Below the pieces are notes generated by a model, which made no database searches, was not told the origin of the DNA, and worked only from the letters and a program-made list of their open reading frames with translations. Below are positions 1 through 45,015 of a DNA stretch of 45,015 nt, piece after piece (the stretch's first letter is position 1; the number at the start of each line of letters is the position of its first letter). This DNA comes from Methanotrichaceae archaeon (GTDB lineage: Archaea > Halobacteriota > Methanosarcinia > Methanotrichales > Methanotrichaceae), in the NCBI GenBank assembly GCA_963754945.1, contig CAVWIG010000026.1, positions 1 to 45,015 of the forward strand. The letters are read 5' to 3'. A program made the position numbers and the translations under genes.

Positions 1-1425
1 CCCATCTTCAGGTTTGGTATAGCGAGTCCATGTTTTTGCCTGCCCTTTGTTGATAAGGTCCATAGCCTGAGTAAAGGTGTGATAGGCAAGATACGCTGAA
101 AACGCATGGAAGTAGGCTCGCGCTCTTATACGCTCTAGGGCATTGATGGTCTTCGGTATTTTCCATTCCAGGGTAAGCTCCTGCGGCACCCGGAATCCTT
201 CGACCGCGCCAGCAGGTAGGGTAAATTTGAATGAAGTACCGGTAGCCTCGGGGACTTTCCTGGCAAGGGCGGTTACCCACATCCGCGCCAGAGGCCCTGC
301 CTCAAGCGCGTAGGTCTGGCCATCTATCCTACGCTTCCAATCCTGCCAGCGTGGACTCTTCGCCCAGCTATATTTGTTTTGCCAGTCCTTTTCTTTCCCA
401 GGCCTAGCCGGGCTTTCCTCGTTCCAGGGGTGGTCTTTGCTTAACTTGTTGCCCAGCGGATCGTTTTCTATCTCCGCTGCTGGCGTCTCCTCGTAATAGG
501 AATGAGTAACGAACTCATTAGTTCCTACCTGTATTTCTACCAGGTCGGTGGTTATCAGCTTGCCATCGAGAACTATACCAGGTGTTAAAGCCCTTTTTTC
601 ACCCCAGGCAGACATATGACCATATTCCGCATCGTAGGCAAACGGGTCGTCGTACATCCCATGACTCAGAAGATTGGGAGATGTTACCCCGGTTTTATCG
701 AGTCCGACTGCTGAGCAGAAGTCCAGCAAATCGTCAAATACACAGACCAGTTCTTTGGTAAAGGCTATCTCGCGTGCTACCAGAGCATAGAAGGTCTCCA
801 AATCCTTAACATTTGTTGTCTTAGCCACTCCTCCCGGTATCAGGGTCTGAACGTGAGGATGCTTGCCGCCCATCAAAGAGGCCATCTCTATACCTACCTT
901 TGAACCGTTGAGGCATTTCCGCCACAGGCTTCCTGTAATGGGGTTCAAACCGCGCATAATGTCCCCTATAGTCTCGTACCCATGGGAGTCAACCCTGGGA
1001 GACTTGGTCCTGTTAGCCTGCGCCATAATATCGGGATTGAGCCTGGACATGATAACCTCGGAATAATCAGGGCCTTCCAGTATTCCGCACCCCAACGCAC
1101 CGTCGTACACTTCTTCGGATAGCTCGATCATATTTCTTATAGCAACGGCAAAGGGTGGTGGCGGTGCCTGGTAGCACATGTCAACAGCGAGTGCGGATGC
1201 TGTGCCATGAGGGGTCGGGCAGACGCCGCACACCCGCTGTGTGAGCCAGATAGCGTCTGCCGGTTCACGATCCTTGAGGATAACTTCAATTCCCCGGAAC
1301 ATGGTGGCGTAGCAATAGGCATCCACGTATTTTCTTTGCTCCATGTCAGCCTCGGCATGAATGCCAAGGTGTCCTTCTATCCGGGTTAAAGGCTCAATGT
1401 CAACCTCAACTTTCTGCGTGACCAT
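1..1425 (-). CDS. [NiFe]-hydrogenase large subunit, group 1h-like; 3' end runs off the window
   Basis: Translated by hand from ATG at 1425 (AGGAGG RBS upstream), open for 475 codons to base 1: MVTQKVEVDIEPLTRIEGHLGIH...FRGIEVILKDREPADAIWLTQRVCGVCPTPH (L1 Ni-binding motif)...GGKHPH...DPLGNKLSKDHPWNE...KYSWAKSPRW. Absent from the ORF track because no stop lies in the window. Confidence 0.95.
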   Translation of the reverse strand, partial: MVTQKVEVDIEPLTRIEGHLGIHAEADMEQRKYVDAYCYATMFRGIEVILKDREPADAIWLTQRVCGVCPTPHGTASALAVDMCYQAPPPPFAVAIRNMIELSEEVYDGALGCGILEGPDYSEVIMSRLNPDIMAQANRTKSPRVDSHGYETIGDIMRGLNPITGSLWRKCLNGSKVGIEMASLMGGKHPHVQTLIPGGVAKTTNVKDLETFYALVAREIAFTKELVCVFDDLLDFCSAVGLDKTGVTSPNLLSHGMYDDPFAYDAEYGHMSAWGEKRALTPGIVLDGKLITTDLVEIQVGTNEFVTHSYYEETPAAEIENDPLGNKLSKDHPWNEESPARPGKEKDWQNKYSWAKSPRWQDWKRRIDGQTYALEAGPLARMWVTALARKVPEATGTSFKFTLPAGAVEGFRVPQELTLEWKIPKTINALERIRARAYFHAFSAYLAYHTFTQAMDLINKGQAKTWTRYTKPEDG

Positions 1426-1430
1426 AGCAG

Positions 1431-2406
1431 TTATATCCTCCTTGAAATTAAATGGAACAGATGCTCCTGGGCAGTGGCGCATTCTTTTATTTGGTGCGGA
1501 CTTCCTGGAGTGGTGCCTGTTGCCAGAGATTTCGCTGGAGCCATTTCAAAGAATGGAGAAAAGGGCTCATCAGGAAAACCCGGTTCCGTGCAGCCTATAC
1601 ATGGAGACCCAACCGTGGTACAGCCGCCGAAGTGCCCGGCAAACTTATCTCGTGGCACCTGACAATAACTGATAGGTCCCTTGCAGCCGAGCCATACCAT
1701 GCAATAAGGATCACCGAACTGATACGAATATTTTCCGACCGCGAAGTAACCACCGCGGGGGCAAATATGGTGGGCGAGCTCTCCATGAAGAAACGTGAGC
1801 CGGTTGTGCTCATCAAGCTCCGGCGGCACTGTAACGACACCTCTAGCCATTAACGCAATATAAGCCAGAGCTTTGATGTAATTATCTCCCGAAGCGGGAC
1901 AGCCAGACACGTTTATCACTGGGAGGCCAAGAGCACTCCGGTAGTTCTTCCCCAGGAAATCCATTAGTCCTTTAGCCCCGGTGGGATTGGGCTTCCCGGC
2001 AACAATGCCGCCAAAGGCAGCACAGGTACCTACTGCTACAGTAGCAGCGGCTCTATCCTTTAGTTCGAGCAGTAACTCGTTGGCGGTGACTAGCTTGCCT
2101 GCTCTGTCACCAACCGAGCAGAAGAATCCTCCCTGCCGGGACGCCTGCTCTTCATCAGGAATAGAGCCCTCAAAAATAAGGAGATAAGGGGTCCAGCTTA
2201 CCTTCCCGAGCGTCAGCCAGAACGCTCAGTGCTCTTTCTCCCCACGACGCCATAATCATGGGATGAAATGCAAGTTTAATATCGCCTACTTCAGGGAGCA
2301 CGCCGGTCAGCATGTCGATGAGCGAAGGGTCACCCGCCCCGATTAGAGATACGGTATCCCCGCCGCAACTCTGTCCGTGCAGCCAAATAAGATTTATTGG
2401 TTTCAT
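1431..2406 (-). CDS. [NiFe]-hydrogenase small subunit, split by a +1 indel at 2188-2191
   Basis: ORF 2170..2406 (LIWLHGQSCGGDT) joins DPYLLIFEGSIP...AVGTCAAFGGI and ORF 1431..1964 (GCP, HHICPR, CMVWLGCKGP, GGCTTVGSPCIGCTEPGFPD) when one base is removed from the GGGG run. Confidence 0.92.
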
Positions 2407-2995
2407 TTCATTACCCCCATATTATTTAACCTGAGCATGATTCTGGCGTCCACAAGTCTGAGCGGAAGGTCCTGAACGGCTCAGGTATACGCCTGCGGCG
2501 AACCTCTTGAAGAGCCTGGAGCTCTTTGGCCTTATATACATCTGTTGGATTTGAAAATATTTCAACATTATCGTCGCTTTTAATTCCCCTCTGTAAATTC
2601 TTTCAGAATATGGCTAAAAGAAATGGAAAGAAAATCCTGGAGTGTTCTGTTTCAATCCTGTTTGCAGTGCCGCCATGCTAGTTTTTTAAATTAACTAAAA
2701 ACAAATAATAGAAAACAGCAAAAACCAGAACAATTAGTATATTTACGATCAGGCGCGTCCAGAATTCATATCTAAGATATTTGAAATCTAAAAAGACTAT
2801 AAGGGCTACTGCTATCAGTGCATATATTATGTTAACTGTTAAATTCGCCATTTAAACATCAATCGTTTTTTATGAGTCGTTCTATTATTTAACCTTTGGT
2901 TTATAACATTGGTCGTTATGCGTTCTAATGAAATAGTTATATGTTTATAATGATACCGTTTTGGGATATGCTCTCATTAACCGTTCCAGTCATGT

Positions 2996-4009
2996 TTAAC
3001 AAATTCTTGGTAATAATTCACCCATAGGAACGTCGACAAAACGCGAGGCTCCGAGATTGGTTTTCATCACCACACGTCCAGGATGCCCGGCTACTACTTC
3101 GCCGATAAGTGCTGATTGTTGGCCATAACAATTCATCCGTATCCCGTCTAACACTGTTGGTGCGTCTTCTGGAGCTACAATAATTACCATTTTGCCTTCA
3201 TTAGCGATGTACAACGGGTCCAGGCCGAGCATTTCACATGCGCCGCGCACGGTTCTACCGACTGGTATGGTCGCCTCTTCTATTTCAATACCAACCGATG
3301 ATTGTTGAGCGATTTCATTGAGGGTCGTTGCCAACCCGCCCCGGGTTGGGTCCCGCAGGCAATGAACATTAGGCGAATCTTGTAGGATCCGAGCAACGAG
3401 GTGATTTAATGGGGCGCAGTCACTGATAACCGATGCTTCGAATTGGAGACCTTCGCGCTTACTCATAATAGCTATTCCATGATCTCCGATAGTCCCACTT
3501 AGAATTATCTTGTCCCCAATCCGGGCATTATGCCCGGAGATATTTAACCCGTCCGGTATCTTGCCCAGACCAGAGGTATTGATAAATAGTTTATCGGCAC
3601 CGTTTTTATTAACGACCTTCGTGTCACCGGTTACGATTAATACTCCCGCTTCTTCTGCGGTTTCCTTGATCGACCTCAAGATTTGCTCGAATTCGGATAA
3701 CAACAACCCTTCCTCGATAATAAAAGAGAGACTGAGATAAACTGGTGTTGCCCCGGCAGTAGCAAGATCGTTCACTGTTCCGCAAATTGCCAGTCGGCCA
3801 ATATCTCCGCCAGGAAAAAAGATCGGGCTGACAACATAACTATCAGTCGTGAAAGCGGTCTTCCCGGGTAGATCAATAACCGCAGAGTCATCCATTCGAG
3901 TAAGTATAGGATTACCGATGACGTCAACAATGATCTTGTTGACTAATTCCTGGCTAAGCTTACCACCGCTTCCATGAGCCAAAAGGATGCGTTCGGAATT
4001 AGTGCTCAA
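2996..4009 (-). CDS. hypE: Hydrogenase maturation carbamoyl dehydratase HypE
   Basis: ILLAHGSGG, FTTDSYVVSPIFFPGGDIG, TGDTKVV, RDPTRGG and C-terminal LPRIC. Likely TTG start at 4009, overlapping the hypD stop. Confidence 0.96.
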   Translation of the reverse strand: MSTNSERILLAHGSGGKLSQELVNKIIVDVIGNPILTRMDDSAVIDLPGKTAFTTDSYVVSPIFFPGGDIGRLAICGTVNDLATAGATPVYLSLSFIIEEGLLLSEFEQILRSIKETAEEAGVLIVTGDTKVVNKNGADKLFINTSGLGKIPDGLNISGHNARIGDKIILSGTIGDHGIAIMSKREGLQFEASVISDCAPLNHLVARILQDSPNVHCLRDPTRGGLATTLNEIAQQSSVGIEIEEATIPVGRTVRGACEMLGLDPLYIANEGKMVIIVAPEDAPTVLDGIRMNCYGQQSALIGEVVAGHPGRVVMKTNLGASRFVDVPMGELLPRIC

Positions 4010-5093
4010 TTTTCTCTCCGTACTGGTAATACGCTGCACAAGCTCCCTCGGTTGATACCATACAAGGACCGATTGGGTGTTCAGGCGTACAGGAAAATCC
4101 GAAGAGTCTACAATCCACGGGAGTTGAAACACCCCGTAATATTCTGCCGCATTGACATCCCGAAGGTTCATTTGCTGGATAAATTTTGATGTCGAAATTA
4201 GTCGCTGCGTCAAACCGCTGGTAATTCCGGTTAATTCTTAATCCACTAGCGGGCACCATGCCGATACCTCGCCAATCAGCATCGCTGATCTCAAATACCT
4301 GATCCATCAGCTTTAAAGCCTGCGGATTTCCATCGACCTTTACCCCGCGACGGTAGGCGATTTCAACAGAGTAATTTTCTTTTTCGATCTGATTGACCAG
4401 CATTGCAACGGTCTGGAGTATATCCAGAGGTTCAAATCCGGATACTACGCATCCGATATTATAGTCATGCGCAATGGATTCATAGGGCCGGGAGCCAATA
4501 ACAGCGCTTACATGCCCCGGACAGATGATACCGTTCAAGCGCACTTCACCGAGGTCGAGGATGGCTTTCATGATTGGGGGACAGACTTTATGTAAACACA
4601 GGACAAAGAAATTTTGAATATTATCCCTTTCAGCCTGTATAAGGGCGGCAGCGACAGTTGGAGCCGTAGTCTCAAAGCCAATACCAATGAAAACCACTCT
4701 TTTCTTGGGATTTTCGCGAGCTATCCTAAGCGCGTCGAGAACTGAATACACTACCCTGATATCAGACCCTTTTGCCTTTGCTATCTGTAGTGTTGATTGA
4801 GTTCCCGGTACTCTTATCATGTCCCCGAAGCTCGTAACGATCACATCAGGAAGGTCGGCCAAAGCTATTGCTTTATCAATATCCGTGGTCGAGGTAACAC
4901 ATACCGGGCATCCCGGACCGGAGAGCATCTCTATATTTTTGGGTAGCAGCTGTCGAATACCGTTTTTTATTATGCTGACAGTATGACTCCCGCAAAACTC
5001 CATAAGCCTTGTTTGCCGGCGGGAGGTGTTGTGAATATACTCGATTACTTGTTTCGCCAGTTCGGCGTCACGAAACTCATCAACGAACTTCAA
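3999..5093 (-). CDS. hypD: Hydrogenase maturation protein HypD
   Basis: MEFCGSHT, GPGCPVCVT, GFETTAP, PGHVS, GFEP and GPCMVSTEGACAAYY motifs. Confidence 0.97.
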   Translation of the reverse strand: MKFVDEFRDAELAKQVIEYIHNTSRRQTRLMEFCGSHTVSIIKNGIRQLLPKNIEMLSGPGCPVCVTSTTDIDKAIALADLPDVIVTSFGDMIRVPGTQSTLQIAKAKGSDIRVVYSVLDALRIARENPKKRVVFIGIGFETTAPTVAAALIQAERDNIQNFFVLCLHKVCPPIMKAILDLGEVRLNGIICPGHVSAVIGSRPYESIAHDYNIGCVVSGFEPLDILQTVAMLVNQIEKENYSVEIAYRRGVKVDGNPQALKLMDQVFEISDADWRGIGMVPASGLRINRNYQRFDAATNFDIKIYPANEPSGCQCGRILRGVSTPVDCRLFGFSCTPEHPIGPCMVSTEGACAAYYQYGEKIEH

Positions 5094-5298
5094 GAACTTG
5101 CCTCAACAGCTCAAGTGTTTGGAGGGCTTCGGTTTCATCAAGAATACCAATGGCAAATCCGGCGTGTAGAAGCACATAATCTCCTGCCTCAGCCTCTGGG
5201 GTGAGTTGAATGCTTATCTCTCGCCTGACTCCTTCGATGCTGACAACTGCTTCCTCCCCATCAATTGACTCAACCAACGCTGGTATGGCAAGACACAT
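5080..5298 (-). CDS. hypC: Hydrogenase maturation chaperone HypC
   Basis: N-terminal MCLAIP and GDYVLLHAGFAI, 72 aa. Confidence 0.97.
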   Translation of the reverse strand: MCLAIPALVESIDGEEAVVSIEGVRREISIQLTPEAEAGDYVLLHAGFAIGILDETEALQTLELLRQVLEVR

Positions 5299-5366
5299 TT
5301 TACCCTCCCGATTGTCTACAGGTTATTTTCATATCTTATACCATGATAGATCTGTATAAAAACATT

Positions 5367-7664
5367 TTATATCGCTGATAACGTTCCACCGATCACTGCC
5401 TGTCCTAATGATATCCCACCATCGTTACATGGTACCTGACGGTGTAGAATTACCGAAAGTCCGTCAGCTTTAAGTAGTTTCATCGCTTGTCTAAGTAACA
5501 GCCGATTCTGAAAAACTCCGCCGGACAAAGCTACTTGAGTAATCCCGGTTTCTTTTGAGATGGTCAGGCATAAAGAAGATATCATACGAGCGATAGTATT
5601 GTGAAAGCGTGCCGCGATTACAGGAATAGGTGTGCGATTGTGTATTTCCTTTATAATTGACTGAAATATCATGTCCAGACCGATCACATGAACACTCTCA
5701 TGGTCGCGCCAGCAGAAAGGATATTCGCCAGTCTCAGATGGGTATCTGGAAGCCAGGACTTCCAATTCTATAGCTGCCTGAGCATCGTACTGTATTATGT
5801 CTCTAACTCCTAAAAGGGCTGATACGGCATCAAAAAGTCGACCGCAACTGGATGTAAGGGGAGAGTTGAGATGGCGTGATACCTGCTGGGATACGATATT
5901 CAACTCATTCTGGTCCACGTGTTCTAGAAATGGCAAGTCCGCATTAAGGATGTCATCTCCAAGTAAAGTGACCAGATACCCCACTGCTGTGCGATATGGC
6001 TTTTTTATAGCGGCATCTCCTCCAGGGAGTGGAAGATACTGCAGGTGGGCCATCCGTCTAAAACTATGGTAGTCGGCAACCAAAAATTCCCCTCCCCAGA
6101 TATGACCATCCGTTCCGAGACCTGTACCATCAAAAGCTACTCCAATAACTGGTGATGTTACCCCAGCATCGGCCATGGCGCTGACAATGTGGGCATGATG
6201 ATGCTGAACGGGGACAAAATTCAGTCCTAGACGGGTGGCCAGTTCGATGGCATATCTTGTCGATAAATAATCTGGGTGCATGTCACCGGCAATTATTTCG
6301 GGCTGAACTCGGAATATGTTCTTATATAGCTCAATAGTTTCCTCGTAATGCCGGAGAGTCTCGGGACCATCCAGGTCTCCAATATGCTGACTTACAAAAG
6401 CGTATTCATCTGCGGTAAGACAGAAAGTATTTTTCTCTTGAGCACCACATGCCAGCACGTGAAGCCCCTGGTAACTTAGTTTGACTGGAAAAGGCGCATA
6501 ACCGCGCGCTCGCCTTATAACCTGTATTTGGCCTTGTTCGATCATCGTGACACTATCATCGTAAGTCGAATGGATAAGTCGGTCATGGACTAGAAAATAG
6601 TCCGGGATTCCGGAGAGTTTTTCAAATGCTTCACCATTATCTTTAGCGATAGGTTCCTCACTCAGGTTGCCACTGGTCATTACGAGAGGTAACGCTGTTT
6701 CCCGTAAGAGTAGATGATGTAATGGAGTATAGGGAAGCATTACTCCAAGGTGACGTAATCCGGGGGCGACGGAGGGAGAGATTGTAGAATGTACTCTACG
6801 CCGGAGCAAAACGATTGGGCTTTGAGGTGATCGTAGAAGATTTACTTCCTCTTTGTTGACAAGACAATATTGTTTCAATTGCTCGATTGTCTCAACCATA
6901 ACAGCTAAGGGTTTCATTGGTCGATTTTTACGCTTTCGCAGCAGTTCGACGGCTTGAGTATTAGTAGCATCACATGCTATAAGAAATCCTCCCAGTCCCT
7001 TCAGGGCGATTATTTTACCTTGTTTCAAAAGAGAAGCTGCCGTGATAATCGGATCATTAGTATTCAATTTATTGACTTTGTTATCAAACAACTCGAGTTG
7101 AGGTCCGCAGCTCGGACATGCATTGGGTTGCGCATGGAAACGTCGGTCATGAGGATCATCATATTCTTTTAGACATTCCGGGCACATTCGAAAATGACTC
7201 ATGGTGGTGCGGGGGCGGTCATAAGGAATATCCTCGATAATCGTGAATCGAGGGCCACAGTTCGTACAATTGGTGAACGGATAATGGTAACGGCGATTTC
7301 CCGGATTAAATATCTCGCTCTGGCAATCAGCGCATGTCGCAATATCCGGAGAAACTAACTGGTATTTGCCTTCGTTAATAACGCTGCTACGGATGGTGAA
7401 ACCAATACAACCCGTCGGGTTATCATATTTTGTTAAAATGTGCTCGATAATAGCTTGGGAAGGCGGTTTTCGTGTTAAGCCCTTAAGAAACGATTGTATT
7501 AATTTCGGTTTTCCTTCAATCCATATTGTAACATCTTCTGAAGTATTGTATACCCAGCCAGATAGTTCATATTTGGCAGCAAGCTGATAAACGAAGGGTC
7601 GGAAACCGACACCTTGAACAACTCCCCTAACATTAATTTGGGCAGCTATTTTGCTTTCTATCAT
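5367..7664 (-). CDS. hypF: Carbamoyltransferase HypF
   Basis: Acylphosphatase GVVQGVGFRPFVY, zinc-finger pairs CADC/CTNC and CPEC/CPSC, HHHAH, DGTGLGTDG and PCNDGGISLGQA. Confidence 0.97.
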   Translation of the reverse strand: MIESKIAAQINVRGVVQGVGFRPFVYQLAAKYELSGWVYNTSEDVTIWIEGKPKLIQSFLKGLTRKPPSQAIIEHILTKYDNPTGCIGFTIRSSVINEGKYQLVSPDIATCADCQSEIFNPGNRRYHYPFTNCTNCGPRFTIIEDIPYDRPRTTMSHFRMCPECLKEYDDPHDRRFHAQPNACPSCGPQLELFDNKVNKLNTNDPIITAASLLKQGKIIALKGLGGFLIACDATNTQAVELLRKRKNRPMKPLAVMVETIEQLKQYCLVNKEEVNLLRSPQSPIVLLRRRVHSTISPSVAPGLRHLGVMLPYTPLHHLLLRETALPLVMTSGNLSEEPIAKDNGEAFEKLSGIPDYFLVHDRLIHSTYDDSVTMIEQGQIQVIRRARGYAPFPVKLSYQGLHVLACGAQEKNTFCLTADEYAFVSQHIGDLDGPETLRHYEETIELYKNIFRVQPEIIAGDMHPDYLSTRYAIELATRLGLNFVPVQHHHAHIVSAMADAGVTSPVIGVAFDGTGLGTDGHIWGGEFLVADYHSFRRMAHLQYLPLPGGDAAIKKPYRTAVGYLVTLLGDDILNADLPFLEHVDQNELNIVSQQVSRHLNSPLTSSCGRLFDAVSALLGVRDIIQYDAQAAIELEVLASRYPSETGEYPFCWRDHESVHVIGLDMIFQSIIKEIHNRTPIPVIAARFHNTIARMISSLCLTISKETGITQVALSGGVFQNRLLLRQAMKLLKADGLSVILHRQVPCNDGGISLGQAVIGGTLSAI

Positions 7665-8186
7665 TTTCAGTTCATTCGCTTGATTTGCGATACCTATATT
7701 TAGAGTATTCCTAAAAACCCGGCCCAGATCATATTCATTTGGTCAAGATATTGACATATGCGCGGGCCTTGAAGCAACTACAATTGTATGGATAGCAAAA
7801 AATTTCACTGAGGACATCGAGCAACACTAGACTCGCTTAACGAAATAACTAAGGATGGATTTAATTTCTTCGGATTGGAGATCGAATTATGGCGTATAGG
7901 TAACTCTCCGATTGAACTAAATTCAATGTTGTGAGTAGCTCAATGAATGAGTTCGCCAACTTCCTATTACCCCAGAAAACCAGTTTCGAATTGATTATTG
8001 GATAAAATTTGTTGAATATTTTGCACGAGCACGGCAGCACCATAAGGACAGGCAAGCCTCAACCTTGGCATTATTTACCAGTTCCCATAGGACAGGCTAA
8101 CGTTGGCCTCAGTGTTATTGCACACACGAACTCGTCTCAAAACTATTAAAATCCCTTCTGACAAATAGTATCTGAAGGGGTAGCAA

Positions 8187-8870
8187 ATGAGATTCGTCGA
8201 ACTTAACGGTTAACAATTGGGTTTTATCAAACCGTATAGACAAAATAATCGATCCTCAGAGAAGATATTACCTCTCCAAGAGTTTTTATTTATTCTATTA
8301 TTCTAGTTAATTTTTGCCTTCGGGATAATTTTGGTAGAAGATCTCCAGTCCCTTGTGTTGGGTTTTGGACTTATAGCCGCCGCCTTCACTCTAACCATGC
8401 AGGATGTTGCCAAGAATTTCGTGGGCAGTTTGAGCATATTTTTTAACCGAATATATAGGATGGTCGATCGAATAGAGATCGGCTCCAAAAAAGGAGATGT
8501 GATCGACATCGATATATTTTATACCTCGATTATGGAAACAAATGAGTAGGTTTCGGCTACCAGCCCACTGGCAGGCTTTCCATAATTCCCAACAGCTATG
8601 TTTTATCTAATACTATCAATAATTATACAAAAGATTTTGATTTTCTCTGGGACGAGATCTCTTTTCCAATAACCTATAGCAGTGACTGGAAGGCCGCGAG
8701 AACCCTCATAATTAATGCCATTGGCCTGGAGACAAAGACGACCGAAGGGCTTGCCGAGAAAGAAATATCTCGTATGGAACGCAAGTACTTTCTCTCCAGG
8801 GATTCGATGAATGTGGAAGTGTTTGTCAGTTTGACGGACAACTGGATAGAGTTGACAGCTCGATACTTAC
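8187..8870 (+). pseudogene. Degraded MscS small-conductance mechanosensitive channel
   Basis: Fragments QDVAKNFVGSLSI...DRIEIGSKKGDVIDI, a TAG at 8547, then QPTGRLSIIPNSYV...NYTKDFDFLWDEI...LTDNWIELTARY; stops, frameshifts and 3' truncation. Confidence 0.8.
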
Positions 8871-9029
8871 TTCCAGCCTCATCTGGATCATCTCCTCCAC
8901 GTCCGAGGGCAAGGCGTGGAAGATCTCCTCGAGGATCTGTTTGGCTGTCTCCAACTCAAGGGTCCTGGGATTTACCATAGGCTTGAGCTCAAGTTGTCTA
9001 GCCCCTCGCTTCCCCTGCAATTTGATCAT
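8826..9029 (-). CDS. Small hypothetical protein (LELKPMVNPRTLELETAKQILEEIFH...), possibly a remnant
   Basis: C-terminal part of ORF 8826..9137 from ATG at 9029, overlapping the stop of the upstream remnant. It resembles, from memory, small Methanotrichaceae hypotheticals. Confidence 0.4.
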   Translation of the reverse strand: MIKLQGKRGARQLELKPMVNPRTLELETAKQILEEIFHALPSDVEEMIQMRLEVSIELSTLSSCPSN

Positions 9030-9494
9030 GTCCAGGCATCCAGCGTTGTCTGGCTTTTCTGCGCTTTTGGATAAGCTTTCGAAATAAGCTTCGTCGTAGC
9101 TCTTGGCCCTCGTCGAAATAGAACACTTGATCGGCATTTTTGGTCATGTCCTCCCGAAAGTATCAGTCTGTGAGTAAAGCAGGACTGCGGCCTCTTTGGT
9201 AGCATCATGCAAACCTTGGGAGAGATACTCCACCATCTCTTGGGCGTCCTCGTAGAGCAGGGGGTCGTGCTTCGATGACGATCAAGGAGTGGCGGGCCTG
9301 GCCCAGCAGATCTCCAGGTCCTGGAACCTGCGGTCCAACCGGCTAAGGTGATGAATAGTTGCCCCAGATATAGAGGACCTCGAAGCGCTGCATGTTGAGG
9401 TTGCGGTTTGAGAGCCTTGGAGAACATTTGGGGCTACGAGGGCGTTGAAGGACCTGGGTCGAAGGGAGACAGAGGGGTGGAGATCGAAGTCCAT
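9026..9494 (-). pseudogene. Frameshifted remnant of a conserved Methanotrichaceae hypothetical protein
   Basis: Pieces in different frames: MDFDLHPSVSLRPRSFNALVAP, LNMQRFEVLYIWGNYS, LSRLDRRFQDLE, HDPLLYEDAQEMVEYLSQGLHDATKEAAVLLYS and KAQKSQTTLDAWT. Confidence 0.5.
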
Positions 9495-9623
9495 ACCATC
9501 TCGTGGGAATTACAGGGATTAAAGTGCGAGGCGAGGTAGGAGGGCGAATGTGAAGCAGATAGAAAATATGGATTCCACTCGCTCGGGACTGCCCTCTTGC
9601 CCAACATACTGGCCGTATTTATC

Positions 9624-11035
9624 TCAATAATATTGCCGGATGTATGCATATGCACGATCGAACAGATCTTGGTCGGTGTGCAGCTTGTATTTCAGGAGCG
9701 CCTTTCGGAGTTCTTTCTGAACCAAGCGCTCACCCTGGCTGGTGTGCTGCCAGTCGGGGAAGCGGACCTTCTTAACGATCTCATCAATATCGTTAACGAT
9801 GCGTTCGACGATGATGTGAGTATTCTTGCTCTTGGCTTCAGAGAAAAGCTCAGTAAGCGCTTCCTTAGCCCGGTCACGTTCTTCTTTGGGATCGGTTTCC
9901 TTTTCCGCTTCGACGACTTCTTTTGCGATTTCGAGGATTTCCTTTAGGAACTCAAGGCTAGTGAGGAAGCCCAACTCATGACGTTCCTTAACCTTCTCCA
10001 GACGTTCACCAAGGGCAACGAACTTTGGATTACCGAGATGCTTGCGTAGCCTGGCAACCAGCATGATCTCGATCTTGCGGACCTGTTTCTCCCTGTCAGC
10101 ATCACCAAGGATTTCGTTCAGCACTTGTGCATCGAGGACTAGCGTTTCAAGGTCGTCTCGCACTGATTCAACGTGGACATTCTTGTTGATGAGGTCCACA
10201 GTTTTTGCGCCGAGGGCGTGCCAGAGGAGCTTGCCGTTGCCGCTAGGCGGCTTGACGGACTCATAGACCTGAGTCAACCAGCGGTAGTCCGTCTCATATG
10301 AACTAAGGATCGGATCGGGTGACAACGCCTCCCATATCGTGCCCAGGATGTTGTAATGGTCTGCGAACTTATCCCGCATTTCATTGTTTGGTAGGCACTG
10401 TTGTGCAGCGCTCAGTCCCTCGTAACCGCCAACCGTGCGGTCAACGCCAGCGAAGAAAGCCAGGCACTTTTGCACCTGCACGGGAAGGGATTTGCGCAGA
10501 TCGTCAATGTTGGAAATGACCTTCTGCACGGCCTTTTCGTCAAAGTCAAGCGCTCTGGCTACATCGTCGAATATGCCAATATAATCCACGATCAGACCAT
10601 GCGTTTTCTCCTGGCCGAAGGTGCGGTTGGTTCGGCAGATTGCTTGAAGGAGGTTGTGGTCCTTCATTGGCTTGTCGAGGTACATTACCTGCAAGATAGG
10701 TGCATCGAAGCCTGTGAGCAGTTTACTGGTAACGATCACGAATTGGAGTGGGTCGGCCGGGTCACGGAAACGGTCGAGCAGCTTTTCCTCGGCATCCCTA
10801 TCACGGATATGCTGTTTCCATTCAGTCGGATCGCCCTGTGCAGAAGTCATAACTACGGCGCTGGCCTCAGGGTCGATCAGCTTATCCATTGCCTGCTTAT
10901 AAAGTACGCAGCACTCCCGGTCAAAAACCACCACCTGCGCTTTGAATCCGTAAGGCTCAACTTTCTGATGGAAGTGATTTACGATATGCTTCACTACGGC
11001 GCTGATGCGCTCAGGGTTCTTGACTAGAACTGCAT
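9624..11035 (-). pseudogene. hsdR: Type I restriction enzyme R subunit, C-terminal half only
   Basis: KAQVVVFDRECC, IVTSKLLTGFDAP, MYLDKPMKDHNLLQAICRTNR and GLIVDYIGIF motifs. The frame opens only after a stop near 11077. The nuclease and Walker A/DEAD regions are missing, and no hsdM or hsdS is adjacent. Confidence 0.85.
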
Positions 11036-11104
11036 CTTCGATCTCTGCGGGGTCGAAGACTTTTACCGGAAGACCTACTCAATTATTGCGACCAGCACCA
11101 TGAA

Positions 11105-11437
11105 TAAGAGAGTCGCCTGGCTTAAGGAAGTCACAGAAACGGTTAATAGGTATTTTCCAGATCAGTAGAAAGATGACGATCCTGGCATCGATCGACAAGC
11201 CCGAGAATGGTAGCAACATAGACATACTTGCGGACCGGGTATTGCAATGAGCCAAAAGCCGTGGCCGTGCAACGAGAAGATCAGTATCTACGACTACCAG
11301 ATCTTGCCCTGTATCGACTGCCACAGGTGCAAGAAGGATGACTTCACCGAGCGTCCTGTTGGCTGGGATGGCGGAGATCGATCCAGGCCTGAGGCGATCA
11401 GGCTTAAGGAGATGTAGCAGTCTGCACTGGTATCGGC
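11105..11437 (+). pseudogene. Degenerate copy of the upstream region and 5' half of the flavodoxin-family gene at 12446
   Basis: 27-nt identity of 11130-11156 with 12402-12428. MTILASIDKPENGSNIDILADRVLQ* aligns with MKILALIGSPRKGSNTDILVDRVLQG, and PCIDCHRCKKDD aligns with PCLDCRRCKKDD. Confidence 0.85.
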
Positions 11438-11476
11438 TGTTCGACAAAAATTTATTGGCCTTGATCTATCCCCTCA

Positions 11477-11938
11477 TCATCCTACAACTCTAAATGCACC
11501 CACTTGATCAACTTGGTCCAACCGGTCTTGCAGCTCACCTGTGCTGCTGTCATAATATCCGTATAAATAAAAATCAGCTTGGTAGGGTCCTAGCTCCGCA
11601 TCGTAAGGAATATGCAAACGAGGGCCAACAAACCATGTGGCTTCGCCTGGTTCTGCATATACCGACTCTGGCGGCGCAGTGTACCACCTGCCCGTTCTAT
11701 CCATCACTTCGTAGGAGACCCAAAATTGATGGCCTACATCGCCCGTATTTTTTATCCAGACATGTGCATCCGTCTGATCTTGCCCTCGGTGCCAGTCTCC
11801 AGATGGAAAATCTTGAGAGTCTATCTGGGCCGAGATTGTGCCTGCACTTACAGATTCCATACTAATGTACAGTAGTAGCAAAAGAATGCATGCTAAGACA
11901 ACTTTCATTTCTAAACAACATAAATTTCGATTTGTCAC
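11477..11938 (-). CDS. Secreted hypothetical protein (Ig-like beta fold likely)
   Basis: Hydrophobic signal peptide, VWIKNTGDVGH-type beta-strand pattern, AGGAGG RBS upstream. Confidence 0.7.
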   Translation of the reverse strand: MTNRNLCCLEMKVVLACILLLLLYISMESVSAGTISAQIDSQDFPSGDWHRGQDQTDAHVWIKNTGDVGHQFWVSYEVMDRTGRWYTAPPESVYAEPGEATWFVGPRLHIPYDAELGPYQADFYLYGYYDSSTGELQDRLDQVDQVGAFRVVG

Positions 11939-12234
11939 GATTACATTCCTCCTTATTTTTGATTCTTAATGTAAGTCCGTACCTATACTTAATAAATTTT
12001 TTGCTTTGATATGCATTTCGTTAAGAAGATCTTATTTCGTAGTTACAATTTTGGAAAATATTATCGATTTGATTAGTCTATTGGAAGTTCTTCGCTAAAC
12101 TTTTATTTGTGCCGTATTGCATTACAGGTAATTATTTTGAACATTCCAATCGTTGCTACGCCCCACAATGGTCATATCAATGGCGGGCACATAGCAAGAA
12201 ATACAGCCGCTGGCAGAGCAATCTTGCAAGAAAC

Positions 12235-12351
12235 TGCTGTGTTGCATAAATTTGCTAAAATCGATATGCATCGGAGCATATCAGTAATGATAGGTAAATG
12301 AGCAAAATCGATAGCAATCGACATCGTAGTTCTGAGTTATGCAACACAGCA
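12235..12351. mobile_element. 117-bp MITE with IS903-group-like terminal inverted repeats
   Basis: Perfect 15-bp TIR TGCTGTGTTGCATAA (12235-12249) / TTATGCAACACAGCA (12337-12351), flanked by direct repeat CAAGAAAC (12227-12234 and 12352-12359). Confidence 0.85.
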
Positions 12352-12445
12352 CAAGAAACTTTAAACTTTAAGCACTAAGAGAGTTCGCTTGGCTTAAAGG
12401 CGTCACAGAAACGGTTAATAGGTATTTTTCAAATAAGGTAGAAGT

Positions 12446-12979
12446 ATGAAGATCCTAGCTTTGATCGGCAGCCCCAGAAAGGGGAGCAACACAGACATAC
12501 TGGTGGACCGGGTACTGCAGGGAGCCCAGAGCAGCGGCCACGCAACCGAGAAGATCTACCTCTACGATTACCAGATAATGCCCTGTCTCGACTGCCGCAG
12601 GTGCAAAAAGGACGACCTCACCTGCCACCTGTTGGACGGGATGCCGGAGATCTATCCCAGGTTGGAGGAGGCTGATCTGATCGTCTTGGGCACGCCAGTT
12701 TACTGGTACGGTCCCACGGCGAAGATGAAGCTCCTCATCGACCGGTTGAGACCGTTCATCGCCAGCAGAAAGATAAAAGGCAAAAGGGGCGTTGTCGTAA
12801 TACCGTCGGAGGAAGGGGAATCCTGCTGCGGACCTCTTATGGAGATGTTTCGCATGTCCTTTGAATACTTGGGAATGACTTATGCAGGAAGCATCCTGGC
12901 CAAGGCCTACGAGCGAGGAGAAGTTCGGGATAATGAAGAAGATCTGAAGAGAGCTTACGAGCTGGGAGCGTCTCTGTAG
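12446..12979 (+). CDS. Flavodoxin-family / iron-sulfur flavoprotein (NADPH-dependent FMN reductase family)
   Basis: GSPRKGSNT, CxxCxxC-x5-C, ADLIVLGTPVYWYG and KLLIDR motifs. Confidence 0.9.
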   Translation: MKILALIGSPRKGSNTDILVDRVLQGAQSSGHATEKIYLYDYQIMPCLDCRRCKKDDLTCHLLDGMPEIYPRLEEADLIVLGTPVYWYGPTAKMKLLIDRLRPFIASRKIKGKRGVVVIPSEEGESCCGPLMEMFRMSFEYLGMTYAGSILAKAYERGEVRDNEEDLKRAYELGASL

Positions 12980-13248
12980 TCCTGGAATTTGAGCAATTCG
13001 CCAGGATTTTCCTTAAATTTCGAAATTGATTTGCACATCTTTATCCAATGAGAGTAAATCATAATTTGAAATATTAAATATATTTAAATAATCTGTTTTT
13101 CCAGAACTGCATATCTAGGTAGCTGTGGAGTTGATTCTTTTGTCCATCGGCTCTAAGCTCATAGAGTTTGAAATTTGTCTCCTTTCCCGAAAGCTGCCAT
13201 ATTTATACCACCTTCTCCTTCAGTTGGTAAAAAGGTGACCTAGGCTTG

Positions 13249-14220
13249 ATGGGAATAAACGAATTGGGATTCGAGGTCTTTGAGGAGATGCTGGACTTCG
13301 AGGACGAACTCCAGTTGGAAGTTACTGAGCTAGACAACGGCACAGTGGTTATCGATGCAGGAGTTAAGGCACGTGGCGGACTAGGAGCCGGCCTGTACCT
13401 CAGCCGACTGTGCATGGCAGACCTGGCGGACATCCAGATTACCCCAACGGATATTAAGGGCATTCTGGTTCCAGGCATCCGGGTCGCCACAGACCACCCG
13501 GTAGTTGCCTGCATGGCCTCCCAGTGCGCAATGTGGCAGATCAAGGCCGATAAGTACTTCGCCATGGCCAGCGGTCCAGCCAGGGCGCTTGCGCATAAGA
13601 CCAAAGAGCTGTACGAGAAGATCGGCTTCGAGGAGTTCTCCGACGTCGGGGTCCTTGTCCTTGAGTCTAACAAGCTTCCCGACTCGAAGGTCTCGGCCCA
13701 GATAGCAGAGAAGTGCGGGATAGATCCTGCAGACCTCAGGCTGGCAGTTGCTCCCACAGACTCAATGGCCGGAATGACCCAGGTATCAGCAAGGGTTGTG
13801 GAGACTGGCCTACACAAACTTTTCACAATGGGCTTCGACATAAATACGATCAGGAGCGGCTGGGGCAGGGCACCCATAGCGCCAGTGGTCGGAGACGCCA
13901 CCATGTGCATGGGAGCCTCGAACGACAGCATAATTTATGGTGGAGAAACCTACTACACCCTGGAGTACGAGAACATCGAAGAGCTACAGCAGTACCTGAG
14001 AAGCATGCCCTCCGTTGCGTCGAGAGATTACGGTGCTCCTTTCTACAAGACCTTCAAGGCGGCAGGCTTCGACTTCTTCAAGGTGGACCACAACGTCTTT
14101 GCCCCTGCGAAGGTAGTGGCAAACGAGCTTAAGTCCAGACGAACCTTTGTTTGCGGAAAGGTAAACCCTGAGGTGCTCATGGAGTCTTTCAACCTGGAAA
14201 TTCTGGACGCGTCTGCCTGA
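13249..14220 (+). CDS. mch: Methenyltetrahydromethanopterin cyclohydrolase
   Basis: VIDAGV, ACMASQCAMW, FAMASGPARAL, QVSARVVETGLHK, NDSIIYGG and DFFKVDHNVFAPA motifs. Confidence 0.96.
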   Translation: MGINELGFEVFEEMLDFEDELQLEVTELDNGTVVIDAGVKARGGLGAGLYLSRLCMADLADIQITPTDIKGILVPGIRVATDHPVVACMASQCAMWQIKADKYFAMASGPARALAHKTKELYEKIGFEEFSDVGVLVLESNKLPDSKVSAQIAEKCGIDPADLRLAVAPTDSMAGMTQVSARVVETGLHKLFTMGFDINTIRSGWGRAPIAPVVGDATMCMGASNDSIIYGGETYYTLEYENIEELQQYLRSMPSVASRDYGAPFYKTFKAAGFDFFKVDHNVFAPAKVVANELKSRRTFVCGKVNPEVLMESFNLEILDASA

Positions 14221-14410
14221 TGGCTTGTTTTCCTTCAGAGGCATGCTTTACTACAGGTGAGCTCTGCAACAGGATGCAATATCTTATCGGGTAGAAAGAA
14301 AAGGACAATAACCCTCTCGATCAGACCGTCTATTGGATGAAACAACTTCCAACAGATACTCTGCCGAGTTTACCGAATTTACCTTTTTCCCGGATCGATA
14401 TACCCAAAGG

Positions 14411-14418
14411 TTTTAAAG
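14411..14418 (+). promoter_or_regulatory. Probable TATA box of the marker-14 operon (near-leaderless transcript)
   Basis: TTTTAAAG preceded by a purine-rich BRE-like AAAGG, ending 24 nt before ATG 14442. Confidence 0.5.
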
Positions 14419-14441
14419 TCTCAAATTGCTCTCTAGGCACC

Positions 14442-15962
14442 ATGAGTTTAGGCAGCCTCTTCAAGCACAAGCCCAAGCCAAGGATCGCCGAGAGTCCGCC
14501 CTTCAACTATCTTGAGCTCAAGTCCAAGCCCTATTACATCGTGGCCTCGGTCGAGGTCGGGAACACCACTACAAAGTCTATCTTGACTGCAACGGACATG
14601 ACAACCGGCAGGACCTACGTAGTCAACAAGACTGTGAAGATGACCCGGGACGTGCGGCCTCCAAAGCCGGGAGAGGAGATTTTTGCCAAGACCATCAACG
14701 GCACTGCTCTGACCAAAGAATCCATAGCAGAACTCGTAAGGGACACCCTGATCGAGAGTCATGAAAGGGCCAGGCTGGATATAAAGACGGATCTTCACTT
14801 CGTCGTTCGGTCTACGGGCGTAGTGGCTGAGCTGGACTCGCCCGACCAGGTCGGAGCCTTCATCCAGGCCCTGGCCCAGGGATGTCTGATGGCAGGCGTG
14901 CCTCCCAGGCTCATGACCCCGGCCATGTCAATCTACAACATAATCGACAGGTTCAAGCGCTACACAATGATTGAGAAGGTTGTCTTCAACGGAGCGGTGG
15001 CCGCTGTTTATCCGCCCCAGGGCTCTACAGGCGTAGAGGTGGTAGCCAACGAGATGGAGGGAGAGCTGGCAACTGCCGGCATAAAAGAAGGCAGCAGGTG
15101 GACCGACGTTGACTTCCGAAACCCATGCCTGTCCATGGACTTCGGGACAACCCTGGATGGCAGGATCACCAGTGATGAGCTGCCCTATGCCAGGACCATA
15201 GGCAATCTTCTGGGGCTTGCCGGCGCCATTCCTGACTCTGTTGTCCGGGGAACCGGGTTGGTGGATAGAGAGACAGGAGCCACTCTGGACATCTTTGACT
15301 CTAAATCAAAGAGTGACTACGGCAAAGACGCCAGAGAATACGCTGAGAGCATAGACGAGTACGTGATCATCGAAAAGGTGCCGAAATCTCGCACAAAATA
15401 CGGCCTCGTTCCCGTGAACCCAAGCGCTGCAGAGCAAAACGACGTGGTCCTGATCGGCTGTGACATCGGGGTGAACGGAAGCGACACCGACAAGCTCTCC
15501 GAAATCGGTGGAGAACTGTACAAATCCAAGGGCTTAAAGACATTGTTCGGAACGCTGGACATAGTCAGCTCTCACGTAGCCCGGAGGTTGGTGGAGGTCG
15601 GTATCGAAGAGGGCATCGTGACCGGCAAGACCGCTCTGGGAGTCACAGGCAGAGCGGGCATTAGCGGAAACAAACCCAGCCTGATAATCGAGGAGATCTC
15701 GAAGCTTGGCCTTTACGATGAGCCGGAGAAGAACATAGTCTTCGTGGATGACGGTCTGGCCAGGGGAGCGGCAGTTATGGCTCGGTGCATGAACTCAATG
15801 GGAACTCCCAGGACCCCTCTGGGTGGAGTGAGGCTTGGACGTTGCATCTTGCAGCAAAGAATGGAGTACGAATCCAAGAAAGGATCGGCGCCAATAATAC
15901 AAGCCACGAAGCCCCTTCAAGAGACAAAGTCCTACTTTGCCGAGGGGCATAAACGAGAATAA
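14442..15962 (+). CDS. Methanogenesis marker protein 14
   Basis: YYIVASVEVGNTTTK, MTRDVRPPKPGE, VANEMEGEL, DFGTTLDGRIT and DDGLARGAAVMARCMNSMG. Start placed at MSLGSLF. Confidence 0.9.
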   Translation: MSLGSLFKHKPKPRIAESPPFNYLELKSKPYYIVASVEVGNTTTKSILTATDMTTGRTYVVNKTVKMTRDVRPPKPGEEIFAKTINGTALTKESIAELVRDTLIESHERARLDIKTDLHFVVRSTGVVAELDSPDQVGAFIQALAQGCLMAGVPPRLMTPAMSIYNIIDRFKRYTMIEKVVFNGAVAAVYPPQGSTGVEVVANEMEGELATAGIKEGSRWTDVDFRNPCLSMDFGTTLDGRITSDELPYARTIGNLLGLAGAIPDSVVRGTGLVDRETGATLDIFDSKSKSDYGKDAREYAESIDEYVIIEKVPKSRTKYGLVPVNPSAAEQNDVVLIGCDIGVNGSDTDKLSEIGGELYKSKGLKTLFGTLDIVSSHVARRLVEVGIEEGIVTGKTALGVTGRAGISGNKPSLIIEEISKLGLYDEPEKNIVFVDDGLARGAAVMARCMNSMGTPRTPLGGVRLGRCILQQRMEYESKKGSAPIIQATKPLQETKSYFAEGHKRE

Positions 15963-16669
15963 TGCCCCCAGGAAGATTGCCTCTTAAGCCCTATGAGGGA
16001 AAGGAGATCCCCATCTCGGTCCTGGAGATGATGAGCAGAGAGGAGACGCTGTGGATCTCTAGAGTTGCTATGCCAATAGAGTTTTTTCCACCCTGCATCA
16101 GGAATATTATTCAAAAAACTAAGGGGGAAAAAGGCAGCCACAGGACGGCGGCCATCTTTGCGGCTTTCCTTGGCCAGGCTGGATGGGGAGAGACCGAGGC
16201 AAAGGAGATGTGGTCCAAGGTGGCTAGCGTCGAGGAGAGGATCTTTACAGATTGGTTTGGAAAGATGCACTGCCCCAAGTGCGAAACCCTGAAGAGGGAG
16301 AGCGAGGGCTATCCCGACCTTGGGATCGCTGACCTGGGTTGCTGCCAGCCCGATGAGAAATGTCCTGAATTTGGGGGACCGGTGGAGTATGCCGCTCTGT
16401 TGAAAGTGGAAGAGGACAAATCAAAAGGCACGCTTAAGCACGTCAAGACACTGTACCTCGCTCGCATCTTCGATTGGGCTTCTGGGAAGGAGGGAGAGAT
16501 TGAGCTTTCCGGAGCTGAGAAGGATGAACTAGAGAGCCTGCTGATGAAAAAGACGGAGAACGAGACCCTATTCTACACCTGCACCAAAGTGCGGGGAAGA
16601 CTGCGACCCAAGTTCTCCCTCAAGGTGTCTGAAGGCCCAAAAAGACGGTTTCTCTCTGAGTTCGTATAA
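15962..16669 (+). CDS. Protein with a primase large-subunit (PriL) C-terminal Fe-S-like domain
   Basis: FFPPCIRNII...AAFLGQAGW...CPKCETLK...GCCQPDEKC pattern; no PriL N-terminal domain; TAATG coupling to marker 14. Confidence 0.6.
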   Translation: MPPGRLPLKPYEGKEIPISVLEMMSREETLWISRVAMPIEFFPPCIRNIIQKTKGEKGSHRTAAIFAAFLGQAGWGETEAKEMWSKVASVEERIFTDWFGKMHCPKCETLKRESEGYPDLGIADLGCCQPDEKCPEFGGPVEYAALLKVEEDKSKGTLKHVKTLYLARIFDWASGKEGEIELSGAEKDELESLLMKKTENETLFYTCTKVRGRLRPKFSLKVSEGPKRRFLSEFV

Positions 16670-16918
16670 GCTTTGGAATTCTCACCATTTATTTACCGCA
16701 ATGTTCTCTTTTCTCAGCAGTTAATGGAAAAATTGCCCATATGGCCATATGCTCCCCTGGATGCCGTTTACCGGATCGCAGATAACGGGCGTTTAGAAGA
16801 AATTGGTTTTGCGGTTGAGAGCAGATTTGAGCGCAAGCTATTACTGCGATATTGACCGTATGTGGAGATCCAGGCCTGAGAAATATCCTGAACAGGCCAA
16901 AGAGGGGGAAAGGGAAAA

Positions 16919-17149
16919 ATGACCAAGAAAGCGAAGAAAAATGATGCCATAATGACCGGTATCCTTGTTACCAGGTTCAAGATGGGTTTAATCAGTGTCG
17001 AGGATCTGGAGCATATGGCAGAGGATACGTCCGGATCGGAGAGGTCATCGGCTGCTAAGAAGGTGTTGGAGAGGATTAGAAATTCTGTGAGCACTTCCCC
17101 TCCAATCGAAAACTTCCTGGTGCCTGATCATTCAGATCAGATACCTTGA
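16919..17149 (+). CDS. Small hypothetical protein
   Basis: 76 aa, purine-rich RBS-like region upstream, plausible helical composition. Confidence 0.55.
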   Translation: MTKKAKKNDAIMTGILVTRFKMGLISVEDLEHMAEDTSGSERSSAAKKVLERIRNSVSTSPPIENFLVPDHSDQIP

Positions 17150-17535
17150 TGGACCGGCTTACAGATCTGGCAACGTCTCTGTGCCACTTTTTACAATAGA
17201 CTTCCAAGATCCTATCGGCCATCTTTCCGGGCTCTCTTGAGCTTATTGATTTGCACTTCTGGCCTCGAACCGTAAACCTTGATTCCTCGCTCCCAATCGT
17301 AATATCTCCTTGGCCTTGTTGGCTGCGAGCCTCGAATTTTGCACGGCGTCCGTTTGAGGACCGACCCAACACCTCCAAGAAGCGGCCCAATGTGCTCGCC
17401 CTTTCTAGGCGAAAAAGTTAAGAGCATAATTATTCATGTATGGGCTTAGCGAGCCATTGGCGGATACCCATAACGAAGGACCGCCGGATGAAACAAAGCT
17501 TCATATCCTGAATTGGCCTATAAAACTCACTTGGA

Positions 17536-18063
17536 GTGGGAAGATTGGAGTATAGTAGATTAATGTTAATCATTGCGGGACTTATCTGTCTCGTGTTTCA
17601 AGTGCACTCTCAAGGCGATAACTTTGTGACCGTCGACCCTGCTATAAGTGAAATGGAAAAGTCATTGGACACGCCAAGACCAGCGGTCGCTACAGGATCT
17701 GAGGCGGCTATGCCCAGTTCAGGACACGCAGCAAGCGTCCCCTTACAAAACCTAACTGGCGGCTGGCATCTTGAGCTGATGAACGGCGAGAACATCGACC
17801 TGGTCCTGTCCCAATCAGGTAGCGTGGTCTTTGGCCGCGGCAACATAACATCAGGAAATAACTCTCAAGAGGCGACAGCCAACGGCTTCATCTCAGGAAA
17901 CGTGTTAGGGATTAATGTAGTTCCAGTGGACGGCGCAGAGCTTTACTCGTTATCCTTGGACTTGAGCGGCCAGACACCTGCGAAAACATACAGCATATTC
18001 AGCGCCAACATTGCAACCTCTTCGGGTACTGTAAGAAGGGTCAGCTATACGACAGGATTGTAG
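17536..18063 (+). CDS. Secreted hypothetical protein
   Basis: Signal peptide, low-complexity linker, beta-rich domain (NLTGGWHLEL...LVLSQSGSVVFGRG). Confidence 0.75.
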   Translation: MGRLEYSRLMLIIAGLICLVFQVHSQGDNFVTVDPAISEMEKSLDTPRPAVATGSEAAMPSSGHAASVPLQNLTGGWHLELMNGENIDLVLSQSGSVVFGRGNITSGNNSQEATANGFISGNVLGINVVPVDGAELYSLSLDLSGQTPAKTYSIFSANIATSSGTVRRVSYTTGL

Positions 18064-18165
18064 GAGAAGCAATTCACCTATGAGTGCTGACGTGGGTATC
18101 GGATGGTATGGGAAAATAAGTACACAGACCCTAATAAGCAAAAAAAATGAAAAAATAAGTATGCC

Positions 18166-18804
18166 CTAATAGTAGCCGGAGGAGCTGGTTTGCTGTGGCA
18201 TCTGGGCCGGTGGCATCGATGATGCTGGCGGCATTCCGGATGCTTGAGGCTGTGTTTGACCCGTAGCCACATGAATGGATGTCAATATGCCTTCTGTCAC
18301 ATCTTGGGGATAAGTCGATGTTATGTCAACGAGCTTTGTGGCTGCTGAGATTGGGCCGCACTGACAATTATTGCTGTCCAGCCAGTACTGAGCGTGGTAG
18401 AACATAAGCCCTGGAGGCATACTGCTCATGCTGGTGAAGGGTCCACCAGAGATCGAGTAACCGTTCTTGCCGTCTATGACCCGTGCAACTGGGGCGGTGG
18501 CGTTGATCCCTCTTAGGGCCATGCGAAGAGCTGTATTTTCCTCGTTCGACTGCCGTGTAGAGTCAGTGAGGTTCTTGTACTCGGTTATGCTAATTGATGC
18601 ACCAGTTGCATTATCCGTTGCAATCACAATTGGATAAATCGTTGCAAAAGGATACACCCCAGGATTAGGTGTTGTAACCTGGTAATTCATATTCGTGTTC
18701 ACATTAAACGACACTGCATAGGGCCCGACCTGACGCGTCTCAGTGGCAGCAAAGGCCAAGGAAGACAGCATCAACGCTCCGATTATTGCAATCAATATTC
18801 TCAT
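18166..18804 (-). CDS. Secreted hypothetical protein with a Gln/Pro/Ser-rich tail
   Basis: Signal peptide ending SLAFA, GAGGTGA RBS, MPPA repeats, ends SSSGYY. Confidence 0.8.
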   Translation of the reverse strand: MRILIAIIGALMLSSLAFAATETRQVGPYAVSFNVNTNMNYQVTTPNPGVYPFATIYPIVIATDNATGASISITEYKNLTDSTRQSNEENTALRMALRGINATAPVARVIDGKNGYSISGGPFTSMSSMPPGLMFYHAQYWLDSNNCQCGPISAATKLVDITSTYPQDVTEGILTSIHVATGQTQPQASGMPPASSMPPAQMPQQTSSSGYY

Positions 18805-19001
18805 TGAAATTTCACCTCAAGTTATATTGATATTTCTTCCTAGAAAAGTTTTGCTCTGATACACAACCGTTCTAACAGCTTGCTTTTATCTTGGCATACT
18901 ATAGATCGGTACTTAATAAAAATGTTTGCCTAGTAGCAGGAACTACAAGAAAAGATAGTTTTAAATTTCTTAATGTGTATTGTATATGTGGTGAAAAGTT
19001 T

Positions 19002-19340
19002 ATAACAAGGCTTTGGTATTTATCCATCCTCGCTCTAAGCCTCATGATGGGATGCGCTTTCGGTCAGGACCTTTGGGACCTTGGATCTCCACAAGATTGG
19101 CTCAGCATCGGACCGATCTATTATACCAGTTCATACTACTATTATCCGAGCTACATGAGCTATACACCAGTCTACTATACGAGTTACTACCCGATGTACT
19201 ATCCGATGTATAATACGTACTACTATCCCAAAAATTACCCTACGTATTATTCGTCCTATTATCCTCGATACTACAACAACTTCGAACAATTCCCGCTAGG
19301 GACATTTGGTCTATATCATGGAGGCAACCCGCCAATCTAA
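19002..19340 (+). CDS. Secreted tyrosine-rich low-complexity protein; start uncertain
   Basis: Part of ORF 18891..19340. Signal peptide RLWYLSILALSLMMGCAFG, then a tract with about 25 Tyr in about 52 residues. GGTGA RBS precedes an in-frame ATA at 19002. Confidence 0.7.
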   Translation: MTRLWYLSILALSLMMGCAFGQDLWDLGSPQDWLSIGPIYYTSSYYYYPSYMSYTPVYYTSYYPMYYPMYNTYYYPKNYPTYYSSYYPRYYNNFEQFPLGTFGLYHGGNPPI

Positions 19341-19373
19341 GCGTGGACGGCTACTACATGCTATCTTTCGTTA

Positions 19374-19392
19374 TCGGGCGGCTTCCGCCCGA
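19374..19392 (+). terminator. GC-rich hairpin downstream of the Tyr-rich gene
   Basis: TCGGGCGG-CTT-CCGCCCGA forms an 8-bp stem, followed by GTGATTTT. Confidence 0.35.
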
Positions 19393-19569
19393 GTGATTTT
19401 CCTCAATCCTTAGTTCGTTCTGAATTCTTGACGAAAATACAGATCCAGTTGCGCCTACGTTTGGTGAATGCTTAGACTACGCTAGCATATGAACTCAACA
19501 AATGAGCTAGAAATCGGATTGAAAGTCACTGTTAGAGCAAGGTCTTAGACTCCGAAAAGATGAATAATT

Positions 19570-19889
19570 GACCAAAATTGTTTTCAAAGGAACTGGAAAG
19601 TTTTTAATGGAAAATGCTAAACTGGTTGAAGAATTATTCCAGAATAGATCTCGAAGATGAAACAATTGCCCGGTAAGAACATGGTAATACTGGGTAGCAT
19701 TGTATCGACTCTCGTGCAACTTGGCTTGATTGATGCATATCAGTTGACAGTGAATCCTATTTATACAAGGCTACGGCAAGCCTCAATATTCAAAAGGCTT
19801 AAAGGATAGACCAATTTGAAGCTTCTAAAACAAAAGCGTTTAGTTCATGTAACGTTCTGCTCAGCCACCAGCCTGAAAAAGAAGGATAG
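19570..19889 (+). pseudogene. Dihydrofolate reductase/RibD C-terminal family remnant
   Basis: MKQLPGKNMVILGSIVSTLVQLGLIDAYQLTVNPI followed by frameshifted NLKLLK...NVLLSHQPEKEG*; N-terminus absent. Confidence 0.7.
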
Positions 19890-19950
19890 GAGAAAACACT
19901 AATACAAAAACGCGACCGACGGAATCAAAAAAATCTATCGAAGGATAATT

Positions 19951-20817
19951 CTATCCCTTGAATCGTGCAGTATCGATCCAGCTTTCGGATAGTATAGACC
20001 AGAAATCTTGGGCCAACCCTTTCAGGACGAAATCATAGGGCATGTAGCCGTACCCTTTATCCGCCCAGGATTCGCCCCAGGAATTTCTCAGTACGAACGC
20101 TCCCACACTGGAGTTCGGACACTGAATTGAATCATCAAATCCCACAAAGTCTACAGCATGGCCTCCCTGGACGTTCTCGTTCTGTTTGGGGAACGGGATT
20201 AAGCCATCTGAACCTACCTTCATGAAGGAGTCGTAGACGGTAAATCCAAACTCAACTGGAATGCCATTAGTCAGCATGGTCTTGATCGCAGTGAGGATGT
20301 CTGCCGTTCCAAGTCCCGGCGTGTCCAGTCGAACATAAGTCAGGGCCTTGAAGTTCGCTGCAAATGCATAAAGAAATGCTGATGGCTCATTGTCAAACAC
20401 GGTTATATCATAGGAATAGAATTCCTCTGGCGGAGCTCCGAACAATGTTAGAGCTCCCAATGTAGATCGGATCTCAGCTCCCGAGTCTCCTGAAAGCTTC
20501 ATGAAGTCTCTGGTAGCCTTATAGATGAATAGCCGCGAGACTGGTTGGAATGTTCCAAAGGCTTTAAGCTCCATGTATTCATAGAGCCCAGATGCGGCGT
20601 TTGCCGTGCAAGATCCAAGATGGCCCTGGTCAACGATGGGCGAACAGTGGGGTCTCAAGTCTACAGCAGACTGCACTGATTTTTTAGGTATTTTTGCCAA
20701 GATTTTTTGGACTTCCGGTTGTGATCGGATGTAGTCACGATGATCTGGCTTGTCTGGAATCCATCCGAACCTGTTTATAGGGGTAGTACATCTCATTTCC
20801 GACACCTCAAATGTCAT
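19951..20817 (-). CDS. C1 (papain) family cysteine peptidase
   Basis: VDLR, DQGHLGSCTANA (catalytic Cys), GGHAV (His) and RNSWG (Asn). Confidence 0.95.
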   Translation of the reverse strand: MTFEVSEMRCTTPINRFGWIPDKPDHRDYIRSQPEVQKILAKIPKKSVQSAVDLRPHCSPIVDQGHLGSCTANAASGLYEYMELKAFGTFQPVSRLFIYKATRDFMKLSGDSGAEIRSTLGALTLFGAPPEEFYSYDITVFDNEPSAFLYAFAANFKALTYVRLDTPGLGTADILTAIKTMLTNGIPVEFGFTVYDSFMKVGSDGLIPFPKQNENVQGGHAVDFVGFDDSIQCPNSSVGAFVLRNSWGESWADKGYGYMPYDFVLKGLAQDFWSILSESWIDTARFKG

Positions 20818-21657
20818 GGCTCAATCCTCAAAAATTGGGCTTGAGTGTAATCTTATTCGAATTACTTCTATTTATATATTATGATATCGATCTATGGTTG
20901 AGTGGAGTCAATGTGTTCCAAGCTTGTTAAATTCTTTTTTTGTATCTCATTGATACATCTTCTATGCAAAAAATGGGTTGGCTATATATTTCCAGCAAAA
21001 GTACTTATCGATGAGATAGTAATTGCTAATTATGGTGAGAGTCCTTGAAAGAATAAGACTGTCGCAAAAATGGTAACCTAGCATAGCTCCTTTGTTCTGC
21101 AGAAAATCAAGTGTGGGGGACCTTCCTGCCATTAGTTCAAAGGAGCCTGGAGATTCTTTTGGCCTTTCTGGTTTATCGATTTATCGAAAAAGAAATAGAA
21201 ACCAATCTAAACATGTTGGTAGAACGCTACCGGGATGAGCTACCATCTAGACATACTCCTTGTGTTGCCCAGGTTTGAAAGTGTGTTAACTGCCGAACAC
21301 ATAAGGTCAGAGTTTCTAGCCCCTTGGGCAAAATGATGTAAGCATAGATCCTGAATTCTAATCGTTGCGATCAGGAGGGCTTCTCCAGGAAGCTCTCAAG
21401 AGAATATTTTTCAGTCAAATCCTGATACTTAAGGTTATCAAGTTTGGATGCAATCGGCTTTGAACAGGTCATGATCGACTTAGAGAATTCGATTGGTTGA
21501 GCCTATTTATGCTAAACTATTGAAACGCTCTTCATGGATTTAGATATAATTAACAAAAATATATAATTAATAAAGCATAAGCTATTCGAAATCTATATAT
21601 TCAATAGAGTTATCAGTAGTAATAATTTCAAATTGAATAGTTCAGGAGATGGATGTT

Positions 21658-22345
21658 ATGAGAAGAAATAGTTTAGTTTCAATGCTATTGGCATTGATTT
21701 TATTGACGTGCGTATCAGGAGTCCAAGCCCAAGGACCAGATCAGATGGTATCGGCAACGTCCAAAGTAGATTTTTCACAATATTCTCAGTTTTACAGCAT
21801 GCTACAAGGCTCTGCTCCCTAAAACTCATATTGTCGCTCCTGAAAAATATGATATCAATGGTAAAGTGCCTACATCGATTTATTTCGGCTATCAGCAGCA
21901 GGCAGTTCCATATTCTCAATACCAGACTTATTCCACGTACACGGGTGGGAACTCCCTTTGGATTCAGGGAGCCACGAGCTGGACTCAATACGCAGCGGTT
22001 CCCCAGGGTTCAAGTTTATCGCTCTTAGCCATCTCTTCTGTAGGAGGCAATGGATATCTCTATGAAATATATCCCGATGGTCACTTGGTTAAGAACTACT
22101 ACTACATTTACCCAGGCTACAATCTGATAAACTTCTATGCAGATGCTGTTGGTCAGCACATACTGCTCTTCGCCATTGATTATTCGATAAGCAATGCGGT
22201 TGCAATAAATGTGGCTGCCTACAATCCACCGGCCTATCCTCAACCAGGCTACCCGCAGCCATTAACGTCCTACCCACAATCGAGCAACCAGCAGTCCACA
22301 TACCAGCAGTCTAACTACCAGACTTCAAATGGGGGAGGATATTAA
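21658..22345 (+). CDS. Secreted Tyr/Gln/Pro-rich protein, split by a +1 indel at 21817-21819
   Basis: Signal peptide MRRNSLVSMLLALILLTCVSGVQA joins ORF 21866..22345 (GGNSLWIQGATSWTQY...YLYEIYPDG) when one C is removed from CCC. Confidence 0.75.
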
Positions 22346-22694
22346 TCCTTTTTTAGAGCCCAACAAATAGAGGTTGCATATCCGTTCCATTGGAAACTTT
22401 GATTGCCAGCCCAGGATTGCAGCCCTGTGATTTACCTAGCAAATGCGGTTTCGAACAGGCTTCAGCTTATATCGATACACTCGGAAATAAGGCTGGCTAT
22501 GATCAGAATCGATTTAATCAGATCGCAAACCAAGCTGCCTTGGTATGAAGGCACCGATCTCGCCCCATTGGTATATGTAGTTGAATTTGATCGGGCTTTA
22601 GGTTGGTACAGCGCCTTTTTACTTTTCCAGCACTATACGTTAATTAAACGTTGTTAATGATCTTAGATGCAGTGCAACTCTACGACACGTCAAG

Positions 22695-22880
22695 CTAATT
22701 CGCAATGATTGCTTCCTGAGTGATTATGTTTACCTCTGAGAGCTTGCCTTCTACGTCTAAGGAGTCTCCGAAGATGCCCTCCAACAGAACTTTTCCGTCA
22801 TGAGGTATCAACTTCATAACTCCTTCCATGACCTTCACACGACTTCCTTCTCTTACGGTGTAAACTACGAGCTCACACAT
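22695..22880 (-). CDS. CooT-family nickel-binding protein
   Basis: 61 aa; MCE N-terminus, VMEGV and LEGIFGD pattern. Confidence 0.8.
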   Translation of the reverse strand: MCELVVYTVREGSRVKVMEGVMKLIPHDGKVLLEGIFGDSLDVEGKLSEVNIITQEAIIAN

Positions 22881-22897
22881 GTATCCTCATAATAAGG

Positions 22898-22972
22898 CGG
22901 GCCCGGCGGGACTCGAACCCGCGGCCCCCGGGTTAGAAGCCCGGTGCTATATCCTGGCTAAGCCACGGGCCC
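22898..22972 (-). tRNA. tRNA-Arg(TCT)
   Basis: GGGCCCG acceptor stem, anticodon arm CCGGG-CTTCTAA-CCCGG, T-loop GGTTCGAGTCC; 75 nt, no intron, CCA not encoded. Confidence 0.97.
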
Positions 22973-22988
22973 GCTGTATGACACTTTC

Positions 22989-23351
22989 TTAGCCACCCTT
23001 GGGTGGAATCTGTCCCAGAGACTGCTTTAGCTGATCCTGTAGCTGCGTGAACCTGCTCTGGATGCGCTCTTCCTGCTTGCTCATCGTCTTTAGCCGGAGG
23101 TCCATCATATCCTTTCTCTCTTTTAGCTCTTCAACCAGCTTTGGCTTCTCGGCCTTGAAAAGGAGCTCGCCGACGCTCTTATAGATGACTGCATCGTCGC
23201 TGCTCTTCTCAAGCTCTTTTAGAGCAGCATCAGTCTCCCTGATCAAAGCTTCAATTTGACTCTTCTGGCTTATTACTGCCTGTGCCTGCTGCTGGAGTTG
23301 CTGGAGCTGAGCCAGCTGGTTCTGAATCTGCGGAGGCAATTCGCCACTCAT
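22989..23351 (-). CDS. pfdB: Prefoldin subunit beta
   Basis: ELPPQIQNQLAQLQQ and IYKSVGELL, coiled-coil pattern, expected operon position. Confidence 0.95.
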   Translation of the reverse strand: MSGELPPQIQNQLAQLQQLQQQAQAVISQKSQIEALIRETDAALKELEKSSDDAVIYKSVGELLFKAEKPKLVEELKERKDMMDLRLKTMSKQEERIQSRFTQLQDQLKQSLGQIPPKGG

Positions 23352-23364
23352 GTGCTCACCAATC

Positions 23365-23592
23365 TCAAATGTCTGCTATTTCAAATACGATCTTCACTAG
23401 TCTTACCCAGGTATTCAAGGCTGCTCTGATGGAGACGATATCGTCACCCTCAATCTTCAATCTTATGAAACCCTGGCCGAGGGTCAGGTTCACTCTTGAC
23501 CGCTGAAGTTCATCTTCCAGCTCTGGCCTCAAAGCCTGAAATATGTCTTCCGCGTTCTCGCAAGGGAAGACGAGATCTGCACAGCCCTTCAT
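23365..23592 (-). CDS. pcc1: KEOPS complex subunit Pcc1
   Basis: ALRPE...RSRV...DIVSIRAALNTWVRLVK; position upstream of pfdB. Confidence 0.9.
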   Translation of the reverse strand: MKGCADLVFPCENAEDIFQALRPELEDELQRSRVNLTLGQGFIRLKIEGDDIVSIRAALNTWVRLVKIVFEIADI

Positions 23593-23976
23593 TGCTTTCG
23601 GCCTTAATATGGCTCAATACCTTTAGCAAGACCGTGCACCTAGGATGCTGACCAATAACTCTGCAAGGATCACTGTTTCTAGCTACGACCGTTAATCGGC
23701 GATCAACTTCGCCTCTTAACGTCGCCCGAAGCGCGATCACGCCAGACTAGCTTTGCTCGAACTGAACTCGGATGAGCCTTGCAAGGTAAACCCTACCCGG
23801 TCAGCACAGTTCCTTCAACGCACTTTTAGGTTGTGTGCTCACAGTCGTCTACAATGCAAATCTCATTTGTCAGGTCCTTCTTCGCCGTTAGCAGGAAGCA
23901 GAGAAGCCATATAGAGCTTGCTTCGGCCAACCCGTAATGGGGCAAGCGGATTTCGCGATCTGGTGACTGTAATCAC
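23593..23976 (-). pseudogene. Decayed Brix/Imp4-domain gene
   Basis: Occupies the conserved slot between rpoP and pcc1. A GTG start overlaps the rpoP stop and reads [10 protein letters not shown] (cf. TTSRxP), then multiple stops and frameshifts. Confidence 0.55.
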
Positions 23977-24110
23977 ACCGCGCGCATTTTCTTGACCGTG
24001 GTTGGTCGCTCTTTCATCAGTATTCTATGCCCACAGTAGGGGCATCGAATACCGCTATACTCGTAGTCGACTTCCACGGTTTTCTTGCATCTGGTACACT
24101 TATAGGTCAT
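23973..24110 (-). CDS. rpoP: RNA polymerase subunit P (Rpo12)
   Basis: Hand translation [45 protein letters not shown]; too short for the ORF track. Confidence 0.95.
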
Positions 24111-24392
24111 CTACTCTGTCTCCAGGCTCTTCCTGACAGACCGAAGGACAGAACGCCCGATGGAAGTAAGGGGTATATAACAGCCTCCTGCAAAGGTGTA
24201 ACCACACTTGGTGCAGTTCCAGATGGCAGTGCCTGTTCTGTGAACCCTGTTCCTTCCGCACCGGGGGCAGTCGTATAGCGCCCTGGACTTCTCCTCCATA
24301 TCCGCTACAAGCTTTCGCGACTTACGGCCGTACCTTGGACCAAATCTGGCTGCAGATCTGCTCTTCCTTCCTTTTTTGAATTGCTTGACCAT
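24111..24392 (-). CDS. rpl37ae: 50S ribosomal protein L37Ae (eL43)
   Basis: [22 protein letters not shown] and FAGG motifs. Confidence 0.96.
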
Positions 24393-24394
24393 GA

Positions 24395-25171
24395 TTATTC
24401 TTCCAGAAACTTCTCCCGGATCTCTTTAGCTTTCTCACATGCTATATCAACAATGCGGTAGATCTGCTCCTGCCTGAGCACTCCGGTACCGCTTTTTTGC
24501 ATGCCGCATATGCTTCCGTCAGCCTTGGTGATCACGGTTAGTTTTGTGTTCGCGATCGACTCTTCATCGCTGTCCGGATCGAACATAATAACATCGCCGA
24601 ACTCAATAGCAGTTGTGGCGACGGGTATATCCTTAACCGGCAGTGGGTAATCCTCTCCCAGGCCGAATTTGCTGGCCGGGACTTTGGTCGTCAGCAAGGC
24701 GGCTATGGCTCCAATGCTTGACGCATCCAGAATGTTTCCGCAATCGTCCAGAATATGAACGTCGATGAATATAATCCACACCTGCTTGCCTGGAGTTATG
24801 CATAGGGCTTCCAGGTCAATGGCCTTTGACTCTCTGACCCCGCGATCCACTAATCTTGCCAGTTCAATTCCTGTCTCGTTGGGCGGTCCTGGCTCAAAAG
24901 TAGGCGAAGCTAGAGGCACAAGTTCTGCGTTGGTGATTATGACCCCCTTGTTGGGCGTATCTGGAAAAGGTTCTCCTGGTTGCATCTTGACTCCCACCAG
25001 GACCTGGCTGGATCCAAGTTTAACCAAAGCGCTTCCCTCAGCCTTGCTGATCAGGTTCCGCTCTACTGAGAACTCCCTGTATTGTTCGAAAGCCCTGCCG
25101 TCTGCACGTTCGCCCTTCAGAAACAGGTTGTAGAGGTAGTCCTTCTTGAGCTCCGAGATGACGTTGGTCAT
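24395..25171 (-). CDS. rrp42: Exosome subunit Rrp42
   Basis: [26 protein letters not shown] and [13 protein letters not shown]. Confidence 0.96.
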
Positions 25172-25932
25172 ACTTCCGCCTCCTGAACCACAGCAGGTTC
25201 GGCCCCGAGCTGGTTGTACCTTTCTATAAGGCTCTTCCTCTGGATTTCGTAAATGTTCTTGCAGCCTTTCATGGCCATCTCCATCGCCTGGTGGAACTCA
25301 TCTGTTGTCAAGTGGCCGTCCATCTGGAGCAATGTGATCTCGCCCGTGGGCGTCATGGCTATAGGCATGTCCGCCTGGCCGAAGTTATCCTCCTCCTTCA
25401 TCGGGTCGAGGACTATGGTGTCGGCCACTTTTCCGGCTGCGCAGGCGCTTATCATGGATTTCATCGGTATCCCGGCATCCGCCAAGGCCACCGAAGCGGC
25501 ATTGATGCCTGCCGTCCTGGTACCAGCATCCGCCTGAAGGACCTCTACAAACACGTCTATGACGGAACGCGGGAAGTAAGAAGTGAAGATCACCGGCTCC
25601 AGGGCTTCACGGCTGACTTTGGACAGCTCGTGGGATCGTCTGTCCGGTCCGGGTCGTTTCCTCTCTTCTACTGAGAAGGAGGCCATGTTGTACCTGCACC
25701 GAACTATTGCCCTGGTCACATCCTGTAGGTGTCTCGGGTGAACTTCCCTTGGTCCATACACCGCTGCTATAACCTTGTTTCCGCCCATCTCAACGTAACA
25801 GGACCCATCGGCCCTAGCAAGAACTCCGACCTCAATCTTCAGCGGTCTGAACTCATCGGCCCTCCGACCATCCAGGCGAAGCCCTTCTTTGAAGAATGAT
25901 ATGTTACTTTCATCCATAGCGATCATTTTCAT
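25168..25932 (-). CDS. rrp41: Exosome exonuclease Rrp41
   Basis: [29 protein letters not shown] and ADAGTR. Confidence 0.97.
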
Positions 25933-25941
25933 AAGCAGCGA

Positions 25942-26607
25942 TCAATTTCTGGCCCCTTTCTCGTCCTTCAAGAAATCGACAATCCTATCCGTGAGCCCAC
26001 TGGTGTGGGCTTCCTTCTCTATTAGAAGGATAGTCTTGAGTGCCAGATCCATGTCATCTGCTCCTCCGTTGATCCAGATTCTGCCGTTTTGGCCCACAAA
26101 AATGTTGCAGTTCAGCTCTTTTTTAAGCATGCTGATCATGGAGCCGCCTTTTCCGATCAGCCTCGGTACTCTTGTGTGGTTTATCTCAACAATTCTTCCC
26201 GTTTTGAGAAGCCCCAGCTTTCGGTCGTTCAGGGTCAGCTCCACTTTCATTGTGGAGTCCACATCTCTGACCTTGATCATTATGGAACTGCCTAAGGATA
26301 GATACTTGGACATCTCATCCGCTTCAATCCTCTTAGGAAACTCGGAGATGTGGAGAAGACCGTCGTAGGGTGAATTTATGTCTATAATCCAGTTGGAAAA
26401 CGTTATGTCTTTCACTACACCAATGATATTGTCTCCGGGAACGGGCACGTACTTTCCTGCCAGAGGTATAACATTTATCCTGTCCCTGGAGTTCGCCAGC
26501 CCGTACAGAAGAGAATAGACCTTTCCGTCTTTGACGAAGGTCCCCTCCCCAGATCTTTTAGCCTCTTCGGAGAGAAAATCCCCTGGTATTACCACCTTGC
26601 GATCCAT
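25942..26607 (-). CDS. rrp4: Exosome RNA-binding protein Rrp4
   Basis: VIPGD, S1 domain, KH motif VPRLIGKGGSMI, VGQNGRIW and EAHTSGLTDRI. Confidence 0.96.
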   Translation of the reverse strand: MDRKVVIPGDFLSEEAKRSGEGTFVKDGKVYSLLYGLANSRDRINVIPLAGKYVPVPGDNIIGVVKDITFSNWIIDINSPYDGLLHISEFPKRIEADEMSKYLSLGSSIMIKVRDVDSTMKVELTLNDRKLGLLKTGRIVEINHTRVPRLIGKGGSMISMLKKELNCNIFVGQNGRIWINGGADDMDLALKTILLIEKEAHTSGLTDRIVDFLKDEKGARN

Positions 26608-26627
26608 GCGATCCAATCCCTGGTCCT

Positions 26628-27326
26628 TCAATGCTTAAGAAGCTTCGTCTCTGCCTCGCCTTTAGTCAAGCGGTTGATAAGAGAGTAAAAATCGGTCTGC
26701 ATCCCTGCTGGGATCTTCACAACGCCTATCCAAGAGCCGTTGTTCTGCCAGGACTCACGGATGACTTTGCCAAAGGCTGCTATGTCGCCATAGGCCTTAG
26801 GAGCATAGTCAGCAGGTATCTTAACCGCCACTTCCACCTCTTCGAACCTTATAGGTATCAAAGGTCGGATGGCTTTCATGGCTATGTTTACCAGCTCGTC
26901 TGCGGATTTGGACGGATCTATGTTGACCTTTGCCTCCTTCATGGCCTGCTCGATCCTACCCGGAGGGTGGGGTGTCTTGGTCTGGGGGTTGATGGCGTTC
27001 CTGGCGATTATCTCAATTACCTGCCGACGCTTGTTCTCTATAATCTGCTTTCTCTGCTCCGCAGTCAGGCTAATCTCGCCTTTCTTAATTATCTTCTCGG
27101 CAATGATGGCAACATCGGTCGTCTCAAAGGCTTTTATCAGATCCTCTTCTGCGCTGCGATCCCCGCGACTGGCATTCTCGAAGACGTCTTCAACTGCCAG
27201 GATCGCCTCGATATTAACGCTGTCTCCCCTTCGCAGGGCCAAGGCTCCGTCTGGATCTACAAGCACCTCGAAGGTGGCTCCATGAGTTTTAAGTCTGGCT
27301 GGAACGGCATCTTCCAGTCTTACCAT
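26628..27326 (-). CDS. Ribosome assembly factor SBDS (Sdo1)
   Basis: FEVLVDP, LTAEQR, INPQTKTPHPPGRIE and LIPIRFE. Confidence 0.95.
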   Translation of the reverse strand: MVRLEDAVPARLKTHGATFEVLVDPDGALALRRGDSVNIEAILAVEDVFENASRGDRSAEEDLIKAFETTDVAIIAEKIIKKGEISLTAEQRKQIIENKRRQVIEIIARNAINPQTKTPHPPGRIEQAMKEAKVNIDPSKSADELVNIAMKAIRPLIPIRFEEVEVAVKIPADYAPKAYGDIAAFGKVIRESWQNNGSWIGVVKIPAGMQTDFYSLINRLTKGEAETKLLKH

Positions 27327-27327
27327 T

Positions 27328-28071
27328 CTAAGCTTCCCCTTTGGGCAGCGACGCCTTCATCTTATCCACGTATTCTGCTACCTCTGACTCGTTCAGCTTG
27401 TAGAACTTTTTATCGGCAAGCTTGATTATGCCGATCTCTGTAGTGGCGGGTTCTACCTTTCCTTCAGCTGCCTTGTACAGTGCCTCTAGTCCGAGGATTA
27501 TAGCATCATCCATCAAGAGGTCTTCTCTGTACTTCTCCTCGAAAACCTCCATGACCGACGATCTGCCGGCTCCTATCCCGGTCGCCTTGTACTCCAGGAG
27601 GGCTCCGCTGGGATCGGTCTCGAAGAGGCGGGTTCTGTCCTCCTCAGCTCCGATTATCAAAAGAGCTGTGCCGAAAGGCCGCACCCCACCGTACTGGGTG
27701 TATTGCTGCTTGAAATCGCAGATCTTCTTGGCTAGCGCTTCTACACCAATAGGTTCGTCATAGACCAGTCTATTGATCTGGCTCTCCACCCGGGCTCTAT
27801 CAATCAACACCCTGGCATCAGCCACCAGACCGGATGTGGCAGCTCCTATGTGTGTATCTATCTGAAAGATCTTCTCAATGGATTTAGGCTCCATGAGCCT
27901 GCTGGTTATCCTTTTGTCCACCAGAACGGCTACGCCATCCGTTGCCTTTATACCTACTGCCGTGGTTCCTCGCCTAACGGCTTCGCGGGCATACTCCACC
28001 TGAAAGAGCCGTCCATCAGGGCTGAATACAGTTATCGCCCTATCGTAACCCATCTGCGGTGCCATCTGCAT
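27328..28071 (-). CDS. psmA: Proteasome subunit alpha
   Basis: [25 protein letters not shown] signature. Confidence 0.98.
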
Positions 28072-28594
28072 CGTCGCATCCTCCACATAAATCGAAAGAG
28101 GTCAGTCCCAAGTAACGGGTATCTGATCCTTTAGTCCTGTTCTTCTCGTCCGGAGAGAGATCGATCTCGCGACCGTGGCTGTGGATAATCCAACCAGAAA
28201 CTCCTTCCAGCTCGATTCTTCTTCCGTCGTTTTCTGCGCTTCTTTCAGCAATTGATAAGCTCAGTTTGGGTATATACTTTTCTGTTGCCGCTTTGATCGT
28301 TCCCGAGACCCCTTTTACGCGAAGTGCTGTCCTAATCCCGGTTATCGAATAAATGGTAGCGAGGACCGCTCTGCTTTCCTCGACTCTGGCGTATGAGCAT
28401 CTCAAAAGCCCGAAACGTCCGTCGAAGAAGATCAACTTGAGCCTATTCACAGACGCGCCCTTGTCTCCGAACAGCGATGCCTGACAGGAGATTATCTCGA
28501 TAGCAAGGTCCTTGGGCTTCACCATCTCCTCCGAGTCCACCTTGAAGGCAATGTATCTCCGTCGCATGCGGAGCACCGGCAGCCTTGACCTCAA
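28040..28594 (-). CDS. pop5: RNase P protein Pop5/Rpp14
   Basis: [10 protein letters not shown] and [11 protein letters not shown]; likely TTG start overlapping the rpp30 stop. Confidence 0.9.
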
Positions 28595-29274
28595 AGGATC
28601 TCCACTCCGGGTCCTGCCCATCTTCGGCTGTTAAGCTCCAACACTCGTGCAGGGTACACTAGCGCCTCTTCGGTTTCATGGCTTTCAAAGCCTGCTATCT
28701 CTGCCAGCGCCTGCAGCTCCCTGGGAGCCCGAAGATCCAGGTGGGATCTCGACCCAGTGGTTATGGTCATTGAAAGCTCGAACTTGCGGGCTAGGTTCAG
28801 GTTTCGTTGGACGACCTCAAGCCACCTGGATCGAGAGCTCCCCCGAAGGCGAATAAGTGGACGAAGGTCGAATCCGATGGCCACCTGGTTCATCTGAGCC
28901 GCTCTTGCAGCGGCTATGCTCAGGACCTTTCTGCTCTCTTCCGGATGAAACAGCACGTCCACCTCCGGGTCTTCGCAGGCGGCTTTGTTCATCTCCTCCG
29001 ATCCGCCGTGAACTGCTACAAAAGGGAACCGCGCCCTGGCTGCAGCCACGTGGCTGCGCATGGACCTGGGGTTGTTGGCTACAACCTCAGTCCCAAAGGC
29101 TACTTCTATACCCTTTACTTCTCGCACGGCGTTCGGCCGGAGGAACCTCTCGTAACCCGTATGATTGCAGATTATGATTCCTCCATATCCTAGCCGACGA
29201 GCCGCCATTGCCAGCCTGCTGGGAGAGTCGGAGCCTTCAGGAAGAGAATGAATGCAGCTCTCAAAATAGTTCAT
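28591..29274 (-). CDS. rpp30: RNase P protein Rpp30
   Basis: PHP-like fold; VAVHGG...NKAACE...VDVLFHP and LDLRAPRE. Confidence 0.92.
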   Translation of the reverse strand: MNYFESCIHSLPEGSDSPSRLAMAARRLGYGGIIICNHTGYERFLRPNAVREVKGIEVAFGTEVVANNPRSMRSHVAAARARFPFVAVHGGSEEMNKAACEDPEVDVLFHPEESRKVLSIAAARAAQMNQVAIGFDLRPLIRLRGSSRSRWLEVVQRNLNLARKFELSMTITTGSRSHLDLRAPRELQALAEIAGFESHETEEALVYPARVLELNSRRWAGPGVEIL

Positions 29275-29286
29275 AATATTGACAGC

Positions 29287-29703
29287 TCACAAGAGCTCTC
29301 CAGCTATCCTCAGCGCTTCCTCGTACCTGGCAGGGTAGGACTCGATTAGGGCTTTCACAACTATAGCGTCCCTCGAGTCGGTCAGGCATACCTTACCCTT
29401 GAAGGCAGCCTGTTTGTCGAGCCGAAAGTGAAGTCGGCTCTCCTCGTCTACCCTTTCAGGCAGCTCCCTCCGCAGCTTGACAAGATCCACTCTAGGAAGC
29501 TGCTCTCTCAACATGCGGAAGAAGGTCAAACCATCCCGTTTTTTCAGACTGGCATCAAGGATCGTTATCGGATTGCAGTAGTGCCCAGTCGCGGATGTGG
29601 CCGATACGCTGTCCAGAGGGACAAAGATGCTGAGGGCCCCTTTCACCCTCTCTTCGTCCTCTGTAGCGGCCACGAAAGTTCTAAAAAAGACCCTGTGAAT
29701 CAC
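29287..29703 (-). CDS. Predicted RNA-binding protein (DUF54/COG1325)
   Basis: [15 protein letters not shown] and FRLDKQAA; conserved position after rpl15e. Confidence 0.88.
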
Positions 29704-30287
29704 TTTCCTCTGGTGCCGTGGGACCTGATGCTCGGGCGCCTCTTCTCTGCACCTTTGCCCTTGACCATGAGCCCGCGACCGCGCTTGCCTGCGCTGGTCT
29801 TGCCGTGCTCAGCCCGGCGCCTGTGGGATGTCTCGCATACCCATTTCAGGTCCTTGTCCGTCTTTATGGCCGGATGGTTGGGGTTGATCAGGATGACCTC
29901 ATACCACTTGTGCTTTCCGTCCTCTCCAACCCAGTAGGAGTTGAGGACTTCCATGTTGCGGAATCTCCTGCCAGCCCGCTCCTCGGCTATTCGCTGGATG
30001 GACTTGGCCATGGTGATCTTCGCCATCCCCATATGCCGGGTCCTTCTGTTTCTTATATACCTGGACTTGCGCAGACCGCCTCTTCGGACCTTCACCCGGG
30101 CGATCACTATGCCCTGCTTGGCCTTGTAGCCCAGGGTCCGCGCCCTATCCAGGCGGGTTGGCCGCTCGATCCTCTGCACAGTCAAATCTTTGCGCCAGGC
30201 CTTCAATCTTTCCTGTCTCAAGGCTCCGACGTAGCCCTCTCTGGGCGAGCCCCATGCTTCGCTTATGAAGCTGTAAAAAGACTTCAT
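29700..30287 (-). CDS. rpl15e: 50S ribosomal protein L15e
   Basis: [19 protein letters not shown] and [12 protein letters not shown]. Confidence 0.98.
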
Positions 30288-30302
30288 TCAATCTCACCAA
30301 CG

Positions 30303-30331
30303 CTGGTTCAACCCGAAGGGTCACATCCCAG
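30303..30331 (-). promoter_or_regulatory. Structured 5' leader of rpl15e (eL15 ribosomal-leader candidate)
   Basis: CTGG-GATGTG-ACCC-TTCG-GGT-TGAA-CCAG on the minus strand: UUCG hairpin, GA-containing internal loop and closing stem, just before the GGTGA RBS. Confidence 0.6.
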
Positions 30332-30700
30332 ACCCTAGCTTCAACCAGCTTCTGGAAGATAAAGGTTTGCCAGGAGATATCTATCAATTCATTATCGATC
30401 TGACACTTCCTTCTGTGAGTTTGACTTGACATTTTTGGGGCGATCAGTATGGGAATAAAGCTATCGCTATTGGCTACTATTGGCCAGACGAGGATAAATG
30501 GATAGAATACAGAACGAGGAAAGTGAATTGGCCCCTGACGAGTGCGGTTGCCCAAGGGAAAGCTACACAAAGGATTCACAAAATATATCGTGGAATTGAG
30601 AAAGCAATCAGGTGCGATAACTCTTTTCACCAAGATATCTTGCTGCATGTTGGAGTTTCAATGGAGTCCATGTAGATGTCTTTTAGCAGTAAGCTGGTTT

Positions 30701-31060
30701 TCAATTACGTAGGCATCTGAAGCTGTAAGTATCACCCATGTGGTAATGCATCTTTAAAAGCAGTGTGTCGGGAGATTCAAAAATTACGGTGCCAAAGCCG
30801 TTGACATGGTCCATTTCATCTGAGCCCTCAAAAGAGAAAACCAGCCGGAGATTTTCTTCATCTTCTTCAAAGTGGCCATCAATACAGCCATCCTGGGCCC
30901 CAAACTGATAGTTCCCTGTCGCTTCGTTCTTGCTTTTCACCTCTATCAAGAGATGAGGATCAGGCATCAGGTCGAGATAATCATCGACCAGGTCCATAGC
31001 CTCGACGATTTTCCATTTGCCTGCAAAATCATTTTCTTTGATCATTCTGATGCCTCGCAA
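30701..31060 (-). CDS. Conserved hypothetical acidic beta-rich protein
   Basis: FAGKWKIVE...DYLDL...YQFGA...FSFEGSDEMD...HMGD pattern. Confidence 0.7.
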   Translation of the reverse strand: MRGIRMIKENDFAGKWKIVEAMDLVDDYLDLMPDPHLLIEVKSKNEATGNYQFGAQDGCIDGHFEEDEENLRLVFSFEGSDEMDHVNGFGTVIFESPDTLLLKMHYHMGDTYSFRCLRN

Positions 31061-31163
31061 AAATTCAAGTGTCGATATATTCTGTCAGATCTGGTTTCTA
31101 AAGTGGTTGAGAGCATTTTTTTGTGCAGCATAACCACATATTTCATCATTTATGCGTTCTTGC

Positions 31164-31362
31164 CTAAAGAAGTATCTTGCCAGCCAGGGTTATGCACACC
31201 TCTTTTATCTTGCCCTTCTGGGCGAGGTGCAAGGCTTTCTGGTCAGCGAGCCTAGCCACCTGGCGGGATATCGTGCTCTCGGAGAGGCTCAGCCGCTCTG
31301 CGATTTCGGTAATAGTAGTAGGCTGATTCTCATTTACATCTTTAAGAATCCTTTTTTGTTTT
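31164..31362 (-). pseudogene. Winged-HTH C-terminal fragment, Csa3-like, with no start codon
   Basis: Hand translation KQKRILKDVNENQPTTITEIAERLSLSESTISRQVARLADQKALHLAQKGKIKEVCITLAGKILL*; abuts a half CRISPR repeat. Confidence 0.65.
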
Positions 31363-31516
31363 CCCGATAGGGATTGAAACTACGACAAAGGCGATTTCCT
31401 GCGTGACGAGGCCGCAGAATTGCAACGAGCTTGAAAACCCGACAGGGATTGATAAACAGTCGAACAGCTATGCAGTCTACGATTGCATCGAGCTCGAAAC
31501 CCGAAAGGGCTGAGAT
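31363..31516 (+). CRISPR. Degenerate CRISPR array remnant (2.5 repeats, 2 spacers)
   Basis: CCCGATAGGGATTGAAAC (31363-31380), 38-nt spacer, ATTGCAACGAGCTTGAAAACCCGACAGGGATTGATAAAC (31419-31457), 24-nt spacer, ATTGCATCGAGCTCGAAACCCGAAAGGGCTGAGAT (31482-31516). Canonical ATTGAAAC 3' end and a CCC/GGG stem. Confidence 0.8.
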
Positions 31517-31598
31517 ATCCTATTCAATAGGGTCGCATGGTACGACTCCAGTTTACCATTGATCAAGATGAGCTACTTCACACCGCTAGGTTACGCCG

Positions 31599-31958
31599 TT
31601 ATCCGACCATTACTCTAACTGATCTAGTTCTATTCCTTGTGCCATTGACGGCCATCAGGGTATATGTGGTGGTTTCAGAGGGGGATACTCTCATTGCTCC
31701 CTTTAATGCAACGATTCCAACCCCTTGGTCTATCTCTACGATTGTGGCACCGACAACACTCCAACTGAGAATCGTTCCTTCTCCGGGGCTTATTGCAACG
31801 GGTTTGGCATCAAAGTATTCTATAACGGGAAATGGAGACGTGTAAAGGTTGAGGACCATCAAAGCCCCTCCCAGGATGATCAGAATTGCCGTAATTTGCA
31901 GGATAAACCCTCTTGGCGTAGTCCAGAAGGACTTCCTGCTCTCCCAGTAGTTCATCTT
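31599..31958 (-). CDS. Membrane-anchored protein with a PKD/Ig-like domain
   Basis: One TM helix, then PVIEYFDAKPVAISPGEGTILSWSV...TTTYTLMAVN. Confidence 0.75.
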   Translation of the reverse strand, partial: KMNYWESRKSFWTTPRGFILQITAILIILGGALMVLNLYTSPFPVIEYFDAKPVAISPGEGTILSWSVVGATIVEIDQGVGIVALKGAMRVSPSETTTYTLMAVNGTRNRTRSVRVMVG

Positions 31959-32091
31959 TGGCGCACCTAAGCTCGTTTCCGACTTTGACATAGATAAAAC
32001 CTATCATGAGCTAAAGAATCTGTCAAAAAAACAATTGAGTCTTCTATTCCGATAAAGGATAGAAGAATAGCCAGTATGCTAATCGCTTATC

Positions 32092-32787
32092 TTAACGCAG
32101 CTCTTTCTCCATAGTGTCCAGAAAAAGAGCCATCAGCCCGTTCATCTCTGGGAACCTATCTACATGAGATAGAATCTCTTCTGGGCTCTGTATGTATTTT
32201 CCATCTACAAGCTCGTCGCTGCAGTTCTCAATCAGATGGTCAATGCTGTCCATGGACGACTCCAGATGGAACTGAAGACCGACAGCCTTGCCTATCATGA
32301 AGGCCTGGTTGGCGCACGCTTCGCTCTCGGCCGCCCGATGGGCCTGAGGAGGTATCTCGAAGGTGTCTCCATGCCAATGGAAAGCCATGAAGGTGTTGGG
32401 CAGGATGTTGAAGATCCTGGAATTTTGGCCTTCCGGAGTCAGCTTAACATGATGCCAGCCAATCTCCTTGTACAAATTCCTCCGGACCCTGCCGCCCAGG
32501 ACGTCGGCTATGAGCTGACCGCCCAAACAGATACCAAGGACGATCTTGTCGCTGGCGATAGCGTCTCGAATGAACCTCTTCTCTCCGGCCAGCCAGGGAT
32601 ACTTGTCCTCCTCATATATGTTCATGGGTCCGCCCATGATCACAAGCCAGTCGAACTCATCCATTCCAGGAAGCTTCTGGCCGTCGAAGAGAAGGGTTCT
32701 GGAGACTTGGTGGCAGCGATCTTCGGCCCAGTCCTCGATTCCGGCCAGATCCTCAAAGGGCACATGCTGGAGATAATGCAATCTCAT
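32092..32787 (-). CDS. Type 1 glutamine amidotransferase (GMP synthase-like)
   Basis: LQHVPFE, MGGPM, LGICLGGQL, WHGD and GLQFHLE. Confidence 0.93.
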   Translation of the reverse strand: MRLHYLQHVPFEDLAGIEDWAEDRCHQVSRTLLFDGQKLPGMDEFDWLVIMGGPMNIYEEDKYPWLAGEKRFIRDAIASDKIVLGICLGGQLIADVLGGRVRRNLYKEIGWHHVKLTPEGQNSRIFNILPNTFMAFHWHGDTFEIPPQAHRAAESEACANQAFMIGKAVGLQFHLESSMDSIDHLIENCSDELVDGKYIQSPEEILSHVDRFPEMNGLMALFLDTMEKELR

Positions 32788-32843
32788 ACTCTTATACTTC
32801 CAAATCAAGAAATTATTTGGCTAAATTGTATAACAAAAATAGT

Positions 32844-33755
32844 TTAAGCAGCCTGCTCCTTGGTCCTGCTCTGGAACTCCTGCTGCACATCGCAACCGAG
32901 GCGGCCGATGGCATCTGAGCGGCACTGCCTGCAGTGCTTCATCTGCTTGATGATCTTACCCAGCTCCTCCTGGATCGCCCTCTTCTCCTCCGGCGATGGA
33001 GGCGTGATGTTAGCGAACTTGTACTGGGGAATCAGGGGCATGACGTTGTGGATGAACACTCCCATGTCCTTGATCTTGCGAGCGACATCGAAGACGTGCT
33101 TGTCGTTTATGCCTGGGATAAGGACTGTGTTCACCTTGACGATCTTCTTGAGCTTCAGAGCCTCCTCTATGCCCTTGAGCTGGTGGTCCAATAAAAGCTT
33201 AGCCGCTTCGAGGCCTTCGTATCTCTTCCCGTTGTAGGTTACGTAGTCGTAGATCTCCTTGCCGATCTCTGGGTCCACTGCGTTCATAGTCACGGTTATG
33301 TTGCAGACGCCCAGGCGATCCAGCTCCTGGATCTTGTCGGGCAGAAGCAATCCATTGGTGCTTATGCATAGAATCAAGTGAGGGTACTTTTCTCCGACCA
33401 GGCGTAAGGTTTCAAAGGTCTCCTCATTGGCCAGCGGCTCTCCCGGTCCTGCCACTGCGACCACTTTGATGTAATGGTACTTTGCCATGACCTCATCAAC
33501 CCTTTCCAGGGCCTCCTGAGGCTTAAGAACCTGGCTTGTTACTCCCGGCCTGGACTCGTTGACGCAGTCGAAGCTGCGCACACAGTACTTGCACTGGATG
33601 TTGCACTTTGGGGCAACAGCCAGGTGCATTCTGCCGAAGGCGTGACATGCCTTCTCTGAAAAACAGGGGTGCTGCTGAATCCTTCTCAATTGATCGGCAT
33701 CAAAGGGAACTTCCTTTCCGCCAACGTTTGCAACGGGAAACGCCTCTTCGCTCAT
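32844..33755 (-). CDS. nifB: NifB-family radical SAM protein (short archaeal form)
   Basis: HPC, CNIQCKYC, ESRPG, AGPGEP and CRQCRSDAIG; no NifX domain. Confidence 0.9.
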   Translation of the reverse strand: MSEEAFPVANVGGKEVPFDADQLRRIQQHPCFSEKACHAFGRMHLAVAPKCNIQCKYCVRSFDCVNESRPGVTSQVLKPQEALERVDEVMAKYHYIKVVAVAGPGEPLANEETFETLRLVGEKYPHLILCISTNGLLLPDKIQELDRLGVCNITVTMNAVDPEIGKEIYDYVTYNGKRYEGLEAAKLLLDHQLKGIEEALKLKKIVKVNTVLIPGINDKHVFDVARKIKDMGVFIHNVMPLIPQYKFANITPPSPEEKRAIQEELGKIIKQMKHCRQCRSDAIGRLGCDVQQEFQSRTKEQAA

Positions 33756-33820
33756 AATTATAAACTCCACAGCTTGAATGTATATTGCTCAAGATGCCTA
33801 AAAGTTTTGCGTCTCGGCTA

Positions 33821-34266
33821 GAGGAGTTCTATTACTTGCTCCTCAAGAGGTTGGTCTCAAAGCCCGCGCCATTTTCGTCCTTCAGATGTCCAATTTCCTT
33901 GAATTGCCCTCTTTTTCGGTCATTCTTTAACAGCTTCCGCTAAGTTCAAATGATTCCGACGTTTTTCAACGTATAGAGCTGATATAGGTTGAAGCGAAGG
34001 CGGTGACCATCATTTTTATGTGAACCCTTCGTACTGTAGTAACAACATGCTTCCGGCCCTTTCGCTCTTATTGTCATACATTTCTTCGAGGGTACAAACG
34101 AATTGGTGCCCAATCTATCCTATCCGAGATCTGGGACAGTCGAGAGTTTTCTGCTTCGCATGAAACCTTCGCAGCATCCAAGTAGTAAAGAATCCATATT
34201 AAGAATAGTATAATCTGTATATAAATTTTCTATACCAAAACTTTTGGGTAGGTTATAGGAGTCCTC
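33821..34266 (-). mobile_element. Internally deleted IS5-family element (446 bp)
   Basis: Imperfect TIRs GAGGAGTTCTATTAC (33821-33835) and GTTATAGGAGTCCTC (34252-34266), 12/15 match. Interior joins a transposase N-terminus (LSQISDRIDWAPIR..EEMYDNKSER) to a C-terminus (VVTTVRRVHI..NLYQLYTLKNVGII*). Confidence 0.8.
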
Positions 34267-34281
34267 AATGCTGGAAAAATT

Positions 34282-35213
34282 TCATCTCAGCTTTCCAGGA
34301 TTATCGTAATGATGTTCTCCAGGGTGGACTTTTTCAATAATTTCGGTGTAGAATACATCCTCCTTCTCTAGATCCCGGGTTAAGTATCCCATGTCCTTAA
34401 GCGTTTTCTTAAACGCCATAGAAGAATTTATGTATTCAATGGGAAGACTGGCGCAGTACTTGGGAGAGACCCTGAACACTTCCAAGGCAAAATCCTCATC
34501 GATGAGATTAAAGGCCCGATGAACAAGTTTTGCCGCCTCTTCAGGCCTTTCTCTCAAAAGATTGCAAGCAACCTCATGTAGCTCCAGAAAACTTTCAAGC
34601 ATAGACTGCGAATCTCGAATCATGCTCTCCGTCGCCGCTATGCCGTAGCTCGGGTTAAACGGCCACATGGCAGCCGGTGAAATTAGGATCTTCGCATTCA
34701 TTTGATGCATGGCCAGGACTGCCAGTGGAGGCGTGCCGCAGCCTCCATCGATCTCGCCGTCTATTATAGCATCCAGGATAAAATCCGCCCAGTCATAGTT
34801 CTTGACTGTAATATCATCGGCGAGACCTGAATCTTTTATGAGCTTTCTGAGAATCACATCGTGGATCGTGCCCGACTTCGGAGTGCCAATGGACTTGCCT
34901 TTGAACTGAAGAAGAGCTTCCCTTGGAGTTCTCGATGCCCGATAGTCTTGTCCGCCAACCAGTACAGTCCCCTCCACATGTCCACCTGCCACGCATTTGA
35001 TTTTTAGGCCCCGGCCAATTCCGATCATTACTGGAGGCAGGCCGATGTATCCCATATCGAACTCTTTCCTTTGGAAGGCTTCCATCATCGCCGGGCCGTT
35101 GGGAAATACTTCCAGGAAGCTTTAATTCCCTGTGCCTCAAGTATAGATCCGATAAGGATGAAGCTGGTATGGTACAACGTTGTCAGGTAGCCGATTCTAA
35201 TATCCACAGTCAT
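34282..35213 (-). CDS. ABC transporter substrate-binding protein (SsuA/TauA/NMT1 type), -1 indel near 35101
   Basis: MTVDIRIGYLTTLYHTS from ATG 35213 joins GPAMMEAF...DMGYIGLPP...GTPKSGTIHDV when one base is restored. Confidence 0.85.
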
Positions 35214-35349
35214 TTAATTTGCTTTAGGCTATGCTCATTTATAAGACGAACGGAAGCCTGAGATTTAAGAGTAACGCACAAAAGTTATTTCTAGGTATCT
35301 CAAGCATAATACATACGTATCTCGCTAAGAGTCTTAAGAAGGTAATAAT

Positions 35350-35679
35350 ATGCAGGGCGACACCTCCGGCAATAGTTCAGTAAAGAAGTACTTCGTTCTC
35401 AAGCTCATTCCGCCTAGGCCAACCTTTCCAGGGGATATGACGGAAAGAGAGAGGGATATCATGAAACAGCATGCAGCTTACTGGAAAGATAAGGCCGACC
35501 AGGGAATCGCCCTCGTCTACGGGCCGGTGCTCGATCCCAAAGGTGTGTACGGGCTGGGGATCATCGAAGTCGATAACGAAGATCAAGCACGTACTTTCGC
35601 GACAGAAGATCCGTCGTTCAAATTCGGGCTCAATAGGATAGAAATCTATCCGATGCGAGCAATCTTGGGCAAGCGGTAG
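35350..35679 (+). CDS. YciI-family protein
   Basis: PPRPTF...IMKQHAAYW...YGPVLDPKG...EDP. Confidence 0.85.
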   Translation: MQGDTSGNSSVKKYFVLKLIPPRPTFPGDMTERERDIMKQHAAYWKDKADQGIALVYGPVLDPKGVYGLGIIEVDNEDQARTFATEDPSFKFGLNRIEIYPMRAILGKR

Positions 35680-35738
35680 TCTTGGTCGCGTATCCGTTCC
35701 ATTGAAGACTGTGATTAGAAGCCGGATTGCAGACCTTA

Positions 35739-37023
35739 GAGGGTTTCGATTTAGTGTTGGTTAATGAAGCCTTAAATTCTTGCGTTAATATTTTCAATCT
35801 TTATAGTGGTTTTTTAGCATATTTCACCCCTAAATTGGCTTATTAGATTTCAATTTACCTTGTTGTTTCTAATTTTTGCGCTTTTTTAGAGAGCTTCCGC
35901 TAGGCTGTTTGTTTATGCACTAAATATTTCAACTGTTCCAGGTTGTAAACGACCGAATTCATCATGAATTTTACTCCAGCTCTTGCGACAGTTGTTACAT
36001 AAACATGTGCTCCCTTATGCCCCCGCTTCATAACAGCGAAGCATCTTTCGATGTGCGATCGCGTTTTACTGATTCTCTTATTCCTCAGAAGATCTATGAT
36101 TCCAAGCTTGTGACCTCTTGTAGCTTTTTTCATGGCTGCATCATATCCTCGAGTTTTTGCACCATCATATCCCTTATCGGCGTAACGTGGTAGCCCTTCA
36201 ATTCCAAGATCTACCTGACTATCGTGTACAGAAGCAGTTGTAGTCTCAAAATATCTGATAAGGTGGTAATTGGTATCGATTGAGATATGACCTTTATATC
36301 CGAAAAAGGATTTGACACCCTTTTTTGCCCAACTTCCCTCATTTATTGGCTCTTCTTCGAGTCTCTGTGGTTTGGCCTTGTCATCAATAATATTATTTGA
36401 AATACCAATTAGCTCTTTATCAAACTCCTGATTCAGGCTCGTACTGGTGGCTTCGGAATCTTGACCTTCCTTTTTGTCCCCGCCTTGCTCGTCTTTCTTG
36501 TTCCTCTTCCGACCTGGGTCCGAAGTTATGAAGGTTGCATCCTGGATAGTGCCATTCTTTACAGTAAACCCCATCTCATCGAGCTGCCTTTGAAGCTCAT
36601 TCCAAAGATCATCGTATACGTCGCACTTAATCAAACGTTCACGGAATAGCCAAACTGTGCTGAAATCAGGAATTACTTCAGTGGTGCCAAGGAAAATACG
36701 AAAAGAGATCCTATCCGCAACCTGTCGCTCCAGTTCTGGATCTGTTAGACCAAACCAATGCTGAATTACGAGAGCTTTCACCATAATCACGATGTCAATG
36801 TTCGGACGACCTCCGCGGCTAGTTTTATTTTTGTATATCAATGGTTCCAAAAATCTGAAACGCTCCCAATTGATCAACGATCCGATCTCGGATAGATCAT
36901 CTCCGAGGGCTTTTACTCGAGCATATTCTGCTCGAATGGCAAAATCAATGAGAGTCCTCATGCATTATATTATAGTATTAATAGTATATAAGTATTTCGA
37001 TTGATTAGTTTTTCGAAACTCTC
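35739..37023 (-). mobile_element. IS5-family insertion sequence, complete
   Basis: Imperfect TIRs GAGGGTTTCGA (from 35739) and TCGAAACTCTC (ending 37023) enclose a transposase; no clear TSD. Confidence 0.92.
35900..36961 (-). CDS. IS5-family DDE transposase
   Basis: GGRP, DRISFRIFLG, PDFSTVWLFRE, QDATF, FGYKGH, VHDS, YADKGY and RSHIERCFA. Confidence 0.95.
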   Translation of the reverse strand: MRTLIDFAIRAEYARVKALGDDLSEIGSLINWERFRFLEPLIYKNKTSRGGRPNIDIVIMVKALVIQHWFGLTDPELERQVADRISFRIFLGTTEVIPDFSTVWLFRERLIKCDVYDDLWNELQRQLDEMGFTVKNGTIQDATFITSDPGRKRNKKDEQGGDKKEGQDSEATSTSLNQEFDKELIGISNNIIDDKAKPQRLEEEPINEGSWAKKGVKSFFGYKGHISIDTNYHLIRYFETTTASVHDSQVDLGIEGLPRYADKGYDGAKTRGYDAAMKKATRGHKLGIIDLLRNKRISKTRSHIERCFAVMKRGHKGAHVYVTTVARAGVKFMMNSVVYNLEQLKYLVHKQTA

Positions 37024-37589
37024 ATATACCTTTCGAACATAAAAAAAAGGGTATAAGATCTCAACAATAAACTAAAGAGAATCTTACTTACATTACGGAC
37101 ATTAATACTCTTAATAATACTGTCCAAAGAAGTTAACTTAGTAAAAAAGATTCAGCGAGCAACTAAAGTCATAACCCCTCGACGTCTAATCGATTCTAAA
37201 GGAGTTGACATCGCCAATCTGGCGGGACCGAAGCGGTAAGACTTATCAATAATGATCTAGAACCTCAGGCGCTTCGGGCCTGGTCAAGCTGGTCAGAGAG
37301 ACTGTCAACTTCTGAAGGGGATCAAATGATCGCAGCTTCAAAACTCTAATAACAAAGAAACAAACCTCGTTCAGATATCACGAGACTATAACCTGGAGAT
37401 ACATGGTCTCGATTATGGATAACATTATAAAAGAAAACACTACACCTTCTCGATATCAGAAGCAGTAATCCTCTGAATGCAGACCGAGACGACCTGAGGG
37501 CTCAACATATGGACTTAGATTTCTGCATGTGTTCTGTTAGACCAATACAACGATATGTGTTTCAGGCAAGTGCTAGGAATGTCCAACCA

Positions 37590-37835
37590 TCCTGGTTGCT
37601 AAATTGATCCTCAAAATGCAGTGGCCTGTAACAACAAAGGCATCGATCTAGGCATGCTAGGCAAATACGACGAGGCCCTCAAGGCATTCGACAGGCGACG
37701 ATCAATTCATCATATGCAGAAGCTTGGTACAACAGGGCGCTGCCCATGACCTCCTGGGCGACTAAAATTCAGCTATCCAAGATTACACAGAGCCATTGAT
37801 ATCAACCCATCATATCAAAAAGTCTTGATCAGTTA
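37590..37835 (+). pseudogene. TPR-repeat protein remnant
   Basis: IDPQNAVACNNKGIDLGMLGKYDEALKAFDR, YAEAWYNR and AIDINPSYQK in shifted frames, with stops. Confidence 0.75.
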
Positions 37836-37946
37836 AAATAAAATAACGATATCGATATCGTCACTGACGATTGGCCCTACTGAATTCAGTTCTAATAAGG
37901 TAACCACATGCTCTGGTGCGTTTGTGACATATTTTTTGACCAGTTG

Positions 37947-38648
37947 CTACTCGGCCTTTCCTGATAAGAGTCTGTGAATCTTCAACATTCCCACAACCTC
38001 TTCCCTAGACAAGTCGTACCAATTCCTGTAGGCTTCGGCCACTGCAAAATAGCTACCCGTCCGGATATTAGGGCAGACGATCATCTCCACCTCCTCGGCC
38101 ACCAGCTCAATTGTGTGCAGGGAAGCTGTAGGCACGGCAACAACGATTTTTTCTGGTTCGTGCCTCCTGACCAGCCGAGCCGCGATCGTCATTGTGTAAC
38201 CCGACGCCAGGCCATCGTCCGCAAGGATTACAACTTTCCCCTTAAGATCGGGCCAGGGCCGGTCCTCCCTGAAGATGTGGTTCCTGGCCTTCAGCTCCTC
38301 CCTTACCGGCTCTGCCAGCTCCTCGATCTCCTTTTTAGTCAGGCCCAGCATCCTGACCATGGAATCGTTCAAGACCATGTCCCCCTCCAGACTAATCGCC
38401 CCGAAGCCTGCCTCGGTATTACCGGGCACGGGAATCTTTCTTATGATGATGAGGTCTAAGGGCAGTCCGAGACGCGAGGAGATTGCCAGACCGATGGGAA
38501 CGCCTCCCGATGGAATAGCAAGGACAATGGCGTTCTGCCAGTGGAATCCTTCCAAAGACTTGGCGAGGTACTTTCCCGCCTCATCTCTATCCTCAAAAAC
38601 GCCGGTTCTGTTCCGTAGCCTCTGGTCCTCGATTATACTAGCCGACAT
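37947..38648 (-). CDS. Phosphoribosyltransferase (COG1926 type)
   Basis: FEDRDEAG, LAIPSGGVP, RKIPVPGNTEAGFGA and VILADDGLASG. Confidence 0.92.
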   Translation of the reverse strand: MSASIIEDQRLRNRTGVFEDRDEAGKYLAKSLEGFHWQNAIVLAIPSGGVPIGLAISSRLGLPLDLIIIRKIPVPGNTEAGFGAISLEGDMVLNDSMVRMLGLTKKEIEELAEPVREELKARNHIFREDRPWPDLKGKVVILADDGLASGYTMTIAARLVRRHEPEKIVVAVPTASLHTIELVAEEVEMIVCPNIRTGSYFAVAEAYRNWYDLSREEVVGMLKIHRLLSGKAE

Positions 38649-38796
38649 GGTAAAGATCAATAGACTATTAGGCTTTCAATGAATTTATAGTAGATGTACG
38701 GTTTGATGCTGACAGGTATCCGTGATTTGATCCTCAATAATTGTGCCAAACCACATAAGTTTTAAGGAATGGGTGCGTATTCAGGTACAGAGTCCT

Positions 38797-41152
38797 ATGC
38801 CCATCGGCGTCTACGTCTGTCACTGCGGCCTGAACATCGCCGGCGTCCTGAACATGGATGAGCTGAAATCTTTTTCTGAGAAACTGCCGGACGTTGTCAT
38901 AGCCAGGGACCTTCCGTTCTCCTGTTCAGACGTCGGCCAGGAGCAGATCCAGAAGGACATCGCTGAGCTGAAGGTGGATCGCGTCGTGGTGGCCGCATGC
39001 TCCCCAAGGCTTCATGAACCTACTTTCAGGAGGGCCATAACCAAGGCCGGGTTGAACCCCTACATGCTGGAGATGGCCAACATCCGAGAGCAGTGCTCCT
39101 GGGTGCACATGGACCAGCCTGCAATGGCGACCCAAAAGGCCAAAGACCTGATCCGCATGGCTGTGGCCAAAGCTGCTCTGCTCCAGCCCCTGGAGAGCGC
39201 GACAATTCCTGTCAGCAGGGAAGTCTTGGTCGTCGGCGGAGGCGTTGCAGGAATTCAGGCTGCCCTTGACCTGGCCGACTCGGGGCTTCACGTCTATTTG
39301 GTGGAAAGACGGCCCACCATCGGCGGCTACATGGCCCTTCTCACGGACGTCTTCCCCACAAACGATTGCTCCATCTGCGTTCTAGCGCCAAAGATGTCCG
39401 ATGTCTACAACCACCCGCTGATCACCCTGATGACCTACTCCGAAATACTGGGCGTTGAGGGTAGCGTGGGGAACTTCAGGGTCTCTGGGGTGAAAAAGGC
39501 AAGGTTCGTTGACTTGAAGAAGTGCAAGGGCTGCATCAACGAGTGTGCTGGCGTCTGTCCTGTTGAGGTCCCTAGCGAGTACGACTTCGGGATAGGGAAG
39601 AGAAAGGCCATCTACGTGCCATTCCCACAGGCGGTGCCCCAGGTGGCCTGCGTGGACCCCCAGGCCTGCATTGGTTGTGCTCGCTGCATTGAAGCCTGCC
39701 CCGCCGATGCTGTCAACTTCGAGGAGAAGCAAGAGGAGTTCAAACTGACTGTAGGGGCAATAATCGTGGCCACGGGTTGGCAGCCCTTCGATGCAACGAG
39801 AAAAGAGGAGTACGGCTTCGGCAGGCACAGGGATGTCATAACCACCCTGCAGCTCGAGAGGATGCTCAACGCCTCAGGACCGACCAGAGGGGAGGTGGTC
39901 CGACCCTCCACAGGAGAAATCGCCAAGTCCATAGCTTTCCTGCAGTGCGTGGGCTCCAGGGACGCCACAGTGGGCAACATATACTGCTCCCGGATCTGCT
40001 GTATGGCCTCGCTAAAGAACGCTCAGCTTGTCAAGGAGAAATACCCGGAAACAAAGATAACCATTCACTACATCGATGTCAGGGCCGGCGGCGAAGGTTA
40101 TGAGGAGTTCTATCTGCGTGCCCAAAATCTGGGGATAAACTTCGTCCGGGCAAGAGTGTCCGAGATAGATGAGGAAGACGGGAGTCTTTACCTTAACTTC
40201 GAGGACACGTTATCGAGCAGCTTCAGAAGGGTCAGGTACGATCTCGCGGTCTTATCTATTGGCCTAGAGCCAGACAAGAACGCCGAAGTCCTGGGCAACC
40301 TGCTTGGCCTCTCCAGAAGGACTGACGGGTTCTTCGAGATCGCCCACCCAAAGATGAGGCCTGTCGAGGCACACATAGATGGCGTCTTCATAGCTGGCTG
40401 CGCCTCGGGACCAAAGGAGATCCAGACATCCATTGCGCAGGGCGGCGCAGCAGCGGCCAAGGCCATGAGGCTGCTGCAAAGGGCGAGCTTGAGCTTGAGC
40501 CGACCTCGGCTTACGTCGACAGAGACCTGTGCACGCAGTGCAAGCTCTGTGAGGACGTCTGCCCCAAGAGGGCGATCTCTGTCAAGAGCCCCGCACTGGT
40601 GGACGAAGCTGCCTGCAAAGGGTGCGGCTCGTGCGCTGCAGCCTGTCCCGTCGACGCGATCCAGATGCGCCTCTTCTCGGATAAGCAGATTCTGGCTCAG
40701 GTCAGGGCGGCTACGGAGGAGAAGAGCGAGTTTCCCCTCATCGTGGCGTTCCTGTGCAACTGGTGCAGCTACGGGGCAGCCGATCTGGCGGGAACATCAC
40801 GAATCCAGTACCCGACGAACGCTCGGAACATCAGGGTCATGTGCGCGGGCCGGGTGGACCCAAGCTTCATCATCGAGGCCCTCCAGCGGGGAGCGGACGG
40901 TGTTCTGGTGGCAGGCTGCCGCCTGGGTGAGTGCCATTATGTCAAGGGCAACTACCAGGCGTTGCAGAGGGTGGAGGTGCTCAAGGGCGTCCTTGAAAAG
41001 ATCGGCATCAACCCCGGAAGGGTTAAGATCGTCTGGTGCGCTGCGAGCGAGGGCGACATCTTTGCAAAGGACATCAAGCAGTTCGTTGATGAGCTGAAAG
41101 AGATGGGGCCCTATAGGAACAGAGCTCAAGGAGGCGTATGCCCGAAGCATGA
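38797..41152 (+). CDS. hdrA: Heterodisulfide reductase subunit A fused to MvhD; indels at about 40478-40483 and 41109-41112; 3' end uncertain
   Basis: GVYVCHCG, ACSPRLHE, NIREQCSWVH, GGGVAG, FPTNDCSIC, CSRICCM and GPKEI. After the frameshift come two ferredoxin motifs and MvhD (FLCNWCSYGAAD, VMCAGRVD, GCRLGECHY). Confidence 0.93.
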
Positions 41153-41502
41153 TGGAGATCGAGAAAGAGATGGAGGTAGAGGACTCTCGCATCCGGTGCA
41201 GGCAAAGGACCGCGGCATCGGAAAAGGTCCTGGATTACGATTACAAGAAGTGCGCAGGTTGCTCCATCTGCGTGGCCCTCTGCCCCAAGAGGGCCCTTGA
41301 AGAAGGGCCGCTTCAGGAGATCGCAAAGGGGATGGACGCGCCGCCGGTTCTGATCGACCTGGACGCGTGCGTCTTCTGCGGTATGTGCGCTAACTTCTGT
41401 CCCGTCCGTGCCTTCAGGATGACGGTCAAAGAGAAGACGCCAGCAACAGAGAACGCAATAGAGAATAACGCAGAGAACACGCTCGTAACTGAGACTGGCT
41501 GA
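41149..41502 (+). CDS. 2[4Fe-4S] ferredoxin; N-terminal part of the Hdr-associated polyferredoxin
   Basis: YDYKKCAGCSICVALCP and CVFCGMCANFCP; same frame as 41536..42651. Confidence 0.85.
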   Translation: MMEIEKEMEVEDSRIRCRQRTAASEKVLDYDYKKCAGCSICVALCPKRALEEGPLQEIAKGMDAPPVLIDLDACVFCGMCANFCPVRAFRMTVKEKTPATENAIENNAENTLVTETG

Positions 41503-41535
41503 AAGATACGCTGAAAGAAAGGCTTCGAGGATGGC

Positions 41536-42651
41536 ATGACAGACAAGGCTAATGATGAGGCTACGAAGAAGGCTAAGGATTTTCGGGAGCTTGAGCAGTA
41601 CCCGAAGTTGGTAGCCGAAGCAGTTCCAGGCGAGAAGTGCCTGCCCTGCCTGCTTTGCGAGCCTGTCTGCCCTACTAAGGCCATCAAAGTTACGTTCAAC
41701 AAGACCAGGGAAGACTTCGGTCCTCTCCGAAAAGGCGTAACTGGAAAGATCATCGTAGACAAGGACAAGTGCAACCTCTGCGGCCGGTGTGCCAGATTCT
41801 GTAAGGCCTTCTTGCTGGTGGAGAAGGGCGAGAAGGAAAAGACCCCCAGAGAGCTGGTGCCCTACGAGCAGCTCCTGGTGGATGAGGAGCTGTGCGACTA
41901 CTGCGGCCTGTGTGTCCCCCTATGCCCGGAAGAGGCCATAAAGGTGGAAGGCCCTCCACTGGAGTTGGATGTCGAGCCGGAGATACTAGGCAAGATAGAG
42001 ATCGATAAGGACCTGTGCATAGGCTGTGGGAGATGTGCCTTGGTCTGCCCTTACGAGGCCATTGATGTGAAGAAGCCGTTTGAGGGGGAGATTCAGCTCA
42101 TCGAGAAGAACCTCGTCAGGTGTGACCCTTTGGGATGCCAGGCCTGCTTCAACGTCTGCCCGGCCAAGTGCTGGTACGTAGACGAGCGCGGCAAGGCCGC
42201 CCCAGTGAAAGAGCAGTGTATCCTCTGCGGAGCCTGCGCCAAGGCCTGTCCGGTCTCGGCCATAGATGTAGGGCGATCAAAAGTTCGTCACACGGAGATC
42301 AAAGAGACACCCTGGGCATCGGAATGGAAGGATGCAATTTCCTCAATAGTCACCGGGGAAAAGAAGAGGCCGGATGTCTCAGCGGCCGTGACCCCACCTG
42401 AGATCGAGCGCCCGCCGCTGCCAAAAATTGAGATGCCTGTGCGAGACCCAGAACTGCAAAGGCTTGTGGAAGAGGCGCTGCGACCAGTGGTGCCTGTTCT
42501 GAAAAAACCAAAGGTCAGGTTCATAATGGAGAGGGAGCCTGCCAAAGTGGCCAGTGATAAGATCGTAGAGCGTCTGAAGAAGGCCGAGACAAAGAAGCAG
42601 ATCGAAAAGAAGAAGGAAAAGCCGCAAGAAGCAGCCGCAGAGGAGCCGTGA
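41536..42651 (+). CDS. Polyferredoxin
   Basis: Six CxxCxxCxxxC-type motifs. Confidence 0.9.
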   Translation: MTDKANDEATKKAKDFRELEQYPKLVAEAVPGEKCLPCLLCEPVCPTKAIKVTFNKTREDFGPLRKGVTGKIIVDKDKCNLCGRCARFCKAFLLVEKGEKEKTPRELVPYEQLLVDEELCDYCGLCVPLCPEEAIKVEGPPLELDVEPEILGKIEIDKDLCIGCGRCALVCPYEAIDVKKPFEGEIQLIEKNLVRCDPLGCQACFNVCPAKCWYVDERGKAAPVKEQCILCGACAKACPVSAIDVGRSKVRHTEIKETPWASEWKDAISSIVTGEKKRPDVSAAVTPPEIERPPLPKIEMPVRDPELQRLVEEALRPVVPVLKKPKVRFIMEREPAKVASDKIVERLKKAETKKQIEKKKEKPQEAAAEEP

Positions 42652-42657
42652 GATGCA

Positions 42658-43185
42658 GTGAAGGAAGACACAGAGTTCACAAATGAGGTCCTAAGGCTGG
42701 CGGGTCCTGAGGTCAGAACCTGCATCCAGTGTGGCACCTGCTCTGCTGCCTGCCCCACTGCCAACCTGATGGACAACAGCATCCGAAGGCTGGTGAAGTT
42801 TTCCCTTGAAGGCAGGAAGGAGGAGGCACTTGCGAGCGGTTCAGTATGGCTGTGCACATCGTGCCAGCTATGCACAGTCCGTTGCCCTCGCGGCATTCGG
42901 CCAAAGGTCCTTGTGGGAGCCCTCAGGGACATCTTCGAGAGAGAGGGAAGAAAGGACAAGGACCAGGCATACGAGGACCTGTTCATGCGCCAGATAAAGG
43001 ATCTAGGTAGGATATCCGAGGCTCTGCTATCCGCCGAGTACCTGCTGGCTGATCCACGGTCGGCGGTCCAGACCATGGAGATGGGACTGGAGCTGCTGCC
43101 CAGAGGCAAGATAACATTGGAGAAAGATAGGATCAAGGGAACGGATGATGTGAAGAGGATCTTCGCAGAGCTGGGGAAAGAATGA
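42658..43185 (+). CDS. hdrC: Heterodisulfide reductase subunit C
   Basis: CIQCGTCSAACP and WLCTSCQLCTVRCPRGI. Confidence 0.93.
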   Translation: MKEDTEFTNEVLRLAGPEVRTCIQCGTCSAACPTANLMDNSIRRLVKFSLEGRKEEALASGSVWLCTSCQLCTVRCPRGIRPKVLVGALRDIFEREGRKDKDQAYEDLFMRQIKDLGRISEALLSAEYLLADPRSAVQTMEMGLELLPRGKITLEKDRIKGTDDVKRIFAELGKE

Positions 43186-44034
43186 AGCTGGCTTACTATC
43201 CGGGGTGCGTCTCCCGGTCGACTGGAAAGGAGATGGACCGCTCAACCAGGGCGGTGTGCGCTGCTCTGGGAATCGATCTTGAAGAGCTGCCGGACTGGTC
43301 CTGCTGCGGAGCCACCCACGTTCCCAATGAGTTCGTCAGCACCGGCCTGGCCGTCAGGAACATCATCCAGACCGACCAACCCATAGTAACAGCCTGCTCA
43401 ATCTGCTATAGCAACCTGAGAAACGCAGTGCTGCGAATGGAGGTGCCGGAGGTCCGTGCTAAGGTTGACGCTGTCCTGACCAAAAGCTACAAGGGCGCCC
43501 GGATCAGGCACGTCCTCGATGTCATACTTGAAGTGCTTCAGAAGGATGACGACAGGTTAGTAGTTCCATTAAATGACCTCAAGGCAGCACCCTATTACGG
43601 CTGTCTGCTGACCAGGCCGAAGGGCGGCATAGACAGCCCTGAGGTCCCAACTATCATGGAGGGACTCATAAAGACACTTGAAGGCAGAACCAGTAGATTT
43701 CGGGCTCAAAGCCTTCTGCTGCGCAGGTCCCATATTCATGCCCCAGGAGGAAGCAGCAGCGGATATAATCTACCGCATTCTAAAAGACGCAAAGAAGGCC
43801 GGAGCGGAGGTCATCGTGACTGTTTGTCCGCTTTGCCATCTGATGCTGGACGCCAAGCAGAAGGTCCTGGAGCAGAGGCGCGGTGAGAAGATCGGACTTC
43901 CTGTCCTTTACGTGACTCAGCTCGTCGGGATAGCCCTAGGCCTGGGGCCTGAGGAGCTGGGGCTTAATATGAACTCTGTGTCGCCGATGCCGATGGTGGA
44001 AAATGTGTACGAGAGGATGGCCCAGCAGGGATGA
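43182..44034 (+). CDS. hdrB: Heterodisulfide reductase subunit B, +1 indel at about 43678-43684
   Basis: YYPGC, DWSCCGA, ACSIC and YYGCLLTRP in ORF 43182; CCAG, VCPLCHLMLD and PVLYVTQL in ORF 43678..44034. Confidence 0.92.
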
Positions 44035-44332
44035 TCTAGATGAAAGGCTGATTATTTTAAAGCTCGTCCTGTAGGCGGACAAACCTACTAATTTACTGCT
44101 GCCTTTCATCGGACATTTGCAAGAAACAAAATATCTTGCTAGTTGTTCATAATGCCAAGGCCCAATCCGGCCAAGCAAAAAAGAAAAATTGGAAGTCAAG
44201 TTGCTGCGGCATGCCTGCTGGGTGGGCGGTGCATGGTTCGCCGCCGCAGCATCGAATTAGAAATTGATCTCTTTCTTTAATTCAGAGCATAAATAATGCA
44301 ACGTTTCTCAGGCGTTTGTTGCTGAATTGGCT

Positions 44333-44761
44333 TTACAACTGCTTTACCCCTTGGAAACCGCCATCCCAAACGCCGTCGTATGGATGATTCCAGTATCCCT
44401 CATAATCACTGTAGGCATATTTCCAGCTTCCACACAGACGAGAGGTGTCGTTGGAAAAAGTCGCTGAAAAATATCCCCAATCATCGTTGAATGGTTCATT
44501 CCATGTCCCCATCCAGACATTTTGAGCATCAATATAGCCATCGATATTACCTTGGCCTTGGGGAGTATTGTACGTCCCATAAATGTGATTGCCTGACCGC
44601 GTGAGTCCCATACTGTCGGCTCCAAAACCATTTATCTTCCAGTTTCCATCGACGTTGGCCATGCTGACGATTATTCCAACCCCCAACAAAATCAGGGCGA
44701 ATAATATTATATAGATGCTCTTTATTCTTGTCACTATATCTCCCCGCTGATCAAGACCCAA
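44333..44761 (-). CDS. Secreted hypothetical beta-rich protein
   Basis: Signal peptide, then a Gly/Trp-rich domain (NVDGNWK...IYGTY...WMGTW...LCGSW). Confidence 0.7.
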   Translation of the reverse strand: MGLDQRGDIVTRIKSIYIILFALILLGVGIIVSMANVDGNWKINGFGADSMGLTRSGNHIYGTYNTPQGQGNIDGYIDAQNVWMGTWNEPFNDDWGYFSATFSNDTSRLCGSWKYAYSDYEGYWNHPYDGVWDGGFQGVKQL

Positions 44762-44779
44762 TTCTCAAAAGAGATATGT

Positions 44780-45015
44780 GAGAGTTTCGAAAAACTAATC
44801 AATCGAAATACTTATATACTATTAATACTATAATATAATGCATGAGGACTCTCATTGATTTTGCCATTCGAGCAGAATATGCTCGAGTAAAAGCCCTCGG
44901 AGATGATCTATCCGAGATCGGATCGTTGATCAATTGGGAGCGTTTCAGATTTTTGGAACCATTGATATACAAAAATAAAACTAGCCGCGGAGGTCGTCCG
45001 AACATTGACATCGTG
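44780..45015 (+). mobile_element. Second IS5 copy (left end and transposase start at 44842), truncated by the window
   Basis: Reverse complement of 36788-37023; identical antisense ORF in the track and the same 62-nt distance from the TIR to the ATG. Confidence 0.95.

Follow-up and report, generated by a model that had tools for sequence, protein, structure and literature searches.

Methanothrix and related methanogens rank with the largest biological methane sources. Textbooks and models treat them as acetate specialists that have no hydrogenases; two studies (PMC10598746, PMC8019784) agree with this premise, which the preliminary description of the DNA studied here shares. A 45,015-nt stretch from a Methanotrichaceae archaeon (henceforth termed the window) begins with genes for a [NiFe]-hydrogenase and its maturation, and thereby raises the question of whether these genes belong to their host, how they came there and what they would do. 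We consider it likely that positions 1-7726 make up most of a cassette of about 8.5 kb that was acquired horizontally and encodes a cytosolic, two-subunit, uptake-type enzyme. In this reading the cassette runs from hypF-hypC-hypD-hypE through the small subunit, the large subunit and a maturation protease to rubredoxin-type genes, and is inserted in a variable region of the Methanotrichaceae chromosome.

Gene content and the two haplotypes

Open reading frames together with Pfam and NCBIfam matches place six co-oriented genes on the minus strand of positions 1-7664, as the preliminary description had read them, and the four hyp frames are intact as stated (Table 1). That reading holds less well for the structural genes: the contig start cuts the large subunit at residue 475 of 581, leaving the L1 motif (QRVCGVCPTPH) inside the window and L2 outside, and the small subunit is frameshifted. 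We set the large-subunit start at the second Met because relatives have 580-581 aa and another cassette-bearing genome, G079, has a TAG upstream of this Met; PF00374 scores for the subunit are 141-199 bits. The small-subunit protein, with the N-terminus MKPINLIWLHGQSCGGD, lacks a Tat signal peptide and has C-G-G-D as its proximal-cluster motif.

Table 1. Positions of the cassette, its border and the host anchor in the window.
Feature	Position	Strand	Basis
[NiFe]-hydrogenase large subunit, N-terminal 475 of 581 residues	1..1425	-	Pfam PF00374, 141 bits
Hydrogenase small subunit, +1 frameshift	1431..2406	-	ORF pieces 2170-2406 and 1431-1964; NiFe_hyd_SSU_C
Frameshift site, CCCC (CCC in the C42 copy)	2188..2191	-	Contig comparison
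Spacer element of ~75-90 nt in length, upstream of small subunit, inverted repeat TTGAAATATTTTCAA and TATA-like box	2500..2590	-	Kept in all cassette copies
Optional 57-aa ORF, two hydrophobic stretches	2678..2851	-	In long version of hypE-small subunit spacer
hypE, C-terminus ...PRIC	2996..4009	-	TIGR02124, 461 bits; TTG start at 4009 behind GGAGAG
hypD	3999..5093	-	PF01924, 506 bits; TIGR00075, 476 bits
hypC, N-terminus MCLAIP	5080..5298	-	PF01455, 92 bits
hypF, carbamoyltransferase (acylphosphatase, zinc-finger, YrdC and Kae1-like domains)	5367..7664	-	Six Pfam domains; TIGR00143, 835 bits
Conserved hypF upstream region, TATA-like box, left cassette border	7665..7726	-	Similarity to G002 ends ~62 nt upstream of hypF ATG
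Strain-specific flank	7727..11052	.	G010:C188 synteny picks up again at 11052
mch (methenyl-H4MPT cyclohydrolase), host anchor and identity yardstick	13246..14220	+	PF02289, 421 bits

A second contig of the same assembly, C42, has an end-to-end overlap with the window (window 5713->1 corresponding to C42 1->5471), in which the two are 98.2-98.9% identical. Its small subunit is intact (324 aa, C42:3067-4041) and aligns over residues 2-296 to the structurally solved subunit HofK, with the motifs of the three FeS clusters conserved. Its large subunit is full-length (C42:4047-5792), ending ...SFDPCLACCVGV..., and supplies the second of the two CxxC pairs of a [NiFe] large subunit, DPCLAC, followed by CVG. 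Leftward extension of the locus, which had been suggested as a way to reach L2, the protease and hypAB, thus yielded L2 and a maturation endopeptidase (TIGR00072, 116 bits) on C42, but not hypAB. No further contig of the assembly holds the 5' part of hypF or the 3' part of the large subunit. At least four other contig pairs of the assembly overlap end-to-end (95.8-98.6%), and in G010, a genome of the same genus, a single contig carries both the window flank and the C42 flank, separated by about 6 kb. From these findings, the window and C42 are evidently two haplotypes of one locus, left by the assembler as overlapping contig ends.

An additional C in a run of C splits the small subunit of the window copy into two ORFs, and this haplotype's gene would be inactive unless the insertion is an artefact of assembly. 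Contigs of three other metagenomes that cover the site (runs X1, X5 and X8) lack this C at 2188; it lies in a homopolymer, was not found in other populations, and may reflect an error or a private mutation of recent origin. Further upstream, the conserved spacer element, of which G079 has a second copy directly upstream of hypF (L014:1625-1710), may serve as an archaeal promoter and operator. The 57-aa ORF, for which Pfam gave no match, is intact in the window, in G079 (L014:6544-6714) and in metagenome contig L029, and missing from C42 and from G002, a further cassette-bearing genome.

The preliminary description had credited the module with its own maturation genes. This applies to hypC, hypD, hypE, hypF and the protease, but not to hypA and hypB, which leaves the full HypABCDEF-plus-endopeptidase set incomplete: in the four cassette genomes (the source genome G000, G002, G079 and G090, of which two are 97-98% complete), no HypA match exceeded the cut-off, and HypB gave only sub-threshold matches of 45-60 bits (cut-off 121). 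In the mechanism that we infer, HypCDEF would build the Fe(CN)2CO moiety, nickel would enter without HypA/HypB, the protease would trim the C-terminal tail, and the mature enzyme would oxidise H2 in the cytoplasm.

Host, distribution and transfer

G000 is a metagenome-assembled genome (MAG) with mcrA and mch that was placed in a family of 105 species genomes. The window mch is 96% (aa) and 91% (nt) identical to that of G010, and 83-85% (aa) and 75-78% (nt) to those of G002 and G090. The family placement, mcrA and the identity of the mch flank to G010 bear out the proposed assignment of the host to Methanotrichaceae. Near the hypF-side border of the cassette, contigs of runs X5 and X8 diverge from the window at 7710 and 7724, and depth is zero at 7745-8228 in all four runs; in these four metagenomes, each from a different study, the cassette is covered and the flank is not. 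The flank belongs to a ~29-kb variable region that G010 lacks, and it contains a type I restriction R-subunit fragment (9624-10994, T1R_D3-like).

A search of the family for the large subunit, as had been proposed, matched four of 105 genomes (PF00374, E<=1e-12; three of 64 high-quality genomes), which belong to three genera and are the same four that encode HypD. Neither of the two other genomes of G000's genus has the cassette, and G000 gave no match to [FeFe]-hydrogenase. Across the three genera the ~8.5-kb cassette is 94-97% identical in nucleotide sequence, compared with 75-78% for the mch region, a yardstick that consists of this one core region and whose query found no match in G079. 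Cassette flanks differ from genome to genome: in G002 the cassette lies inside a 234-kb contig with DDE transposases on both sides, in G079 between folE2 and the gene for ribosomal protein S3Ae, and in G000 an IS66 element adjoins the region. We identified neither an integrase nor a tRNA target nor direct repeats on either side of the cassette. Patchy distribution, identity above that of the core, three insertion contexts and nearby mobile-element genes are the marks of a genomic island, and near-identical cassettes in differing contexts, partly beside transposases, show recent transfer among genera, in agreement with the acquisition suggested earlier.

Two alternatives to acquisition bear on these data. 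An ancestral cassette lost from nearly all lineages of the family would accommodate its presence in three genera, but is scarcely credible given its identity across genera compared with mch, an insertion context that changes with each genome, its absence from both other members of G000's genus, and a best match of 57% among 401 genomes of the same phylum. It is also very improbable that the hydrogenase genes reflect a binning error or a chimeric contig from a co-occurring bacterium, even though the closest named relatives are bacterial, G000 has 3.2% contamination and a mixture of strains, and the 7.7-kb junction is without read support from the source sample, the best run containing 0.28 of the words. 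A chimeric contig appears unlikely because G010 has both flanks on one contig and because a relative in the >=90%-identity cluster sits on a single 3,259,148-bp contig labelled Methanotrichaceae; moreover, the cassette is reached by two contigs, one from each side, the G002 copy lies inside the 234-kb contig, and the G079 copy lies between folE2 and the S3Ae gene.

The relatives of the cassette bear on its origin. None of the 52 genomes of f2, a sister family in the same class, gave a match at E<=1e-50. Metagenome relatives, from sediment, marsh and wastewater, reach 72-83%. A 49-row tree nests the cassette clade within a clade of 25 rows (SH-aLRT 100), in which the only rows with names are Planctomycetota and Dehalococcoidia; these are the nearest named relatives beyond the family. 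All seven cassette genes are under purifying selection between genomes (dN/dS mostly 0.13-0.45, gap-free alignments). After its move between domains the cassette is at least maintained, and may function.

Enzyme type

The O2-insensitive enzyme HofK/HofG of Ralstonia eutropha (group 1h, PDB 5aa5) is the best solved match of both subunits. HofG scores 436 bits to the large subunit over residues 6-562, against ~180 bits for other groups, and HofK (5aa5_A) 210 bits to the small subunit, in a comparison whose references included HofG/HofK as the sole 1h entry and no entry for 1f, 1g, 1l or 2e. Both enzymes have two subunits, no signal peptide on the small one, and a C-terminal tail after L2 with an endopeptidase of their own. 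They also share C-x-x-D instead of C-x-x-C as first proximal-cluster motif (GCDGD in HofK), so that the small subunit agrees with group 1h in both the missing Tat signal and the Asp for the second proximal-cluster Cys; among 70 small subunits of relatives, this position is Asp in 31, Cys in 33 and unreadable in 6. The large subunit departs from the group 1h L1/L2 signature: L1 reads QRVCGVCPTPH in the cassette and SRICGICGDNH in HofG, L2 reads DPCLACCVG and DPCLPCGV, respectively, and the whole cassette clade has CGVCPxPH. The HofG score is also far below matches within the cassette's own clade (750-1280 bits). Group 1h, formerly called group 5 or actinobacterial-type, is associated with high-affinity, O2-insensitive H2 oxidation, atmospheric-H2 scavenging and aerobic respiratory coupling; unlike the HofKG system, the cassette resides in a strict anaerobe. 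Among archaea, a study of Korarchaeota describes 1g as well as 1h/5 types from this phylum (PMC10469681).

Cassettes of uncultured relatives labelled Dehalococcoidia or Planctomycetota (such as L034, L036, L085, L096; P0013, P0023, P0047) encode large subunits 60-75% identical to that of the window. They comprise the same seven genes, without hypAB alongside, and share the C-x-G-D small-subunit motif, but their order is circularly permuted, with structural genes first where the Methanotrichaceae cassette has hyp genes first, and no rubredoxin genes adjoin them. At L2+3, the residue that follows the L2 Cys pair, these cassettes have His or Gln, as most relatives have His and some have Gln, whereas the Methanotrichaceae cassette has Gly.

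Rubredoxin genes, decay and possible function

After the protease, cassette copies carry a Flavin_Reduct-Rubredoxin fusion and a rubredoxin gene; among 85 sequences searched, rubredoxin genes lie beside the cassette only in Methanotrichaceae-type loci. C42 has a further rubredoxin and, 0.9 kb further on, a fragment of a flavodiiron (ROO/FprA-like) gene. In G000 the fusion gene is disrupted by a duplication of 7 bp and two indels of 1 bp each, the rubredoxin behind it is broken as well, and IS66 cuts the flavodiiron gene. With the small-subunit frameshift added, the cassette region of G000 is decaying. Of the rubredoxin genes G002 retains only a remnant, and the link to rubredoxin is therefore not an obligate one.

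Such damage would fit a decaying, non-functional passenger in G000, and perhaps throughout the family, as would the HypA and HypB genes that were not found and the Gly that replaces His after L2. We nevertheless judge this distinctly unlikely, as selection acts on all seven genes between genomes and every frame is open in the C42 haplotype and three other genomes. The frameshift, moreover, is a homopolymer change not seen in other populations, relatives also replace His at L2+3 (by Gln), and bacterial-type cassettes likewise lack adjoining hypAB.

A functional cassette might instead feed energy metabolism through methanophenazine, heterodisulfide reductase or the CO2-reduction genes, making some members facultative H2 users. 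This would be in line with seven intact genes in C42, G002 and G079 (dN/dS ~0.2), retention of the cassette without rubredoxin genes in G002, the optional hydrophobic ORF, and distant relatives that adjoin an HdrD-like protein (8/84 loci) or a membrane protein (9/84). Methanothrix also keeps CO2-reduction genes. H2-driven CO2 reduction requires reduced ferredoxin and F420H2, however, normally from Eha/Ech, Mvh or Frh, and the PF00374 search of G000, made without a separate search for Ech-type (group 4) enzymes, gave no other match. The cassette also has no cytochrome b or Isp-type partner, and its small subunit lacks a membrane anchor as well as a signal peptide. Vht/Vho of Methanosarcina, from the same order of methanogens, is likewise an uptake-type, Hyp-matured [NiFe]-hydrogenase; it is Tat-exported and has a cytochrome b subunit, both of which the cassette enzyme lacks. 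We regard a role in energy metabolism as unlikely.

From its gene neighbourhood, the most likely function of the cassette would be H2 uptake feeding rubredoxin-dependent O2 defence. As a tentative route, electrons may pass to rubredoxin-type carriers and on to O2- or ROS-reducing enzymes such as flavodiiron proteins, and not to methanogenesis. A precedent is Moorella thermoacetica, in which a high-molecular-weight rubredoxin (flavin reductase-rubredoxin) occurs with a flavodiiron protein. The gene after the protease in L028, with its Flavin_Reduct and Rubredoxin domains, and the flavodiiron fragment of C42 resemble this system; unlike there, both genes are broken in G000, and a tie of the chain to the hydrogenase is our proposal. 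A broader statement, that the seven genes form an undescribed sister clade of group 1h that passed from bacteria to Methanotrichaceae and is spreading, with HypA/HypB-free maturation and a role in rubredoxin/flavodiiron O2/ROS removal or other maintenance, is doubtful as a whole. No RNA run contains the stretch, and no expression data were found.

Implications

A real, selected cassette in some species means that being hydrogenase-free is not a fixed trait of Methanotrichaceae, and if our reading is true, some 'obligate acetoclasts' gain a cytoplasmic H2-oxidising enzyme. H2 may then affect the survival or redox balance of cassette-bearing species in marshes, sediments and digesters, and the removal of O2 or ROS, if it takes place, would help to explain the persistence of Methanothrix relatives in periodically oxygenated wetlands and soils. 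With two structural genes, a protease and HypCDEF, the cassette is a natural example of a minimal, transferable module for a [NiFe]-hydrogenase, which makes it interesting for producing hydrogenases in heterologous hosts. To our knowledge, no electron acceptor has been described for the clade in its entirety, which is common in anoxic metagenomes.

Distribution of hydrogenase genes in the host family

Genomes of Methanothrix and Methanocrinis are described, in passages of two reports, as lacking Frh, Mvh, Ech and Vho/Vht (PMC10598746, PMC8019784), which agrees with the premise of a preliminary description of this DNA that characterised Methanothrix species are free of hydrogenases. The host of the locus, G000, is a 2.97-Mb MAG of 54 contigs (87.7% complete, 3.2% contamination) that carries mcrA, mch and DUF2114. 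Its family is represented in our genome collection by 105 species genomes from 16 genera. A [NiFe]-hydrogenase large subunit is encoded in four of them, namely G000 (1/3 in its genus), G002 (1/3), and G079 and G090 (2/59), or in three of the 64 that are ≥90% complete with ≤5% contamination. The same four genomes were recovered by a PF00374 profile search (E ≤ 1e-12) and by HypD. This survey, proposed in the preliminary description, recovered the enzyme from no other of the 105 genomes. A search for [FeFe]-hydrogenase gave no match in G000. Weak PF00374 matches on its contigs C1 and C30 were rejected as hydrogenases, being fused FpoC/D-like subunits without the Ni-binding cysteine pairs; at 30 bits against a Pfam cut-off of 25.8, automated surveys might wrongly score this fusion (C1:8316-10040 and C30:2-1282) as a hydrogenase. 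A literature search turned up no published account of a hydrogenase from Methanotrichaceae; supplementary MAG tables may list such genes.

A complete cassette on two overlapping contigs

The cassette begins ~62 nt ahead of hypF and runs through the end of the protease gene. Co-orientation of hypFCDE with both subunit genes held up in the window, as did the intact hyp frames, which are uninterrupted and keep the usual end motifs in HypC and HypE. The subunit genes fared otherwise: the small-subunit frame is broken by a single extra C within a C-run near 2188-2191, and the large subunit is cut off after 475 of its 581 residues, short of the second cysteine pair (L2), because the window is the beginning of contig C26. 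With its small subunit frameshifted, the enzyme of this haplotype is predicted to be inactive, except if the extra C was introduced in assembly.

Features of the cassette and its flank in the window
Feature	Position	Strand	Basis or remark
Type I restriction enzyme R-subunit domain 3, 456-aa ORF	9624-10994	minus	strain-specific flank
73-nt stretch	7823-7895		just beyond cassette border; 88% identical to C18:84987-85058
hypF	5367-7664	minus	ORF listing and profile searches
hypC	5080-5298	minus	ORF listing and profile searches; starts MCLAIP
hypD	3999-5093	minus	ORF listing and profile searches
hypE	2996-4009	minus	ORF listing and profile searches; end motif ...PRIC
57-aa ORF	2678-2851	minus	two hydrophobic stretches; within long form of hypE-small subunit spacer
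Conserved element, ~75 nt	2500-2590	minus	inverted repeat and TATA-like box
Hydrogenase small subunit	1431-2406	minus	ORF listing and profile searches
[NiFe] large subunit	1-1425	minus	ORF listing and profile searches; contig-edge partial

Extension beyond the contig start, as the preliminary description had suggested, located the remainder of the cassette on a second G000 contig, C42. It encodes an intact small subunit of 324 aa, a complete large subunit with L2 (SFDPCLACCVG) followed by a 17-residue tail, and the maturation endopeptidase. The maturation genes of the module, as proposed in the preliminary description, are represented by hypFCDE and the protease; HypA and HypB were absent at curated cut-offs from all four cassette genomes.

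C42:1-5471 aligns to window positions 5713 to 1 at 98.2% and 98.9% identity, forming an end-to-end overlap of contig ends, and neither the 5' part of hypF nor the 3' part of the large-subunit gene occurs on any G000 contig besides C26 and C42. At least four other G000 contig pairs overlap end-to-end at 95.8-98.6% (C1/C30, C7/C24, C16/C50, C29/C53). We therefore conclude that the MAG is a mixture of two closely related strains, with some stretches present in duplicate. On one contig of G010, a same-genus genome lacking the cassette, counterparts of window 16671 to 11052 and of C42:23882-29063 lie about 6 kb apart. Based on the end overlap, the unique flanks, the overlaps of other contig pairs and these neighbouring flanks in G010, we take C26 and C42 to be two haplotypes of one locus within a variable region of ~29 kb. 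Two true copies in one genome are less likely, given a single left and a single right flank and similar end overlaps elsewhere. A chimeric contig is unlikely, since the flanks from which the two contigs run into the cassette neighbour each other in the sister genome. Overlaps at or near G000 contig ends span 1.8-9 kb at 95.8-98.6% identity, with C31/C54 also among the pairs.

Across genomes, the cassette is maintained under selection. All seven genes are gap-free in five copies, the extra base of the window excepted, and pairwise dN/dS between genomes lies mostly at 0.13-0.45, within a full range of 0.04-0.64 that includes short genes with small counts. A silent passenger appears improbable, and we rank it third among the readings of function. 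In the large-subunit frame of G079, a TAG raised the possibility of a pseudogene or a pyrrolysine site; this was discarded, the true start being downstream of the TAG. The 57-aa spacer ORF, for which a Pfam search gave no match, has been deleted in C42 and G002; the window, G079 and metagenome contig L029 have it intact. Every copy has the ~75-nt element ahead of the small-subunit gene; G079 has a second one (L014:1625-1710), which replaces the sequence normally found upstream of hypF, as though a single control element had come to govern both units.

Enzyme type

Both subunits find their best solved match in HofG/HofK, the actinobacterial-type group 1h enzyme (PDB 5aa5), at 436 and 210 bits, with the next hydrogenase groups scoring about 180 (large) and 145 bits (small). 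The small subunit begins five residues ahead of the first cluster motif, a stretch too short to accommodate a Tat signal. The motif itself is C-G-G-D, comparable to C-D-G-D in HofK and unlike the usual C-x-x-C; of 70 small subunits from relatives, Asp occupies this position in 31 and Cys in 33, with six unreadable, the Asp form occurring in the closer relatives. The first (L1, CGVCPxPH) and second cysteine pairs differ from those of HofG, and the residue three positions past L2 is Gly, where most relatives have His and one subclade Gln. Since HofG/HofK is the best match yet these positions differ, we file the enzyme as a relative rather than a member of group 1h, in a comparison made without 1f, 1g, 1l and 2e references.

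Recent transfer and a likely bacterial source

The cassette was acquired, as the preliminary description had proposed. It is 94-97% nucleotide-identical among G000, G002, G079 and G090, with similarity dropping abruptly at both ends, whereas identity in the region of the host core gene mch is 78% to G090 and 75% to G002, genomes of other genera, and 91% to same-genus G010 (the mch query had no match in G079, so this yardstick covers G010, G090 and G002 only). Its patchy presence is accompanied by differing contexts: in G002, a DDE transposase lies upstream, with a DUF4277 transposase fragment and a CHAT/NB-ARC protein downstream; in G079, folE2 lies upstream and ribosomal protein S3Ae downstream; and in G000 the cassette is flanked by a restriction-enzyme fragment and, on its opposite side, by IS66 and IS5-like elements. 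The 456-aa ORF is probably a restriction R-subunit fragment, since its match is confined to domain 3, and the 73-nt stretch may be one of G000's short multicopy elements. Window 1-7724 is covered at 90-99% by contigs from four metagenomes, each belonging to a different study (marsh, freshwater sediment, freshwater, wastewater), whose depth falls to zero at 7745-8228; two long metagenome contigs diverge from the window at 7710 and 7724. Among the sequencing runs compared, the highest share of the window's words is 0.28, the source sample apparently not being among them, and none of the matching runs is an RNA run. One member of a 28-protein cluster (≥90% identity) comes from a contig of 3,259,148 bp that is named Methanotrichaceae archaeon. 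A search of the cassette borders revealed no integrase, att site or target duplication.

Relatives at E ≤ 1e-50 occur in 31 of 401 sampled genomes of the host's phylum (G000 counted in), the best being 57% identical, and in none of 52 genomes of the sister family. Metagenome proteins reach 83%, with others at 72-75%. The relatives with a name comprise, among bacteria, Dehalococcoidia (one protein in the 72% cluster; matches at 59-62%) and Planctomycetota (69%), and, among archaea, Korarchaeota, Bathyarchaeia and Altiarchaeales (54-59%). In a quick maximum-likelihood tree of 49 rows, picked from >200 to span the identity range and mostly without taxon name, the Methanotrichaceae rows group with one unnamed protein (SH-aLRT 100), nested in a 25-row clade (SH-aLRT 100) whose named rows are all bacterial; same-phylum archaeal relatives fall outside the latter. 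These placements point to a bacterial source as likely.

Neighbours were counted in 84 loci of relatives; since many of these loci are short, the counts are lower bounds. The large subunit adjoins the small subunit in at least 70 loci, the protease in at least 68, hypE in at least 24, hypD in at least 23, hypF in at least 21 and hypC in at least 20; every other gene family reaches a maximum of nine. The order in the bacterial-type clade is small subunit, large subunit, protease and hypFCDE, of which that in Methanotrichaceae is a circular permutation. Metagenome contig L031 has hypE upstream of the small subunit plus hypFCDE downstream, and L067 carries two consecutive small/large subunit pairs; the permuted order could have arisen from such tandem copies. 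More distant archaeal relatives adjoin an HdrD-like protein (eight loci) and a membrane protein (nine loci). Coupling of the hydrogenase to a membrane electron chain is our second-ranked reading, which we regard as doubtful.

Rubredoxin genes and proposed function

Directly after the protease, cassette copies carry a Flavin_Reduct-Rubredoxin fusion, which is intact in metagenome contig L028. In G000 it is damaged by a 7-bp duplication and two 1-bp indels, in G090 it is largely deleted with an N-terminal remnant kept, and the remaining copies are without it. Nor is the fusion native to the family, because in the other matching genomes (67/104) the match is confined to the rubredoxin domain. One or two rubredoxin genes follow, intact in G090 and G079, broken in G000 and reduced to a remnant in G002. 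Among 85 sequences searched (L027 duplicates L012), a rubredoxin adjoins the hydrogenase in those of Methanotrichaceae type only. Farther on, G000 has another rubredoxin and a flavodiiron-protein (ROO/FprA-like) fragment, interrupted by an IS66 copy; the best PDB match of the fragment is rubredoxin:oxygen oxidoreductase (6e-10). We tentatively favour a role in which the cytoplasmic enzyme would take up H2 and pass the electrons to rubredoxin-type carriers for defence against O2 and ROS; ahead of its rivals, this reading is still somewhat short of an even chance. The IS66-family element at this interrupted gene, just outside the cassette (C42:8136-8985 and C42:7909-8217), has ~95.6%-identical copies on C3, C13, C15, C18 and C19.

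Follow-up and report, generated by a model that had tools for sequence, protein, structure and literature searches.

Mycobacterial and streptomycete Hhy hydrogenases of group 1h respire trace H2 with O2 and are high-affinity oxidisers of atmospheric H2. Nothing evident in a methanogen corresponds to trace-H2 respiration with O2. The best solved relative of the hydrogenase described here, for both subunits, is AH, the actinobacterial-type group 1h enzyme of Cupriavidus necator (HofK/HofG, PDB 5AA5), whose host is aerobic, unlike ours. Excerpts of a review link its Asp ligand to O2 insensitivity and list the enzyme, in a table, as low-affinity with a Km of about 4 uM (PMC11023054). Methanosarcina Vht/Vho (1k), from the same archaeal class as our host, are likewise group 1 [NiFe] uptake enzymes, but they differ from the enzyme studied here in having a Tat leader, a downstream membrane subunit and a standard C-x-x-C motif. 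Enzymes labelled '1h' by HydDB have also been reported in marine and hydrothermal Korarchaeia MAGs, and the accessible portions of these papers contain no motif, phylogeny or transfer analysis (PMC10469681, PMC10667645). Literature searches on group 1h hydrogenases in Methanothrix/Methanotrichaceae, Methanoperedens and Bathyarchaeota, and on Methanotrichaceae hydrogenases with horizontal transfer, returned no specific prior description. The main text of a Cell 2024 paper on archaeal hydrogenases does not mention group 1, and an ANME comparative paper contained nothing relevant.

We analysed a 45,015-nucleotide stretch (the window; contig CAVWIG010000026.1, here C26) of a Methanotrichaceae MAG, genome G000. 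It begins inside an island of about 8.3 kb with the order hypF-hypC-hypD-hypE-small subunit-large subunit-endopeptidase. The homology of the island ends at about position 7729, where the blastn alignment to family genome G002 stops; that to G079 stops at 7693. A further contig, C42, carries another copy. The genes of the island in the window, and the single base by which the small-subunit gene is disturbed, are as follows:

1..1425, minus strand: [NiFe] hydrogenase large subunit, residues 1-475 of 580 (ORF list; Pfam PF00374; 5AA5_C, 436 bits)
1431..2406, minus strand: small-subunit gene, 324 aa with the extra base skipped (Pfam PF01058 and PF14720; 5AA5_A, 210 bits)
2188..2191: homopolymer with the extra base, GGGG on the plus strand versus GGG in C42 (pairwise alignment, sequence)
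2996..4213, minus strand: hypE (Pfam AIRS and AIRS_C)
3999..5093, minus strand: hypD (Pfam PF01924, E 9e-152)
5080..5298, minus strand: hypC (Pfam PF01455)
5367..7664, minus strand: hypF (Pfam HypF domains)

The contig start cuts away the C-terminus of the window large subunit, including the L2 motif. The full-length protein is encoded at C42:4047-5789 and differs from the window copy at 2 of 475 residues; it is the sole true hydrogenase large subunit found in the genome, the other PF00374 matches being FpoD/NuoCD-like. One additional base in the homopolymer breaks the window small-subunit gene into two ORFs (2170-2406 and 1431-2165), whereas C42, G002, G079 and G090 each carry an unbroken gene for 324 aa. 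The frameshift was compared against environmental runs as assembled contigs rather than individual reads, and the highest share of sampled words in any run was 0.36. Two contigs of run X3 span the homopolymer and lack the extra base, and those of runs X1 and X2 stop just short of it. The single added base could equally be an assembly error. RNA run X20 yielded a single 423-nt contig with 27 differences over 1714-2135, which does not demonstrate transcription of this small-subunit gene. Because their contig ends are complementary and G002 holds the island as one contiguous copy, C26 and C42 are probably one locus represented by two strain haplotypes, with C42 the intact one; a true duplication is possible.

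A search of PDB chains returned 5AA5 as the top match for the large subunit (436 bits, E 1.3e-129; next match 181 bits) and for the small subunit (210 bits, E 3.8e-61; next match 145 bits). Judged from these alignments, homology to 5AA5 is far beyond chance and already fixes the predicted fold of the hydrogenase. The matches to PF00374, PF01058 and PF14720, with L1 in the window and L2 in the C42 copy, assign the enzyme to the group 1 [NiFe] uptake type. The motifs cited in an earlier sequence-only reading of this DNA were all located at 1-2406 on the minus strand:

2356..2370, minus strand: SCGGD, the first two proximal-cluster ligand positions of the small subunit (Cys14, Asp17), aligned to C-D-G-D
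1590..1628, minus strand: GGCTTVGSPCIGC, medial-cluster motif of the small subunit with a fourth Cys (small-subunit alignment)
1207..1239, minus strand: QRVCGVCPTPH, the L1 Ni-binding motif of the large subunit (Cys66, Cys69)
1057-1074, minus strand: GPDYSE, large subunit
940-984, minus strand: HGYETIGDIMRGLNP, large subunit
448-462, minus strand: DPLGN, large subunit
421-432, minus strand: HPWN, large subunit
346-375, minus strand: KYSWAKSPRW, large subunit

The small subunit has no Tat leader, as the sequence-only reading had noted: a stop in the same frame, 6 codons before the start at 2406, leaves no space for one, and the protein starts 13 residues before the first cluster Cys. That reading's proposal that the Asp of SCGGD occupies a proximal-cluster position was borne out by alignment: Asp17 falls on the Asp of C-D-G-D in 5AA5 chain A and in three of three canonical 1h small subunits, so the proximal cluster is predicted to be ligated by three Cys and Asp17. 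The replacement of Pro by Cys at the medial site was likewise recovered, with Cys in all 18 superclade small subunits and Pro in four of five other anchors (E. coli HyaA, Rhizobium HupS, Alteromonas and C. acetobutylicum), and the resulting four-Cys medial cluster would be a [4Fe-4S] cluster. All 12 cluster ligand positions are occupied. The Tat-less small subunit, C-x-x-D and the fourth medial Cys are shared with C. necator AH, and the mycobacterial and streptomycete Hhy enzymes have the same small-subunit signatures; the missing Tat leader and the four-Cys medial site are features that the enzyme has in common with canonical 1h. The Asp ligand and the lack of a Tat leader, which had been taken as group-wide traits, proved more variable. 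Among 15 non-canonical superclade small subunits, C-x-x-D occurs in 6 and C-x-x-C in 9, and 3 carry RRxF leaders. The proximal-cluster Asp is, on this alignment, not a clade-wide character.

The large subunit combines features shared with C. necator AH and features of its own. Both enzymes have the GxDxxE...HGYxTIxDIMxxLNP and DPLGN...HPWN blocks. The sequence-only reading had called the GPDYSE...LNP stretch an insertion, but it is a signature block in common with 1h rather than an insertion relative to group 1; the 1c/1d anchors have about 25 additional residues there. DPLGN...HPWN is a true insertion, of about 13 residues relative to these anchors. The L1 motif differs from canonical 1h, as had been pointed out: it is QRVCGVCPTPH, compared with SRICGICGDNH in C. 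necator AH and in all three canonical anchors shown. Q-R-x-C-G-V-C is found in all 26 clade sequences and is followed by Pro in 25 of them. The L2 motif of the C42 copy is DPCLACCVG (Cys557, Cys560), compared with DPCLPCGVH in C. necator AH and in the three canonical anchors shown, so the enzyme has neither canonical motif. Close to the C-terminus the query reads RYQIITPTAWN and C. necator AH NYHPYPPTPWN. The four Ni-Fe Cys are conserved, the L1 pair in the window and the L2 pair as read from the C42 copy only. The C-terminal processing-site residue, commonly His or Arg, is Gly in the Methanotrichaceae copies, while it is His in 14 and Gln in 9 of the 26 clade sequences.

Phylogenetic placement was examined with four named plasmid-borne 1h genes, rather than the HydDB set, as canonical references. 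The careful maximum-likelihood tree (LG+G4) recovered a 1h-like superclade (100/100) that contains the canonical 1h clade (100/100; 7 rows) and, separate from it, the query clade (100/99; 25 rows); a quick tree under LG+C20 PMSF recovered the same groups. The mycobacterial and streptomycete Hhy enzymes fall in the superclade with the query and in the canonical clade that excludes it. An AU test rejected a single clade of the query and canonical 1h (delta lnL 193, p = 2e-56), a grouping chosen for testing after the tree was seen. This agrees with the earlier suggestion of an anaerobe sister clade, here placed within the 1h-like superclade. Four records of canonical 1h on plasmids are 39.3-41.5% identical to the query (about 39% for C. 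necator AH and 40-41.5% for the mycobacterial and streptomycete enzymes), and the next plasmid record among the matches listed (40 of 130) is at 30.9%. A library clustered at 50% identity represents the entire query clade by one sequence at 56%, followed by matches at 45%, 41% and 39%. The clade comprises at least 120 clusters at 90% identity, 53-92% identical to the query, and is abundant in public data; most members come from MAGs of lineages associated with anaerobes, among them Bathyarchaeia, Dehalococcoidia and Korarchaeia. Korarchaeal/Thermoproteota sequences (L027 'Kor1' and P0068) lie inside it at 59-60% identity and share C-x-x-D with the query. The published korarchaeal '1h' enzymes likely belong to this clade, and because published HydDB calls label korarchaeal enzymes 1h, these calls suggest that HydDB would return 1h for the present enzyme as well (PMC10469681, PMC10667645). 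On this placement the predicted enzyme belongs to a distinct clade that is related to canonical group 1h without being part of it.

The island is rare in its family. It was found in 4 of 105 family genomes, belonging to 3 of 16 genera, and in 4 of 301 genomes of the class, and it is missing from two same-genus genomes that are 93% and 99% complete. Its DNA is 93.8-96.8% identical across genera, compared with 75-78% for the core mch region, and this excess therefore points to recent horizontal transfer of the island among a few Methanotrichaceae. The flanks differ in all four genomes, and transposase genes adjoin the island in G000 and G002; no tandem repeats, meaningful direct or inverted repeats, or tRNA genes were found at its boundaries. 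The nearest named relatives outside the family, among the matches listed and in the tree, are Dehalococcoidia and Planctomycetota (bacteria). The donor may accordingly have been a bacterium, as judged from a subclade that is unrooted and names no organism for 5 of its 10 rows.

The resemblance to group 1h raises the question of whether this is an ordinary canonical enzyme of the Hhy/AH type engaged in high-affinity, O2-linked scavenging of trace H2. Such a reading would account for 5AA5 being the best structural relative, for the common C-x-x-D, four-Cys medial motif, missing Tat leader and DPLGN/HPWN blocks, and for the HydDB '1h' labels on korarchaeal enzymes that are likely of the query clade, in the accessible portions of those papers (PMC10469681, PMC10667645). 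We nevertheless regard it as very unlikely, given the low identity, the separate clade, whose union with canonical 1h the AU test rejected, and the deviating L1 and L2. Operon content argues in the same direction. DUF5947 and DUF6084 lie downstream of the large subunit in three of three canonical 1h operons, and a NifU-family label in two of the three annotated, with an unnamed protein at this first position in the third (Methylocystis). The C. necator pHG1 operon has these three and one more gene between large subunit and protease, and the mycobacterial and streptomycete loci also have the accessory genes; by contrast, neither the island nor any of 14 related loci has a NifU-family, DUF5947 or DUF6084 gene, as far as the loci themselves extend. 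Moreover, the host is from a strict-anaerobe lineage, and the review excerpt lists C. necator AH itself as low-affinity (PMC11023054). A methanogen-type enzyme, whether Vht/Vho (1k), Archaeoglobus-type (1j) or Frh/Mvh (group 3), can be set aside with near certainty, in line with the earlier view of a 1h-like rather than methanogen-type hydrogenase. The only NCBIfam matches in its favour are weak (VhuA 62 bits, cut-off 800; FrhA 49 bits, cut-off 392.5), and PDB Mvh/Frh chains match only residues ~3-120 with 60-68 bits, compared with 436 bits for 5AA5. There is neither a Tat leader nor a membrane or cytochrome b subunit. The presumed Vht/Vho large subunits (L099, L106), with 29-35% identity in partial matches, sit in the 18-row outgroup from which the 49-row superclade is split with support 100; their 1k label was assigned from operon shape, the downstream protein being truncated and having no Pfam match. 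The outgroup placement and the N-terminal-only matches contradict 1k and group 3 identity directly; on 1j and 1g, for which the tree has no named reference, they bear indirectly.

Two further explanations concern the DNA itself. Decay of a non-functional acquisition into a pseudogene locus would fit the frameshifted window small subunit, the failure to find HypA and HypB, the Gly at the C-terminal processing site, the nearby transposase genes and the rarity of the island. Intact copies in the C42 haplotype, G002, G079 and G090 make this improbable, though less so than the readings above, as do the conservation of every cluster ligand position (12) and of the four Cys at the Ni-Fe site, the environmental contigs that cross the homopolymer with no extra base, and the fact that one homopolymer base could equally be an assembly error. 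Constraint on the large subunit points the same way, its dN/dS being 0.135-0.193 in 3 pairs, none of them with G079. The same analysis, which contained no hypD pair, gave 0.13-0.23 for HypE (3 pairs of Methanotrichaceae copies) and, over 6 pairs, 0.24-0.61 for the small subunit. Bacterial contamination or a binning error could be suspected from the Dehalococcoidia and Planctomycetota relatives and from the 3.2% estimated contamination of the source MAG. We consider it extremely improbable, because the same 45 kb contig encodes mch, DUF2114 (a methanogenesis marker), archaeal exosome, proteasome and RNase P components and hdrACB, its mch-bearing part is 90-92% identical to same-genus genomes, and in a family genome of 7 contigs (97% complete) the island likewise lies inside a contig of 234 kb. 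The McrA of the host falls in a cluster, at 90% identity, that is named Methanothrix or Methanotrichaceae. We therefore hold with good confidence that the locus encodes a cytoplasmic, Tat-less, two-subunit [NiFe] hydrogenase of a distinct clade outside canonical 1h, carried by a recently transferred island of which the window probably holds a frameshifted haplotype. The frameshift, the truncated large subunit, the host and the transfer pattern go beyond the sequence-only reading.

Conserved ligands and homology to 5AA5 suggest how this cytoplasmic enzyme may work. H2 would be split at a Ni-Fe site held by Cys66 and Cys69 of L1 and Cys557 and Cys560 of L2 (the latter from the C42 copy only). 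Electrons would leave through the small subunit by way of the proximal [4Fe-4S] cluster with three Cys and Asp17, then pass a medial cluster held by four Cys and a distal one held by His and three Cys, and be handed to an acceptor from outside the locus; neither the island nor any of 14 related loci has a gene for a redox partner. Membership of group 1 makes H2 uptake the likely role of the enzyme, and both catalytic direction and acceptor are put forward here as predictions. Low-H2 scavenging, which had been proposed, does not follow from the motif signatures, because the structurally closest enzyme, C. necator AH, is listed as low-affinity. HypA was not found in G000 (87.7% complete), G002, G079 or G090, and the sole HypB match in G000 is sub-threshold (52.6 bits, cut-off 121), which leaves nickel insertion unexplained.

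The intact copy on C42 adjoins a flavin-reductase/rubredoxin-like gene and a flavodiiron-like fragment.

More tentatively, and as a scenario that we rate as possible but not favoured, a few Methanothrix-family lineages may recently have gained, probably from Dehalococcoidia-like bacteria, a self-contained hydrogenase for H2 uptake in the cytoplasm, whose AH-like electron relay includes an Asp ligand. The H2 oxidised could feed either heterodisulfide/CO2 reduction or, as the genes adjoining the intact copy would allow, O2 detoxification at oxic-anoxic interfaces. The wider clade would then be an uncharacterised, mostly anaerobe-associated subgroup in which Cys and Asp have repeatedly replaced each other as the proximal ligand. 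We know of no characterised member of this clade, which the usual classifier lumps into '1h'. Its members naturally differ in having Cys or Asp at the proximal cluster, which offers a ready-made test of the role of this ligand.

Methanothrix relatives are major acetoclastic methane producers. To our knowledge, textbooks present the family as obligate acetate-splitters that have no hydrogenases. The accessible portions of published work consistently describe Methanothrix relatives as having no hydrogenase of the Ech, Frh, Mvh or Vht/Vho type (PMC8019784, PMC10598746). A complete, mobile cassette of hydrogenase and maturation genes moving between genera would add H2 to the possible electron donors of Methanotrichaceae, and it could bear on CO2 reduction or on the tolerance of oxygenated wetland soils in some Methanothrix relatives.

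The hydrogenase genes, taken from the ORF list and the sequence, and one further cluster are placed in the window as follows.

1-2406, minus strand: hydrogenase gene pair, two adjacent genes
1-1425, minus strand: large subunit, start at 1425, running off at position 1 (475 of 580 residues in the window)
1431-2406, minus strand: small subunit, from 2406 (start) to 1431 (end), in two frames (2170-2406 and 1431-2165)
38743-43886, plus strand: hdrA-polyferredoxin-hdrC-hdrB cluster, 36 kb from the hydrogenase

Only 475 of the 580 large-subunit residues are present because the window spans contig C26 from its first base to base 45,015; a GGAGG ribosome-binding site precedes the start at 1425. Alignment of the small subunit revealed that the homopolymer at 2188-2191 is one base longer (GGGG on the plus strand) than in the copy on C42 (GGG), another contig of the same genome (G000). 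As assembled, the window carries a broken, truncated haplotype of the hydrogenase. By Pfam and NCBIfam, the two proteins are subunits of a group 1-type [NiFe] hydrogenase, and both score far under the cut-offs of the named NCBIfam equivalog models. Every motif cited in the sequence-only reading was located in the window sequence where that reading had placed it.

C42 encodes a partial HypF clipped by the contig start, HypD, HypE, both hydrogenase subunits and a HycI-family endopeptidase, with an unbroken small subunit of 324 aa and a full large subunit of 580 aa. C26:1-2455 matches C42:5471-3018 at 98.9%, C26:2992-5713 matches C42:2722-1 at 98.2%, and no contig of G000 beyond C42 was found to match the C26 hydrogenase region. 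The end of each contig falls within the other's copy. In G002, a family genome of 7 contigs, the same genes are contiguous in a single block of ~8.3 kb (L013, 9444-17757), hereafter the island, which matches C42:1-6300 and C26:1-7729. NuoC/NuoD-like (FpoD-type) genes are likewise near-identical on C1:8316-10040 and C30:2-1282 of G000, one of them clipped by a contig end, and this shared pattern suggests strain heterogeneity in the MAG. Given the complementary contig ends, the single block in G002 and the C1/C30 near-duplicates, C26 and C42 are probably two strain haplotypes of one locus rather than a real duplication. Among contigs from public sequencing runs, two of run X3 cross the homopolymer site without the extra base, and those of runs X1 and X2 end before it.

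When the large subunit was compared with all PDB chains, chain C of 5AA5, the actinobacterial-type group 1h enzyme of Cupriavidus necator, ranked top with 436 bits, followed by E. coli Hyd-2 with 181 bits. The small subunit matched chain A of 5AA5 with 210 bits, the next match reaching 145 bits. For Mvh and Frh chains, the match is confined to the N-terminal ~120 residues of the large subunit (60-68 bits). In tblastn searches, canonical 1h plasmid genes (M. intracellulare, Methylocystis, C. necator pHG1 and Streptomyces; n = 4) share 39.3-41.5% identity with the query, and the next plasmid record among the best 40 of 130 matches shares 30.9%. Closer relatives are numerous: at least 120 clusters (90% identity) share 53-92% identity with the query. 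Named sources among the best 120 are Methanotrichaceae, Dehalococcoidia, Planctomycetota, Bathyarchaeia, Korarchaeota/Thermoproteota, Nitrososphaerales, Altiarchaeales and a 'Thaumarchaeota' single-cell genome. Clustering at 50% identity leaves the entire group with a single library representative, at 56%; the next ones are at 45%, 41% and 39%.

The main tree comprised 63 rows hand-picked from the match lists: the query, 13 clade proteins, 18 named genome loci, 13 intermediate representatives, 4 canonical 1h anchors, 6 other named anchors and 8 distant representatives. Two long-branch rows of the first tree had been removed, and the named references include neither 1g nor 1j. The careful LG+G4 tree recovered the 1h-like superclade (100/100), canonical 1h (7 rows, 100/100) and the query clade (25 rows, 100/99). 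A 30-row half (91/91) comprises the query clade, a Nitrososphaerota/Thermoproteota group and one Thermoplasmata sequence; canonical 1h lies in the opposite half, beside Acidobacteriota and Caldilineaceae lineages. An LG+C20 PMSF quick tree gave the same clades and left the order among them unsettled, and an earlier 64-row quick tree agrees with these clades. Forcing three Methanotrichaceae-type rows, a group chosen post hoc after tree inspection, together with canonical 1h cost 193 log-likelihood units (p-AU = 2e-56). The trees bear out the proposed separate 1h-like clade. Two large subunits (592-597 aa) of presumed Vht/Vho type, from Methanosarcina-like genomes in which a Tat-bearing small subunit and a downstream membrane protein accompany them, take an outgroup position, as does a second large-subunit type of 497 aa from another family of the class. 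These presumed Vht/Vho (1k-type) rows are outgroup to the superclade, so the query does not fall within 1k; together with the short Mvh/Frh matches, this upholds the claim that the enzyme is not of methanogen type. Judged by sequence, the enzyme is 1h-like yet non-canonical, and the initial classification was largely right. The small subunit lacks a Tat leader, so the enzyme is presumably cytoplasmic.

All 26 sequences of the clade have Q-R-x-C-G-V-C as their L1 motif, 25 of them with Pro next; the motif is, as had been proposed, unlike the SRICGICGDNH of the canonical anchors. L2 reads DPC-x-x-C-x-x followed by His (14/26), Gln (9/26) or Gly (3/26); the three Gly sequences are Methanotrichaceae-type, and G002 and G090, two further island-bearing genomes, likewise have Gly. 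In the small-subunit alignment, the second proximal ligand is Asp in the query, two Dehalococcoidia, the korarchaeal Kor1, two Nitrososphaerota/Thermoproteota sequences and 3/3 canonical 1h small subunits. It is Cys in nine sequences, from Bathyarchaeia, Heimdallarchaeota, Altarchaeum, Desulfobacteria, Methanosarcinales MAGs, a 'Nitrosotalea'-labelled MAG and Thermoplasmata. Scored in three states for 23 rows of the tree, the trait requires at least six changes. The C. acetobutylicum and Hymenobacter small subunits (L022, L024) have C-x-x-N where others have C-x-x-C or C-x-x-D. All 18 superclade small subunits carry the fourth medial Cys, and RRxF Tat leaders occur in 3 of 15 non-canonical ones. 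According to a review, the 5AA5 proximal cluster is bound by three Cys and one Asp, replacement of the Asp abolishes O2 insensitivity, and the enzyme is of low affinity, with a Km of about 4 uM (PMC11023054). A conserved basic tail, R-[FLM]-x-x-R-[KS]-I, closes most small subunits of the clade (...HLISRRI in the query), whereas the C-terminal tail of canonical 1h is different and longer; the basic tail may be a docking or membrane-association element.

Canonical 1h operons place accessory genes between large subunit and protease: two wide-flank records have NifU-family, DUF5947, DUF6084 and one more gene there, and a third, cut short, has an unnamed protein, DUF5947 and DUF6084. In the Methanotrichaceae island, by contrast, the protease directly follows the large subunit. 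Among 126 flanking proteins at 14 related loci, a HycI protease was found at 13 loci and at least one hyp gene at eight; canonical accessory families and cytochrome b were found at none of the 14, and no partner is common to them. At one Thermoproteota locus, a Tat-type small subunit is followed by a Fer4_11 protein. No HypA was detected in G000 (87.7% complete), the other island-bearing genomes G002, G079 and G090 or two same-genus genomes, the search giving two matches of about 21 bits, under the cut-off; the only HypB match in G000 scores 52.6 bits against a cut-off of 121. Just past the island, C42 carries ORFs for a protein that joins a flavin-reductase domain to a rubredoxin-like C-terminal CxxC...CxxC tail and for a short, N-terminal flavodiiron-like fragment, as well as transposase-like ORFs (6433-6948, 7909-8217 and 8147-9474); these O2-stress-type genes are outside the conserved island. 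In a Bathyarchaeia MAG (L034, 10207-15247), genes for a Pyr_redox_2 flavoprotein and COX1 (heme-copper oxidase subunit I) occur within a few kb of a clade hydrogenase, which is unexpected since Bathyarchaeia are usually regarded as anaerobic. A FolE2-type GTP cyclohydrolase gene adjoins the locus in two distant clade members (L036:4033-5001, L040:10344-11315) and also occurs at the G079 island flank (L014:1641-2258).

G000 has one McrA; the names in its 90%-identity cluster are Methanothrix sp. and Methanotrichaceae archaeon. Genes elsewhere in the window include mch, DUF2114, exosome, proteasome, RNase P and ribosomal genes, and beyond roughly 11 kb the sequence is 90-92% identical to two genomes of the same genus. 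These three observations rule out a mis-binned bacterial contig. The hdr cluster encodes an HdrA-like protein (784 aa), a polyferredoxin (371 aa) and HdrC-like and HdrB-like (CCG domain) proteins; neither MvhA nor MvhG was found in G000. Other PF00374 matches there are NuoCD/FpoD-like without Ni-binding cysteines, and the query is the sole true hydrogenase large subunit found in G000. Synteny with the same-genus genomes is absent across 7730-11000. A multi-copy repeat at about 8870-9560, with copies on C20, C43 and C39 of G000 and dozens more, 70-95% identical, in G010 and G011 of the same genus, is probably an IS or MITE; the minus-strand ORF at 9624-10994, whose sole domain is type I restriction R-subunit domain 3 (T1R_D3-like), is probably a fragment.

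The enzyme occurs in 4/105 species-representative genomes of the family (3/104 besides that of the window), 3/16 genera and 3/64 high-quality genomes, and in the same four only among 301 genomes sampled across the class. The copies share 95-96% protein identity. Between genera, the island DNA shares 93.8-96.8% identity and the mch region 75-78%, the latter rising to 90-92% within the genus. The genes flanking the island are different in each of the four genomes; in G000 (C42) and G002 the island is bordered by transposase genes. Among copies, dN/dS is 0.135-0.193 (large subunit), 0.13-0.23 (HypE) and 0.24-0.61 (small subunit, from small counts). In the LG+G4 tree, the Methanotrichaceae sequences are nested in a 10-row subclade (100/100) whose named members (5/10 rows) are Dehalococcoidia and Planctomycetota; this nesting makes a bacterial donor likely, to the extent that a clade unrooted internally allows. 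Elsewhere in the clade, L036, L037, L038 and L040 carry nearly the same hydrogenase (branch lengths 0.06-0.13) under the labels Desulfobacteria, 'Nitrosotalea sp.' and two Methanosarcinales MAGs, which points to further transfer or binning errors; L038 has an added Tat leader, with tatA/tatC genes nearby.

The HydDB paper cautions that distant 1h members may differ from the group in core function (PMC5037454), and two Korarchaeia papers describe anaerobic lineages with enzymes that HydDB labels '1h' (PMC10469681; PMC10667645). Searches of the open literature, as distinct from subscription journals, gave no prior description of the clade as a separate subgroup or of a 1h-like enzyme in Methanotrichaceae. 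In one MAG study, an 'mbhAB' hydrogenase is noted for a Methanothrix bin, and measured hydrogenase activity was negligible (PMC6687939). Methanothrix and relatives are described, in a review (PMC8019784) and a genus description (PMC10598746), as without Ech, Frh, Mvh and Vht/Vho. On sequence evidence, the island is a mobile hydrogenase-plus-maturation cassette in Methanotrichaceae, and its presence in a methanogen family described as without methanogen-type hydrogenases, which lay beyond reach of the sequence-only reading, is the most interesting point of this analysis.
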